From positions 1-64,000 of the IMG/VR virus record IMGVR_UViG_3300043411_000942: 64,000 nucleotides of DNA; one strand, written 5' to 3'. This document shows positions 1 to 64,000 of this stretch, piece by piece. A program made the translations under genes and the position numbers. The stretch's first letter is position 1. The number at the start of each line of letters is the position of its first letter. The notes beneath the pieces are model-generated. The model was not told the origin of the DNA, searched no databases, and saw nothing but the letters and a program-made list of their open reading frames with translations.

Positions 1-498
1 ATGGTCCACGTAGTACCGCCTGTAAGTTACCGCAGTGTAGTGGTGTTTACCTAGCACGGCATTTGAAAGCGCTAGGGACGACATCAGAGGAGCTTTGGTT
101 GCCTCGTGAAGGTCATGTCGAAGATTCTGGAATCCTTGCAAGGACGTAAAAAACCGTTCGCGTTCACTCCGATCCGAGAGAATGGTGTGAAAATTCAAGA
201 CTGGGAACCCGATGAATGATGGCCTTTTCCTACCCATGGTAGACCTCAACAATTGCCTGAACCGCCCCTGCTAACGTTGAGTAGTGAGTTTGGTCCAACG
301 CATAGCCTACCTTTGATGTAGTTGCAACCTCATACTCACTATTACCTACCTGCGTGATTGCGAAGCCATTCGTGTAGACACGAGGCTCACCTTCAGATGG
401 ATCTGAAAGTGAGGTGCCTCCGTGAATTCGAAGTGGCTCTAAGCTAACCAACCTTGAGACTAAGCCAGCAGCGACAAGCCGTTCTAACATGGAAGGTA

Positions 499-2157
499 TC
501 ACTCAGTGCTCATTTCTACGGTTGCCAAGTCCTCTGGGATCTTACCGCTGGTGGCAAGTCCAGTGATCAGCCGATTGATCTGACTCCTCTTAGCCGCATC
601 CAGTGGTCCAGCCCTACGAGGGCTTGGTAGCCGTAAAGTAAGGAACAATGACTCGGTAAGTGTGAGTCGCATGGGAGTTGTATCGAGCAGCTTCTTCGTT
701 GCGGGGCCTATTCCGTAGAGGTCTGGTCCGAACTCCACAACATTGAGGTACAGCTCTAGGATCTGAAACTTGGAGAGGTGGCTCTCTAAGTCAATCGTTA
801 GGAAGGCCTCTTGAACCTTTCGCCCAAGGGTCTTGGATCTCGCTAGCCATAGGTTTTTGGCGAGTTGCATGGTCAGGGTACTTCCTCCACGCAAGGGCTT
901 CTCAGCCTTCAGGTTAGCCGCAATAGACGACACCAAAGCCTCTCGAATAAACCCATGGTGTAGGAAGAAGGCCCCATCCTCCGTGGTCAGTAACGCTGTA
1001 ATTACGTTTGGGCTAATCTCTTGAAGAGGGACCCAGTCCTTTGTCTTGGACCCTGACACCCTACTCGTTTCACCGTTAGCTCCGACTTGGTACTGAAAGG
1101 AGTCTTTTAGGCTAGCTACCGCAGGGGATACGGTAGACTTACAACCCAGATTCCACCGTAGCTTAACCTCTGGCTTCAACTCTAGGTCAAAGTCAAAGCT
1201 CCCCGTATAGGTGGACCCAAGTAGTATAGGAGTTTTTAGTTCTGTTGGCAGTGCTGAGAACCAAGCACTGCAAGTCTCCGCCCCCCACACCCTCCTTTTT
1301 TCGAGGTTGAAGTGAAGCGTTGCCGAGTCAATTCGAACTCGCTGATCGGAACTAGTAAGTTTATCTAGGCCTACTGGTCCCACTTCGATTGACTTGAACG
1401 TCGTAGGTAAGCAGTTGCCTTGATGATCCGTGTGTAATTGCTTTGAGCACACCACGAGAGACTCCAACGTGCCGAGTATCCCCTCTGGTGTTTGCTCTAC
1501 CTTCATACCTGCGGCAGCTAACCCGGCCCCAAAGGCACTCGTAGTAATCGACCCTACTTTGAGGGTCTTATTCGCCAAGTGGGCCGTGACCTTTTGAAAT
1601 GAGACCTTACCTAGGGTATGCCCCATCACTTGCCCTCTAGGCGTAAACTCCCCGCTATCTAGAAGTACTTGAGAGCCTGTCCGGGTGAGAGTCACACCCT
1701 TCGCGTCAAAGTCTCCTCTGGGGTGGTAGCCACTAACCGTCTCAGCCACGACAGCTTGAGACCCAAAACGCACCCCACCTAGAGTCGCGAAAGACTCTTC
1801 GTACGTAGCGTAAACCTCCAGGTCTTCCCCAGTGACTAGGTACCCATCACTTTTCTCATCGCCTTTAGCTCCCTTTGGCTTCTGACTCAGAGCTATATTG
1901 ACGCTACCACCCTGCAAGTGAACTTGCTTTGTGTCTCGCCACACATAGACCTTCGGGAAGCTACCCTTCAGCCAGCCCCGATTAACCGTCACGCCTGTTA
2001 GGAGCACTCCGCCTCTTAGGGGAGCTACTATCTCCACTTTCGTTACGGTTACCCCTGACTTTTCATTGAGGTAAGCTCGAATAGCAATGGGAGCCCCAAA
2101 CCAAAATGCCACTAGGGTAATGGCGAGACCAATCAAGAAGGCGTACTTTTTATTCAT
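499..2157 (-). CDS. Membrane-anchored monofunctional peptidoglycan transglycosylase (GT51/MtgA-like C-terminal domain)
   Basis: GT51 motifs EDGAFFLHHG, GGSTLTMQLAKNL, RKVQE and ILELYLNVVEFG. N-terminal transmembrane helix follows the likely start MNKKY (2157), which overlaps the stop of the upstream gene. No transpeptidase domain. Confidence 0.9.
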   Translation of the reverse strand: MNKKYAFLIGLAITLVAFWFGAPIAIRAYLNEKSGVTVTKVEIVAPLRGGVLLTGVTVNRGWLKGSFPKVYVWRDTKQVHLQGGSVNIALSQKPKGAKGDEKSDGYLVTGEDLEVYATYEESFATLGGVRFGSQAVVAETVSGYHPRGDFDAKGVTLTRTGSQVLLDSGEFTPRGQVMGHTLGKVSFQKVTAHLANKTLKVGSITTSAFGAGLAAAGMKVEQTPEGILGTLESLVVCSKQLHTDHQGNCLPTTFKSIEVGPVGLDKLTSSDQRVRIDSATLHFNLEKRRVWGAETCSAWFSALPTELKTPILLGSTYTGSFDFDLELKPEVKLRWNLGCKSTVSPAVASLKDSFQYQVGANGETSRVSGSKTKDWVPLQEISPNVITALLTTEDGAFFLHHGFIREALVSSIAANLKAEKPLRGGSTLTMQLAKNLWLARSKTLGRKVQEAFLTIDLESHLSKFQILELYLNVVEFGPDLYGIGPATKKLLDTTPMRLTLTESLFLTLRLPSPRRAGPLDAAKRSQINRLITGLATSGKIPEDLATVEMSTE

Positions 2158-2752
2158 TATTCCTCGGGGCACGACGGCCGTTGTGGACCCGGAATCCCAT
2201 ATCTTCGCCGTCTTCGATGCATGGGTGCATCGGCACTGCACCGCAGTCAGGGCATGCAACCTCAATGTTGAGTAGCTGCAAGTCCTCATTGCGGAACCCT
2301 ACAACCGCAGCGAGTAAACGAGCAACAGCCGCCTGTTTTACAGCCTTACTTTGGGTACCTGTTGCCCACCCATGGTAGGATGTACCTCCAATATCCAAGA
2401 CTACCTCAGTAGTGAATGTCAAATTGTCTTCGGGTCCTGTGCGAGATGACTCATACCTTGGGGTGGAGTTGGCTTTGTTTTGGCAGTATAGGGCTAGGAC
2501 CTTTACTGCTACGTCGTGGCGAGACTGCAAGTACTTCGCTGTAGCTAATTGAACAGGCCTCCACCCAAGCTCATAGGCATCGAAGATTACCGTATGAAGG
2601 CATGACAAGGAGACTCTATTCTCCGCCAACCTATGTAAATAAGCCTGGTGTAGCTCGGGTGGGAGGACATTGGTAGAATTTGCCCAAGATTGAACAACCC
2701 GCTCAAAGTCCTTTGCATTGAAGCCCTCAAGTTGTCGAAGGTCTAAGCTCAT
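2150..2752 (-). CDS. dsRNA-binding-domain (dsRBD) protein with C-terminal Cys/His zinc-finger-like motif
   Basis: VKVLALYCQNK..TPRYE..RTGPEDNLTFTTEV...GWATG..SKAVKQAAV matches the dsRBD pattern. C-terminus CPDCGAVPMHPC..HNGR. Start taken as MSLDL. Confidence 0.65.
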   Translation of the reverse strand: MSLDLRQLEGFNAKDFERVVQSWANSTNVLPPELHQAYLHRLAENRVSLSCLHTVIFDAYELGWRPVQLATAKYLQSRHDVAVKVLALYCQNKANSTPRYESSRTGPEDNLTFTTEVVLDIGGTSYHGWATGTQSKAVKQAAVARLLAAVVGFRNEDLQLLNIEVACPDCGAVPMHPCIEDGEDMGFRVHNGRRAPRNNE

Positions 2753-2766
2753 AGGTACCGATCCAT

Positions 2767-2998
2767 CTAGAGTAACCCAGAGTAGTAATCTGCCCACATA
2801 TCATCCCAAAACTGATGATGGTCTATAGCACAACCTCTACATAATGGTATGGGGGCGTTAGGATCTAGGATGGGCTCCTCTAAGATCCGCTCTATTCGCG
2901 TTTGGGGTACTGACTCGTAGCAGGTCCTAGAGGGCTCTAATTTCACTTCGTCCCCCTCAGCCCCCTCAGTTTGACAGCGACAACAAAGCATGTACATC
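2767..2998 (-). CDS. Small Cys-containing hypothetical protein
   Basis: ORF with CxxC/CxxC motifs, abutting the next gene. Start approximate. Confidence 0.45.
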
Positions 2999-3124
2999 AT
3001 GCCCCACCAGGTAAACAATGCCAGGTCCTAGCAGGACCGCCGAGATGAACACGAATGAAATGACTTTCTGATGCATCTAGCCCATCTACACCAAAAAGAG
3101 CGGCAACCGCAAAGAAAAAAACCG

Positions 3125-3150
3125 TTAAGGTTCGCGTTAAGGTGTACGTA
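3125..3150 (+). promoter_or_regulatory. Phage promoter motif TTAA-N18-CGTA; ATG 9 nt downstream (3160)
   Basis: ttaa ggttcgcgttaaggtgta cgta agagagagt atg. Confidence 0.75.
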
Positions 3151-3159
3151 AGAGAGAGT

Positions 3160-3531
3160 ATGAACATCAATCCTACGACTTTGAAAGATGCTGGTTACCG
3201 AGGCCCCTACTCCCAGCCTATCCATGGGGATTTCTGCCGAGGTTTGTACCAGAAGACCGTTTACGGTCAAGCTCATGGCAAGGTGATGAAGAGCTACTTC
3301 CTCAACGTCCTCATCTGGGAGTTCCCAAACCGCCCCCTGAGCGCTAGCGTGGACGTGGTCTTCTCCCAAGAGGATGGCCTGACCTCGCGTGGAAGTGAGG
3401 GCCGTGATTGTTACACCTCGTTCAAGGTGGACCTTTACCTTGGCGGTGACACAACCATCGAGCAAATGGAGGAGTTTTACGCGAAGCTCTACCTGAAGCT
3501 TGAGTGTACTCCGGACGTCCACAACAACTGA
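3160..3531 (+). CDS. Hypothetical protein
   Basis: ORF; start placed 9 nt after the promoter motif. Confidence 0.7.
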   Translation: MNINPTTLKDAGYRGPYSQPIHGDFCRGLYQKTVYGQAHGKVMKSYFLNVLIWEFPNRPLSASVDVVFSQEDGLTSRGSEGRDCYTSFKVDLYLGGDTTIEQMEEFYAKLYLKLECTPDVHNN

Positions 3532-3539
3532 GATTGAAC

Positions 3540-4073
3540 ATGACGCAAGTTACAAGATTCAGAGATATTCCACCCTACACTAAGAGCCCACCCTACACTG
3601 TGAATGTAGGGTTGGGTTACTTGGTGGCACACTATACCATGTGTGTAACCGAGTGGGGTCTGGACGTGTCCCCAGACTTCCAGAGGGCTTACGTCTGGAC
3701 GGCTAATCAGAAAGTCAGTTTCGTGGAGTACTTCCTACGTGGAGGGTCCTCTGGAGTGGACATCTATACGAACTGTCCTACTTGGAATTCCATGGTACCC
3801 CCATTGGACCCCAAGTCATGGTTCGTTCTTGTCGATGGGAAGCAGCGACTTGACGCATTGCTCGGGTTTCTTAACAACGAGTTCCAAGTGTTCGGGGGAA
3901 GCTACTTTCGAGACTCACCAATGATGAGGCAAGTTGACCACACAACTGGTAAGATTATCTACCGTCGAGACTCGATTACTGAGAAACTAATAGCTAATCG
4001 TGTGAATCAAGCAGTTACAAATGCTTGGAAAGGGGTGGCTCCAATCAAAGAGAGCCCCCGAATCCTCCATTGA
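3540..4073 (+). CDS. DUF262 (ParB/Srx-like, GmrSD N-terminal) domain protein
   Basis: PDFQRAYVW and VDGKQRL signature motifs. Confidence 0.8.
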   Translation: MTQVTRFRDIPPYTKSPPYTVNVGLGYLVAHYTMCVTEWGLDVSPDFQRAYVWTANQKVSFVEYFLRGGSSGVDIYTNCPTWNSMVPPLDPKSWFVLVDGKQRLDALLGFLNNEFQVFGGSYFRDSPMMRQVDHTTGKIIYRRDSITEKLIANRVNQAVTNAWKGVAPIKESPRILH

Positions 4074-4148
4074 GGAGTTTGCCAATTCTGGTGGCTACTT
4101 TGATGCTTTTGGGGTATACGCTGGTCAACCCAAAACCAAGAGGCACAG

Positions 4149-5366
4149 ATGCTAAGTGAACTTGAGATTCAGCTAGTAACCAAGTATATCTTGAGCCTCG
4201 ATGAGCGATCAGACCGCTATGGGGATGAGTTGGTAGACCACGTACTCCATCGCGTATCCTATCTCAACTATGATGATGGGGTCGATTGGGACACCTATGG
4301 AGCTATCTGCTCGTTTAGGGATGCGTTTGAAGATGAAGCACGAGTGGCCTTTGTTGAGAGAGTCCTCCAAGGAGATAGCCCACAAGTAAGTGCCAAACAA
4401 CCCGATGCCCCATGTCACATTCTGGCTGCGAGTCAATTTGACATCAAGACTATCGACCTCGTATTCAAAAGGGCTCAGGAAATAGAGCATTCGACAACTG
4501 AGAGACTTCTACACAAGCTACAGGGTAAGACCTTGGCTTGCGTTTTCTATGAGCCGTCTACCCGAACATCCTCCAGCTTCATTGCTGCAATGGGTAAGCT
4601 TGGTGGGAACGTGATACCCATCACACAAGGGGTCCAGTACTCAAGTGTTTCCAAGGGTGAGTCGCTAGAAGATACGATCGTCACCTTGGGTCAATATGCA
4701 GATGCAATTGTTCTTCGTCATCCTACGGTAGGGGCTTCAGCTCTTGCGGCTAGCGTTAGTCCCGTGCCAATCATCAATGCAGGGGATGGTATTAGTGAGC
4801 ACCCCACGCAAGCTCTTCTAGACCTCTACACGATCCAAAGAGAATTTGGGCGTACCTCCAACCTTAAGGTAGCCTTTGTAGGGGACCTTGCGAATGGACG
4901 GACGATCCACAGCTTAGCTGCACTCTTAGCGCTCTACCCAGGAAATGAGTTCTCCCTGGTATCCCCATTCCTACTGAAGCTAAGTCATGATTCGGCTCCT
5001 TACCTGCGAATCAAAGACAAGGTAACCCATGAGATTCACGTAAAGGATAGCCTGGTAAAGGCTGAGGAGGTCTTGGCAGAGGCAGACGTGGTCTACATGA
5101 CGCGAATCCAGAGAGAGCGGTTCGGGTTCCTAGAGAACTACTCTGAGGTAAAGGACTCCTGCATCCTCACGGAGGAGCTAGTAAGGAAGCTCAAGCCCTC
5201 GGCACGTATTCTACACCCCCTCCCGCGAGTCAACGAGATTCCAAGGGAGATCGACTCTGACCCTAGAGCGGCCTACTTCCGAGAGGTCAAAATGGGGCTT
5301 TACGTGAGGATGGCCCTCCTAGACCTAACAATGGGGTCTACCTCCCCTTGGCTACCCAACCTATAA
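4149..5366 (+). CDS. pyrB: Aspartate carbamoyltransferase catalytic subunit with an N-terminal extension of about 85 aa
   Basis: FYEPSTRT, SKGESLEDT, LRHP, INAGDG..EHPTQALLD, GDLANGRT, YMTRIQRER and HPLPR motifs. Confidence 0.96.
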   Translation: MLSELEIQLVTKYILSLDERSDRYGDELVDHVLHRVSYLNYDDGVDWDTYGAICSFRDAFEDEARVAFVERVLQGDSPQVSAKQPDAPCHILAASQFDIKTIDLVFKRAQEIEHSTTERLLHKLQGKTLACVFYEPSTRTSSSFIAAMGKLGGNVIPITQGVQYSSVSKGESLEDTIVTLGQYADAIVLRHPTVGASALAASVSPVPIINAGDGISEHPTQALLDLYTIQREFGRTSNLKVAFVGDLANGRTIHSLAALLALYPGNEFSLVSPFLLKLSHDSAPYLRIKDKVTHEIHVKDSLVKAEEVLAEADVVYMTRIQRERFGFLENYSEVKDSCILTEELVRKLKPSARILHPLPRVNEIPREIDSDPRAAYFREVKMGLYVRMALLDLTMGSTSPWLPNL

Positions 5367-5388
5367 CATACTTATCCTGAGGTTAGGT

Positions 5389-6330
5389 ATGTCCTTCAAC
5401 GCCAGAGAAGCGGTTCGTCTACTCCTTGCTATGTCTATGGAGGAGGCCAAGCAAGCACTAGGATTTGCCCCAAATGCGAATCCTAGCTCGGGAGAGATCC
5501 AACGAGCCTACCGCGCAAAGGCTATTCAAAATCACCCTGACCGTGGAGGCGACCCAAAGAAGATGGTCGTCATCAACGTAGCTAAGGAGATATTGGAGGG
5601 GAAGCGAGTAAACGATAAGACCGAGTACACCCCGGACGTTGAGGATGCTGGAGTAAAGAAGCAGCGTCAACAAGAGGCGTTTGTTGCGGACGTGAAAGCG
5701 GAGAAGACGAAGGTAGAGAGTGCATTCGAGGCGGCAAAGGCGGCAGTACTATACCCATTCGGTAGACACACTATACCATTTCCTGAGTTCTTGGACACTG
5801 CCTTCGAGTCGATAGCCAAAATCCAGGATGAACTTCAGGATGGACTGGACAATTCCCCTCAGCAGGACCCGGATTGGTTAAAGACGCAGCAACTTTGCGA
5901 CACCATCGTCGGTAAGATGCGGCGAGTAGACCAGCAACGCATGGTAGTTTTACCACACATTCTCACCTTCAAGGATATCGAGTCTCGATTCAAGAAAATG
6001 GAGACTCTCCTTAAGTCTTATGAGGCCTTAATGGCGGAATCCTCTAAGCTCGTAGGCCTACTCAATACCAGTGAAGATGTACCATTGACCTGGGATAGCA
6101 TCTACTACCATACTCACGGTATGTTCTCGGCCTACCTGTCGAACCTTCGTGACACATTGAAGGGGTCAGAGCTAAAGCGACTCGAAAAGCAACTGAAAGA
6201 CAGTAGAGAGGCTATCAGTAAGAGCAAGACTGCCAATAAGATCGGCGGGTTTACTCCTATCAGACAATGGGACCAGCTGGAATTCCCTACAAGCTTCGAG
6301 GACCTCCTAGACTTCGTGGGGTCTAGGTGA
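5389..6330 (+). CDS. N-terminal J-domain protein
   Basis: LG....S.GEIQRAYRAKAIQNHPDRGGD..KMVVINVAKEIL. Confidence 0.85.
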   Translation: MSFNAREAVRLLLAMSMEEAKQALGFAPNANPSSGEIQRAYRAKAIQNHPDRGGDPKKMVVINVAKEILEGKRVNDKTEYTPDVEDAGVKKQRQQEAFVADVKAEKTKVESAFEAAKAAVLYPFGRHTIPFPEFLDTAFESIAKIQDELQDGLDNSPQQDPDWLKTQQLCDTIVGKMRRVDQQRMVVLPHILTFKDIESRFKKMETLLKSYEALMAESSKLVGLLNTSEDVPLTWDSIYYHTHGMFSAYLSNLRDTLKGSELKRLEKQLKDSREAISKSKTANKIGGFTPIRQWDQLEFPTSFEDLLDFVGSR

Positions 6331-7394
6331 GTATCCTTGCTAGGGTCGTCTACCGGTTTGCAGCGACCAAACAAGAGACCGCCTTTCTTGCTCTTCTGGA
6401 GAAGGTACGCAAAGGGGCAGACTCCTCTCTCAAAATACCACAGCTACTGCAAATTCTAGACTACCTTGGTGGTTGGACTTACAAGGTGGTTGATGGCCTG
6501 AAGGCTCCTTGGGTTACGAAGCCTAAGATAGTATCCACGGATACGCTAACCGAGGCAGAGGTTACGGAACGGTATCAAGATCGTTTACGCTTAGAGACCG
6601 GGCCGAAGCAGCTTGGGAAGTTCTACCCCTTTGATCTTACAGAGCCCAAGATACTGCCTGGTGGTAGTTTCGGGTTCACCTACAAGGAGTACATCCTAAC
6701 CAATGGCATCCTATTCCGATCCCCAGAGGGGAAGGAGTATGAAGCTTTCAATCGAAATGCTCAGGGTGAGCCACTACAAGGCGTGGTATGGGAGCCTAAG
6801 CTCAAAGAGTGGCTTAGGAAGGAGACCAAGTTCCTTGACCAGATCTCTCAGGTACTTGGCGTAGCTACGCCTTCTGATTCGGGAGTGACTCCAACGTCAA
6901 CCGGGCTGAGTCAATCGAAAGTTAGGGACTTGAGTGGTACGGGTACCTGCCCTGCCTGCTTCCGTAACATCAAGCTCAAGAAGAATGGAGACCAGTACAA
7001 AATGGTCCTCCATGGCTACGAGCGTCCAGGTTGGGGTTACACGGAAGGTCGTTGCATAGGCGTAGACCACCCACCCTTCGAGGAGAGCCCCAAAGGAACC
7101 AAAGAGGTCGTCAAGGTGCTTACAGACCGAGTAAGAGGTCTCCAGCGCTACCTGAAGGACCTAGAAGCCGGAAAGTTTGACGCTATCTCTACGAGAGGTA
7201 ATGCAATCGTTCGCAAGGGGGACCCATCTTGGACCAAAGAGTTCATTGCGAAAGTAGCTGAGGTCGAGTACGACATCAAACAGTTGGACGCAGACATTCA
7301 CTCGTTTGAGCAGCTGATTCAAAAGTGGACTAAGGCCGACCTTCCTAAGGTAGGGGATAAAGTAGCCCCTCCACCACGCTTCCTTACCTTGTAG
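6327..7394 (+). CDS. Hypothetical phage protein with CxxC..HGY..C zinc-binding motif
   Basis: 355-aa ORF coupled to the upstream gene; GTCPACFR..HGYERPG..C.G. Confidence 0.7.
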   Translation: MSILARVVYRFAATKQETAFLALLEKVRKGADSSLKIPQLLQILDYLGGWTYKVVDGLKAPWVTKPKIVSTDTLTEAEVTERYQDRLRLETGPKQLGKFYPFDLTEPKILPGGSFGFTYKEYILTNGILFRSPEGKEYEAFNRNAQGEPLQGVVWEPKLKEWLRKETKFLDQISQVLGVATPSDSGVTPTSTGLSQSKVRDLSGTGTCPACFRNIKLKKNGDQYKMVLHGYERPGWGYTEGRCIGVDHPPFEESPKGTKEVVKVLTDRVRGLQRYLKDLEAGKFDAISTRGNAIVRKGDPSWTKEFIAKVAEVEYDIKQLDADIHSFEQLIQKWTKADLPKVGDKVAPPPRFLTL

Positions 7395-7401
7395 GAGTAA
7401 A

Positions 7402-8079
7402 ATGCTCTCAATTATCTCAAATGTCGTAGCTAGGTGGAAGAAAAAGGCTAACAACGAGTCCGTCTGGGCCGTAGGATCTGAGCGTAAGGACTACGTTGAG
7501 GTTGTTTGGGACATGTACAAGTCCTCCTACCAAAAAATCGGCATGCACGTCTCAAGCCCTGCGGGTCTCTTGGACTACGACAAGTGGGAAATTATGCTTG
7601 ACGAAGACAAACCCGTAGCTTTCAACCTGTACAAGAGCACCTCGATGGGGTTAAAGGTTGGGTTGGCAGGTACGGATGGATCGTCTGTAGGCAAGGGTAT
7701 GATGAAAGACCACTTCAAGGCTCGACTTATGCGCCCTGGAGTGTACGCTGAAGTTAGCCATGCCGTAGAGCGTCTAAGTGCCGGAGCCCCTGTCGTTTGT
7801 GCTGTACACGTACCCAAGGTTCTCGGTAAAACTGTAGTACCCCAAGAAGATGGAGTACACTACCAAAGGTCACTGGAAGGGTTAGGTCCTGTGGTGAAAA
7901 AGTTGATTGGGAACCCCAAAGGGGTTCCGTCTGGTTCGGAAAATGCGTGTGAGATCTATGCTAACCCAGGGGAACCACTATCCCCCGAAGAGGCTGTAAG
8001 GCTCGCAGCTGAGCATAAGGTGAGTCAAGAGATTGACATGGCAGAGCATGCCTCTTGTCAACTTGACCTAGACGACTGA
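7402..8079 (+). CDS. Hypothetical protein
   Basis: 225-aa ORF with an AGGAG Shine-Dalgarno (SD) sequence. Confidence 0.75.
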   Translation: MLSIISNVVARWKKKANNESVWAVGSERKDYVEVVWDMYKSSYQKIGMHVSSPAGLLDYDKWEIMLDEDKPVAFNLYKSTSMGLKVGLAGTDGSSVGKGMMKDHFKARLMRPGVYAEVSHAVERLSAGAPVVCAVHVPKVLGKTVVPQEDGVHYQRSLEGLGPVVKKLIGNPKGVPSGSENACEIYANPGEPLSPEEAVRLAAEHKVSQEIDMAEHASCQLDLDD

Positions 8080-8097
8080 ATGCTCTATAAGAGGGGC

Positions 8098-9540
8098 ATG
8101 AAGAATCTACGAACTGTTCTAAGTCTCCTAGGTCTTGGGCTACTGTCCTGTCATGCCTCAGAGCGTTCTTTGGGCTTGACTCCTGTGTCGTTTACGAAGG
8201 GGTCAATCTTCACTACGAACTCTGGTACGACCAATTGGGCTTACGTCCCTCTAGCCTACGATAGCTCCCATGCTACGCCGATGCCGATGTTTGTTTGGCT
8301 CCATGGGTGTGGCGGTCGAGGACAGTACGATATCGACATGGTCTCTCCAGGAGGCTCATCTCAGACCTGGATCTCCCTAGCCGTGGGAGGGCGTGAAGGT
8401 TCGTGTTGGTCGAATCTAGGAGTGGATGGCCCCAAGGTCCTTGCAGCTATTGCGGACATGAAGTCTCACTTCAATGTGGACTCCCGACGAGTTGTGCTTG
8501 GAGGTTACTCCTCTGGTGGTGACATCGGTTATCCTCTCGTGTTCCAGAATGCAGACATGTTTGCAGGTGCGATCTTCGAGAACACCGCACCTAGTAGCGA
8601 AGCTCTTACTCTGGCACCCTCCGCAAAGTGGAAGCTCAACCTGGTTCAAATTTCCCACCTATCGGACACGACGTACCCTATCTCTGGAGTTCGGTCAAAA
8701 ATGGCTACCTTGGCCAGCCTAGGGTTTCCAGTAAGCACCATCGAGAAGACTGGAACTCACTGGGATAACGACACTGGAACCTCAGGTACCAAATACGACC
8801 TGGTGATGTTCGGGCTACCCTTTCTCAAGCGTGGGTGGGCTACACCAGCTCCTGCTTGTACTTACAGCTACTCGGCATGGGCAACATGCGCCTCCAGCGG
8901 ATCGCAAACTCGGACAATTCTGTCGAGTCTTCCTGCTGGATGTGAGGGGACCCCTCAGCCGCTGCAACAAGCTTGCGTTTACGTGCCTCCTACGTGCTCA
9001 GACTTCACCTACTCCGCTTGGTCGGAGTGTGCCCCAACGAGTAGCCAAACGCGTACAGTACTGACCTCTGCTCCCGCAAGCTGTGTTGGTGGAGCCCCCG
9101 TGCTGAGCCAAGCTTGCACATACACGGTACCCGACCAAGACAAGGACGGGATCGATGACAAGCTGGATGCTTGCCCTACGGTCGCAGGAGTGAGAACTTC
9201 GGACCCTACAACGAATGGCTGTCTAGCTCTCGTGGTATCGTCTAAGAAGACTGCGGATTGGGGGACAGGATACTGCCGTAAGTTCTACATGCGCAACCCA
9301 AACCCCAAGGCAATGAAGTGGGTTGACATGACAATCAAGTTGGGGGACGGTCGACTTCGCGGTCCAGGAGCCGTGTGGGGAGGAGTATTTCCGGACCCCG
9401 CAGCTACAGGCACCATCGTGGTAACTCCAGTAGCCTGGACGAGTACAGTCAACCCTGGAGTTACCATTGAGACGGTAGGCTTGTGCGCCAACTACGGCCC
9501 AAGCAAAGTCTCTGCTTCTGTAGGCAGCCTGAAACTGTAA
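8098..9540 (+). CDS. Secreted lipoprotein: alpha/beta-hydrolase (PHB-depolymerase/esterase-like), two TSP1-like repeats, a Ca-binding TSP3-like repeat and a CBM2-like C-terminus
   Basis: Lipobox LLSC; WLHGCGG; nucleophile elbow GYSSGG; two C..YSAW..C....QTRT repeats; DQDKDGIDDKLDACP; DWGTGYC. Confidence 0.75.
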   Translation: MKNLRTVLSLLGLGLLSCHASERSLGLTPVSFTKGSIFTTNSGTTNWAYVPLAYDSSHATPMPMFVWLHGCGGRGQYDIDMVSPGGSSQTWISLAVGGREGSCWSNLGVDGPKVLAAIADMKSHFNVDSRRVVLGGYSSGGDIGYPLVFQNADMFAGAIFENTAPSSEALTLAPSAKWKLNLVQISHLSDTTYPISGVRSKMATLASLGFPVSTIEKTGTHWDNDTGTSGTKYDLVMFGLPFLKRGWATPAPACTYSYSAWATCASSGSQTRTILSSLPAGCEGTPQPLQQACVYVPPTCSDFTYSAWSECAPTSSQTRTVLTSAPASCVGGAPVLSQACTYTVPDQDKDGIDDKLDACPTVAGVRTSDPTTNGCLALVVSSKKTADWGTGYCRKFYMRNPNPKAMKWVDMTIKLGDGRLRGPGAVWGGVFPDPAATGTIVVTPVAWTSTVNPGVTIETVGLCANYGPSKVSASVGSLKL

Positions 9541-9555
9541 AGCGTACCTCTCGAA

Positions 9556-9597
9556 AGAAAGAAGGGAGTCTCCCAATTGGAGGCTCCCTTCTTTTCT
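9556..9597. terminator. Bidirectional intrinsic terminator between convergent genes
   Basis: agaaagaagggagtctcc-caatt-ggaggctcccttcttttct. Confidence 0.85.
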
Positions 9598-9599
9598 GC

Positions 9600-10013
9600 T
9601 CATCCGTCTTCGTTGGGAACTATGGGTTCATTCCACCCGTAGTGGTCGTGCCAACATTCTAGTACCTCACTAAACGACTCAGGAGGTACAATATCATCAA
9701 GGGCATAGTAACTCATTACGTCGCTTGAAAGGGCGTTGTAATTGAGGCCAACGGATGGCTTACCCCAAGCATAAGCCATTCCCACCTCTGCCGTAAGGTC
9801 TTTGCCGTAGTCTAGTAGAACCGCAACGAAGAAAAGAGAGGATCGGATCAACTCGACATTACGTTGAAATATGCCTTGCTCAGTTAAGGTTTGATCCGTG
9901 TGAGTTATCGCGGATACAGCCTCAAACCCCGCCTCAGTAGCCTGCTTCAGTAGCGCTCTAGTGACGGTTGCATGCTTATTTGGAGAGCAGATATACACTC
10001 GTGGGAGTGTCAT
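9600..10013 (-). CDS. Nucleoside 2-deoxyribosyltransferase-like protein
   Basis: VYICSP...ELIRSS.FFVAVL...TAEVGMAYAWGKP pattern. Confidence 0.75.
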   Translation of the reverse strand: MTLPRVYICSPNKHATVTRALLKQATEAGFEAVSAITHTDQTLTEQGIFQRNVELIRSSLFFVAVLLDYGKDLTAEVGMAYAWGKPSVGLNYNALSSDVMSYYALDDIVPPESFSEVLECWHDHYGWNEPIVPNEDG

Positions 10014-12983
10014 GGTTTCGGCTCCTTCTTGCAGATCGAAAACCGAAGCGTGGTGATGTCATACCCGCGCTCCTCTAGTTCGGCGACGAACGACTTGTCA
10101 TAGGCAATGAATCGTTCACCGTTGTCACGGTAGTCCACATGTGGGCGCTCGGCGCAAAGCACGCTGTACAAGAGGTGCCCATTCGCCTTGTGGTCGGGAT
10201 GGTGAAATACAAGGTCCTTCTCCCGCTTGCTCCAGGATGCCTTGAGTGTGTTAGCGTTGGTTCGTTTCATGCTGGCCTCGCCGCCGTCAAGGTCAAACCC
10301 TCACGAAGCGCAGCATTGACTATCACGCCTATGGCGGACCAGATAGGATCGTTGTCGTCAGTGTTGATCGTTGCCACGTACATCGAATGCCACCCTTCAA
10401 CATCGTCGAATGTTGGAGCACAGTCCGTGGTAAGGGCGAGAAGTTCTTCCTCAACGCCATACTCAGTCAGGTTTCCAAATAGGCGACACCCACACGTTGC
10501 GCAATATGGTGGAGAGTCGTGGTCAGTGTCAAACCCCCCATCCACCGATATGTCAGCTAGTTTTGATTCGACCGGGAACGCCGCCAAAATCTCAGCAACC
10601 TTCGCCTCACAACACCCCAAACAGAAGTTGTCCGACCCAGAGCAATTGATGTTGCGCAATTCGCTGGCTCCATGAACCCAGTATGCGTCCCTCGATTCGA
10701 TCGCAAGAGATGCTCGCTCAGAGATGAAGCTGCGCACGCTATCTAAGTCTAGCTGTGTCATATCAGGTCCACTACAGTGCAAGTACCAGCCTCAGTGTCA
10801 ATCACGACAGTTAGGTACTCACCGTATTGAAACCACTTTGCAAGTAACTTCGAGGTTTTCTGTCGTTTTAGCTCAAGTAGAGCTGCGACCTCTTCTGGGT
10901 CAGAAACCCCACTGGACTCTACTTCACACTTGGAAACACTCTGGATAGCCTCATAGACAGCATCCGGGTCTTTCAGGGTCACGCTGAATCTCATTACCTA
11001 TAGTCCCTTCGCCTAAGTGGCTTACCTACACGAACCTTGTGCCCTACTGTCTTGTCCTCTTCCCTAGGAAGAACCGTAACGCAAACGGGTCGAGACTTAC
11101 CGCCATCCCGACGCATGACGAATATTACCCCAGAGGTACTTACCCACTGCTCATCCCCAGTGAGAGTTTTCTCTCGGATAGGGGTAGCGGTCTTAGCCTC
11201 TTCCGTCAGGTAAGCTATTGCCCTCTCCAAGGGTTCGCTGCGGAGGTGACGTTCGGCATACCGCTCAAAGGCATGATTCGTTACCACGAAGGGGAGACGG
11301 TAGTGGCAAAGGAGCTTTACAATAGCTAGCCCTCTTTCCTCTTTTTGCCGCCTGACTTCCTCTCGGGTCTTCGTGTAACGTGGGGATACCCTTAAGTCTT
11401 TAGCTAACTTAAGGTTGTTGCGACCAGCAGCTGTTTGCGCGGTAAGTATGCTAAGACACGCCTCTTGGGTCCTACCCTCTTTAGCTGCCAGAGCACATAG
11501 AAGGTCGACCTCGTCTTGAGTAAGGTCCCTAAGGCAAGCCTCTTTTACCAGTTCGTCGAGAGTCATGACTTGACTGAGTTTTCATTTTGAATAAGACGTT
11601 TGTAGGTTAGTGTAGGTGTGAAAAGAGTTGACACACATCAGAGCCCTGAACCTCACGTCGAATGTCTAGACCCCGCATGTTGTGCATGTGAGTGCGCAAC
11701 ATGCAAACGTGAGTGGTTTGCAGCGAATCGACCTAACCCGAGGGATTGCTTTACGCACAACCCCCCAAAGTCAAGGTTTGATCGAATCTAGTACATACAC
11801 TTTGGAGTCTGCCGACACAACGTTCGCATACCTCCAGGATTTTGCTCTCGCCAGGCCTCAGTTACAGCAGGGTCATATCCCCCACAGCAAGCACATGGAA
11901 GGGAGTCTGACTTTGTAGACAAAGTTCGGTATCGCAGCTTCTTGATAGCTGTAAACCATCGACTATTCAGGTTAGTCGTCTTAGGGTCAGACTTCACCTT
12001 ACGTGCATAGGCGGCTCTTAGTAGAGCTAAGCCATCTTCGGAATTCTCTTCAACCGCCAACCAGAGTGCCAACTGACAGGCATCGTTCGCTTGCTGGCGC
12101 TCCCAAAACACCTCTGTGAACTCAGAGCCCGATGGCTCACAACTCCTTATCCCGTTCTCATCTGGATGGTGCTCCATCCCGCACAAGTGGCAACCAAAGT
12201 CAATCCGCGTTAGTTCCTCAGGTGTGAGCATAGACCTCAAGTAGGATAAGGGGTATAGGGGGATTATCCCTCGACAGAGAGGCCTGCCGAGGCGAGGATG
12301 CGACGGGCTGCCTCGTAGGTGTCCCCACGAATACTACCGCTCACCTCCCACGTCGCAAGCATGTCCTTTAGCACCTTCACAGCTTCGGCATCACGCCTGT
12401 CTCGATTGACAAGAGTAGTAACCGCGTCTTTTGCCTCCTCAGGTCGAACTCCAAGTAGGTCCCCTATGCGATGCAGGTCTATTTGTGACCTGTCTCTTTG
12501 ACTTGCTGTTTCCTCAGCAGACTGGCGTAGAGTCTCATAGTACAACTTAAGGAGGGCTAGCTCATTCTCAGCTTTCTCCGCTCTTTTTAGAGCGTCATTA
12601 CCCTTTTCACGTAGCGCCTCATGGGTAAGACCCCGAGGGTTGAACGCTCCGATGCCAATTCTCTCAAAGACTAGACGTAGCTTACGAATCTCTCCGTCAG
12701 CAGGTCCAATACCTGGAGGAAGCCCAAGCTCAGCACTGATACGTGCAAGGTCTGCTTTAAGGTTTTCCAAGTCCACCTTTTCAGGAGAGATTCGATTTGC
12801 TAGATGCTCCGCGTAGCTAGCCAGCCACCCATTGGAGTACAGCGTTTCCTTGTCTGGAGTAGCCCCTTTTACTAGTTCTTCCACTACTCCACAAGGCAGA
12901 TGGTCCCGCATCAACGAGTACAGGAAGCTTACAAGCCTGCTTGTAGACCTCACTTCCCCACTCACTTCTCGAATGTCACTCAT
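10010..12983 (-). CDS. Run of hypothetical genes (10010-10270, 10267-10761, 10758-10994, 10994-11566, 11788-12231, 12264-12983)
   Basis: Co-oriented ORFs, many with overlapping stop/start codons. 10994-11566 has a T.HA.ER..ER motif (DUF4258/RelE-like, tentative). Confidence 0.6.
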
Positions 12984-13443
12984 CGAATTCCCCAAGGTTG
13001 TAGTCCGGGTCGAAGTCCACAACCTCCATGGCCCAGTAAGAAGGGCACTTTCGATTGCGAATTTGGACATCCATTTGATAGATGGTCGTGTCAGGCACCT
13101 TGTGGATGTTACGCTTGATTGCTGTCTTTGGGTTGCACAGAATCGTAACAGCCTTCGCCTCATATCCGAATGCAGCTGCGGCTTGCATGTAAGGAGCCAA
13201 CTCGGCCACATCAGTGTTGGTGTTGTCTACCACCACACACTCCACCCCAGCCTGGAGAGACTCAATGAAGTTTCTGAAACATGCGTTATGAGCTTGCCCG
13301 ATTTGAAGAGGATCAAATCGATACTCCCCTCCCACCATGAAAAAGTCGTCAGCTGAAACCACCTTAGCGGTTGGCCACATCGTTTTCGCCACCGTGGACT
13401 TACCCGAACCTGGAATCCCGCAAAGAACAAAAACCTGCTTCAT
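12976..13443 (-). CDS. P-loop kinase (AAA_33 / polynucleotide-kinase-like)
   Basis: GIPGSGKST, SADDFF, VVVDNTN and RNIHKVP. Confidence 0.85.
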   Translation of the reverse strand: MKQVFVLCGIPGSGKSTVAKTMWPTAKVVSADDFFMVGGEYRFDPLQIGQAHNACFRNFIESLQAGVECVVVDNTNTDVAELAPYMQAAAAFGYEAKAVTILCNPKTAIKRNIHKVPDTTIYQMDVQIRNRKCPSYWAMEVVDFDPDYNLGEFDE

Positions 13444-13450
13444 TTCAACC

Positions 13451-14466
13451 TTACTTACTTACTACTTGAGTGTTCGCTGCCAAGAATCGACGCCTGAGAT
13501 ACTTCATTGGAGCTGGGTACATACTTGGGTCCATGAGATACCACATTGGGTAGGTGCATATCTCCAATACGAGAACATCCCGCCATTGGCCCGTGTCCTC
13601 CATGGCATTCCAGATCTTACCACGCTTACTCCACTCTCGATTGGAGATTCTAGAGGGCCTGTCGGATTGGTTTTGATAGTGGAAGTCTACTAGTCGTGGG
13701 TCTCTCGACAGAAACGAGAGCACCCCCCTGGACCCCATACCTTGATAAGGTATGACGTAGATCCCACCCTCAAACTGGCGTACCCCGATACTGAGATCGA
13801 AGTCACACACATCGTTTAGCGAGGAGCTAGACGCAGCCTTGTACCCATTTCGGAGTATGGTACTAGCTTCACTGAGTCTAGCAAAGAATTCGCTGTGCTG
13901 GAGTCTATTTTGCTTGTAGGCCGCATAGTCAACGGATGTACTCTCAACGGCCCCGTCTCCAGATAGGATTCGTCGAAGGTACCAATCACGCAACCGTTTC
14001 TGTAGGTTACGAGTAGCCTTTAGCCTCGTATCGTGAATAAACGGCCACAGGTCCTTCGACGACTTAAGCTTGTAGGCTGTGTAAATCTTGGTGCTCATTT
14101 GTCTTCGAGTACCCTAGTGCCTTGAGCAAGTTGGTGGGGGGTATTATCTACCAGGTAGTCAACCAGTGCGTGCATAGCATCCGATACACCACCCGTTATG
14201 TGAGCACGGCCTAGAAATTGATCGTCGACCCGATCGTAGGTAGGTACTCTCCCACCACTTACAGTGGATACCGAGCGCTGCCATCTCTCCAGTGTTGCCC
14301 CTCTATCGGAGATGCGCAGGTGCACCCAACGTCCGCTTGTATGGTGCGCCTGCACATCTACTCGTCTAGCAACCGAGTCAACCTCTACCGAGCGCAGCTC
14401 CCATCCAAGCCTAGCGAGTTGGACAGTTGGAGGGGCAAGTTGCGCTGCTAGCTCAGTTGAGGTCAT
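13451..14466 (-). CDS. Two hypothetical proteins (13451-14098, 14095-14466)
   Basis: Coupled ORFs. Confidence 0.65.
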
Positions 14467-14477
14467 TCGTTAAGCGC

Positions 14478-14894
14478 TTACTCTACGCTCAGGACCGTGA
14501 CAGAAAACCCAGCCTTCTTAGCCTTGTAGGCCAGATCCCGGCTTCGGGTTGCGTTGTAAGTCTTTCCCCCAAAGGTAGCCGTAAATCCACCTCCAACACG
14601 GTTCCTGATGAACACGGTACCCTTGGTCGCCTGAGTAGACGCAGCAGGGGCCTTGGGTGCCGCCTTCGGCTTAAAGGTGGCCTTAGGTTTGCTTTCAGAC
14701 ACATACGCAGTGTACGTGGTTTGCTTGGGAGCCGCCTTGACCTTGGCCTTGCGAGCCTTGACCTTGGAAGCCTTGGCTGGGGCTGGGGTTGCCAGAGCAT
14801 ACAACTCCGTCAGAGGGACCTTTCGGATCTCAGAGAGGAGAGCAGTGGCAAACGACATGGCAATGGCTTTGATGGAGGCTTCGAGATTCGTCAT
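14478..14894 (-). CDS. Lys/Ala-rich basic, histone-H1-like putative DNA-binding protein
   Basis: KASKVKARKAKVKAAPK..KPKAAPKAPAA low-complexity basic core. Confidence 0.55.
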   Translation of the reverse strand: MTNLEASIKAIAMSFATALLSEIRKVPLTELYALATPAPAKASKVKARKAKVKAAPKQTTYTAYVSESKPKATFKPKAAPKAPAASTQATKGTVFIRNRVGGGFTATFGGKTYNATRSRDLAYKAKKAGFSVTVLSVE

Positions 14895-15645
14895 GATTTT
14901 CTCTTACTTGGGGGTAAATGGTAGGAGTTTCTCTTTGAGAGTCTACCGTAGGTGTTCAGTATCTTAGCTAGTTACCGCTTTTCCGTCAACAACTTTCTCA
15001 GACCAGTTAAGTTTGGGCTCGTCCTTACAGGTGAATGTGTGCATCTCGTACCCTTGGAAGTACTTGATGATGAACGTACACCCACCTACGGAGCACACGA
15101 ACGGCTTCATGGCCGTCCTTTCGGGAAGTAGTGGCGAAGAGCCATGACGTCTACCCCAAAGTGTCTGGCGGCATCATCATAAGCGGCACGCTCACAAGCT
15201 AGTGAGTCCTGAGACTTGGGAGGGTTTTTCTCCTCCACACATTCCGTCTGCTTATTTTTCTCTGTCATGCTCGACCCTACGTAGAGGACTACACCGAGCT
15301 TAAGGTAATTTTGTTGGGATGGGCGCACTGACGCAAGAAATAAGCTCTCGTTGAGCCTTGACCCAATCCTCCTTACTAGTACTCTCGCAAGAAAGCCTCT
15401 GGACGAGACTCTGCAACTTGTATCGCAAGTCTCCCTTGTGCCTGTAGAAGCAGTAGTCTTCTATAGTGCCCGTAGGCATCGTGGATACGACCAGTATCTA
15501 GCTTGTACTGGCTTCGTCCTACAGTAAAGTACTGCCTGCCTACCTTGGTGACGACTTCTTTCCGATCGTCTAGACGGTTAACATCCACGATAACAACGGT
15601 GGTCCCTACGCTTACCTTCAACATGCTCACCTTTACTTCACCGGT

Positions 15646-15708
15646 TACGTACGCTGGGGTGAGAAATTTAACGAAAAAGACGTTAAGGGTTGGGAGCCAC
15701 GCTACGTT
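15646..15708. promoter_or_regulatory. Back-to-back divergent pair of TTAA-N18-CGT(A/T) promoters
   Basis: Minus strand: TTAA 15671-15668, CGTA 15649-15646. Plus strand: TTAA 15683, CGTT 15705, ATG 15718 (9 nt). Confidence 0.75.
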
Positions 15709-15993
15709 ATAGAAGGCATGGCAGTCTTCCGAAAGAATATGCAGGGCGATTGGGTGGTCCTTGGGGCATCTGACGAGGTGGTCCCTGGGACCTTCTGTCA
15801 GGTCTTCAAGAGGGATGGGAGCGCCCGTCACATCTTTATCACTGGGGTGGGAGCACCTTTCGATGTGTCTGGCACCTCCATGGTGTATGGTTACATCGGA
15901 ACGGCTCCTCGCACGGAGCGAAAGACATCTCGGAGCGAGTCTCCGAGGGAAGAAAACTTCGAGATGACATGGTAGGACCCATGAAAAAAGAAT

Positions 15994-16305
15994 GTGACTC
16001 AAATGGGCTGGGCTGACTTCTACATTGCAAAGCTACAGTCGGGGGAGGTAGTTAGCTTCCGCCCCCGAGGTAACTCTATGCAAGGCAGAATCGAGTCAGG
16101 TCAACTTGTAACTCTAGAGCCACCAACGCACCCTGTAGAAGCAGGCTGTATTGTCTTGTGTAAGGTAGCTGGAGCCCAGTACTTACACTTGGTTTTGGCG
16201 GTAGGTGCGGATGGTCGTTACAAGATCGGTAACAATAAGGGTCGTGTGAATGGGTGGTGCACGCCATCCCAAGTGTACGGAATTCTTACTAAAGTTGAGG
16301 CTTGA
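15994..16305 (+). CDS. S24/S26 peptidase-like small protein
   Basis: FRPRGNSM..RIESGQLV...LHLV...GNNKGRVNGW. Confidence 0.65.
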   Translation: MTQMGWADFYIAKLQSGEVVSFRPRGNSMQGRIESGQLVTLEPPTHPVEAGCIVLCKVAGAQYLHLVLAVGADGRYKIGNNKGRVNGWCTPSQVYGILTKVEA

Positions 16306-18095
16306 GTGACAGGTAACATGAAGACAGATACCGTTTTGGACCTCCAGTCGTGGGCCAATGCCAATGAGCCGGGCAAGGAGATGTTCTACGCCCAAGGTTT
16401 TTGGAATCAAGTCATGTTCTTACGGGACGATGTTGCGGGAGTACTGAGTTCTGGCTCGAACATCTACCCGAAGATCGAGGGTAGGGTAATCTCCCAACAC
16501 AGGTCGAAGTCTGTAAACCTACCCGTCGTGGCTTTTGTCCGCCCCGACCTGGAGTTGCGGATTGTCCTGCGAAACAACTTCTACAACTGGAAGATGAGCG
16601 TCAGCTCGAAAGCCCCCATCGAAGCTGACTTCACTGGCTTGTTCATCGAGTCGCCCCCGTTGGAGCCTGATTACACTGGGGACAACCTTTCCAGCGTATA
16701 CTTCGAGGGGTTCCCACACGAGGAAATCTTCGGGTACCGAAAGTCCAACTCTCTCAAGTGGAGTGCGGAGATTCACGGCAACTTTGACCTGATGACAACT
16801 CTGTTCCTCATCATGCGAGGGCTGGGTCAGGTGAAGCCTCTCGTGTATAACACAAGAGCTACGCACAAGATTCAGCTAGAGGAGGATGGTAAACGTCTTG
16901 ACAAGTACTTGGCTGAGGCAAGAGCCAAACGAGAAGCCCAAACATGAGTCAACAGTACACCTACATTGGGCCATACCTAGAGTATACAGTCAAGGACCAC
17001 GAGAGGGGACCTGGTCATGATGTCTATGCACACCGCCTTAAACGGTTAGAGTTACTGGGATCGCACATTTACATCCCCAACGTCACCAAGGTAGAGCTTC
17101 CTGGTCAAACGTTTTCTTTCCGAGGAGAGGTCTGCTCTGGGTCTAGTCCAATTGCTGTTGACATGGCTTCAGCAAGCGTAGAGATTGTAAGCTTTTACGC
17201 TTGCTTTCAACGAGAAATTTTCTGCCTAAACGACTTCTACGATATACAAGAGGGTGATGCCCATTTCATACAGTGGGGAGCTGTTGTAAGTTGGCGGTAG
17301 GTGACATCTAAAGGAGAGGTGAACGATATGGCGAAGATTACGGACGAAGACCTAGGTAAGCTGGAGAACACGAAAAGCGACGTGGAGTGGGACGCGGTAT
17401 GCGACGCGATCAAGAAGAAGTATGGAGGCTACCCGGAGAACTGGTACCCCAAGGTGATCCTGAGCGGCTTCGCTGCGCGCGTAGCGGCAAAGTGGGGCGG
17501 TAGTGCAGAGATTCACGTCGTTCCGTTACTACAGGTGAAGCCGTGAGTGAAGGATATGCAGAAGAGAATGAGATCTTCGAGATCTGCAAGAAAGAGGCTC
17601 GTCTAAGGCAAGCCTTGGAGGCCAAGCAGCTTGAGCGTCAAGCAGAGCTGATTGGCCAACACCTAGAGAAATACCTTGATCGAAAGCTCGCCAGCTCTCA
17701 TTGCGAACCCACACACTTAATGGAAATCAGGCGTCTTCGAGCACTCTGCATTGAGGCAGCCGATCTGCTAACCACCTTCCGGGTGAACTCTGATCAACTA
17801 TGTAGACCCTGGGAGCATGGTGGTGTGGACCTTGTAACTCGGCTACGAGAGGCAGGTAAGCCACATGGCTAAGACGGATATTGAAATCGACCCTGGATAT
17901 GGGGATGGTACCCATATCCAGTGGCTTGTCGTTCACTCCTCTGAGACCCCTGAGACTCAGCTAGTGCATATCTCATGTGAGCACACGGATAGTCTTGGAA
18001 GGCGTGTGCGAGATGCGGATCAAGGGGTGACGTTTGAGACCAAGCACTTGGCCAAAGTCATTGAGGCCCTTACTCTCATGCAAGCTAGCACCTAG
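16306..18095 (+). CDS. Operon of hypothetical proteins (16306-16947, 16944-17300, 17328-17546, 17543-17872, 17865-18095)
   Basis: Translationally coupled ORFs. Confidence 0.65.
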
Positions 18096-18942
18096 TGAGG
18101 ACCTCGAAGAGGCGCTCACGGTTGACGTTGATCGAAATCTGGACGGAACTTCCAGGGCTCAACTTTGAGCCCCATTCGCCCTTACTTCGATAGACCTCAA
18201 CCTCCCTAAATTCACATACGGAGGGGTCGATAGCTACAGCTAGAGCTAAAGGGTCATGAATAAGCTTACCTTCAGGCTTATTCTTGAGATAGTGGGTCAT
18301 ACCCTCATAGGCTAGCCTGACCCCAGCGGTCACCTTTGGAAGGGAGGCTACTCTAGAGTGGAATGCTTCGTCCCAACATACTCCATGACACACATTTTTT
18401 GACACGAGTAGGGCTGGCATCCCAGAAGCAAGAAGCTGCTCAGCCTCCCGTGGGGACCCATTAAAGTTGAACGTGGGGCAGGTGGCCTTACCATCGAACT
18501 TTTTCAGCCTGAACTCTGGAGGTACAACAGGATCCCCAGCAAAGCCTCCTTGACCTACCCACCTACGAAATCGAAGCTCGTCCACGATGCCCTTGACATT
18601 CTTCAAAGGGCCTCCTGTAAGAAGCGTTACATTGGAGCCGATTTTGGAGTTAGCGAGCAGTAGGGCTTGTGCTGTTGTTCGCATCGAGGCAGAGTGCGCA
18701 CCTAGCCACTTATCGTGGAAGCCAGATACAGATGGCTTCTCTCTCGATGGATCGCCTCCAACAAGAACCTCTGACTTCCCTAGTCGAGCAAGTACATGCT
18801 CGACTAGACCCACTTGGTCCTTTCCTCCAGGAGTGACCGTCACACCTATCAGATTGACCTCTGGGTGGGTTGCTGCGATGGCTAGAGTGAGGATGTCATC
18901 GGGGTCTTGAGTCTCACAGTCGAAGTGTAGGTCCATGGTCAC
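18085..18942 (-). CDS. Nucleoside hydrolase (IU-NH family)
   Basis: N-terminal DCETQDPDD Asp cluster, TGGPLKN, FNF and HDPLA. Confidence 0.85.
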   Translation of the reverse strand: MTMDLHFDCETQDPDDILTLAIAATHPEVNLIGVTVTPGGKDQVGLVEHVLARLGKSEVLVGGDPSREKPSVSGFHDKWLGAHSASMRTTAQALLLANSKIGSNVTLLTGGPLKNVKGIVDELRFRRWVGQGGFAGDPVVPPEFRLKKFDGKATCPTFNFNGSPREAEQLLASGMPALLVSKNVCHGVCWDEAFHSRVASLPKVTAGVRLAYEGMTHYLKNKPEGKLIHDPLALAVAIDPSVCEFREVEVYRSKGEWGSKLSPGSSVQISINVNRERLFEVLTRC

Positions 18943-19327
18943 AATCCAAGTACTTTGGTGAACCCTTTGATGGGTTTGGTAGTGAGAGCAGTAAAGAGAC
19001 CAGGAACGGAGGTGCCTCTAGGTGAGACCTTTACTGCGAAAAGGTAGGCCTGGCTTGTACCTAAAGTGAAAGTGAATGGCCAAGCTCCATCTACTTTGGA
19101 GTAGCCAAGACTTTCGACCATTGAAGCCGCCTCACGGAGAATAAAGGCTTCAGGATTTGCAACCTCCATATCGACTAGAACCCCACACTCTCGCCAAAGT
19201 CTACCTAATTCAGATGCTATGTGGGCAAAGATTGCCTTTGGGTCTGTCTCTGTGGGGTTGGATTCCAACTTAGCGGTAGTCGGAATCATTATCACTAAGT
19301 AGTCCCCCATCATTACGTACCCATTCA

Positions 19328-20086
19328 TCACGTACCTCCTGTCATCTCAGACCAACGTGCGGATAGCATTCGAGCGTAATCCGCTGGCTTCAGCCCATAG
19401 TGCCCAAAAGAGTACCCTTCGTTACGCTCTACGAGCAGGGTAAGGCCATCGGAGGTTACCCCCCAATCACAACAGTAGGCAATGGGTGCCCCTGCTTCTT
19501 GATGAGCTGCTGTAGCTTGCTCGATAAGAAGTCTGTCAGGGGCTTTCGACCAATCCCCACGATACAGACGAACATCTAGAATATGTCCTTGCAAGATGAA
19601 TGCTCGGTATTCAGCTACAAACTGCACTGGAGTTGACGTCCAAAGCAGAGTGTCATCGGGCACGGTTACGGTCCTAGCTCTAGACTCCACATCTCCAACC
19701 CAAAGCAGGCCTGTAAAGAGCTTGTGCTCCTTCGGCTTGATGAAGATAGGCTCAATACTGGAACGAACTTCGAACATGGTTGCCGTACCAAGAGTACGCC
19801 CTAAGTAGGGTTGTAGTTCCTCTGGATAGTCCACGTTTTCCGGTGGGGTCTTACCCATGGCTTTGAGTCCTGCGTGGACGTCTCCAATGAACCCAGCGAC
19901 TCCTACTGTAGGGCTTAGGTCCAACTTTTCAGCAAGATCGTCGACCCAGTAGAAGGGTTTCGTTTCTACCCCATGCGTCCACATGCCCCTACGAGCATAG
20001 TCGCACAACTCGCCATCGGGAAACTCTTCTCGATACCGAACGTAGAAGGCAGTGGCTTCAATGTTACCTAAGGTAGGATACGACAT
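19328..20086 (-). CDS. ATP-grasp domain protein (R2K/DUF4343-like)
   Basis: IFIKP..HKLFTG, EYRAFI and DWGVT..G.TLLVERN. Confidence 0.75.
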   Translation of the reverse strand: MSYPTLGNIEATAFYVRYREEFPDGELCDYARRGMWTHGVETKPFYWVDDLAEKLDLSPTVGVAGFIGDVHAGLKAMGKTPPENVDYPEELQPYLGRTLGTATMFEVRSSIEPIFIKPKEHKLFTGLLWVGDVESRARTVTVPDDTLLWTSTPVQFVAEYRAFILQGHILDVRLYRGDWSKAPDRLLIEQATAAHQEAGAPIAYCCDWGVTSDGLTLLVERNEGYSFGHYGLKPADYARMLSARWSEMTGGT

Positions 20087-22798
20087 AGGCTAGCCCTCTA
20101 CGAACATACAGGTGCGGGACATTGTCCCTATCTACAACAAGCTCCCAATCCCCCTTGGGGTTGGACTTCACCGTTCGCTCCTTACGCACACCTTCATCCC
20201 AATCCATCTTAGGTTGTGGCAAAGCCAACGCGGAAACTGGGAACTTACGATGCAAGTCGATTGCATCCAAGTTGTAGCTACGAACTGCCTTTAGGCAGGC
20301 TTTGAGCTTACGATCCAAGCTCATCTTTTTGTAGGCCTTTGGCGCCCAGCAGTATGCTCGGCAAAGGTCGTCGTCGATAGTATACCCCTTTACGATGATG
20401 GCTTGCTGTAACAACCTAGCTAGCTCTATGTCTAGTGGCGGGCTCAAAAGTCCCTGAAGTGAGGGGGCTAGACAAGTCAACTCACAGAACAACCTACGAA
20501 GCTCTTGAGTAAGTTGTGGCCTCCACTGGTAGTCCCCCCAGTATCGACGTTCTAGCTTGGTTGGGTCGCAAATTCCACTAGGAGTTTCAGCTAGCTTCGT
20601 CAACTCAGCTAGAGTCTCAAAGCAGGCGTTAAGCTGTAAGCTAAGGAATTGGCCAGTAGTGAGCTGCATGCTGACAAGTTGGTCTGTAAGTGAGCGGGGC
20701 ATTATCTTTCTCCGTACTTCTCTTCAATGTAGTGGGACAGGTACACACCAATGACTACCCCTACAGCGACTAGTCGATCCAAGGAAACCAAACCGCTTGA
20801 GAGTAGATGGACTGACATCCCCAACACAAATATGGTCAACGTGGATAGGAACCCAGCAAGGAGTAACCCCCAGAAAGCATTAGTAGCTGGGGTTCCCCTC
20901 ATAGTGCATCCAAACTAGCTGCTATATCAAGTAGACGCTTACATCGTACGCAGGTAACGTTAGCTATTTTGCCACTGTGAGCCCCCCTGGCCTCAATCCG
21001 GTCCCTATCTCGACCATTTAGACAAGCAGACCGCCCCTTCTCATGCAGACCACACCTAATGACAGATAGCTCGCCAGAGTAGTGGACGACTAGCTTTGGT
21101 GGCTTTTCTCTTCTCTGCCACTCCGCGTCCCACTCGAACTCCAAGAGCTTATTGACCGCCTCAATATGGGCTATCAATGCTCTTTTCCTATCTCCAGATA
21201 GAAGAGCTTTTGACGCTGCTAAGACCTCAACGATAGCCTTTGCGTGAGCTTGAGCCCTGCGGGAATTCTTGACCCACTCCCCGTACACCTCAGGGCGATA
21301 GACCTGAACAGGGTCGTTCATGTCAAAGTTGGTATGATTTGCTTCGTATTTGTATGGGTCGGTCATGGTTTCCCCAGCTTGAAATCCAGTCCAGCCTTTG
21401 CCAGGCGATCCCGCCACGAATTATCTCTGCCTTGACATCGGATAATGGTTTTCGTACAGCGGTCCTTGACTGGAATGCTCCTTCCGTTGTGGTACATCTT
21501 GCACTCGCACCCCTCGAAGGACTCCCAGATCGCTTTGCGAAGGGCCTTCTCTTCTCTAGTCATGGGAAGTTCTTTCCGCTAAACGCCACCAAATTTTGGG
21601 TTACGCTATCAGAAGTTGGAGGGTCCCCCAGTGTGTTACGGCATCGTTCAATGAAGTCCCGTTCTTCTTGCGCTTCCTCTTTGTCAAGGTCGCCAGATTC
21701 CTCGCTCGCCTCTACCGCCATGTCTAGGTGTGTGCATGCCTCTCGCAGCGACGCTTTCAGCTTTTCCACCTCCGCCTCAGCAGCAAGCACCATGGGTCCG
21801 AGCCTCTGAATAAGCTCCTCATCCATGAGAGTGCGAGCCTCCGCAGCCTGAAGCCGCGCGGAGATCTTTACATTCTCGGCAAGAAGGTCCCTCACATCAT
21901 CTAGGACCTGGATCGTGAGACAGTCACGAGAGTCCATAATCCCGTTAGCCCACGCCATGTTTCGCAGTCGTTCCCTTGAATCTTCTGTTGTCTTCATGGT
22001 GCCGGATGTGCAATTGGAGTATTTGGCTTCTTTCGGATTCCGTAAGTGGTGCGCTTACGGTTCCCATGGTTGGCTACCCCCCAGCCATCGAGATCTCTAC
22101 GGACCCAAGCTTTCAGCTCAGCCACAATGAGCTTAGCTTCACGCTTGTAAGCTGCGAGGTCTAGGACCATCCCATTTACTTCGATAGGCTCAGCTTCACA
22201 GGTTTCCACTTGGGCCTTTGTTCCCCATCCCACGGATAGCTCCTTGAGTGCTTTCTCACACATAGCTACTCTCGCAGATAGAGTCCGATTACGAAACTTC
22301 ATGGCCATTGCTAGCACACCAGGGACCCCAGGAGGCCACTGCTCTCTGGTAAACCGAGAGGCGCTCATGGAGCCCATCAAACTTTCAGGGGTGACCACCT
22401 TGTTCTTCTTTCGCAAGGTAGTCGCCCGATACTTAAGTAGCTCAAGTAGAGTCATCTAGTCACTCGCCTTTCGTAAATTCGGTAATGATTCTCGTAGGCC
22501 AGTCCACACTCCAATCATACCGATTGACACAGAGTCTATGGATCTCAGTCACTAGCTCTAGTTCTTTTTCTCCCCAATTGCAGGTGCTCCCGTAAAGTAC
22601 GTAATCGTGAGCCACTGGCTCGACCTTATAGCCCACAGCTGGAGAGGTAATTTGCTCTCGTACTATACCATAGGAGAAGGGTAGTGTGCCTCCTTCCCCT
22701 TTGTTAACATCTACGAATCGAATCAGGTCCCCAGGCTTGAACTTGAACTTGATACCCCCTGCCCAAATGAGCAGACCCCTCATCTCATCTTCTGTCAT
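20064..22798 (-). CDS. Run of hypothetical genes
   Basis: Coupled ORFs 20064-20702, 20702-20902, 20899-21366, 21363-21563, 21560-21997, 21994-22455 and 22460-22798. Confidence 0.6.
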
Positions 22799-22801
22799 GC
22801 T

Positions 22802-24517
22802 TCACTTCACATGCTTTGCGAGGTAGCTAAGAGCTAGCTTCTTAATGTGTCCTGGGTCCACCTGAAGCCGTTCGAGCAGGTCTCCCTCCTCTGGCTTGAG
22901 GGCTCCGTCCAGTTGCTGGAGCTTCAAACCTAGAACCTCGGATACGATAGGGTCAGACCCTGTATTGGCAGTGAGGTAGTAAGCGACCACGGGGTTACCT
23001 TGACCATCTCGATAGACTCTAGCCAGACACTGATCCATTACACCAGGAGACCAATCCAACTCCGCAAATACGACAGTACTGCACTTGAATTGTAGCCCGT
23101 CCAACCCAGCCCCACTTCGTAGGGACATGAGAAGGATCTGACTATCTCCATCGCAGAATGCCTTCTTAGCTCTCTCTTTTTGACCTACCGTCTCAGACCC
23201 TGTATAGAGTAGGGGATTGAACTCCTTTAGGCGGTCTAGAAGGATGCTATACACCTCCCGATGCCAAGCGAAAACAAGGATCTTCTCCCCACTCTCAGCA
23301 AGCATCTTCACGAACTCCGCAACAAATGGCACTTTTGCCACTCCTGTTGCTTGTCGGAGCTTGTTGGATAGCTCCTCAGAGGCGAGCATCTTGGCCCCCT
23401 TCTTGACCTCTTTCTCTCCAAGGATGATTCGAGCAAGCTCCATGCAAGCATCGTTGACCTTGTTGAGGGCCTCAGGGTTTGCGTCTACCGTATGCTCAAT
23501 CTTCTGTAGAGCCGGTAGCTCTCTCGCAATGTCCTTGCGCGTTCTCCGTAGCATCATCCCAGAGCCTCGAAGATACTCTCCAAACGCCTTTGGCGAGGCT
23601 AGCCTAGGCTTATCTCCATAGGTGTGAGAACACCACTCCCGAGTAAACTCCTCGAATGACCCGAGTTGGCCAGGGAACAGGATGTTCAGAACAGCGTAGA
23701 ACTCACCTCCATAGTTGAAAATAGGAGTCGCACTCAAACCGCTACGATACTGAGCACTTTCCGAAAGCATTGCCGCTGCCTGGTACTTCGCTGGAGTCTT
23801 CGATCCAAACCCAGACCTTAGCTCTTGAATCTCATCGAAAATGACAGACTTCAATCCCGACTCGGATAGCGTGTGAGCCCAACGGGCCAGCTTCGCGTAA
23901 TTCAGGATGGTAACGTCAGGAAACTGAGGGGCAATCTTGTACTTCTTCGCTACGGCCTTTGTCAGGTCGTAGGGGTTACCTACCTTAACCACATGAGTCT
24001 TCAACTGAGGTAGAAAGCGATTGACTTGCTCTTCCCACTGAGGAGGAAGGCTGGTCATCGTAACTACCAAGGCTGGAAGGGTCTTGGCGTCACTGAGGGT
24101 ACAGAGCGCTGATACCGTCTTCCCCGTGCCAAGATCGTCAGCAAGAAGCAATGCTCCTGTAGACAGAATCAGGTCTCCTGCAATCTTCTGGTAGTCCCTG
24201 GGGGGTAGGGCCAGGTCAAAGCTACGAGTTGTTGACGGGTTCGCTAGGAACCTCTGAACGAGACTCTCTTTTTCCTTGTGGACGGAGGACCGACCCTGAA
24301 GACGCTCAAGATCTAGAGCGGACACCTCGTAGGGCTCATATCTAGAGATGAACCATTCCAGGTCTCTTGCGGTCTCAGGGGAGTCGCTGAGGTGGAGGGC
24401 CTTACTAGGACCTTGCTGGGCCTTCGAGAAGACCCGCTTTGCTCGCATCAAGATGTGAGGTGGGGCTTCTAAAACCCACTCTTTTTTCTTGACTCCATAG
24501 CTTAACCTCATAGCCAA
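22802..24517 (-). CDS. SNF2-family helicase/ATPase
   Basis: LLADDLGTGKT, DEIQ, LSATP, MLRR, GAGLDGLQ, ELDWSP and QCLARVYRDGQ. Confidence 0.92.
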   Translation of the reverse strand: MAMRLSYGVKKKEWVLEAPPHILMRAKRVFSKAQQGPSKALHLSDSPETARDLEWFISRYEPYEVSALDLERLQGRSSVHKEKESLVQRFLANPSTTRSFDLALPPRDYQKIAGDLILSTGALLLADDLGTGKTVSALCTLSDAKTLPALVVTMTSLPPQWEEQVNRFLPQLKTHVVKVGNPYDLTKAVAKKYKIAPQFPDVTILNYAKLARWAHTLSESGLKSVIFDEIQELRSGFGSKTPAKYQAAAMLSESAQYRSGLSATPIFNYGGEFYAVLNILFPGQLGSFEEFTREWCSHTYGDKPRLASPKAFGEYLRGSGMMLRRTRKDIARELPALQKIEHTVDANPEALNKVNDACMELARIILGEKEVKKGAKMLASEELSNKLRQATGVAKVPFVAEFVKMLAESGEKILVFAWHREVYSILLDRLKEFNPLLYTGSETVGQKERAKKAFCDGDSQILLMSLRSGAGLDGLQFKCSTVVFAELDWSPGVMDQCLARVYRDGQGNPVVAYYLTANTGSDPIVSEVLGLKLQQLDGALKPEEGDLLERLQVDPGHIKKLALSYLAKHVK

Positions 24518-24858
24518 CCTCCCACCTGAAGGACGCGTACAGGCTTTCCTTGTAACACGGAAACGAGCCCCTTGTGAGAGCTTTTCGTGGTCACAAGAAG
24601 TAGACCTTCAACCTCTGGAAAGGCTAGGTACCGATGAATCTGGCGTAACATGGGGGCTAACCCGCCACCCACCTTGACCTCTATTCCCAGAGCACCCACA
24701 AGGAAGTCTATCCGCGACTTCGCATCTAGCTTGACCTCCCTCTGGTAAGAGTACCCTAAGGTCTCCAGGGCAGCTTGGAGGGCACTTTGCAGGACAACTT
24801 CGCTGTCAAAACGGTACTTGTACCTGCTCAAGCCTTCATGTAATTCGTCTAGAGTCAC
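24508..24858 (-). CDS. PD-(D/E)XK restriction-endonuclease-like nuclease
   Basis: E..LQ..L..REV...RIDFLV..GIEVK..QIHRY; overlaps the helicase start. Confidence 0.75.
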   Translation of the reverse strand: MTLDELHEGLSRYKYRFDSEVVLQSALQAALETLGYSYQREVKLDAKSRIDFLVGALGIEVKVGGGLAPMLRQIHRYLAFPEVEGLLLVTTKSSHKGLVSVLQGKPVRVLQVGGWL

Positions 24859-24885
24859 GAAGAGCAGGTACCATAGAATGGACTA

Positions 24886-25428
24886 TCAGACCATCGAAAA
24901 GGTAATGGGCAAGTGCTGGTAAAATTGACCTAGGTGCTCTCGAATACACCCTTCGGTAAGACTGATCTCAACAAACGGCAGTACTTCCCGGTCAAGCTGA
25001 AATTGAAATCGGAGGATTCTAGCCAAACCCTGACCTGAGCCGTGAAGCAACTCCCCATGCTTGTACACGTAGGTAGCTAACGTACCACCTACAGCTAAGT
25101 AGGAAGCTGTAGAGGATAGGGCATTGGCTACAACGAGCCCATTACTACCACCTCCCACAAACAAGGTCGTCATATGCCGATCTACTTCAGCGGAGTCCAC
25201 TGGGTCAAGTAGATCCATTGTCAACTCAAACAGGCCGTTATTGTGAGTAACGACTCGTAAGCCCACAGGTATTCCAAAGAGAGTCTTGCCGCCATCCTTA
25301 GGGAAGGGGAAGAATAACGCCTCAATCAAGTCGAGGATAATTTGGTTAGGCGTGTGAAGCCCTAGCGGACCTACATACATGTGTGCTCTTGCACGTATAG
25401 CCCATGCAGAGTTAGTGTGTGTTGTCAT
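24886..25428 (-). CDS. Degenerate stand-alone GyrB/ParE-like GHKL domain
   Basis: AIRARAHMYVG (cf. AVRKRPGMYIG) and GLVVANALS (cf. GVSVVNALS). The catalytic ExxxN and DxGxG motifs are absent. Confidence 0.6.
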   Translation of the reverse strand: MTTHTNSAWAIRARAHMYVGPLGLHTPNQIILDLIEALFFPFPKDGGKTLFGIPVGLRVVTHNNGLFELTMDLLDPVDSAEVDRHMTTLFVGGGSNGLVVANALSSTASYLAVGGTLATYVYKHGELLHGSGQGLARILRFQFQLDREVLPFVEISLTEGCIREHLGQFYQHLPITFSMV

Positions 25429-26690
25429 TTGAGATATCCTAGTAACTCTAACGAACGAGATACAACCCAATTGGCTTGGGTACGCTCAAGTACATCCGCC
25501 CACCATGAGGGGGGTTCGAGATCTGGATCTATCATCCTATCCTCATGAGTTTAAGTTGAGCCTCCGCTTTTTCGGCACGAGCAAGAAGGTCGTCACACTC
25601 CCGCCTTGCTTCGTCGCGTTCGTACCCATTTCTCTCTGCCAGCTCAATTGCCTCTGACCAGATGAAGTCATCCCCATTGGTAAGGACTTTAGGAGTAAGG
25701 GCCTTAGATGGCACCTCTCCCGTGTTCTTCAACTTACCGTCCAACCCAGATACGATCAGTCTAGATGTAGCAAGTTGTAAGCGATTTCGTGCCTTTACAA
25801 GATTCACTTCCTCCTTGGCCTTGGGATTCACTTCCCCCTTAACCTTGGCGGGCCAAAGGGTCAGCATGGCCTTGGCTTCCACCTCAAACAAGTGTTGAGC
25901 CGCTCTCAGGACATTCGACATAGCCCTAGCGTAGTGCTCAGCTTTGGGGATCGACTTAAACTGGGCAGCGGTTACGACCATAGCTCCAGGGCTTCGGTTT
26001 GTATGTAGGATGAAGTCTGCTTGGTACTTCATTGGGCTCTTGCGTATCTTACTAATCAAAGCTTTTTCTCCTGGTGTGGGTAGTGCTCCTGAATCCACCC
26101 ATCAAGACGCAGGTCTAAGCCAGACCAGGTGAAGGCGGCTCCACACGGACAGTGAAGGGTAGAGTGGTCAGGATCAGGCTCTGATTGTCGAAACCCTGCA
26201 TAGGTAGCGTTGGGGTCTACGTGGTCGTCCCAGGTACTCATTCATATCTCCTAGTCACTTTGCAAGAAGAGCTTTAGCAGCCTTGATCGCGGACATTACC
26301 TGCAACCCATGTGCAAGGGTATGATCTCCTCGCAAGTAGGAGTCAAGCTCACGCTCTAAAACACCCACAAGATCCTGTAGGGCGGTTTTGAGCTTTACTT
26401 TCTCAGCTTCTGAGTCCGCTAGTGCGAACTCAGCTCCGTCCGCTCGGTTACAAGCAGCGGAAAATTCACCGTCTACGTATGTACGGTAACTACTTACGGC
26501 AGACAACCTAGCAACGTCGTTTGCAAGACGAGTGTTGTGACGTTTTAACGCCTCAACCTCACCTTTTAACGCCTCAACCTCACTAGTATCCTCGAAGTGC
26601 TTGATGATTCCCATGTCCTTTAACTCACCAACTCCGCTAACGCCAAGTACTGAGGAACCATGAAGTTTACGGCCTCCCAGGTACTCATCT

Positions 26691-27311
26691 TTACGACCTT
26701 TTACGAACTTCCCCCAAGGGGTCCATGATGAACAAGCCATCCCCCAAACGGGTGATCTTTGGGGTAATAACGCAAGGTCCGGTCAGCTTTGACTTGACCT
26801 GAATTGCACCTTCGTTCGGGACGGATACTACGGTATCCTCGCTCTGCTTCTCAAAGCAGATGCTAGGAGGAGGCGAAAAGTCTTCTTCAGTCACCTCGAA
26901 AGATACCGAGACCACTTGGTCATGAAGCTGGTAGAACTTCCTAGGGTCCATCCAAAATTCTTCTCGACCGTCGTTAGGTGAGAGCTGAAAGTTCGGGCCA
27001 AACTCGGTTTCAATCAAGTTGAAGGTCCCGATCCCCAGGTCGACAACCTCCCCTACTTTGGGACGAGAGGGGAAGATCTTAAGGAATAGGTCCCCAATGT
27101 GACCAGATTCGTAGTCACAGAGAACCGTTACGGTTACCTTAACCCTCTTACCCTCAAGCTCCTTAAGTGCTTCAAGGTTGAAGTACGGATTAACCTTTAC
27201 CGTTTGCTCGTAATTCGCTGGGTACACCCCAAACGATCCGTATCGACTGGAACGGCGCTCATGCCCGTCCCAAGAAAAGAACCCAGTTACCCCAAGCTTT
27301 ACTTCGCTCAT
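26691..27311 (-). CDS. Hypothetical protein, paralog of 33204-33710
   Basis: Shared GFFSW..ER.S.RYG.FG.YP, SGHIGD, PKVGEVVDLG.GTF and DPR.FY.LHDQVV. Confidence 0.8.
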   Translation of the reverse strand: MSEVKLGVTGFFSWDGHERRSSRYGSFGVYPANYEQTVKVNPYFNLEALKELEGKRVKVTVTVLCDYESGHIGDLFLKIFPSRPKVGEVVDLGIGTFNLIETEFGPNFQLSPNDGREEFWMDPRKFYQLHDQVVSVSFEVTEEDFSPPPSICFEKQSEDTVVSVPNEGAIQVKSKLTGPCVITPKITRLGDGLFIMDPLGEVRKRS

Positions 27312-27656
27312 TTTTCTCTCTCCTCAAAGAACCTACGGACACCAACCGAGAAATTTAACCACAGAAGCAGCTTGACCCGTACCTGACTGGAGTGTAGCCA
27401 CAGACCGTACACCGTTGGGTGGCAGGTAGCGGGTTCATCGCAATGATGGTCGCAAGAGTAAACCAGATTGTCGGGATCTCCCGATGGCACCACATGCCTG
27501 TACGCCAGTCTCTAGCGTAGCCCATATTTTGAGCGTACAGCTGCTTCGCATCAAAAGCACGATCCTGAAGACTGTTCTTTTCCAAAGGTTCGACGAGTCT
27601 AGCGTACTCCTCAAGACGCTCGCCTCGATTCCACTCCTCAGGCCAACGGTGTAGTT

Positions 27657-28064
27657 TCATGGATCCTGATTACTGCTGAGGTACTCAGTGTTCTTCAGAG
27701 TGTCGAACATTCTTTGGAAGAATGCTCCATACTGTTGGTTCGGGTTCTGGGAAGTGAGAGCCTGGATTGGGAGGTAGCTTGCATTATCCTTCAATCCTTG
27801 AGTGTTTACCATCGTCAAAAAGACATGAAGGTCATTCGCATCGTCATTCACCCATGGGTGGACATAGACGAGGCGAGACACGACAAGGTCTAGAGCGTAG
27901 TTATCTCTGAGTGCTTTTGCTAGAGTACTTTTTGAAAAGTCTGCATCCCCTTGAAGTCTCCTACCCCCTGGAAGAACCCAGCCCTTGTGACTGGCATCCC
28001 AAGTCACTAGAACTGTATTGTTAAGTCCTGGGATCAGAGCGGTAACGATGAGTCGGTAAGGCAT
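27657..28064 (-). CDS. Nudix-like protein (degenerate Nudix box)
   Basis: VLV....GWVLPGGR followed by a helix; the conserved Glu residues are missing. Confidence 0.45.
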   Translation of the reverse strand: MPYRLIVTALIPGLNNTVLVTWDASHKGWVLPGGRRLQGDADFSKSTLAKALRDNYALDLVVSRLVYVHPWVNDDANDLHVFLTMVNTQGLKDNASYLPIQALTSQNPNQQYGAFFQRMFDTLKNTEYLSSNQDP

Positions 28065-28488
28065 GGTCTATGGCACCTAGGTGCCCCTCTAACAGGTTTA
28101 CAGGTTGACCCCTTAGGTTGGGTCGTCCAAGGCTAGAAACCGATTCAGCGGGCCCCTGGGTAAGGCCAAAGAACTATCTCCACCTCGTGGAGAAGGCTCA
28201 AGTAGGTCTTTAGGTCGCTCGTATGGGGACCTAGCTCACTCTTCTTGTTCTCGATAAGCAGAGCTACCCCTTGCTTCAGCACGTCGATCTGCTTCAGGTT
28301 AAGGTCCGGGGTGAATCTCAGGCCATCTTGGATAAGGCCAAGGATGGCTCTAGCGTTTCCCTGGACCTTATCCTTCCCTCGTAGCGACCGTAGAGTGCTC
28401 TGCACTTCCGGAATGTAGCTTGCAGGGCTCCTACCCCCAGAGATCATAGCAGCTAGCGTGTCAAGGTCTTCCAGTAAATCCTTGTACT

Positions 28489-29313
28489 TCATTTGGGCTT
28501 CGGTGTGGGTGGCGGTTGAGGCTTTTCCTCTGACCAACCCTCCAGGAGTTTGAGGGCCTTTTCAGAGCCCTTCAAGTAATCCGAGCCAAGCTCGATGTAG
28601 TTGGCTTCTGGAATGCGAAGCGCGAACAAGGAGTGACTTGCCACAATGAATTGAGTCGTAGGGGCAAACGATCGAAGCAAGCGCCAAATAGCTGGCTGGT
28701 AGTTCAGATCTAGACTTCGCTCTGGCTCGTCAAGAAGAATCGTAGGTTGACCTACTTTTCCGGACCCTTTCAAGAAAGTGTTGGCAATCTTGAGTCGATC
28801 CTCCCAGAGACTGTTCACCTTACCAGATGTAATCTTGTACTCCACCTTAGGTGGAGTCGTTCGCCTGACAAGAGACTCTAGAACTTTATCGAACCGCTTT
28901 AGGGTTACCTGTCCAGCGGAGCCTCGAAACATGTAGTTCGCAACCCCCTCAACGCCGAAGTCCCAATCGAACGCGGCCCCCCCACCAACAACTCCAATCT
29001 GCATACTAGGGTCGAAGTACCTAACTCCTTGCCCATCGTGGCTAACCTTGATGCTTTTCGTGAAGTCTTCCTCAGACCTAGAGAATAGGTCTTGAATGGA
29101 GTTCTGAGTTACGACAGGAACTCCAGCCTGATGACAGTGGAAGAGATTCGCTAGGAGCTGAATGATCGTAGACTTTCCAGCTCCATTCCGCCCCCAGATG
29201 ACGTTCAACCCAGGCTTGAACTCAAACTTCCGTGGCGTGGAAAGAGCCTCCACGTTTCCAAGCCACTTGAGAAAGGTGTTCTTAGGGTCAAGAATTTCAA
29301 GAGACCGAATCAT
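28489..29313 (-). CDS. ABC/AAA-type ATPase
   Basis: Walker A GRNGAGKST, signature-like SAGQ, Walker B LLDEPE, H-loop ASHS. Confidence 0.88.
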   Translation of the reverse strand: MIRSLEILDPKNTFLKWLGNVEALSTPRKFEFKPGLNVIWGRNGAGKSTIIQLLANLFHCHQAGVPVVTQNSIQDLFSRSEEDFTKSIKVSHDGQGVRYFDPSMQIGVVGGGAAFDWDFGVEGVANYMFRGSAGQVTLKRFDKVLESLVRRTTPPKVEYKITSGKVNSLWEDRLKIANTFLKGSGKVGQPTILLDEPERSLDLNYQPAIWRLLRSFAPTTQFIVASHSLFALRIPEANYIELGSDYLKGSEKALKLLEGWSEEKPQPPPTPKPK

Positions 29314-29735
29314 TCGTCATCCTCTACGATAAGGTGGATCGTCACCGTATGGTGACGGGTAACTCCAGATGGGTCTTGGGTTGTACCCGAGAGGTGCACA
29401 ACGGTAGGGAAGATGAAGGTCTCTTTCCCATGGACAGTCTTAAGTCCCTTAGGAAACTCAAGTTGAAGGTTTTGAGCTTCATCAAGCTTAGCTACACTAA
29501 GCAGATAGGAAACCTTCAGCTCATCCCCCCTATCCCCATAGAGACGGTAGGTCCTGGTGAAGGAAGGTTGGACGTTTGACAGGACTCGGAGGAGGTTGCG
29601 TTGGTAGATGCAGGGCAGACAGCACCCTTGAGGGGTTCCGCAGTTGCAAGGAGGCTCCTCCTTGAAGAACTCCGTAACGAGGTGCATGATATCCGAATCC
29701 AGGTTCATGTAGCTGTAGTTCATCTTACTCACCCC

Positions 29736-30599
29736 TACGGTAGAAGCTCAGGAAGGCTTAAGCTCAAAAACGATCCTCAAGGGAACAGAAGCGTTAACTC
29801 GGTGAAAGTCTCAATAAGCTCTTCCACCCCTACAAGAATCTCAGACTCCAAGTACATAAGCTCAGGCTCGCACGGAGTAGCGCTGTAAACAAATGTGTTC
29901 TTTCCTTGCCCCATGGCGTACCCTAGCTCCCAGGAGGCTGAGCGACCAGAGGGGAGCACAAGGATGCAAGTATCGCAAGCACGAAGGGCTGCTATGTCGT
30001 GTGAGTATCCAAATTTAGCAATCGGATGCTTAAGGGCGTCTCGATACTGTGCAGGAGTCCAAGACTCCCAGGCGGGGTCAATTTCCGCCCATGAGAACCC
30101 ATGAACTCCAGGAGCAGGGCTACGGAAGTCGTAAACTTCGTGCCCCAAGCCTCGAAGCAAAGTTACAACATGAGGTTGAACGGTGTTGCGCCACGAGCTG
30201 GCAACGTAGATGTTTTTCAAGGTACCCCATCTCCCTACAAGATAAAACCGACCATGAAGGCTTCCGAGCAAGGGTGGACCAAGTCGGCCTTCACCTCAAA
30301 TTCAGAAGCCCAACCAGTCTGCCCCGCCTCAGCTTCGGCACAAAAAGCGTTACAGATGACCTCTACGGCTTCGTCTCTACAGTCCACAGTGTTCACGGTT
30401 TGCCCTGCGACCGTACGCAACTCTGCGATCTGAGGGTGGTCTGACGGTACAAGGAAAAATCGCACATTTTCGGGAAACTCTGCGTACACAACCAGGGTCT
30501 TATTTGAGGTAGTCATAGGTGTTCTTACGGTGGAAGCTCAGGAAGGCTTAACTTCTCTACACCAAAAAGATGGGTTAAATCTCGTCCTTGGTGTACGTA
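29736..30599. promoter_or_regulatory. Three promoter motifs: 29736-29761 (-), 30526-30551 (-) and 30575-30599 (+)
   Basis: The two minus-strand copies are near-identical (tacggt[a/g]gaagctcaggaaggcttaa). Confidence 0.75.
29777..30220 (-). CDS. Nucleoside 2-deoxyribosyltransferase/TIR-like fold protein
   Basis: IYVASSWRN, DI.AL..CD.CILVLP.GRSA.WELGYAMG.GK. Probable TTG start. Confidence 0.75.
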   Translation of the reverse strand: MKNIYVASSWRNTVQPHVVTLLRGLGHEVYDFRSPAPGVHGFSWAEIDPAWESWTPAQYRDALKHPIAKFGYSHDIAALRACDTCILVLPSGRSASWELGYAMGQGKNTFVYSATPCEPELMYLESEILVGVEELIETFTELTLLFP

Positions 30600-30607
30600 G
30601 TAGGGGC

Positions 30608-30904
30608 ATGAGCAAAATAACTGTAGTTGCGTGTAAGCCTGGAAAGAATCCTGAGGTGATCGAGATCGAGAACACCTTGGAGGCGATGCAGCACATTGTG
30701 GGAGGTCTCATCCAGCTGGTAGCTGTGGGAGAGTTCGACCTTTTCGTCAATGAGGAGGGGCTCATCCTGGACCTTGCCTACAATAGGGATGTCATGGGGC
30801 TGCCTATCGTAGGCCCGCTTTTCCTCTCTAAGGCAGATGACGAGGGTGAGACCATCGGCCTTAACCCCGATGAAGTCCAGGAAGCCCTGAAGCTTCTAGA
30901 ATGA
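30608..30904 (+). CDS. DUF3846-like protein
   Basis: IENTLEAMQHIVGGLIQ...FVNEEG...N....IVGP. Confidence 0.7.
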   Translation: MSKITVVACKPGKNPEVIEIENTLEAMQHIVGGLIQLVAVGEFDLFVNEEGLILDLAYNRDVMGLPIVGPLFLSKADDEGETIGLNPDEVQEALKLLE

Positions 30905-31522
30905 GCGACACCGTGAAAGTCTATGTCCGCCCTGAGGTGTCGGCTCAGCGTGAGTACGGCGAAGGGACAAATCGAGAGATCTGCTCCGTCTGTTACTACC
31001 CCGCCATAGTATCCGCGAAATGTCGTCAAACCGTTGCGCTTTGCCAGCGGTGTCTCAATGCAATCAATCAGATGGTTCGGGTGATTACACCCGAAAGAAG
31101 AGGCAGCAGGATGAAACCAGAACTCAAGGGTCTTGTGGATGGCCTCTCAGAACCTGAACGAGAGGAGCTACTGACCTACCTAGAAGGGCTAGAGACCTCA
31201 AGCGGATCATTCCAGTGCTCTTTCCCCCCTGTACCAGACATGGAGACGCGGCACAATGGGGACCTCACGAGGCGCGGGCACTTGCCGGCGGCGACCCGGG
31301 CTGCCGGGTGCCAGTGTGGGCCGCATCGCCGAGATGTGACCGCGCACCAGGACGACTCTGTATTCTGGCCGCGCCACGGGTGCGCCAACTGCAATCTGTG
31401 GGATGGCCCGCCGAGGACACGATGACCATCGGTAGCTCAAGACATACTCGATACCCGCGCTAGCGGATATGATGACGAGTGATTCTCGTTAAACCCTAAA
31501 CCCTCACCTACGTTAGGTCTCT

Positions 31523-31732
31523 ATGAACAAGCCCAAATGCAAACTGAACAAGCCCAAATGCAAACTGGTTGGTACGGATGGTAACGCTTTCGCGATCATC
31601 TTTAAAGTCGCTAGAGCCCTTCGCTTAGCAGAGCTTCCCAAGGAAGCGAAGGAGTTTACGGATAAGGCAATGGCTTCGGCTTCATACGAAGCTCTTCTGT
31701 GTCTCTGCATGGAATACGTCGAGGTAACATGA
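31523..31732 (+). CDS. Small hypothetical phage protein with a 21-nt N-terminal tandem duplication
   Basis: LVGTDGNAFAII motif; aacaagcccaaatgcaaactg occurs twice; promoter motif at 31489-31514. Confidence 0.7.
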   Translation: MNKPKCKLNKPKCKLVGTDGNAFAIIFKVARALRLAELPKEAKEFTDKAMASASYEALLCLCMEYVEVT

Positions 31733-32940
31733 GCGGCCATACAAGAAAATTTCAATCTGCCCTTGATGAGGTCAAAGACACTTTGGCTAGGCTTTGGCTA
31801 GGCTTCTATGAAGCTCGTGCTATCGAAGCTGAGATCCAAGTGAGCATGCAATCATGAAGCGAATTGGACCTAAGATGGCAAGAGCCGTTCGCTACGTCAA
31901 GCTGCATCCCAACTGCGTCATGCTTTGGGTCGCAAAGCATGTAGGACCTAAAGGGTCTCTCCAGTATGGATACCGTACGGTCCATCGTTGCCTCAAGGCA
32001 AAGTTGCTTGTGCGCACCCCTGGTAAGGGGAACAGCTTTACGTTATCACTGGGGCCCAATGGGTAGCATAGACTGGCGACGAGACTACCGCGAGGCTCCT
32101 ATATCGAGCGCACCAACTTCGGGTGGGGTGTATGGTGGGATGGTGCACGAGTGCCTGGTACATTCAAGACTCGTGAGGCAGCTCGTCGTGACATTCGTGC
32201 GCGAAAGAAAACAGGGTGAAGTTAATGGCTTTGAAGTTAGGCGCACACGTACTTACAGGTCCATCCAAGGATAGCCACCTTCCTCTGGACTGGGCTCCAG
32301 ACGCTCGTAGGTATGTTACATGGGGGGTAGTCGGGACCGTAATTAAGGTGAGCAATGGTCATGGATTATGCTACGAGGTGTACCATGATGATGGCTCAGC
32401 AACTACAGCTTGGTATAACCCTGACGAGCTGATAAGGCTTACCCCATGTGATGTGGTAGAGGAGGAAGAGCAGCAGGTTCTCTCCCGATTCGATAGGTTC
32501 TAACATGCCCTACGGTAGCAGATGGACAAGGCTTCCAAGGGATTCCAAAGTGGCGGAGAATCACCCCGTGGAGAAAATTGTCTCTCGGTTCGAGAGATTT
32601 TGAAGGTACATATGACAACACCGCAAGTTTACACCCCAGCGTTGTGGATCTACAATCGAGCCATTGTCCAAGAGAAGGTCAGCAGGGTTGAATTTATGAT
32701 TCGAGGTCTCCGGTTTGGGGAGTCCAGGGAAACGACTACGGCTGAGTTGGTGCTCGTCTCTGACTTGAATCCTGACCTACCCTACCAAGGGCTGAAGCTC
32801 AAACTTTCAATTGCGGAGTTGGAGGAGCAGTACGAGCCAACTGGTAAAAGGGTCAATAGGCTCCTCTAGTGGAACGGCCCATTTGTGTGGCGCATTGAAT
32901 TTGTGGTTAAGTAGTTGACACGCAACACGTAGGAGTAGAC

Positions 32941-33195
32941 ATGAAGATCAAGTTCTGTTTTTTCGCCACCCTTTTTACTCTGGCTCTCTCAGCATGCCTT
33001 ACCGACGAGGGCGCTACTCGACGTACCTTGACGAGTTCTGGGTACACTGAGATCGTCGTAACGGGATATGAGATGTTCGGCTGTGGGAAGGATGACATCT
33101 ACGCCACGGGCTTTCGGGCGAAGAACCCCAATGGGGTTCAGGTCACCGGAGTGGTTTGCTGTGGTGCCATGAAAAGCTGCACCGTTCGATTCTAG
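32941..33195 (+). CDS. Small putative lipoprotein
   Basis: Signal peptide with an LSAC lipobox; promoter motif at 32907-32931, 9 nt upstream. Confidence 0.7.
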   Translation: MKIKFCFFATLFTLALSACLTDEGATRRTLTSSGYTEIVVTGYEMFGCGKDDIYATGFRAKNPNGVQVTGVVCCGAMKSCTVRF

Positions 33196-33203
33196 GAGTG
33201 AAC

Positions 33204-33710
33204 GTGACAATCGATACCCTGGTGGCCACCACAGTAACGGGTTTCTTCTCATGGGAGGCCGACGAGCGAATCTCCTCTAGATACGGGGCATTTGGGATGT
33301 ACCCATCTACTCACAATGAGAAGGATATGATTAGCCCAAGCTTCAACTCCAAAGCACTTCAGGCGTTGAAGTATCAGAGGGTACGAATGACTGCAACAGT
33401 TATCCGTACCTTCCCATCTGGACACATTGGAGACTTCGGTCTTGGAATTTTCCCATCTACGCCAAAGGTAGGAGAGGTGGTTGACCTTGGGGTAGGTACC
33501 TTTGAAGGGTTTGAGGAGCGGTCCTTTCGATGTGGGATGGGGCTTAGTTCCATCATCTTACGGCCAAACGATGGTCGAAGTGTACTGTGGATCGACCCTA
33601 GGAATTTCTACCGGCTTCACGATCAAGTTGTGACAGTTCTGATTGAGCCTACGGATGCAGAGTTCTCTCTCGCTCCAAATCTTCTAGTTCGTGGAGTACT
33701 AGGGACCTAG
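33204..33710 (+). CDS. Hypothetical protein, paralog of 26691-27311
   Basis: Same shared motifs as its paralog; AGGAG SD before the GTG. Confidence 0.75.
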   Translation: MTIDTLVATTVTGFFSWEADERISSRYGAFGMYPSTHNEKDMISPSFNSKALQALKYQRVRMTATVIRTFPSGHIGDFGLGIFPSTPKVGEVVDLGVGTFEGFEERSFRCGMGLSSIILRPNDGRSVLWIDPRNFYRLHDQVVTVLIEPTDAEFSLAPNLLVRGVLGT

Positions 33711-36700
33711 ACTCGAATGAAGCCCGAATGAAGCCAACCTTTGACATACCCGTTTCCCCCATCAGAGAGTATGGAGACAGAGAATCCACCGGAGGGTGGT
33801 GGTTACCTTCAACGCTGGATGTTGTTCTATACTTCGGAAGCCTGAGCGAGCGAGTTCAACGAGACGTCGTACTCTTGGGTGGGGGTCTATGTGATGTCTA
33901 CAGTAGCGACGGATCCCGCAAAGAACGAGTAAAAACTATACCCCTCCGCCGAGTTCCTATAGAGAGCAAGATTCTAGTTCCACCTATGGGACCTACCTCC
34001 CTACAGTGGTGTGCCCAAATAGTGGGGCGAATTTCATTCAAGAGCGTCAGGCTGCGTGCAAACATGCTGCCTCACCGTGTGGACAGTACACTTCACGCAG
34101 AGTTCAGTAGTTTCCCTAAGTACTCGTATGACGAAAATGACGTTTATACCACTACGCATAGGTACCTAACAACACTGTGCGGTATCTCCTGTGAAGCGGT
34201 ACCTACCGAGTCTATCCAACTTGGTATTCCAACCTGCCCCAAGTGCCTAGAGTCCAAAACCTGGACGTCCGCGATCGTTTTGCCTTACACGCCACCTGAG
34301 GTACTCCGTAAGAGAGATCGAAAGACCCAGCAAGAGCGTCGCGCTAGAGCAAGGATACCCTCAAGGTACGACCGTGCCCTAGAAGGCCCACAACCAAAAA
34401 CCTCAATTCTCCCCATCTACCAAGAGCTTGACCCAGAGGACCTCTACGTGGGACGAGAGTTGAAGCTTCAGGCTCGGGAGCGTAACTAGATGGACTCCAG
34501 AGTATCGATCTACAGCAGAGAGTTTACAGCAGCTGTTGAACGCGCAGACACTGCCGAGTTTACACTAGCTGAGGTTAGGCGCTTAGCTCAGGTCGTTCCG
34601 CCATCTACAGCTATGCAAACAACGGAAGAGGAGCGCAAGTACTGGAGCTACGACCCAGAGGTCCGCCCTCTTACCAAAGACCTTCAAGCTCTTCTGGAAG
34701 AGAACAAGAAGCTATGTACAAAGCTTTCAACGAGCTACGTATTGCCTGTGGCAGTCAAGTAGCGTACCTACCCATACGAGATGGAGTACTCGTCTTTCGA
34801 GATCTAGGCAACGCCATCGCAGATCGACTCAAGGGCTACACGGACCTACGCTCTACCACGATTCTGAAGAAGTGGGAGAAGGTGAAAAAGGTGTCTACAT
34901 GGCTTTGACCCGTGCTTGGGCACTGAATATAATTGGGTTCCAGGATGGTCCGCCACATAACCCCTCCGTGCGTGTCCAATGCCGAATGTCGGTTTTTCGC
35001 GACAAGGGGCTGGCAAAGCTGCACACTCAAATTTTGGGGTCTGATACTTGTATTCAACGAGTGCAGGCGAAAGTCACTAGGCTTACCAAGAACGATGGAG
35101 CATGGCGAATACCCGATGACCCAGAGGACCCGCTTCCTCTGCCTGGCATATACCCTACCCGGCTCGCTAAGATTCTCGCACGTCGAGTTCGCTACGGTGG
35201 TCCCAAAGGACGTCGAGCTGAAAAACGCATTCAGTGGTTAAAGCGTAACCGCAGGATCCGTAGTACTTGATGAAGCCAAGAACCCTCAGGTACAGAGACT
35301 GAGGCACCTGAGGGTTCTCGCTTCACCTTTCACTGGAGACCGCCATGATCCTCAAATACTACAGCCTCAAGTGCAACAACCTGGTGGTGGATTCAAACTA
35401 CCAGACTTTGGATGGAGCCCAAAAAGCCCTGGTAGAGAAGGCCACCTACCTTGAGTGGCATCGGGGAGTCTGTATCGCAAATAAGACTCCAATGTCCTTC
35501 GAGGCATCTTGGTACGGTGGGTCTGCTTACTGGGAAGTCGTAGAAGTCTCTTTGGAGTTGCTGTAATGCTACTAGACCAAATCGACTGGGAAGACCTGGA
35601 GTACCACCTGGAAACTCGTGAAGAAGATGACCCTGAGGCCATCCTTCACGAGTTAGCCCATGTTGTTGATGCTCTTGGCGCCAAAAGAGCCTTCCTAGGT
35701 GGCTTCGGAAACCAAAATAAGGTCCATCAAATCATCACGTCTACCTTCTCTACGCCAAAGGAGCTGGAAGCTACAGAGATGAGAGCAACGGCTATTACAG
35801 TCCAGGTGCTTGACATCCTTGCCCCAGAGATGAGTCACTTCGAGTCTGGTTACAATGCCATGCTTTCGAATCTTCCTAAGGGCGCTACAGCAACAAAAAG
35901 ACATCAAGCCTTGACCCAGTGCTTGACCTCACCCGCTGTTCAGTCCTCTGTGAAGGCCATACTGCTCTTCCTAGAGGACTTCCTTCACGAGGATGAGGAT
36001 GAGTAATAAAGACGAATTCCCCACAACGAGTACGATCCTACTTGTCACCCAGACTACAGCTCTACCGAAACGCCCACCAGGTAAGAAGACATGAATCACT
36101 GCTACTCTGACATCCTTTCTCGAATCAAAGACCCACCTCTATGGTTCGATGAGAATGCCGTCCCCCGTTGGTGCAAGTTTGAACCAGGGTTTGCGAACAT
36201 CTATGCAAGAGAGGCTGTTCTTGGAGTCGTCCGATGCCAGGCTTGCCATCGTGAGTTCCACGTAGCCATGTCGTGTACGAGGTATGAGGAGCACCAACTG
36301 AGTTCCCTTGCAGCCGATCGTCAGCTACATTACGGAGATCCACCAAATGTCGAATGTTGCGATGTTGGGTTGAGCATGAACTCGGAATTCCTAAGAGTCC
36401 TAGAGTTCTGGTCTAAGACCCGGTCTGGATGGGACTTCAATTGGACCAGGGTCCCTGAGCTTGAGGGGGTGGAGTATGACCCATAAAGACCAGTGCAGCT
36501 GTAACCTGTGCAATACTTACAAATTGCTACGTCTAGATAAAAACCCGTACCGAACATCTGACACAACAGACCACATCCGACGTTTGGAGGATCTCTTGCT
36601 AGAAGCTAAAGCTAAGTCACCAAGTAAATCTGAGACTAAGTGGCTAGTATTCACCATAGTCTCCGTGATTCTAGCTGGAGTGGCCTTCGACCAAAAGCAT

Positions 36701-37110
36701 TTACCTATTGGAGGTGCTTTTGTGTGCGTAGCTGGGCTATGTGCAATCATAGCCATTGCAACACTCCAGGAGAGACTGGACAAGGAAAGGCCGTGAGAGA
36801 GCTAGGACTCGTAGTCATCACGATGTATGGAAGTGGCGTTTTCCTAAACTTCGTTGACCTAGAACGATGGACCCAGATCCTAAACGTGAGAGATACCGCA
36901 CGTATTGGAGAGATTAGTAACTTTATCGCATGGTTGACCTGCGACAATGACCCTGACACTACGCCTCCAAAAGGTGCCCCTGAGAGACAGGGACACCTTA
37001 TCTCCTCTATCTGTGCCTCGGATTTCCGCATGAAGTCAACGGAGATAGAAGGGCACATTATTGGAGTGCTGACCGTCCCCCTCTAGTTCTCTTGTAAGCT
37101 CTCCTAGTAG

Positions 37111-37881
37111 ATGAGCTACGACTACGATCGACGGGTGGCAAAAAAGGGCTTCGACCCAGCCCAGTATGACCTTGACGGGCTCCTGAAAGGAGAGTCTGTC
37201 ACGTTGTACCATGGAACAACGAGGTCCTTTAAGGTGTTCGACCTGAACAAGAGCCGAACCGACCTGGTCGATCGATACTACGGAAGTGGTGTCTTCTTGA
37301 CGCCTTGGAAGTGGGTTGCGGAGAAGTACGCGAACGCAAATCGTAACATAGGGTTCGACCCTGAGATCATTGATGACCTCAAGAGAGCCAACCCAAAGGC
37401 CGGAGCCTTCATGCAGAAGCTCTACGACCTAGGGGATGACGCCTGGGAGGAGTTTACTTCCGAAGCCCTTGGAGTGCCCCCAGAGGGCCTCTGGGGGGCT
37501 GTTCAGAGTCTTGCTGGGGGCGTAGACCCAAATACGATTGCAGACGCCACTCGGTTCATCCTAGGCTCAAAGCTGAAGTCTTCCCTGGGGGACGCTGACT
37601 CGCTTAGCCTCTTTAGTCAGAGCACTGGGCTGCCAGGGCACATCTACGACAGTTTGGATGAGCTAGGAATTGACTCGTCAAACTACAGGCCGAAAGTCTA
37701 CAAGGTGGGAGTGAAGGTCGACAAGACCCTGGTTACTCCAAGCAAGTCTCTAGCCAAGTCGGCCAAGTCGAAGGGGTATGACGCTGTTATCTACCACGGG
37801 ACAGACCTTGTTGGAGGTGTTCCAGAGGTGGCGGTCTTCAACCCAAAAAATGTTCGAGTCCTAGGGGTGGAGCTTGTCTAA
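37111..37881 (+). CDS. ADP-ribosyltransferase-like protein (ART-PolyVal-type)
   Basis: LYHGT..F..FD....YYG.GVFLT....AE.YA and C-terminal GYDAVI.....EVAVFNP.NV, separated by a large insertion. Confidence 0.7.
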   Translation: MSYDYDRRVAKKGFDPAQYDLDGLLKGESVTLYHGTTRSFKVFDLNKSRTDLVDRYYGSGVFLTPWKWVAEKYANANRNIGFDPEIIDDLKRANPKAGAFMQKLYDLGDDAWEEFTSEALGVPPEGLWGAVQSLAGGVDPNTIADATRFILGSKLKSSLGDADSLSLFSQSTGLPGHIYDSLDELGIDSSNYRPKVYKVGVKVDKTLVTPSKSLAKSAKSKGYDAVIYHGTDLVGGVPEVAVFNPKNVRVLGVELV

Positions 37882-40800
37882 GCCGGTGTATTATATGACA
37901 TGATAATTGGAGCCATCCACCGTGTCCTGTATACGGTTGAAGTAGAGCAAGAGCATGAGCCGAGTGTTGGGAACCAGTACCAAGACCAAATGGGATGTAT
38001 CTGGCGCATTCGAGAGGTTCACCCAACCTCCAGAGCACGTACGATGTTCCGGAACCCCCAACCGACCTTTCCTGTTTGGGATGTCCAGTTTGAGGGGGAG
38101 CCCGATAGGGCCTCACGCCTACAGTACTTAGATGAGCTTGATGCGCTCTACGAGAAACGGCCAATCGGCACTCTCCCCTCGTGTCCCACTTCAACGATTT
38201 CAAGGGTCCCGTAGCCTTCGAGAGAGAAGGTCAAGAGTTCCCTCGTGACCCAAAACAGAACCCTAAGGACCAAAGAGACTTTCTGCCCTACCTACCCTGG
38301 CTCCATGTGTGGTGTGGGAGATCTGTCCTTTCAATGGTAAGTTCTGTGCGTGGGGTGAGATTGTCGATGGGGAGCCCAATGAAGGAGAGTCTAAGTGAAT
38401 ACCTTCCCTTGCATTGACTGCAATAACACTACGGAGTTCTACATGCTGGAGGACGAGGTGTGGCTAGCCGCTGTACCCGACTACCATGCTCGTAGGTATC
38501 AGCAACATGTGTACTGCTGCCTATCGTGCGTGGAAACACGACTCGGGCGCAAGCTAACCACCAAGGACTTCACCAACGCTAAGATCAACTCAGCACTGTT
38601 CTGGGGGTATTCGCTGGCAAAACGTGAGCGCTTCGAGGAGGGTGGAAGCTATGGAATCTCTATCCTCGCACCTCATGCCCTAAGCGTCTTTGAGATTCTG
38701 CCCCCTATGAAAGCATGTGAGAAGACATGAGCACAAGACTTCACCTCGGAGCCCTATGGGTTGTCTCTTGGCGTGTCCTCGATAAGTATGCAGGGATTCA
38801 AGATGGACATTGGTCCTATGCTGTGTTCACATCGAAAAAAGCAGCTGCTAAGCACCGGAACTACGTGCTTGACAATCGCTTTGCAGACTCAACCGTGGGA
38901 CCTAGAAGGTTCATTCCTCGTGATGCCAAGAATGCGGAGGCTGCCAGGTCAAATGACCACACCTAGGTGCAAGCGTTGCTACCACTGCAAGCACATCGAT
39001 CCTCCTATATGGCCTCACTTGCTGGGGTTAGTAGGGTTGATCTGCGGAATGCTTATCTCCGCTGGTATATTTCTTAGGTGCTCTCCATGAAAGCTCTCCA
39101 TAGTGGATGAGGTGAAGGCCATCACGACTGTTGAATATCCTTGATAGCCTCGACAAGAGCATCCATGTCATGCTTATCGTAATGAGTCCCTTCCAAAGGA
39201 GTCCTCTCCAAAGCGACTGCTATACGGTCTAGCTGCCTCTTGTGGTGCAGGATCATCTCATCAAGATCTGCGAGGTGCTTCTCTTGAAGCTCGGCCGTAA
39301 GCATCTCACGTTGCCTAGCAAGGAGCGCCTTGAGTTGAAATACCGGAATAGTCATTTGCCGCCCTTTATCGTAGGAAGCAGCCCGTAACTACGAGCCACC
39401 TCTTCCGCTGTCTTAACGTCAGCTCTCACCTCTCGAAGAGCTTTCTTGCCCTCCAGACGAAACGCCCCCCTGGTGAGACCGTCAAGAGTCCCATAGGTGC
39501 ATCGGAGGATACCCTCCACAAGTGGAGCCTCCTCCTCCGTGCAACCCGTAAGCTCCACAATGACCTTCGTGTAGTAGCTCACGGGAGATCAAACTCGTGG
39601 ATAATCACGTTCTCACCCTTGATCTTCAGGAAGATCGTCCCAGCATTGCTGAATTGCCAGCAATAGACCCGTCGAAAACGACGCTCACCGGCAAGTCGCA
39701 CCATTCTACTCGTAGGGGCGCCACTGCGGATGGTGTATCCTTCTCGTGTGAGACCGTACCGTGGGGTGGGCGTGAGCTTCATCTCTACAATGTCCATATC
39801 CACCCCTACGTAGATACGTGGGGGAGATTTAACAAAGAAAGAAAGACCATGACTAAGGATCCCTACGCGCCCATCACCGAGGGTGACATCGTTAATGTCA
39901 CCGGCTTCCCTGAGGTTCCCATGTTGGTTTGCACGAAAGGACCACACTTTGCAGACCTTATATGGTTCACAGCCGACCGAACCCTGCAAAAAGCCAGCCT
40001 ACCCATTTACATACTCGTCAAGGTTAGGTCGGAGCAAAAGGTCGACACGGCTAAGCCCCATGTAAACCCCAACCTCAGTCGTCCACGACTGGCCACCCTA
40101 GAAGAACTGTCACTGGAAGAGCCAGAATTGTCACGGGAAGAACTAATACGCTGTGCCAAGGAGATTGACCGCCAAGATGACTGATCAGAGATACGTTCGG
40201 TCTTTCGACACTCAAGATGCGTAAGTCCCTCTTTCAAGCTCTCGCGATGACTGACTCCAACCTGATTGTTGCTAAGTGGGCCTCCTGGTGCGTGTGTGGA
40301 CGGCTCATCCTAGGAGGAGATAAGTGCCACCAGGTAGCCAAGGGCTCCCAGGCACGACATCCCGAGTGCATAAGCCTCCCACCAAGGCCAAGCCGTAGAA
40401 AGCCACTGGCGGTTGATGTAGCCCAAGAGGAGGCTCTTAGAGCCAAGTCAGAGCGAAAGGCCCCCTAGAATGTCAATGAGCCAGGTTGTGTATATGGGCC
40501 CCTACCTTCAATTCACGCTGCTTCATGAGGCGTCGGACTTGAGCGAGGAGATAACACGCTTGAGTCGAGGTAAGTTGGACATTGTCCTAGGAGGCGACCA
40601 CCATGGGAAGAGAGAAGACCTAATCACCTTGATAGTTGCCAACCTCAAAGACTACAAGAAGTTTGGAGTCCAGGTCCTTCGCCAGGATGACATGGGAGGT
40701 CCCGCCTACCCCCAAGGCAGTGGGTGGTTGACCCCGACACTGAGAGGTGAGTATGGGGATGAGGTGAGTGCAATAGAGGAGAGATACGGAGTCTCTCTGA

Positions 40801-41407
40801 TAGAGGAAAGAGGAGTGGTACTTCAATGGGTGTAGGTAAGTTCGCAGAGCTACTTTTGATGGGCAGTGACTCCATGCTAGATGCTTCTATGCACCCCTTG
40901 ATTCGGAAGTGGGATGAGGAGCCTACCGCTATCCAGATTCTAGAGGTGCTCGACCACTGCATCCATGGAGCCCTAGCATCCGGATTTGTAGTCAAAGCCC
41001 TTCAGGTCGCTTACGACCTGGCCTGTATACGAGAATCTACAACGCATGAGGAGGTCGTTAAGCTCGCAACATGGAGAGAGGAGCTATGACCTTCCCCTTC
41101 CCAATTCTACGTAGGAGTCACCCCCCGGACCTCTACGACAACGAACCTAGTGTGATTGAACCAGGTGTGTGCATGAGACCACGATGTGGAGACGCACGAT
41201 GGAACCATCCAGAGAAGGGTGAGTTGGTCCTCTGCCAGAGTCATGCAGAAGAAGTGTTCCGTGGTGAGACGAGAGCGCCTCCCCTACGAACCGTTCAAGA
41301 CTACCAGGGAAGGGCCAACCGCAGTCACATCGTTCCACTGCCCCGAGTGTAGTAAGCACTGGGATGTCAGTAGAGTCGGAACCTACCTAACTCAAAACGA
41401 GTCAATC

Positions 41408-41444
41408 AAAAACCCCCTACAGGAGAGATCCTGTAGGGGGTTTT
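41408..41444. terminator. Bidirectional intrinsic terminator between convergent gene blocks
   Basis: aaaaaccccctacagga-gaga-tcctgtagggggtttt. Confidence 0.88.
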
Positions 41445-41465
41445 CAGCTTGGAGAGGGTAGGAGC

Positions 41466-42209
41466 TTACTTCCCTTGAAGGAAGTGCGCTTTCTCCTCGG
41501 AACTCAGGGTAAGCCGCTCTGTGACAACGGCAATAAGTTCCGCAAGTTCCCGCTTACCATTATCCGATCTGAGGTCACTCGGTCGGATGTTCTCAGGCCC
41601 TAGCTCGCCACCAACTCGGATCCCATGTTCAATCAACAGAGCCGCCTTCTTTCGAGTGTAGCCCAGGTAATCCTCAGGGGATGCTGTCAAGCGAAACCCG
41701 TGAGTGGAATGCAAATCGTTATCCTTTTTTCTCTGGGTTCTCACCCCAAGGCCAGGGATTCCCAAAGCCTTGACGTACTTCCGGAAAGGTGTGGCGTTGT
41801 AACGCCAAAACTGGATATGACTCTTGTCGTCATCGTCCTTGGCCTCCTGGACAGGGATTCTTTGGGCCCAGAGAGATGCAAACCGAAATGGAATCATATC
41901 TCCTGGGTGATACAGAACCGCGTATACCCCTAGACGTGTGAGGCGCTCAAGTACGGTTTCAAGGATTTCCTTCCCGTTTTCGTCAAACAAAAACATGGGG
42001 ATCTCCCCTGTCCTCATCGCCTCCTGCACTGAGTTGCAGGTACCACCACGGGGAGTTGGATGGTAACGTAGGACGTATGCGAGTTTGAGATGACCACTGA
42101 CTCGGAGCTTGCAGTTTGCAAGGGCCGTCTCCTGCGAGATACCAGGGAGTGGAGCAGGGAGATTGGTAGCGGGAGGGTTACGTCTGCTGTTTCTTCGTCT
42201 ACTTGCCAT
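41466..42209 (-). CDS. Hypothetical protein
   Basis: 247-aa ORF with a basic N-terminus. Confidence 0.7.
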   Translation of the reverse strand: MASRRRNSRRNPPATNLPAPLPGISQETALANCKLRVSGHLKLAYVLRYHPTPRGGTCNSVQEAMRTGEIPMFLFDENGKEILETVLERLTRLGVYAVLYHPGDMIPFRFASLWAQRIPVQEAKDDDDKSHIQFWRYNATPFRKYVKALGIPGLGVRTQRKKDNDLHSTHGFRLTASPEDYLGYTRKKAALLIEHGIRVGGELGPENIRPSDLRSDNGKRELAELIAVVTERLTLSSEEKAHFLQGK

Positions 42210-42225
42210 TAGCTTTCTCTTTCGT

Positions 42226-43239
42226 TCAATTCGATTGATCGTAGTTTTGCGAGATCAACTGCATTGCAGCACCATACTTCAGGTACTCGGGAGTGTGGAC
42301 CCCACCAATCTTATCCGGGTGTTTCATTTTGACAATCTTCTTGAATGCCGACTTCGCCCGTTGCAGATCTTCCGTACTGATATACCGCCCCTCAGGCGGA
42401 TCCACACCCAACGTGGCAAACGCACTACTAACTTCAGGAAGTATGAAGGTTGGAGCGAGGTTAGGGGCCCTAGTTGAAGTGGTGAGCTTCTTGATCCGCT
42501 TCAGGGTGCCTATGAAAATGTGGTCTAGTTCAATCCCCATCAAAGTAACTTGATGGTCGACTCCATCTGCGTACCTAGGATCATACTCTCCTTCTGACCG
42601 GACATGAGCACGGATAATGTCCTTAACCTGCTCAGTAAAAGCGTTAATGGTCGCGGAAGGGGTTATGAGGGTCTCCTCTACCTGAGAGTAATGGGCAGTG
42701 ATAACCTTTATGTAGGCCTCTGAAAATGCTTCTGAAAGTTTGGCATCTAGGCTTTCAGCGGGAAGGGTACTAGGAGGAGGCTTAACCTCCTTCTTAACTC
42801 TAGCCTTGGTCTTGCGTTGCACCTTTGCCACCAGAGAGGCTAGGGTGGCCTCCGCCTTCTTAGCCTTAGGCTCCCTCTTGGGCTTTACCTGAGTTACCTG
42901 AGGTTCAACCTCAGCTTGAACCTCAGGCTTAACCTTCTTTGACCTCTTCCGGGGCCTACTACGAATCTCCTCCTGGACCTGATTGTAGGTCTTGTCCCCA
43001 CTGTCTAGAGCCGCCCATTGGTCCTTAGAGCAATGGCGAGACACGAAGAGCGACTGACGTTTCTCCCAGTCGGAATCTAGGTTGGGAATCTGTCGAAGCA
43101 GAAACCCCTCTTCAGTGAACTTAGAGTCCGGACCCCGCTGCTTGAGGAGTTGGGACTCGTACTTGGCCTTGCCGTGTACAGTTAGGTTTTCGTAATCGTC
43201 AAGTAGCATGTTCGGTTCTTGGTTTTCTTGAGTGTACAT
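42226..43239 (-). CDS. Protein with a Lys-rich central region and a C-terminal J domain
   Basis: AFATLGV.......LQRAKSAFKKIVKMKHPDKIGG. Confidence 0.75.
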   Translation of the reverse strand: MYTQENQEPNMLLDDYENLTVHGKAKYESQLLKQRGPDSKFTEEGFLLRQIPNLDSDWEKRQSLFVSRHCSKDQWAALDSGDKTYNQVQEEIRSRPRKRSKKVKPEVQAEVEPQVTQVKPKREPKAKKAEATLASLVAKVQRKTKARVKKEVKPPPSTLPAESLDAKLSEAFSEAYIKVITAHYSQVEETLITPSATINAFTEQVKDIIRAHVRSEGEYDPRYADGVDHQVTLMGIELDHIFIGTLKRIKKLTTSTRAPNLAPTFILPEVSSAFATLGVDPPEGRYISTEDLQRAKSAFKKIVKMKHPDKIGGVHTPEYLKYGAAMQLISQNYDQSN

Positions 43240-43849
43240 TTGAACTAGGGTGTCCGGTTTAGGTGGTGGGCTTAGGGCGTGGTTGTGTGTACCAAACGAG
43301 GATACGACAGTGTCGATTGAGTTTTGAGGTTACAAGCTCCTTTAGAGACGCTCGGTCGACTACCGTGAACTTCGCCCTCAAGATTGTCTTACAGCTGCCA
43401 GAGATAAGCCCGTCTGTAACAAGGTTCTTGAAGAGCGTCCTACAGTACAGGGGCACATGGTATAGCTCGTTGACGTCTATCCCCCCGCATAGAGCCTCTA
43501 GAGTCACCGGCTGCGGCTCTAGTAGGAGACGTTTGATAGCAGTCTTCGCCCCCAACATTACTCGCCTAGACCTCTTGGGTACAGGCTCAACGTCGTCATT
43601 ATCCATCCCAAGAAAGTTCGTCGGTAGTGGCATTCAGAAACTCCGGTAAGGTTGTATGTGAGGTATACACCAGTCGCGAGGTCGAAAGATCACTAAAGTG
43701 CGCCAGACGTAGACGATTTCTAACATCACCGTCACTTCTGAAAAGGGTGTAGTACCGACAAGTTAGCGAGGGGGTGAAGCGACTCATGTTACATCCACCC
43801 CTCCTGGCCCCCCTTTGAAGGTGTAGAGGAGAGTGAAGGTGAGGACCTA

Positions 43850-44160
43850 GGGAGAGACCTATGGGGGATGGTCAGACATGGAGAGAGGAGTCAGACAGAG
43901 ACCCTCCCCTGGTCGTCCTAGAAGAGACAGAGAGAGGAGCCACCACCCTCACACGGACCTTAGCCCCCTATGAGAGACCCCAAGACCCATCATGGGGGAG
44001 TGAGGACCTTGGAGAGTCTACCCTAGTCTTCGGTCCTGTTGCCCTGCCCCTTGTGAGTCTAGTCTTTGTGAGTCTTTCTGCTCTGAGTCTAGTCTTCGGT
44101 TTGAGTCCCCCAGACCCCATCTAGTCTTTCTGTTCTGAGTCCCCCAGACCCCCGTATACC
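43850..44160. repeat. Intergenic repeat cluster (CTAGTCTT x4, TGAGTC x5, TGAGTCCCCCAGACCCC x2); candidate origin or protein-binding array
   Basis: CTAGTCTT at 44023, 44059, 44089 and 44121; 17-mer at 44102 and 44137; AGAC-rich left half. Confidence 0.7.
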
Positions 44161-44688
44161 AAACCCAGAACAGCTCTCTCGCCATTAAAGTCCAGAGACC
44201 TTAATTACAACCTTGTTGGTACGGGTTTTGCCGACGACTACAAGATCCAGGTACCTGTAAGAGTATACGGGAAACTAGCTAGTTACAGCCGACCCACATA
44301 GAGGCCGTTTTACCGTGCAATCAAGGCCCTAACAACTTCGGAGTATACGCTACAGTAAAGCGTAACGTAGGTCTCGTAGTCGCCTGGAATCGTGTCCTTA
44401 GGGAAGGCCACTTGAAAGTCCTTCCAAAGTGACATAGCGACAGACTCCACTTTGAAGTCTTGAGTTCCATGGCGTCTTACATTCTCAGTTGCAGCTTCCG
44501 TAGCCCAACGGACGACGTTCATCATGCAACTTACATCGATAGGCTGGGTCACTTCTTGAACCCAGCCCGCCCTTGTTCCCGTTGCCGTCGAAGCTCTTCC
44601 CGCTTCTTCTCTCGGATACGGGGAGTGAGGAAGATGGTGTTCTTGTCGACTAGGACGGGTGTTTGGGAGTTGTAAGTCTTCGGCTCTT

Positions 44689-44829
44689 TCACTCGGCAGC
44701 CCCCTCACGGAGGGCGTTGAGGCGGTCCTTTCGGATGCAGTTGCGGTTGTGCTTGCGGTCAGCACGACGGCGGGTCTTGCAGCCATCGCTGCTGTGGTTG
44801 GCCTTGGCGATCTTCTTCCAGGTGTTCAT
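44689..44829 (-). CDS. 46-aa Arg/Lys-rich peptide (below the ORF-track cutoff)
   Basis: MNTWKKIAKANHSSDGCKTRRRADRKHNRNCIRKDRLNALREGAAE; ATG 9 nt after promoter motif 44839-44864. Confidence 0.65.
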   Translation of the reverse strand: MNTWKKIAKANHSSDGCKTRRRADRKHNRNCIRKDRLNALREGAAE

Positions 44830-46065
44830 GTTGATACCTACGTAGGGGATGAGGGAGGGCTTAACCGGAAACCAACTCTTTGAAAGAAGGTTGCAGGTGG
44901 AAGCACCCTAGGACGGTCCCGCTCTCAGAGACATAGCCATGCTTCTCTAGGAAGTGGGCATCCTTCATCTGGGGCCAGCCTACGTAGTGGGCTTCACCTG
45001 GACGTCGGAACTCCTGCTCAGCCAGGGAGCGGATAAGACCTGAGTCCTTGATGGCTTGCAGCCGGTCTTGCAGGGAGCCGCCCGTCTTAGGGGTAGCTCC
45101 TGCCTTACCTGGTCTATTTTTTCTTGCGGGCATTTGGCTTCTTGGTGGTTTGAAGAGGGATGACTGGGATGGGTACGTACTTCTTCCCGTTCCAGTAGTG
45201 CTGAGCCGCCCTGGTCTCCTCTTCGGAGGGGATACGGTAGATGACCTCTTCATGGGTGTGGCCGAGGTTGCAGACCTGAGAGTGGGTTTGAACCACGAAG
45301 GTCTCCAGGACCTCAGAAGGAATGACCCCTACCGCATCGCAGTTGGTCTCATCCACTCGGTTGATCCATGAGAAACTTGCCTGACACTTGGGGCAGGCAG
45401 GATACTTTCCGTAGGGCTCAGGAAAGCAGCTGTAGTGCCCATACGAGCAGATTGCCTGTACTTCACCTTCGTAGCTCATTTGCTTTTTCTTTCAGGAGCG
45501 CTGGGGAGGGAGTAGGGGTTGTAGCCCTTGGCTCGAAGCTCAAGAATGCGAGCAGGAAGCTCAGCTAGCTCGTAGGTAGTGGGCTGGGGATCAGAGACAA
45601 TAAACTCGTGTGGGTAGAGCCAGGACTCGGAGGCAGCACACCAGTAGGTGAAGCGACCCTCTGGATCGTCTTGCACCAAGTGGAAGGTGCGGTAGGGGTT
45701 GGTCTTCTTCATTGAGCCACCACCTCGCAGATCTGCCACCAAGCGTCGCGGTCGCATGTCTCACCGCGTGGTCTCCGGTCTCCGGTCCTCCTCATGACGC
45801 CGTCATCTGCGACGGGCATAATGGTTCGGTGCTTTGTACATGTCTTTTGCATGGGATTGCCTCGACCCTAGTTGGGAATGTAGACCTTAACAGCCTTGCC
45901 GTTAACAACACGAGCGAAGGCGAGGCTAGCGGGGCCTCCGTGGTTTGCGTCGTTGTTGTACAGGAGGGCCCCCTCGGGGGCTTGCTGCACGGCCTGCCTA
46001 CGCGAGCCAAAGCAGCGGAGCCAGGTGGGGGCGCTAACCCAGGTGAGCTTCTTCATGTAGAGTCC

Positions 46066-46370
46066 TACGAAAGGAGCTGGTAGCTCCTTAACTACTTTTT
46101 AGAAGGTCTCCATCTCGACCACTTGATCTGCGCGGACAACCAGGTCTGCCTGAGCCATCCCACGCTCTACCTGGTAGGCTTGGAAGGGGGACTTGCAGAG
46201 GTAGAGTGTACCGAGACCATCGTCTCCGCCCACGATCCAAGTCTCGTTGTACTTGTTGTTGCAGCCGAGACTCGCCTCATAGGTCCAGGTCTTCGCGCCA
46301 TCCTTGAGAAGCTTGACCAGGGTTCCGGTTTTCATACAGAGTCCTACGAAAGGGGCGGGTAGCTCCTTAA
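46066..46370 (-). promoter_or_regulatory. Two near-identical promoters (46066-46091, 46345-46370), each 9 nt before an ATG
   Basis: agagtcctacgaaagg[a/g]gc[t/g]ggtagctccttaact occurs twice. Confidence 0.8.
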
Positions 46371-47641
46371 CTAGAATTCTCAGCTAGCTTGATCAGATGA
46401 AGGCATCGAAGACAAGTGACCTTTCGAAAGTCCTCGCTCAGCTTCCGGTTGTCGTCTGCTTTTCTGACTAGGGTACAGGCTGGGGACCCTGCGAGTAGGC
46501 GTGTGAGTTTTGTGCCTGTAACCCAGCGTAGGCCTCCACTGTAGTGGATCTTTTCGGGGGCCTTCGGGACTACCTTAGGTGCTTCGAGTTTCAGAAGGGC
46601 CTCTACGGCATTGTAGTGGGCCTCCCTAGCCAGGATCAGGCGTTGATCGGCTTGTAGCCACGCACTTGAATCTGGGTGACAGCTAGCAAGCTCTTCCAGC
46701 TTGCTAGCCATGTGGAATTCCTTTGCGGCCTTTACGACCGCTAGGGTGGCAGACTTGAGTCGGTTCATTTAGCCTTCAGTCCACAATGTTCGACCACTCT
46801 TCTTGGGAGGGGAAAGCTTCATCGTTGTCCCCGAACATAAGGGCTCGATTGTACTCGCCAATTTCCGAGGAGTCCAACCCCTGGTAGGTGGGGCGGTCGT
46901 TCTTACGGTTCTCAGCAATCACGGCCTTGATGTGTTCGAGTTCCATATCTCTAACTACGGAGGGGATGGGTCAGGGCTTAACGAGTTTCTAGCCCTTTAC
47001 AAAATCGACAAGAAGTACGCAGCTCTCCCCGACACCCTTGCGAGCTTAATCCCCTTATGGTATACACCAAGTGGTACGAGAGATCAGATAAGAGTAACCA
47101 TTCGCAGTTCGGTTCTCGGGTCAGCTTCCCTTACCCTTCGGGGTTAAACAAGCAAAGAGACCAATAGTAACTTTCCGACTGGACGCTCCCACTCAAGTCT
47201 CAAACACCCTCTCCTCTGACAACTTCATACGCTCTTCAAGGTAGCATCGGGTAGCACTTCCGATGTTTTGTCGTGTCTGAGGTTTTCATCTCGGATGGAA
47301 CGGCACTCGGAGCAGCACTTACAACCGTATTGGAGGCATTGCCCACACTCATCACAGCGATGGGGCTGGTCTCCAGCGAGGTATGTTTTCTCTTCTTGGG
47401 TGGGCATCGCGTTCTCCTACAGGTGGAACTCTTCGTACGCCTGGTCAATGAGGGTGCACCATTCCTCGGGGCACTCTGGGCTCATTGACGCGGACGTGTG
47501 GTGGGTGGTAAGAACTCGCACCTCAGCTTCGGGGCACAGCTCTCGGATCCTGGCTACGAGAGCATCCACGTCCTCGGGGCCTGCATCCTCCCCAAGGTAG
47601 CTGGGGTCACTGGAGATCGTGATGGTCTTCATGTTGAACCC

Positions 47642-47694
47642 TACGAAGGGGTACACTCACGATTTAACTTAAATCCCTCACCCTTCCTGACGTA
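47642..47694. promoter_or_regulatory. Divergent promoter pair at the main strand switch
   Basis: TTAA c TTAA (47664-47672). CGTA lies 18 nt away on each side, and ATGs follow at 47632 (-) and 47704 (+), each 9 nt further. Confidence 0.8.
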
Positions 47695-47703
47695 AGGTAG
47701 GGC

Positions 47704-50700
47704 ATGACCCTCAGTCTTACCACCAGTATCCATGCCGATCAGCCCTTGTACCAGCAAATCATAAAGGCCGTTGAGGTCTTCACCAACGCCAAGTTTGAGG
47801 GGCCCCACACCGTGGAGTCCCCGTCCAAGGGGTCAATCCTGACCCTGACCTGGGACCCTAATGCAAGATGCTTTCTGGTCGAGGGACAGGTGAGCAAGTA
47901 CACCTCTGTGACGAGGGGAAATGTACTGAAGCTTTTATCTGGGGGAGCTGATCATTTTGGTATAATCCTTGCGGTAGCCAACATGATCCCCCACCTTTAC
48001 GGTGTCTGCAAGGAAGAGGAGCAGCGTCAAAAAGAGTACGCTGTTCAGGTTCAACAGGGGATGGCAAACTTCCTCAAGTCGTTCGAGTGATCCTCAGATC
48101 CTCCAAGTACATCCTGAGCAAGACCAAGGTTGCTATGAGCATTGACAAGACTGATATCTTCTTTGTCTGGACTGGAAAGGTCCCTACCCCTGAGCAGGTT
48201 GCAGCGGCTCAGGTTTACATCCAGAAGGAGTTCGGGATCAATTTCCAATTCCCCGAGCCATCAGATGCGGATGTGGAGTACTTCAAGCGGGTCTCTAATC
48301 TGACTGAATTGGAGGGGTTCCCACGCTGCTTTAACGGTGGGGTACACAAGGTCAAGAAGGTCATGGAATTCTTGGATGGGCTTGGCATTGGGTCCCGTGT
48401 CAACGTGTCAGAGTACACCTACGATGACTACCTCAAGCCTCCGTACAACATCTACTCCCGTCTAGGTGAGGAGCACACTGGGATTGCTGACGCCAAGGCC
48501 CAAATCCAAAAGGTGCTCGACCTCCTCCCCGCTAGAGATCGTAAGTACATCCTCTCGACCCTTGGGAAGTAACGATGCACTTCTACGTCTACAGCTTCAA
48601 GGATGGTCACTACACTTACGCTAGGACCGAGGGCAGTTGTCGGTCACACCATCCGAAAAGCTTTCTACTGAAATCCGGTTAAACCTCGGGGCTTCCTACA
48701 CGTAGTAGGGATCACAATGGCAAAGTTTCGAGTTAGTGCGACCATCTACAAGACAGATAAGAGCCCCAGGACGTCGGTCTTTGACGGCCCTTGGAAAGCT
48801 TCTCCAGAAGAGGCCCTTGACGCATTCAAGGCGAAGCTTGTAAAGCAAGGGCTGGACCGTAAAGGTCTTTTCAAACCCTTCGTTGCTGAGCAGCTGCCCC
48901 GAGGAATGGCACCCGAGGCGGATAGCCGATACGGCTATCAGCGACTCTCTGAGGATGCTGCCACCCAACTCAACCTTCGTGGGTTGAGGGCATTCAAGTA
49001 AGTTCTAGGTTAAACCCTCAACCCTCCCACACGTAAACAAGAAAGAAGGACTACCATGACGACCAAGAAGATCATCGTTTCGCAGGAAGACTACAAGGAA
49101 GCCGCTCAGGAGATGGTGACCTTTCTCCAGCGCCAGCAGGAGAAGCTAGGGGAGATCATCAAGAACTTGAGCATCTCGACCGACTTCTCCCCTATCACCA
49201 TCGAAGCCATGCGTGAGGCCACTCAGGAGATGAAGGCCACTCCGGTTCAGTTGGCAAAAATGGTCAGCGTTTCGGTGCAACGGGGTCTCAGCTCCTTCGA
49301 GGAAGATAAGCTTCGCTTCCAGGAAGGCCTGAACGAGCGTAAGCAGAAGCTCCTAAACGGCACCCTCCGGATCAACCGACGAGATGAGGCGGCTGAGTGA
49401 AGCTGCCGATCCTCATCGATGCTGACGAGGTTGCAGGTGTCTACGCTGCCCTCTGCTCCATGGTCTTGGACATTCACTGTCCTCAGGATCAACTTACAGC
49501 TGAGGAGTGGGAGAAGGCCAAAAGCACTTGGGCTCGGCTTGAACACGAGATGAATCGTCGAGCCTTGGAGGAAAAGAATGAGCACACGACCACTGCACAC
49601 GATCGCTAGAACCAACTCCTCGGTCCACATCACAACCCCACGTAACTCCGAGGTTCTTGGTCTTATTGGGGGTGGTCTCGTACACGAGGGGTTAGCCCTG
49701 ACCAATGACGAGGTTCGGGCCCTTCGGAAGCTCTACGGGTACGACGAACCTCGGAAGCGTCCGCGCTTGTCTGAGGAAGAGGAGCCTTCTTACGAGGTTC
49801 GCGAACAGATTCGAAAGGCGGACAAGAGCCAAAAGGTGGAGGACTTTCATCAGGCGGGGGCAGACCGTAACCTCATCCGACACGCCCAACTTGATGGGTT
49901 GCGGCTAGTTGCCTGGCTGGCCAAGTTCGTAGACAAGGATGAGGACCCTCTCGCCTTCCTTGTCAGTGTAATGGCAGACAGCGGGATGGACGTGGACATC
50001 GAAGACATCGAGTGGGTTCACGGTACAGCTGACGACCCCCCTGACTTTGACCCACGATAAAGGTGGAACTATGGGTAATCAATCAACATTAGTAAGCGTT
50101 CCAGTCCAGCGTAAGGAGCTTGTAGCTTTGCTTGACCTCGAAGCTAGGGTAGTTTGCCTGCATTACGCAATGGATCACAGCCCTGGGAACGACCTGGGAG
50201 CAACGGCCATTGCCCTTGCTCACGCTGACCTCCGAGCGGCCATCAAACGCCTTGCGAACCTACGAGGGCATGAGCTGAGCGGCTCCCTCTTTCTGTCTGA
50301 GATGCTCGTGCGGCATGCCACGAAACTTCCATGATCTAGTTAACTCCTTCAACCTCCCTCTCGTAGGTACAGGTATGAAGTTCAAGAAGGTAGCTCCTGC
50401 GATTCACCTCTCTTCTACCTCGGTCACCTACCGTGACATCTACGGGGGAGTTCATACCTCCCAGGTGACTCTGCGCATTGATGCGCGGACCAAGGGTCGG
50501 ATTCGGGTGGACCGGGCATCCTTCGGGATGTGGGAAGCCATTGACAACAACTGGCTTGGGTGTAAGACCCTCGTAGCTGCGCGTAAGATCGCAGAAGACT
50601 GGGCTACCCGAGCCAACGCCCAAGCTACCCTCAGCCCGCTTGAGTCCTAGATTCAGGTTAAACCTTCTAACCTCCAAGACGTAGTACTCTCCATGACCAC

Positions 50701-53700
50701 CTCCAAGTCCGCTAGCTACCCCTCAAAGACCACTGAACTCACGGTTCTGCGAAAGTTTCCGTCCGCATTTACCTGGGGACGGATCGTGGCCTTCCATGAT
50801 CTGGGTCCCTACACGATCGCAGGGTTCCACCCTATCTCCTACACTGGGGAAAGCAAAACCAAGCATCTGGACGTCACGGAGTATCATGTGTGGGTGGACG
50901 GTAAGGATACCTGTACGGGAGCTAAGAGCTTGGAGGAAGCCATCCTGCTTGGGATTGGCATCCGCAACCTGGGTGCAAACAGTGGCCCCCACATGGCACG
51001 AGCTGCCTTCAAGATCCTTCAGTGACCCCCTACCAAAGGGTTTGCGAGCTGCACTTCAAGTTTCTTGAAGACGTTCACACCCTTCTCGTAACTGAGGCGG
51101 GAGCAGACCCAGACTCCAAGCAAACCTTTATGAGGTACATGCTGGACCCTACAGGGAACCAGGTAAAGGAGTACCGCTTCAAAGGGGCGTTTAGAGGCGG
51201 TGGTAAGCTCTGGATGGACAACAGTAAGTTCTGGATGGGCAACTCCCCCTACTGGGTCTCCTGCTACCCCGAGCACTACGCAGAGCTTGGTGCTCGTGTG
51301 GTCTACCTCAACGAAAAGATTGAGGCCCTCTACCTAGCGTATGCAACCAAGAGCCGAGAGCTAGTCCCATGAACAAAGCACGTCGTAGACTCGCCCGAGC
51401 ACGTAGGTACCGAGACCGGGCTTACATTCCACAAGGCTGGACCATGGGTGGAATGAGCCCAGAGTTCCCAACGAAGACGGAAGAGCAGGTAGCTCGATTC
51501 GTGGCGGAAGTCACGAGGCGAGCACGGAAGAACAAGGTCCTTGTTATCACTTGGAACGACCGCATGGTGCAAGACCTTCGGCGTCTCCTCCCCACAGACC
51601 TGACCACGGCATGGGATGTGGCGCTCCATGTGAAAGTAGTTTCCCTGTGGGATGCCTTTCACCAGAGCAATCTGGCCCTCAACTTTCGCGGGCACATCAC
51701 TGCCTTTCCTGCCTCTAACTTCAAGCTGAGAGCTTAAGCAGCTCTCGTCTCTTTCCGTAGGGTTCAACATGTACGAAGATTCCAGGCGACCTCAAGAGGT
51801 CAAAGCCTACACGAAGGAGATTCTTGCTCCTCTGATGTATGAAGCCTACATTAGCACCGCCTACAGTAGCACCGAGGGCAATTGGCCCGACTGGTCGGGC
51901 CTTCCTGAGGGTGTAAGGAAGTTTTGGCTGCTCAAAGCAAACAAGTCGATAATGTTCCTTGCGCTGAGTGGCACGAGTATCACGGACTCGGAGAAGCACG
52001 TAGCACTTCTAGCCTACCTCCTGTGGGATGGTAGCCTGTGGGAGGGCAGTGGCATTGATGCTTGGATGGCAGTGGCCAGACTTGTTCTAGCTAAGTTGAA
52101 AGGAGCCTAATCATGGACCCCAAGAACAGAGAGCACCTGAGAGCCCGTCTACTTCAAAAGAATCTCCCTAGCCTGACGGGCACCTGGGTCATTCGTGGGG
52201 AGGACGACAACGCAGACCTGGCTGGTCCTCACTATACGCCGAAACTTGGCAAGGTGAGGGGGACCTATGCGCAAGCAGTGGACTACGCCCTGTCCATTCC
52301 TAGCTTCGTTTCATGGGGTAGAGGGGGTTCGATCGACCTTGACCAAGAGGAGGAAGTCATTGACCTCGACAACCTTCAGGAAGCCCTTCGAGAGAAGCTC
52401 TTTCTTGAGCGTGACGCCCTGAACAGGCGCATCGACGAGATTGAGAATACCCTTCGGGCTATGCCACGAAAGGGGTAACAAGTGATTGAACCACAAGAGA
52501 ACGAAGAGGAAGCACTCGCTCTTGCCCTTCGACTTGGGCTTGAAGAGTGTGAGCGTCTGAGGGCCAAGTGTCAGGTGCTTGAAGACCGACTAGATTATCA
52601 AGACCAGCTTCGGTGGTTGGGAAGGGAACCTGTATGAGCGGTGTAGTTTACTTCAAGGACCGTACGGGGTACATCCGTAAGCTTCCTGCGGACGCCCCTG
52701 CTCGCTACAAGGGTAGTGGGGATATGTTCCTGGTAGGCGCTGCTAGCACGACGGATGTTCTAATACAGGTCTATGACAATGGGTGGATCGAGGGGTCTGT
52801 TATTGGACCCCCAACCCGCTATGTCTTCGAGCTAGTGTGGGAGTCCTGGGAAGGCGAGCAAGACCTCCGCTCTGCTCTCCTTGCATCGATAAAGTCCTCG
52901 GAGGTAGCCACCAAGCCGATCTTGACCCGAGTCTACCCGGTCTGCGACTCGACGAAGGCTGTAGTGACCCGATCTTGTAAGCTTTGACCTAGGCTCCTGG
53001 AAGAGTAAAGCCATGAATACACTTCAAGAACAACTTGCCCACCTACGCTCATTGAAGGACGGGTGGGATGAGGACCCCAGGGAGCGAGAACCCGCTCCAG
53101 CACCTACCCCAAAGGTCATCGAGGATGCTGAGCGGGTAGCTCTAGCCCTTGAGGCCTCAGGCTTCACGGATGTCACGCTCAGTGCTGACGTCATGGGTGG
53201 CGTTTGGCTGGGTGTGAGCCGAGGGTGGATTATCTTCCGCAACAAAGGCACGAGAATTGCCTTGGGTAAGGGATTTTGAACCTCAAGATCCTACAAATTC
53301 AAGTCTTGGTTAGGCCCCACCATCCCGACCTCGTAAGCTTTGACCTAGACGACGAGGTATCTAGCCCATTTCCTGTCTTTGGGGACCGAGCTTCTGTCTC
53401 GACTCTCGTTCAGGCAGGTTATGGGTTGGGTTCAGGAAAACTTCCCTGGGGTTCCTGTCCTTGTTGAAGAACACTCCCAGCTTGGCTCGAAAGAATCTGG
53501 TTAAAGGTTGACCCCGAGGTTACGTAGGATAGAATGAGGGTGAGACGAAGAGAACCTCTTCAATCTGCCCAACCTCCTCAGCTGGACCTAATCAACCTAG
53601 CTGAAAGCACTCGACGAGATGAGGGAGAAGTGATTAACTCTCTTGGCAAGCTTGGCGTAACCTTCTGGCGTAACCCGGAAAAGCTAGGCAAAAAAGCCCC

Positions 53701-53719
53701 TACGTGTCGCCTAATATAG
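47704..53719 (+). CDS. Array of about 18 short hypothetical (probably early) genes with interspersed promoters at 48679, 49010, 50658, 51734 and 53501
   Basis: Coupled short ORFs; no recognisable families. Confidence 0.6.
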
Positions 53720-53858
53720 GCTCTCTAGGTTCTCTCGGGTGTGAGTTTGGGCAGACTTAAGAGGCTCTCGGAAGAGACCCAAAGAAAAAACGTAGAAGAC
53801 GCAAAATAAGTTAAGAGTGATGAAGCTCTTGGCGTAATGAGAATCAAGGAGACTGAAA

Positions 53859-54329
53859 ATGACGATGACAAAGGAAGAGTTGCTCGCGTGTATTGAGAAG
53901 AAGGTCACTGACCTTGCCACTATCGCTGCCGGGAAGGCACGGTTGGAGGGGCAGGAGAGGGCCTTCATTGCTGAGCTGCTTGCGGCTCATGGGAAGGGAC
54001 CCCACATGGTGCTGGGTAAGCCCAAGTTCATCTTCACCAGCAAGACAGGTAACGTCTACATCTCTGACCCTCGCGGTACCATGAAGGGTGTCAAGCGAGG
54101 CCCCCGTAAGCCCAAGGTGGCTCCTCCGGTGGAGACGGTGGCTGAGGTTCCGATGGCTGCGGCTGTTACCGCCTCGGCTGAGGAGGAGGCTCCTGAGGCT
54201 CCTGAGGATGAGGCTCCTGAGTCGGGTGGCTTCACGGCTGAGCAGCTGGCGGACAAGCCAGAGGATGCCTTTGAGGGCTCGGAGGATGAGGATGATGAGG
54301 ATCCTCTCGCTGGACTGGACCTCGACTGA
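53859..54329 (+). CDS. Protein with a basic KRGPRKPK segment and a very acidic C-terminal tail; possible nucleoid-associated protein
   Basis: Promoter at 53811-53836, AAGGAG SD, strongly biased codons (GAG/GCT/AAG). Confidence 0.7.
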   Translation: MTMTKEELLACIEKKVTDLATIAAGKARLEGQERAFIAELLAAHGKGPHMVLGKPKFIFTSKTGNVYISDPRGTMKGVKRGPRKPKVAPPVETVAEVPMAAAVTASAEEEAPEAPEDEAPESGGFTAEQLADKPEDAFEGSEDEDDEDPLAGLDLD

Positions 54330-54336
54330 GATGACT

Positions 54337-54372
54337 GGGGTGTAGGAGAGCTGGAACTCTCTCCTACACCCC
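54337..54372 (+). other. Strong hairpin without a U-tract (processing/stabilising site or weak terminator)
   Basis: ggggtgtaggagag...ctctcctacacccc. Confidence 0.65.
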
Positions 54373-54479
54373 CTTAGAGGGCAGAAGACTGAGCACACTG
54401 CATGGTGACCTAGGAGAGCTAGGTACGGCTTGTTGTGTGGCCTGTGAAACACAGTGCGCTCATTCTCCTGCCCTCTAAG
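54373..54479 (+). ncRNA. Unrecognised structured RNA motif, copy 1
   Basis: Closing stem of about 25 bp around the core ATGGTG-[acctag GAGAG ctaggt]-ACGGC-N10-GCC-TGTGAAACA. Strand inferred from flanking genes. Confidence 0.7.
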
Positions 54480-54493
54480 AAAGACCCGATTAT

Positions 54494-54577
54494 GCCGAAT
54501 CGCGAGGCCGCAAGGCCGTAAGGGCGACCCTCAGATGGCCAAGAGGGGATCAGGTTCAAGCCCTGGATTCGGCGCCT
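54494..54577 (+). ncRNA. Non-canonical tRNA-like element
   Basis: 7-bp acceptor stem GCCGAAT/ATTCGGC; T-arm TCAGG-TTCAAGC-CCTGG; stem CCCTC/GAGGG with a 10-nt loop; atypical D region (GGCC-GCAA-GGCC). Confidence 0.7.
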
Positions 54578-54587
54578 ATTACACTCA

Positions 54588-54685
54588 GGAGTAAAAGATT
54601 GAGCCTATTGAATGGTGTCCTGGGAGACCCAGGGACGGCGCATGTATGTCCGCTCATGAAACACAATAGGCTCGTTCTTTTGCCC
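54588..54685 (+). ncRNA. Unrecognised structured RNA motif, copy 2
   Basis: Closing stem of about 20 bp around the core ATGGTG-[tcctgg GAGAC ccaggg]-ACGGC-N12-GCT-CATGAAACA. Confidence 0.7.
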
Positions 54686-54852
54686 CTCAGGAGGCCCCAA
54701 TGCTCTGCGGTTACTGCCTAGGTCATTCAGTACGCTGAGGACACGGCCTACGCCCACGTCGCTCTAGCGGCCTCATGAAGTGTACACCGTACTCTTCCAA
54801 GAAGTATTCGCTAGGATCGTCAACGCCACCCAACTGTACTACTGAGTAACCC

Positions 54853-55026
54853 ATGTTCAAGCTAATTCTACGCCCACGATACGACTCCGACAACACCTAC
54901 CCGAGCGATATCACCATCCTCCAGACAGAGGACGGTCACTTGTCGATTGACTTGGGCGATCGAAGGATTGAGGTAGACAAGAACGACATTAGCAAGCTCA
55001 GTAAGTTGCTTGACTTGAGTCAATAG
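54853..55026 (+). CDS. 57-aa hypothetical protein (below the ORF-track cutoff)
   Basis: MFKLILRPRYDSDNTYPSDITILQTEDGHLSIDLGDRRIEVDKNDISKLSKLLDLSQ. Confidence 0.5.
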   Translation: MFKLILRPRYDSDNTYPSDITILQTEDGHLSIDLGDRRIEVDKNDISKLSKLLDLSQ

Positions 55027-55029
55027 CCC

Positions 55030-55240
55030 TTAAGGGTTAGCCCTGAGCGTACGTAGTAGAGTGTGGGTCACCTGAGACGTGACCCCTCTAAAACCGCGTG
55101 ATTATCTTTTCGATTACCGGTAAGAGCCCAAAACCGCGTATTCAGTTAGCGTATGGTCATGGTGCGGCGGTAAACCCCAAACTAAAGACTATCCAAGACA
55201 GACTATCCAAGACAGACTAGACTACCCAAGACTACCCCTC
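55030..55240 (+). repeat. Promoter motif followed by a non-coding hairpin and AAAACCGCGT / AGACTA(T/C)CCAAGAC repeats
   Basis: TTAA 55030, CGTA 55052, hairpin gggtcac-ctgagac-gtgaccc from 55065; repeats at about 55090, 55130 and 55185-55238. Confidence 0.65.
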
Positions 55241-56408
55241 TTCAACGACCCAAAATCCCTTTCCTACAGCAACGACCAGGGTCAGAAAATTTCTAGGGGA
55301 AATTTTTTGAGGGCCCAGAAAACTCAAAGAGCATGGCAACGAGTTTCCGATTCACTGCAACTGCAAATCGAAATGGCATGGGGGCCAAGAACCCTGGGGT
55401 ATACAACACCTGCACCTGCCACCCGATACAGTGGGGGGCTAAGAAGGCAGCCCGTCGAGCCCGGAGACGGATCTCCAAGCAAGTCATCCTAGAGGGGTGT
55501 GGAGAGTTGACATGAGGGGGCTGACTGCGATGGAGAGTGAAGTGCTTTCTGAAGACTCGCGAATCGAGGATGACGTCTACCTCAATCTTCTCGCAGAGCC
55601 GCTAGACCCGTCCGGTGGCGGCAACATGTCGAGCGAGATCGCAGCAACGCGTGAGAGGCTTACCGTGCGCGGTTGCCTGGAGCTATTTGTGTTTACCTAC
55701 TCAGACGGATCTGACGACTCGACTTGGCGCATCACCTCTCGTGGCCGTCTCGCTCTCCTTTGCCACCAGGCCCTGAAATGAACTACCTCGAAAAGTTGAA
55801 CGTACGGCTGGATGAGGCTCACTACGTGAGTTGCCCACAAGACTTCAAGGGTGACTTGCTACGAGCTTACGAAGTAGCTGACAACCCCAAGGCTGAGGCA
55901 GCGTTTTTCATCGCGTGCCATCATATGGCTTTGTTGGGAGGGCACAAGGACGTAGCCGTGCTCTTTGCGGATCTTGTGACCCTGATTAAGTAGATGAGGA
56001 AGCCCAAGCCACGTAAGAACAGAGCATACAGACGCAGAGGCAAGCGTGCGTGGTACGCCGCGATGAAAGCCACCGGGGAGTACCTGCACAGGAAGATGAG
56101 GGAGCCGAGCATCACACGCAGTATGTTCTCGATAACCCAGGTGACAGAAGTGGAGGCTACTCGATGACTACTTGGAAGACGACATGGTTGGCCAGGCTAC
56201 ACGTTCGGTTCCGTAAGTGGTTGCTGCCGAGGCTGCACCATCCCATCTGCCCCTTGTACCGGTACGAGTTCATCCGGATGCTAGAGCTATTCCACCATCG
56301 TAAGCCGCACACGCGATCCGCCCTGTGGGGTATGGAGGCTCAGTGTTTTTGTCCCAGAGCACTGAAGTAGTAGTTAAGTCTCCAGGCTCAAGCTACGTAG
56401 GACTCTAC

Positions 56409-56522
56409 ATGGGAAACTACGACGACTGGAAGTGCACGGACCCCCGCGACTCCGAGTACGATGGGGAGGATGAGGACCCCTCCTCCTTCGAGGTCGAGAA
56501 AGACTACTCCAATGAGGATTGA
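56409..56522 (+). CDS. 37-aa highly acidic peptide, paralog of 62313-62426
   Basis: MGNYDDWKCTDPRDSEYDGEDEDPSSFEVEKDYSNED; ATG 9 nt after promoter 56374-56399. Confidence 0.75.
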   Translation: MGNYDDWKCTDPRDSEYDGEDEDPSSFEVEKDYSNED

Positions 56523-58210
56523 ATGAAGCCCGTCTATATTTGTAAGAACCTGAATGGTGATCGGCACTTTTGGTGCATTGCCGTTCAAGACTGGGTTCGA
56601 GAGGGTCAGGGGCATACCCCTACTCCGTACACTCAAAAAGAGGCAGAAACCGTTATTGGTTACTGGGCTGATCACTGGACTGATCAACGAGGTGCTTACA
56701 TCCTCGTTGATGACTCTGCCCCTGTTGAGCAGACCGAGCAAGCTATCCTCGTTCATGCCATCAAAAAGAACATCGAAGACATGCGAGTACAGGTAGCCCG
56801 ACTGGAGGCTATTGCGGACCTTGCCCGAGAGCTTGCTCACGGAAGACCTGTACACACAGAGGATTGCAAAACGGTAACCCTCTCTGAGATGGGGCGAGTT
56901 GAGCACGCAGCCCGAGACTATCAGGGTACGGACACCTCGGGTTGGAAAGAATCCAACTGCGACTGTAAGGCTGGGGAAACTTACCGGACCTTGAAGACCC
57001 TATGCGGCTAAACTTCAAGGTAGGTTTGAGGCCCATGCAGAAGTACTCCGTGTGTCAAGGGTCCACTCTTAAGGTAGGGGAAGTCATTACTATTCATAGT
57101 AATGGTACGTCTTTCAAGGTCATTGTAACAGGCATCCAAACACATACCGGAGGGGGCCAAGTCTACTTTGTAGGCCTTCTCACGGATGTAGGTTAAGCCT
57201 CACCCCACCCACTCCGTAGGTCTCAGTATGAACCACTCTCTTGATAAGGTCGGCACCCCCTGTCCCGTTTGCAAGCGGACCATCTGCTTGTTTGAGTTCT
57301 CCGGAATGGCACCCTACACTTACTGCTCAGAGTTCTGCGACATAGCCTCAGAGGCTCAGGTCAAGGAGTTCCAGAACGCCTCCCCAGGGGATTTTTGCCT
57401 GTACCCCTGCTGTTCCTGTGGGGCAGCTCTTGAGGATGAGTGGGCCCCCACCTCCTGCTGTAGCTCCTGTGACAGGACCGCACGAGCTGAGAATGCAATG
57501 AACCTGCTCAAGCAAGCCAAGAGCTTGATTAAGAACAGGCTCACGAGCAAGAAGGCTTATGACCTTGTGAAGAAAATCGAACTGGCTCTGGAGAAGGGGA
57601 TATGAGCGGCCTTAAAACAACTGCGGAAGAGCGCGCCAGGTTTCGAGGCGCTTACGAGACCTGCGGATTCAGTGATATACGAGAGATGAAGATCCTTCGG
57701 GACCTGGAAACGTGTATTGCAGTACTACAGGAAATTCAGAACGCTTCTCACGATCGTAATGGCTACGACATGACACGAGCGATCGAAAAGGCTCAAGCTC
57801 TTCTAGCCTCCCGATGAAAGCCTCCCGATGAATCTTACCAAGCACCTAGTTAGAGACGAGTCTGAGTTTCTAGCTCTCTTCAAGGATTGGGAGCTAGACG
57901 ACATTGAAACCCTCCTTGGGGTAGAGTTCGCGTTCACGGATGGCACGTTCTACAGTGACCATTGCGAGGATGAGGACTACGAAGACTCCCGCACCATCGA
58001 CTACTCCAAGTACCGGAAGGATGAAGCGGCAAGATTCCCAGTGTCCTACCCTGCTATCGCTACCCTCCTGCAAGGTACGCAAGGCACGTCACTCAAGGCC
58101 ATGATGCTCGTCTACCCATCGGATTTTGGGGTTGTCCCAGCTGTCCGGAGTCTGACTCTTGCTGAATTGTGGGACGTGGTACCTTCAGCTCCTAGTACGG
58201 ACATGACCAA

Positions 58211-58819
58211 GTGACTTGGCTAAAGGCCTGGGACGAGATCATCCGCCGAAGGCAAAACGAAAATCGCATCCTAAAGTATGGTCTCAGCTTTGTATTGGAA
58301 AGCCCTAGAATGAGAGTCTTCAAACAACCTGTATTCCTCGGTTCCTCGAAAGAGGAAAGCCTTCGCATCAAGGCTAAGCTCCACTCGCGGCTCGATGACG
58401 CCATTACGGCTCTAGGGAGCCTCCAGCTCTCACGTAAAGGTCCTGACGAAACCAAGCTCGACGCTGAGGCTCAGGACGACCTGGACGACGCCCTACTTGA
58501 CATCCAGACAGCTCTTGAGTACTCCAATTTAAGCAAGCATGCAATGCTACCTGAACGACCGCCTCTCACCCACGTAGCCTGCATTGATATGGAGGGACGT
58601 GTCTGGAGCCTCCCACGCCCCTTTAGGCATCACCATGTTCTAAAGAACATGCATGACTACGGAGCTAAGGCTGAAGAATCTCCAAGTAGTCAAGGCTTCC
58701 TTGACGATAACGGGCGCTACCTTAGAAGGTCTCAGGCCCTTGTAAACGCTGATCTTAATGGTCAGATCAAGGGTGGGAAGATCATCGGGGGCATGCTCAC
58801 CTCAGAGGACCTCTGGTAG
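58211..58819 (+). CDS. Hypothetical protein whose C-terminal domain is paralogous to 60249-60536
   Basis: RPPLTHVACIDMEGRVWSLP.P.RH...GFLD.NG.YL.R.QALV...LTSEDLW in both. Confidence 0.7.
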   Translation: MTWLKAWDEIIRRRQNENRILKYGLSFVLESPRMRVFKQPVFLGSSKEESLRIKAKLHSRLDDAITALGSLQLSRKGPDETKLDAEAQDDLDDALLDIQTALEYSNLSKHAMLPERPPLTHVACIDMEGRVWSLPRPFRHHHVLKNMHDYGAKAEESPSSQGFLDDNGRYLRRSQALVNADLNGQIKGGKIIGGMLTSEDLW

Positions 58820-60248
58820 CAACATGCTCTTCAAAGTAACCTGCATTCGCGCGGCTAACGTCGAAGTGAAGCCCCAATACCGAAGCTCACTCAAGTGTTC
58901 AGCAGCCTCCCCTGAGGAAGCCGCTAAGGCCTCCTTCGCGTTGGAGATGGACTCCTCCGTGCGAGTGTATGAGGTTGTAGACATGGATATCCTTAGGGCG
59001 CACTACATTGAATGTGGGAAGCAAGTCTACGTAAAGGAGGTAGCTCCTAGAATCTGGTTAAGTCTCCACTGGCCCCCTACGTAGGGTTCAGTATGAAGAA
59101 GGTTAAAGACATGAAGCAGGCTCTCTCCAAGGATGAGGCCATGCTCGTCAAGTACCGAGACTATCAGATCACTTTGGCCTCTGGTGGTTCCGTGGAGAAC
59201 CTTAAGGCCTCCGAGGTAGGTGGGATTATCCACCAACTTGAGCAGTGCATCGAGAACAAGAAGAAGCTCCTGGCTGCTTCCCTGTAAGCCCAAACTAAAG
59301 GGAGGTTAAGCCATGGCGGAGAATGAAACACAGGAGGAGCTGGGAGTTCGACTGGCCAACGAGGTCATTGACGAGCTTATCCAGGAAGAGCTAGCGGAGG
59401 CGCTAGCTGCCCTCAACGAGTTGCCCAGCCTGTGGCAGGCCATCGGCACAACGGCCGCCCATCTGCGGAGGTGTAAGCACGGCACTCCCGGCTTCAAGAA
59501 GTGGGACGCCGTTCTGACCAAGTTCCAGAACGATGCGCACGAAAAGACCTCGCTGGTTCGCATGGCCCTCAGGACTGCCAAACGCGGAAAGAGAAACAAG
59601 TAATGACTACACGAGTTGAAACGGTCATGTACTTTGGGAACCAACACAATATGATTCCCGTGTCTACCTACACTAGCCCCAATGGAGCTACACACACCTT
59701 TCGTGGTGGTAACTCAGAGAAGGTCTTGAAGGGCGTCCAGGCGATTGAGGACCTTCGTCTGTCCAAGTTCGAGCTTCAGATTCTTCGTACCCTCCTTGAC
59801 AACCTCTAACATGTGTCAAGCTAAGCGAGACCTTGAGGTAATCACCCTCAAGGGGATGGTTCAATACCATATCGTTATGGGGAACACCCGAATTGCATCC
59901 ACAAGTGTATGGCTCTCCCAGTGGGGCCCCTTGTTGCCCACTGGGAAGCTTGCGTGGGGTTGCACTCCTGAGTGCTCATCCTTGACAACCTTTAGCTGAC
60001 AGATAAACCCATGGAACTTTACGGCTGGTACTCAGTAAAACAGAATGCGGTTAGTGGGTATTGCGTGTACCTCCTCGATGGGACAGACACTCAAGTCCAT
60101 GTAACCGTAGTTTGCCGCAACGAGGGGCACCCTAACACTCAAGGGTGCAACTGGGATGACTACCGGTTTGTAGGTAGGGTGGGTGAGATTGTCACTTCAT
60201 TTGTAAAGCAAGGATATGGAAGCTACACCTACAACGCCTTCAACTTCT

Positions 60249-60536
60249 ATGCGAAACGATAGACCGCCTCTCACCCACGTAGCCTGCATTGATATGGAGG
60301 GGCGTGTCTGGAGTCTCCCAGCTCCCTGTAGACATCGGGATGTTCTCCGAGTCATGCGAGGGTTTGGAGCCGAGCCTAAGGAGGACGAGGAGGTTGAGGG
60401 TCGGTTTGAGGGGTTCCTTGACCAGAACGGTCAATACCTCACCCGAGTTCAAGCCCTTGTGAGTGCTGAGCTGAATAGTCAAATCAAGAGAGGTAAGATC
60501 TCCGGGCGAGTTCTCACCTCAGAAGACCTCTGGTAA
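60249..60536 (+). CDS. Hypothetical protein, paralog of the 58544-58819 domain
   Basis: Same motifs; 52-nt near-identical DNA at 58557-58608 and 60262-60313. Confidence 0.7.
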   Translation: MRNDRPPLTHVACIDMEGRVWSLPAPCRHRDVLRVMRGFGAEPKEDEEVEGRFEGFLDQNGQYLTRVQALVSAELNSQIKRGKISGRVLTSEDLW

Positions 60537-61038
60537 CCCCATGCTAATTGATCTAGACGTAGACTACAGTGGGCTTCTGAGCCGTGTGGATACCGGACGA
60601 TACCTCCTACTCGACTACATGGCGAAACACTACCTGTTGGATACCAATGGGTGGGAGGATGTGGACCTGTTGTGGCCGGAGTACAACCTCCCTACGGGGG
60701 AGGAGCGGCTAAAGGCCATGATGGCTAGCATGCAAAACAACACTTGGTTCGAGACCTACGGCTCCTGCGACTCACCCGACCAGTTTCTAACCACGGAGAC
60801 TGCTCGGAGGATTCAGGACTCACCCTGGCCACTTCTGGTTGTGTTTCAACACATGACTCGGGAATCCTGTGGTGGTTACCGCTGGCACAAGAACGGACCT
60901 TATATCGGAGTGAAGAAGCCTCATTACGAGCACCTTGCGGACGAGCCTGAGATCACGGAGATCTACCAATTTCACATTTACCGGAAGCTGGAGCAAAAAG
61001 CTAGTTAAAGCTCCAGGACTGCTTCTCGTAAGATAGAA

Positions 61039-61258
61039 TGAGAGGCCCGACCTACGTAGGTCAACATCTAGTGAGGGTGGCCACCTCACTGAATCTCAAG
61101 TATGGACTCGGTCCTACTTGAGATTAAACCCTCAACGAACGGAAAGAAGAAGTATGTGTATAATCGTGCGGAGGGAGTCCGCTGTAGAGAGTAAGTAGCC
61201 CCCCCCACCACAGGGGTACAATCTCGGGGTAGAGTTCCAAAAGGGACTCTACCTTTTT
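61039..61258 (+). ncRNA. Candidate structured RNA of about 220 nt with its own promoter and terminator
   Basis: Promoter 61005-61030; consecutive hairpins at 61049-61062, 61070-61090 and 61092-61125; only a 27-codon ORF; terminator 61228-61258. Confidence 0.6.
61228..61258 (+). terminator. Intrinsic terminator
   Basis: ggtagagttcc-aaaa-gggactctacc-ttttt. Confidence 0.85.
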
Positions 61259-61306
61259 GGTTCATTTTGTGGTTAAGCTGACCCCTGCATTCTCGTAAGT
61301 ATAGGT

Positions 61307-61486
61307 ATGAGCATCCACAAAGAATCCAAGCTAGTTGATGGGTGTATCCCGAGTGGGCAGCCTTGCCCATTCTCGGATGAGTGTAAGTTCAAGGTCGAGC
61401 GATGCCCAACCCCAGAAAACCTTAAGCCCAATGATTACTCATGTGCGGCTGCAAGGCTGTTTGACCTCATAAGGAAAAAGACCTGA
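61307..61486 (+). CDS. 59-aa Cys-rich hypothetical protein (below the ORF-track cutoff)
   Basis: ATG 9 nt after promoter 61273-61297; the stop overlaps the next ATG. Confidence 0.65.
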   Translation: MSIHKESKLVDGCIPSGQPCPFSDECKFKVERCPTPENLKPNDYSCAAARLFDLIRKKT

Positions 61487-62312
61487 TGCGTATTGTTGAC
61501 TCAGATCCGTTGGACCGAGAATTGATGGGCGTTATCATTCTGAACAAGAGTGAGGCGATTCAGATGGTTCACGACCTGGTGAACATGCTAGCTGACGCTC
61601 CAGGTGCTGGGAGCACAAGTTACGCCATATATCGAGCAAAATCGATGCCGATGGCCATGAGTCGTGTCGCATTTGCAATCAAAGATTCTAGTTAAGTCTC
61701 TCCCCACACAACCCGTAGGAGTTAGCATGCAAATGAACATGAACATGAAGGGCACCTTGGTCTTCATGCGAGACCTGGAGGAGGACGGGTACTTCCTCTG
61801 CTTCTGGGAGGGCAATAAGGTCTTCCGAGAGTTTCGCGTCACCCGAGCAGACGAGAGTCGATTCTTCTTTGAGGAGTGGGACACCTGGGAGACAGTTGAG
61901 GCTGCCCCCACCACCATTCAGGAGGCTGAGCGGGTGGCGAAAGAGGTCTACGCGACAGGTGAGAGATAAGACCAGAGGTCTTGATACTAAGCCTTGCATT
62001 GGTAAGGGTTGAACCAGTGATCTTCGAGCCAGGCTACTACTGGATCAAAGGTCATGGTGTCTGTAAGTACTCCCATGCCACTGGAGGGCTAGCTTACAAC
62101 ACTGGGGAGCCTACTCACGTTGTGAACCCCTACCAGTTCGATTCAAACAAATTTGAAGGGAACCTCTACATCGAAACTTCGGACATCACCAGACCAGCGT
62201 CTGAAAAAGAAGCCAAGTCGTACAAGGCAGCAGTTCGGAGAAAGCTCACGTCTTCAGGCGTGAAAAGAAAAAACTAGTTAAGGCCGTTACCCCAAAGGAC
62301 GTAGGTCTCTAC

Positions 62313-62426
62313 ATGAACTACGATGACTGGAAAGCGACGGACCCCCGAGACACTGACCGCGACTATGACCTCGAAGGAGAGGAAGACCACTTCGAGATCG
62401 AAAAAGACTACTCTGGTGAAGACTGA
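62313..62426 (+). CDS. 37-aa highly acidic peptide, paralog of 56409-56522 (not in the ORF track)
   Basis: MNYDDWKATDPRDTDRDYDLEGEEDHFEIEKDYSGED; ATG 9 nt after promoter 62278-62303. Confidence 0.75.
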   Translation: MNYDDWKATDPRDTDRDYDLEGEEDHFEIEKDYSGED

Positions 62427-62534
62427 TTCCGTGTGACCGTGTACTCCTGGGATACCCAACAGGTGACGGCTCTGCCTTAGGGAGCGTTAACAACGTCTAT
62501 TCAACCAACCCGGCACGGGTGTAGAGTATTGGGT

Positions 62535-62990
62535 AAGTGCTGACACCTCGGAAAGACGGGGAAATTTCTTAACTCCTACTGGCGAGACACGTTAAGTGTC
62601 GGGACACATGTGAACTAGAGTCACAGAACCAACGTAGGAGCTGTAGTCAACCTAGCAAGTCAAAACGTAGACTCCGGAAGGTAGCCAACCCTCTTCGGAC
62701 GAGTCAGACCCAAGTAGGATGGCGAAGGGTAAAGCCGAGAGGCGAGCAAAACCCATGCCCCGAATTTGCTGCGGGGCGCTTTTCTTACTTTGAGAGTTGA
62801 AATGCACATCCGTGACTGGGTTGCCGTAACCTGAGGGTCTCATCCTTCCTCTAGCCTCGGCAATTCGGAGCACACCCACAGGCCTGATGAACCTGGACGG
62901 TTCGGTTCAAACCCGTGTGTAATGGGACACTAGCTCCCACGTCATGTGCTAGGGTTACGGGTGTGCTTTTCAACTTTCCAAGTAACTACA
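62535..62990 (+). ncRNA. Large multi-domain structured RNA candidate (may be two or three separate RNAs)
   Basis: No credible plus-strand ORF. Junction 62573-62640; stem of about 30 bp pairing 62785-62816 with 62954-62985 and enclosing a multibranch core with a T-loop-like GGTTCAAACCC. Confidence 0.65.
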
Positions 62991-63005
62991 AGCACTTTTC
63001 TTCTT

Positions 63006-63112
63006 CATAGGTCTGGAAGCCAAGCGGTCTAGTTTGAGGAGACTGATCCTCTCTGTGAACTAGGACGTGGGGTCAACGCACGGGAAAACCTAGCCCTGCT
63101 TCCAGACCTATG
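63006..63112 (+). ncRNA. Structured RNA candidate closed by a perfect 15-bp stem
   Basis: cataggtctggaagc pairs with gcttccagacctatg; internal helices ctagtt/aactag, gagga/tcctc and cgtg/cacg. Confidence 0.6.
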
Positions 63113-63145
63113 GGGTAGGGGACTTCTTAACTACCGAGGATAAAA

Positions 63146-63337
63146 ATGAGAGATATAGTTGATTGGACCGAAATGACACCAGAAGAGGAGGCGGAGTTGG
63201 CGGACAGAAGAATGAGGACGTGCCAGGCATGCATGGGCTTTGGTGGCCACGGAATCTCCGGCACAGCTCAGTGGTCCGAATGCTCCGCATGTGGCGGTAC
63301 TGGGGCACGACGCTCATCTAAGCACGGGAAAACCTAG
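63146..63337 (+). CDS. Small protein with two DnaJ-type CxxCxGxG zinc motifs
   Basis: CQACMGFG and CSACGGTG; GAGG SD. Confidence 0.6.
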   Translation: MRDIVDWTEMTPEEEAELADRRMRTCQACMGFGGHGISGTAQWSECSACGGTGARRSSKHGKT

Positions 63338-63408
63338 CCCTGCTTTCAGACTTGGTTCTTTTGTCTATTGTAGTTAAAGACACCTCCAAGCCGTACGTAG
63401 GTCTCTAT

Positions 63409-63651
63409 ATGAACGACTCAAGCTACCTCGCTCTCTGGCAAGCTGGAAACAACGAGGGGGACGGCTACATCCCCGACTTCGGAGGCGATGACGTGCATGC
63501 AGCTGCCGCAGCCTATGAGGGTGAGGGGGCCACCGTGATCCACTGGTCTACCACGGACGATGACGTGACGGTTCTGGACTACTACGGTGTAATGATCGCC
63601 ATTGGGGACGCTCACGGTCCTTGGGCTGTCACGATCGACCGGGGTATCTAA
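63409..63651 (+). CDS. Acidic hypothetical protein
   Basis: ATG 9 nt after promoter 63374-63399. Confidence 0.65.
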   Translation: MNDSSYLALWQAGNNEGDGYIPDFGGDDVHAAAAAYEGEGATVIHWSTTDDDVTVLDYYGVMIAIGDAHGPWAVTIDRGI

Positions 63652-63737
63652 CCATGCGCTACATTGGAAAACGACGAAAGCTTCGTCAGTGGGTGGTTTG
63701 AGTTAAACTTCCTAGACAACTCTTCGTAGGTACAGAC

Positions 63738-64000
63738 ATGAACACCTCCTCTAAGATTACGGTTGGCTCCTCGGTGAAGATCCTGAAGGGCTGTAAGGCT
63801 AGGAACGTTTCCGTGGGGTCTGCTACGATCAAGGACGTGACCGAGCTGGGGAAGGATTACGGTTACTCCGTACGGGTCCTCCTCGCCTACAATGGACGGC
63901 TTATCGCTTTCTACGCGAGGCACCCTAACCGGCTGGCTGACCCTCAGGTTAGCCTCAACGATGGGAACCCCCTCCACAACATCAAGATTTGCCTTTCTTA
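63738..64000 (+). CDS. Hypothetical protein, runs off the window end
   Basis: ATG 9 nt after promoter 63703-63728; open to the end of the window. Confidence 0.6.
   Translation, partial: MNTSSKITVGSSVKILKGCKARNVSVGSATIKDVTELGKDYGYSVRVLLAYNGRLIAFYARHPNRLADPQVSLNDGNPLHNIKICLS

What the first reader, a model, noticed from the sequence alone, without database searches (positions are those of the whole stretch)
61005..61258. Self-contained promoter-to-terminator unit that appears to encode an RNA of about 220 nt
Seen: a consensus promoter, then from the predicted +1 a cloverleaf-like set of three adjacent hairpins, possibly closed by tgag..gg/cc.tca (61039-61134). A purine-rich linker, a further hairpin gcgga/tccgc and a clean intrinsic terminator follow, and the next gene has its own promoter (61273). 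The only ORF from +1 is 27 codons and buried in structure. Inference: an early small regulatory or decoy RNA.
Basis: partly seen in the sequence, partly recalled or inferred. Interest (0 to 1): 0.68.

Follow-up and report, generated by a model that had tools for sequence, protein, structure and literature searches.

The report
Duplicated small RNA gene, jumbo phage
The flagged stretch is a real stand-alone gene for a folded, non-protein-coding RNA of about 220 bases in a giant uncultivated water and wastewater phage; a second copy lies elsewhere in the genome, it matches no known RNA family, and what it does is still unknown.

Summary
Positions 61004-61258 (+) carry a promoter of the phage's own class (GTTAA-N16-19-CGTARG: 20 in the window, 0.15 expected), several hairpins (fold z = -4.3) and a strong intrinsic terminator. 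The next gene has its own promoter.

The window is the start of a 233-kb fragment of a roughly 380-kb jumbo phage. A paralogue lies at 83.07-83.23 kb (-) of the same record. A sister phage (380 kb) has both copies, and contigs from other samples carry each copy.

Two blocks of 18 and 25 nt are invariant. The other helices keep their pairing while the sequence changes. Every small ORF differs in frame, length or sequence between copies, so this is an RNA gene, not a peptide gene.

The first of the three "cloverleaf" hairpins is only the remnant of an older promoter, and the closing stem is not conserved.

There is no match in Rfam, ARAGORN, remoter relatives or bacterial genomes. Expression could not be shown. 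My best reading is a trans-acting structured sRNA whose invariant hairpins are recognition sites for a partner; that mechanism is inferred. It is a new family of a known kind, of moderate interest.

The parts
61004..61032 (+). Promoter of the phage's own class (GTTAAA, 17 nt, CGTAAG). The predicted +1 is at about 61038-61040.
   Evidence: Pattern census: 20 in the window against 0.15 expected and 63 in the record, 45 of them with ATG about 7 nt downstream.
61050..61063 (+). It is a relic of the ancestral promoter -10 box and is transcribed only in this copy.
   Evidence: It aligns with the untranscribed promoter (ACGTAGGT / CGTAAGT) of the other three copies. Homology to the sister phage starts at 61054.
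61069..61091 (+). Hairpin P1. Its loop GUGGCCA contains a conserved GGCC palindrome.
   Evidence: Present in every copy by modular folding. It shows compensatory and wobble changes.
61092..61125 (+). Long hairpin P2. Its apex, 61100-61117 (GTATGGACTCGGTCCTAC), is invariant block 1.
   Evidence: The block is invariant in all copies. The outer stem shows U-A to C-G and A-U to G-C changes.
61126..61158 (+). Purine-rich linker, variable in sequence and length. A short stem (A/G)CGA...UCGU (P2b) closes it next to P3.
   Evidence: Alignments. Pairs 76-79 with 109-112 are 100% paired.
61159..61183 (+). Invariant block 2, TATAATCGT + GCGGA-GGGAG-TCCGC + T. It contains hairpin P3 (61168-61182).
   Evidence: All 25 nt are identical in every copy found.
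61187..61225 (+). Its apical loop is a poly-C tract.
   Evidence: The same hairpin forms at the same place with almost entirely different sequence in the B-type copies. Three pairs change on both sides. The poly-C loop varies from C6 to C9 among samples.
61226..61258 (+). Intrinsic terminator: 13-bp stem, AAAA loop, U-run.
   Evidence: Terminator scan and folds.
61038..61121 (+). 27-codon ORF starting at the predicted +1. It is not conserved.
   Evidence: The equivalent ORFs are 11 aa (A2) and 25 aa (B), read in other frames.
61154..61198 (+). Micro-ORF of 14 codons (MCIIVRRESAVESK) that reads through invariant block 2. It is the only reading frame kept in all copies and is treated as a rival explanation.
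   Evidence: In variant B3 its ATG is GTG.
61272..61299 (+). Promoter of the next gene. That gene's leaderless ATG is at 61307, so it does not belong to the RNA unit.

Best explanation
Positions 61004-61258 are an independent gene for a structured non-coding RNA of about 220 nt.

**How the unit is built.** It is transcribed from one of the phage's own promoters and ended by an intrinsic terminator. The RNA is a string of hairpins: P1, P2, a variable linker closed by a short stem, P3 and P4.

**How it most likely works (inferred).** Two parts are frozen in sequence: the apex of P2, and the AU-rich flank plus P3. I read these as the functional recognition surfaces. The other helices act as a scaffold, free to change sequence as long as they stay paired. 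The RNA most likely acts in trans during infection by being bound at the two invariant hairpins by a phage or host protein, or by another RNA. That would make it an RNP component, a sponge or a decoy.

**Copy number and mobility.** The gene exists in two diverged copies per genome and moves as a promoter-to-terminator cassette within the phage's mosaic region of small genes.

**Shown versus inferred.** Shown: the unit's anatomy, its duplication, its conservation, the structure-preserving substitutions and the lack of a conserved ORF. Inferred: transcription itself, its timing, action in trans and the protein-binding mode.
For: - **Anatomy:** promoter class is 20 observed against 0.15 expected. 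Terminator found by the scan. Fold z = -4.27.
- **Copies:** a paralogue at G000 83071-83234 (-), and both copies again in the 380-kb sister phage G001.
- **Copy A in other samples:** 7 further contigs carry it nearly unchanged, varying only in the poly-C loop length of P4.
- **Local conservation of copy B:** in a strain whose flanking gene is 86.8% identical, the RNA core is 97.6% identical.
- **Structure-preserving change:** 91% of cells are paired against 31-43% in slid controls, and 8 pairs change on both sides. P4 and the outer P2 and P1 stems keep pairing with different sequence. Substitutions among B, B2 and B3 are either unpaired or keep or improve a pair: A.C to A-U in P4, and A-U to G.U in P5.
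- **Strand:** G.U pairs on the + strand fit the strand given by the promoter and terminator.
- **No conserved peptide:** the distance between the two invariant blocks differs modulo 3, and the 27-aa and 30-aa ORFs are truncated to 11 aa in A2.
- **Promoter class can make ncRNA:** an ATG-less member lies about 240 nt upstream of tRNA-Lys, on the same strand.
- **Self-contained module:** the cassette sits in different neighbourhoods in the two phages.
Against: - No transcript evidence. The four RNA-library runs that hold parts of the region have contigs on neighbouring genes (60198-60628 and 61457-61696) but none on the unit. Contigs cannot prove absence.
- Only three really different sequence types exist (A, A2, B), so the covariation is suggestive and not statistically secure.
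- No partner, target or related known family was identified.
- The invariant block also keeps a 13-18-codon reading frame open in all copies.
- The reverse strand folds almost as well (z = -3.72), as expected for hairpins.
Confidence: 0.5

Rival explanations
1. It is a base-pairing (antisense) regulatory sRNA. The single-stranded AU-rich stretch in front of P3 (AUG..UAUAAUCGU), or another invariant stretch, is a seed that pairs with host or phage mRNAs. The terminator hairpin and U-tail serve as a chaperone (Hfq-type) binding module.
For: It has the stand-alone promoter-to-terminator architecture with a U-tail. The invariant stretch is partly unpaired in most folds. Both paralogues share it.
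Against: Complementary matches in the phage record are at chance level, at most 11 nt and not at gene starts. Most invariant bases lie inside hairpins, not in open seeds. The host is unknown, so host targets could not be scanned.
Confidence: 0.2
2. It is an mRNA, or a dual-function RNA, for a micro-peptide M-(C/N)-I-I-V-R-R-E-S-A... of 13-18 residues (61154-61198). The purine-rich linker acts as a weak ribosome-binding site. The peptide could be functional itself, or serve as a leader peptide whose translation melts P3 and P4 and modulates the terminator.
For: This start codon and frame are kept in all copies, and the purine-rich linker lies just upstream. SD-like motifs are used by larger genes of this phage: 29% against 16% background.
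Against: - There is no synonymous change at all in the 9 shared codons, although the copies differ by about 25% elsewhere. That pattern indicates nucleotide-level constraint, not protein-level constraint.
- The C-terminal tails differ in length and sequence: AVESK, AVRE and ACRGTLAF.
- The SD-like purines differ in sequence and spacing between copies.
- ATG is GTG in B3, which equally preserves a base pair.
- The 90-nt structured region upstream is as conserved as the ORF.
- Protein genes served by this promoter class are typically leaderless.
Confidence: 0.1
3. It is a cis-acting element and not a trans-acting RNA. One version is a nascent-RNA module that modifies the transcribing polymerase, as put-type antitermination does. 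Another is simply a terminator/insulator and recombination cassette between early genes, like the promoter-stem-loop linkers of T4-type phages. A third is a DNA-level protein-binding site.
For: It lies directly behind a promoter and in front of a terminator, inside a mosaic region. One recombination breakpoint sits in the promoter -10 box. The hairpins are also palindromes in DNA, and the reverse strand folds with z = -3.72.
Against: Each downstream gene has its own promoter. Only two copies exist per genome, against about 60 promoters. A 160-nt multi-helix core with compensatory changes, and G.U pairs valid on one strand only, is more than an insulator or operator needs.
Confidence: 0.1
4. 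It is a leaderless mRNA for the 27-residue peptide that starts at the predicted +1 (61038-61121).
For: The ATG lies 5 nt after the -10-like box. That is close to the 7-nt spacing used by 45 of 63 promoters of the class, which start leaderless ORFs.
Against: The 5' part of this ORF is specific to this copy; it is new promoter plus promoter relic. The corresponding ORFs are 11 aa in A2 and 25 aa in another frame in B. The nucleotide sequence is conserved across the frame changes.
Confidence: 0.03

Closest known systems
Stand-alone sRNA genes of virulent phages. Few have been predicted and their roles are 'less obvious' (phiKZ dRNA-seq study, PMC8244752). From my own knowledge, the small stable RNAs C and D of phage T4 are comparable.
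   Same: A short non-coding transcription unit with its own promoter and intrinsic terminator in a lytic-type, large phage genome. It is structured and its function is unknown.
   Different: There is no sequence or Rfam relationship. It is not in the tRNA cluster. It is present as two diverged paralogues. It is driven by a phage-specific promoter class that otherwise makes leaderless mRNAs.
RNA anti-CRISPRs (Racr, solitary repeat units; PMC10651486) and viral crRNA-like RNAs (bioRxiv 10.1101/2024.10.29.618823).
   Same: A phage-encoded small RNA with its own promoter. It contains a 25-nt invariant block with the size and shape of a CRISPR repeat handle: an AU-rich flank, a 5-bp stem, a 5-nt loop and a trailing U.
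   Different: The block was never found as an array. The 17-mer and 19-mer occur once per locus in metagenome and genome contigs. No CRISPR array is present in the phage record. The RNA is much longer and has several hairpins.
Hfq-type base-pairing sRNAs of bacteria and prophages.
   Same: Length of about 200 nt, with a Rho-independent terminator carrying a U-tail at the 3' end and an AU-rich stretch next to a hairpin.
   Different: No seed-target pairing was found in the phage. The conservation is concentrated in hairpins, not in an open seed. The host and its chaperones are unknown.
put antiterminator RNAs of phage HK022 (from my own knowledge).
   Same: Stem-loops transcribed immediately downstream of a phage promoter.
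   Different: The unit ends at a strong terminator, and the following genes have their own promoters. It is three times longer. No cis effect could be tested.

Membership tests
Any Rfam 15 family | Covariance-model score at or above the family's gathering threshold. | tested here: not met
   There were 0 hits at gathering level over the whole window. With E up to 10 on 60950-61320, only two chance hits appeared: mir-583 on the terminator, and RT-11 at 10.9 bits against a threshold of 143.5.
tRNA / tmRNA / tRNA-like cloverleaf | A cloverleaf with acceptor stem, anticodon arm and T-arm that ARAGORN can recognise, and a closing stem conserved in homologues. | tested here: not met
   ARAGORN found 0 genes in the window and in the loci of both copies. 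The first hairpin and closing stem are absent from the other copies.
Racr / solitary CRISPR repeat unit | The RNA mimics the repeat of a CRISPR array present in host genomes. | tested here: inconclusive
   The P3 17-mer and 19-mer match only single, scattered sites consistent with chance, never arrays. Only exact matches could be scanned, and the host is unknown.
Racr / solitary CRISPR repeat unit | Binding to Cas proteins and inhibition of CRISPR immunity. | not testable with these tools
   This needs the host and an experiment.
6S RNA | A long, largely closed rod with a central open-promoter-like bubble. | tested here: not met
   Every copy folds as a string of separate hairpins, with no end-to-end rod. 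There was no Rfam 6S hit.
Hfq-dependent base-pairing sRNA | An intrinsic terminator with a U-tail, plus a conserved single-stranded seed complementary to targets. | tested here: inconclusive
   The terminator and U-tail are present. No above-chance complementarity was found in the phage record. Host targets could not be tested.
Leader-peptide transcription attenuator | A short translated ORF, mutually exclusive terminator and antiterminator hairpins, and a regulated gene that depends on read-through. | tested here: not met
   A micro-ORF is kept. However, no conserved antiterminator alternative was seen, and the downstream gene has its own promoter in all copies.
Leaderless small-protein gene of this phage | ATG about 7 nt after CGTAGG, and an ORF conserved in homologues. 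| tested here: not met
   The ATG lies at 5 nt (A), 4 nt (B) and 7 nt (A2). The ORFs of 27, 25 and 11 aa are in different frames and unrelated.

The most novel reading that the evidence does not exclude
The RNA could be a phage-made molecular decoy. Its 25-nt invariant block (AU-rich flank, 5-bp stem, GGGAG loop, trailing U) and the invariant P2 apex would be handles copied from, or evolved to fit, a host RNA-binding machine. One candidate is a CRISPR-Cas or other RNA-guided defence effector, in the Racr/crRNA-like mode. Another is the translation apparatus: the loop carries an SD-like GGAG in a phage whose early mRNAs are leaderless. Two diverged copies would then titrate that machine early in infection. 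The two invariant blocks are also mutually complementary (GGACUC / GAGUCC), and P1 carries a palindromic GGCC loop, so a conformational switch or A-B dimer is possible.
Probability: 0.1. Interest if true: 0.75.

Novelty: new member of a known kind. Interest (0 to 1): 0.45.

Why it matters
Non-coding RNA genes of virulent and jumbo phages are almost uncharted, and very few have a known role. This one is well delimited, duplicated and under visible purifying selection. It belongs to a phage seen in runs labelled freshwater, groundwater, wastewater, sludge and runoff across many studies.

That gives a clean candidate for experiments: northern blot, TSS mapping, pull-down and deletion of both copies. 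It is also a seed alignment for a new RNA family.

The context may be the larger prize. The phage drives dozens of small genes from one strict promoter whose start site coincides with the ATG. That implies a mostly leaderless early programme, in which a 220-nt untranslated, highly structured transcript stands out.

Tried and rejected
**Known families and relatives**
- Rfam at gathering level and at permissive thresholds gave nothing. ARAGORN gave nothing.
- blastn of the region against INPHARED phages found no match.

**Searches for more homologues**
- Exact-block scans of IMG/VR found only the sister phage.
- The metagenome scan with the P3 17-mer gave over 120 loci, all chance hits without the flanks or block 1. 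That scan was poorly chosen because the word was too short.
- Genome contigs: the two-hairpin composite pattern gave 0 hits, and the 19-mer gave 12 scattered chance hits.
- Covariance model R1 found no copy in three remoter IMG/VR relatives, in the 485-kb uncultured phage LR745208.1, in Tunturiibacter phage Tunturi_5, in 34 contigs with single promoter-pattern hits, or in Logan contigs with 66-68% homologues of the upstream gene. Its third weak hit in the own record (13.4 bits) is a chance match.
- A protein-database search with the spurious antisense ORF, used as a back door to RNA homologues, found only the same strain.
- Distant homologues of the gene flanking copy B turned out to be bacterial chromosomal genes without the RNA.

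**Expression and targets**
- Four runs were laid on the stretch: three on record as RNA libraries and one only guessed to be RNA. Their contigs lie on neighbouring genes and none on the unit, so this is inconclusive.
- The target search by complementarity in the phage record stayed at chance level.

**Readings rejected**
- tRNA-like cloverleaf, 27-aa and 30-aa peptides, 6S-like rod, riboswitch or leader of the next gene (which has its own promoter), and a CRISPR array in the phage.

Full report
**1. Where we are.** The window is bases 1-64000 of a 232,937-bp IMG/VR virus record (G000, CheckV completeness 49%). Its close relative G001 (IMGVR_UViG_3300020049_006032) is 379,936 bp with direct terminal repeats and has a 99% identical helicase. 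The remoter helicase relatives are a 485-kb uncultured phage and the 309-kb Tunturiibacter (Acidobacteriota) phage Tunturi_5, at about 50% identity. This is therefore an uncultivated jumbo phage. Public runs labelled freshwater, groundwater, wastewater, sludge, runoff and aquatic metagenomes hold 60-100% of the sampled words of the stretch 59000-63000; the 20 holding rows come from 15 studies.

**2. The observation.**

- **Promoter.** The promoter at 61004-61032 is not sigma-70-like; the scan did not flag it. It is one of a strict phage-specific class, GTTAAG, 17 nt, CGTAGG. The looser pattern GTTAA-N16-19-CGTARG occurs 20 times in the window against 0.15 expected. A slightly wider pattern occurs 63 times in the record.
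- **Leaderless context.** In 45 of those 63 sites an ATG follows about 7 nt after GTAGG and opens an ORF, typically of 37-250 codons. This is the signature of leaderless mRNAs; that reading is an inference, since no TSS data exist.
- **ATG-less members.** The sites without an ATG include one about 240 nt upstream of tRNA-Lys(UUU) at G000 72353-72426. Several others lie in the 127-146 kb part of the record, where sequences that look like tRNA arms were seen but not checked with ARAGORN. The class may therefore also serve non-coding genes.
- **Fold and terminator.** The 225 nt from the predicted +1 fold to -85.5 kcal/mol, z = -4.27. The terminator at 61226-61255 is the only strong one in 58-64 kb. 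The next gene's promoter is at 61272-61299, with a leaderless ATG at 61307.

**3. Relatives.**
- **Paralogue.** A paralogue (copy B) lies at G000 83071-83234 on the minus strand. It is 74% identical over the core and has the same kind of promoter and its own terminator.
- **Sister phage.** G001 has both copies: A2 at 66303-66473 (+) and B2 at 83854-84017 (-).
- **Other samples, copy A.** Seven further contigs from other samples carry copy A almost unchanged. The only variation is the length of the poly-C run in the P4 loop, C6 to C9.
- **Other samples, copy B.** Logan contigs from another study carry a third B variant, B3. There the RNA core is 97.6% identical to B, while the upstream protein gene is 86.8% identical and the downstream spacer 88.7%.
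- **Elsewhere.** Nothing was found anywhere else; see Tried and rejected.

**4. Anatomy, from comparing the types A, A2, B, B2 and B3.**

The layout below comes from the alignments and folds.
- P1 is a short hairpin with a conserved GGCC-containing loop (61069-61091).
- P2 is a long hairpin whose 18-nt apex, GTATGGACTCGGTCCTAC, is invariant (61092-61125).
- A purine-rich linker follows, variable in sequence and length, closed by a short stem (A/G)CGA...UCGU.
- Next comes a 25-nt invariant block, TATAATCGT + GCGGA-GGGAG-TCCGC + T, which contains P3 (61159-61183).
- P4 is a long hairpin (61187-61225). Its sequence is almost entirely different between the A and B types, but it forms at the same place.
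- The B types have an extra hairpin before the terminator.

On the model-based alignment, 91% of cells are paired against 31-43% when partners are slid by 1-3 columns, and 8 pairs change on both sides. Substitutions among B, B2 and B3 are either unpaired or keep or improve a pair: A.C to A-U in P4, and A-U to G.U in P5. Several G.U pairs exist only on the + strand, which agrees with the strand set by the promoter and terminator. With only three really different types, this evidence is good but not statistically secure.

**5. Corrections to the cloverleaf.**

Homology between G000 and G001 begins at 61054, inside that box. Copy A has therefore acquired a new promoter 26 nt further upstream. That new promoter resembles the one at 53500. 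Copy A now transcribes the relic of its old promoter. The proposed closing stem uses this copy-specific 5' end and is not conserved.

**6. Coding potential.**
- **27-aa ORF.** The ORF at +1 corresponds to an 11-aa ORF in A2 and to a 25-aa ORF in another frame in B.
- **30-aa ORF.** The ORF starting in P2 is cut to 11 aa in A2 by a 2-nt insertion, and it reads block 2 in a different frame in A than in B. The distance between the two blocks is 58, 64 or 57 nt in the different copies.
- **Micro-ORF.** One frame, M-(C/N)-IIVRRESA... (61154-61198), stays open in all copies. However, its nine shared codons show no synonymous change although the copies differ by about 25% elsewhere. Its tails differ, and its start is GTG in B3, a change that also preserves a base pair. 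I keep it as a minor rival.
- **Antisense ORF.** The antisense ORF that one gene caller predicted has no relatives.

**7. Evolutionary context.**

The two phages have the cassette in different neighbourhoods. In G001 it follows a conserved structured element that in G000 lies at 63001-63110. In G000 it sits 2 kb further left, beside a 4.7-kb stretch (about 56.3-61.05 kb) that has no counterpart in the 19-kb syntenic segment of G001 that I compared. Relatives with 66-68% identical copies of the upstream gene use the same promoter class but lack the RNA at that position. The gene therefore behaves as a self-contained movable module in a mosaic region of small genes, with breakpoints in the shared promoter boxes.

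**8. Function.**

Nothing identifies a partner.
- Complementarity to the phage record is at chance level.
- Neither invariant block was found in bacterial genomes or CRISPR arrays beyond chance, and the phage record has no CRISPR array.
- Contigs from the runs laid on the stretch (three on record as RNA libraries) lie on neighbouring genes but not on the unit, which is inconclusive.

The pattern of conservation is two frozen hairpin apexes within helices that are free to covary. That points to recognition of specific hairpins, which is typical of protein-binding or decoy RNAs, rather than to an open antisense seed. I therefore rank a trans-acting structured RNA bound at these hairpins first (0.5) and a base-pairing sRNA second (0.2). 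The micro-peptide and cis-acting readings come next (0.1 each), and the 27-aa leaderless peptide last (0.03).

Two further observations are worth testing. The invariant blocks are mutually complementary over 6-7 nt (GGACUC with GAGUCC), although I estimate about a 6% chance of that arising by accident. The P1 loop is palindromic, which would allow a kissing dimer.

**9. Verdict.**

This is a real, well-delimited, duplicated non-coding RNA gene, and a new family with no match in Rfam. It is a new member of the known kind 'phage-encoded small RNA'. Its function is unknown and its expression is unproven. Interest is moderate.

Noticed in passing
Whole window (for example 57192, 59057, 61272, 61691, 62277, 63373, 63702) and G000 up to about 150 kb: A strict phage promoter, GTTAAG-N17-CGTAGG, with ATG about 7 nt downstream at 45 of 63 sites. 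This implies a largely leaderless programme for dozens of small genes. Larger genes show SD-like motifs instead: 29% against 16% background. The phiKZ dRNA-seq study reported no leaderless phage transcripts (PMC8244752), so this differs from the best-studied jumbo phage.
   Followed up: partly
Window 62430-63145, especially 63005-63115: A stretch of about 700 nt without a convincing ORF, with fold z = -3.6. Its 3' end is a closed multi-branch structure (closing stem GGUCUGGAAGC / GCUUCCAGACC, z = -4.9). That structure is conserved in G001, where it lies directly upstream of RNA copy A2. It starts like a type-II tRNA D-arm, but ARAGORN and Rfam find nothing. It may be a second non-coding RNA or a tRNA relic.
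   Followed up: partly
G000 83071-83234 (-), outside the window (L129 1501-1664): The paralogous RNA gene (copy B). It has its own promoter, one extra hairpin and a different terminator.
   Followed up: yes
Window 61199-61206: The poly-C run in the P4 loop differs in length among samples, from C6 to C9. This could be homopolymer slippage or assembly noise, and it is confined to the loop.
   Followed up: partly
Window 61050-61063; also G000 about 67.2 kb and 77.7 kb: Several promoters extend the -10 box into a perfect palindrome, (A)CCTACGTAGG(T). This could be the binding site of a dimeric regulator.
   Followed up: no
Window 56319-61053 and 61261-61674, compared with G001 56-75 kb: Mosaic rearrangement between two phages whose helicases are 99% identical. 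It includes a 4.7-kb stretch without counterpart in the compared G001 segment, and relocation of the RNA cassette. One junction lies in a promoter -10 box.
   Followed up: partly
Window 58557-58596 and 60262-60301; G000 212440-212920: An exact 40-nt repeat occurs 1705 nt apart inside two genes that carry the T4_Y16D domain. A 240-nt tandem duplication lies far downstream in the record.
   Followed up: no
Window 61100-61117 against 61173-61180: The two invariant blocks are complementary to each other (GGACUC with GAGUCC, plus a U.G pair). This offers an alternative long-range pairing or an intermolecular A-B contact. The P1 loop contains a GGCC palindrome.
   Followed up: no
Window 59000-63000 in public runs: Contigs 99-100% identical to neighbouring small genes (60198-60628 and 61457-61696) occur in metatranscriptome libraries labelled mosquito, marine and 'metagenome'. 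This could be transcription of these genes or carried-over DNA; the two cannot be told apart here.
   Followed up: partly
G000 72084-72426 (L160): An ATG-less promoter of the same class lies about 240 nt upstream of tRNA-Lys(UUU). The 240-nt leader was not examined.
   Followed up: no
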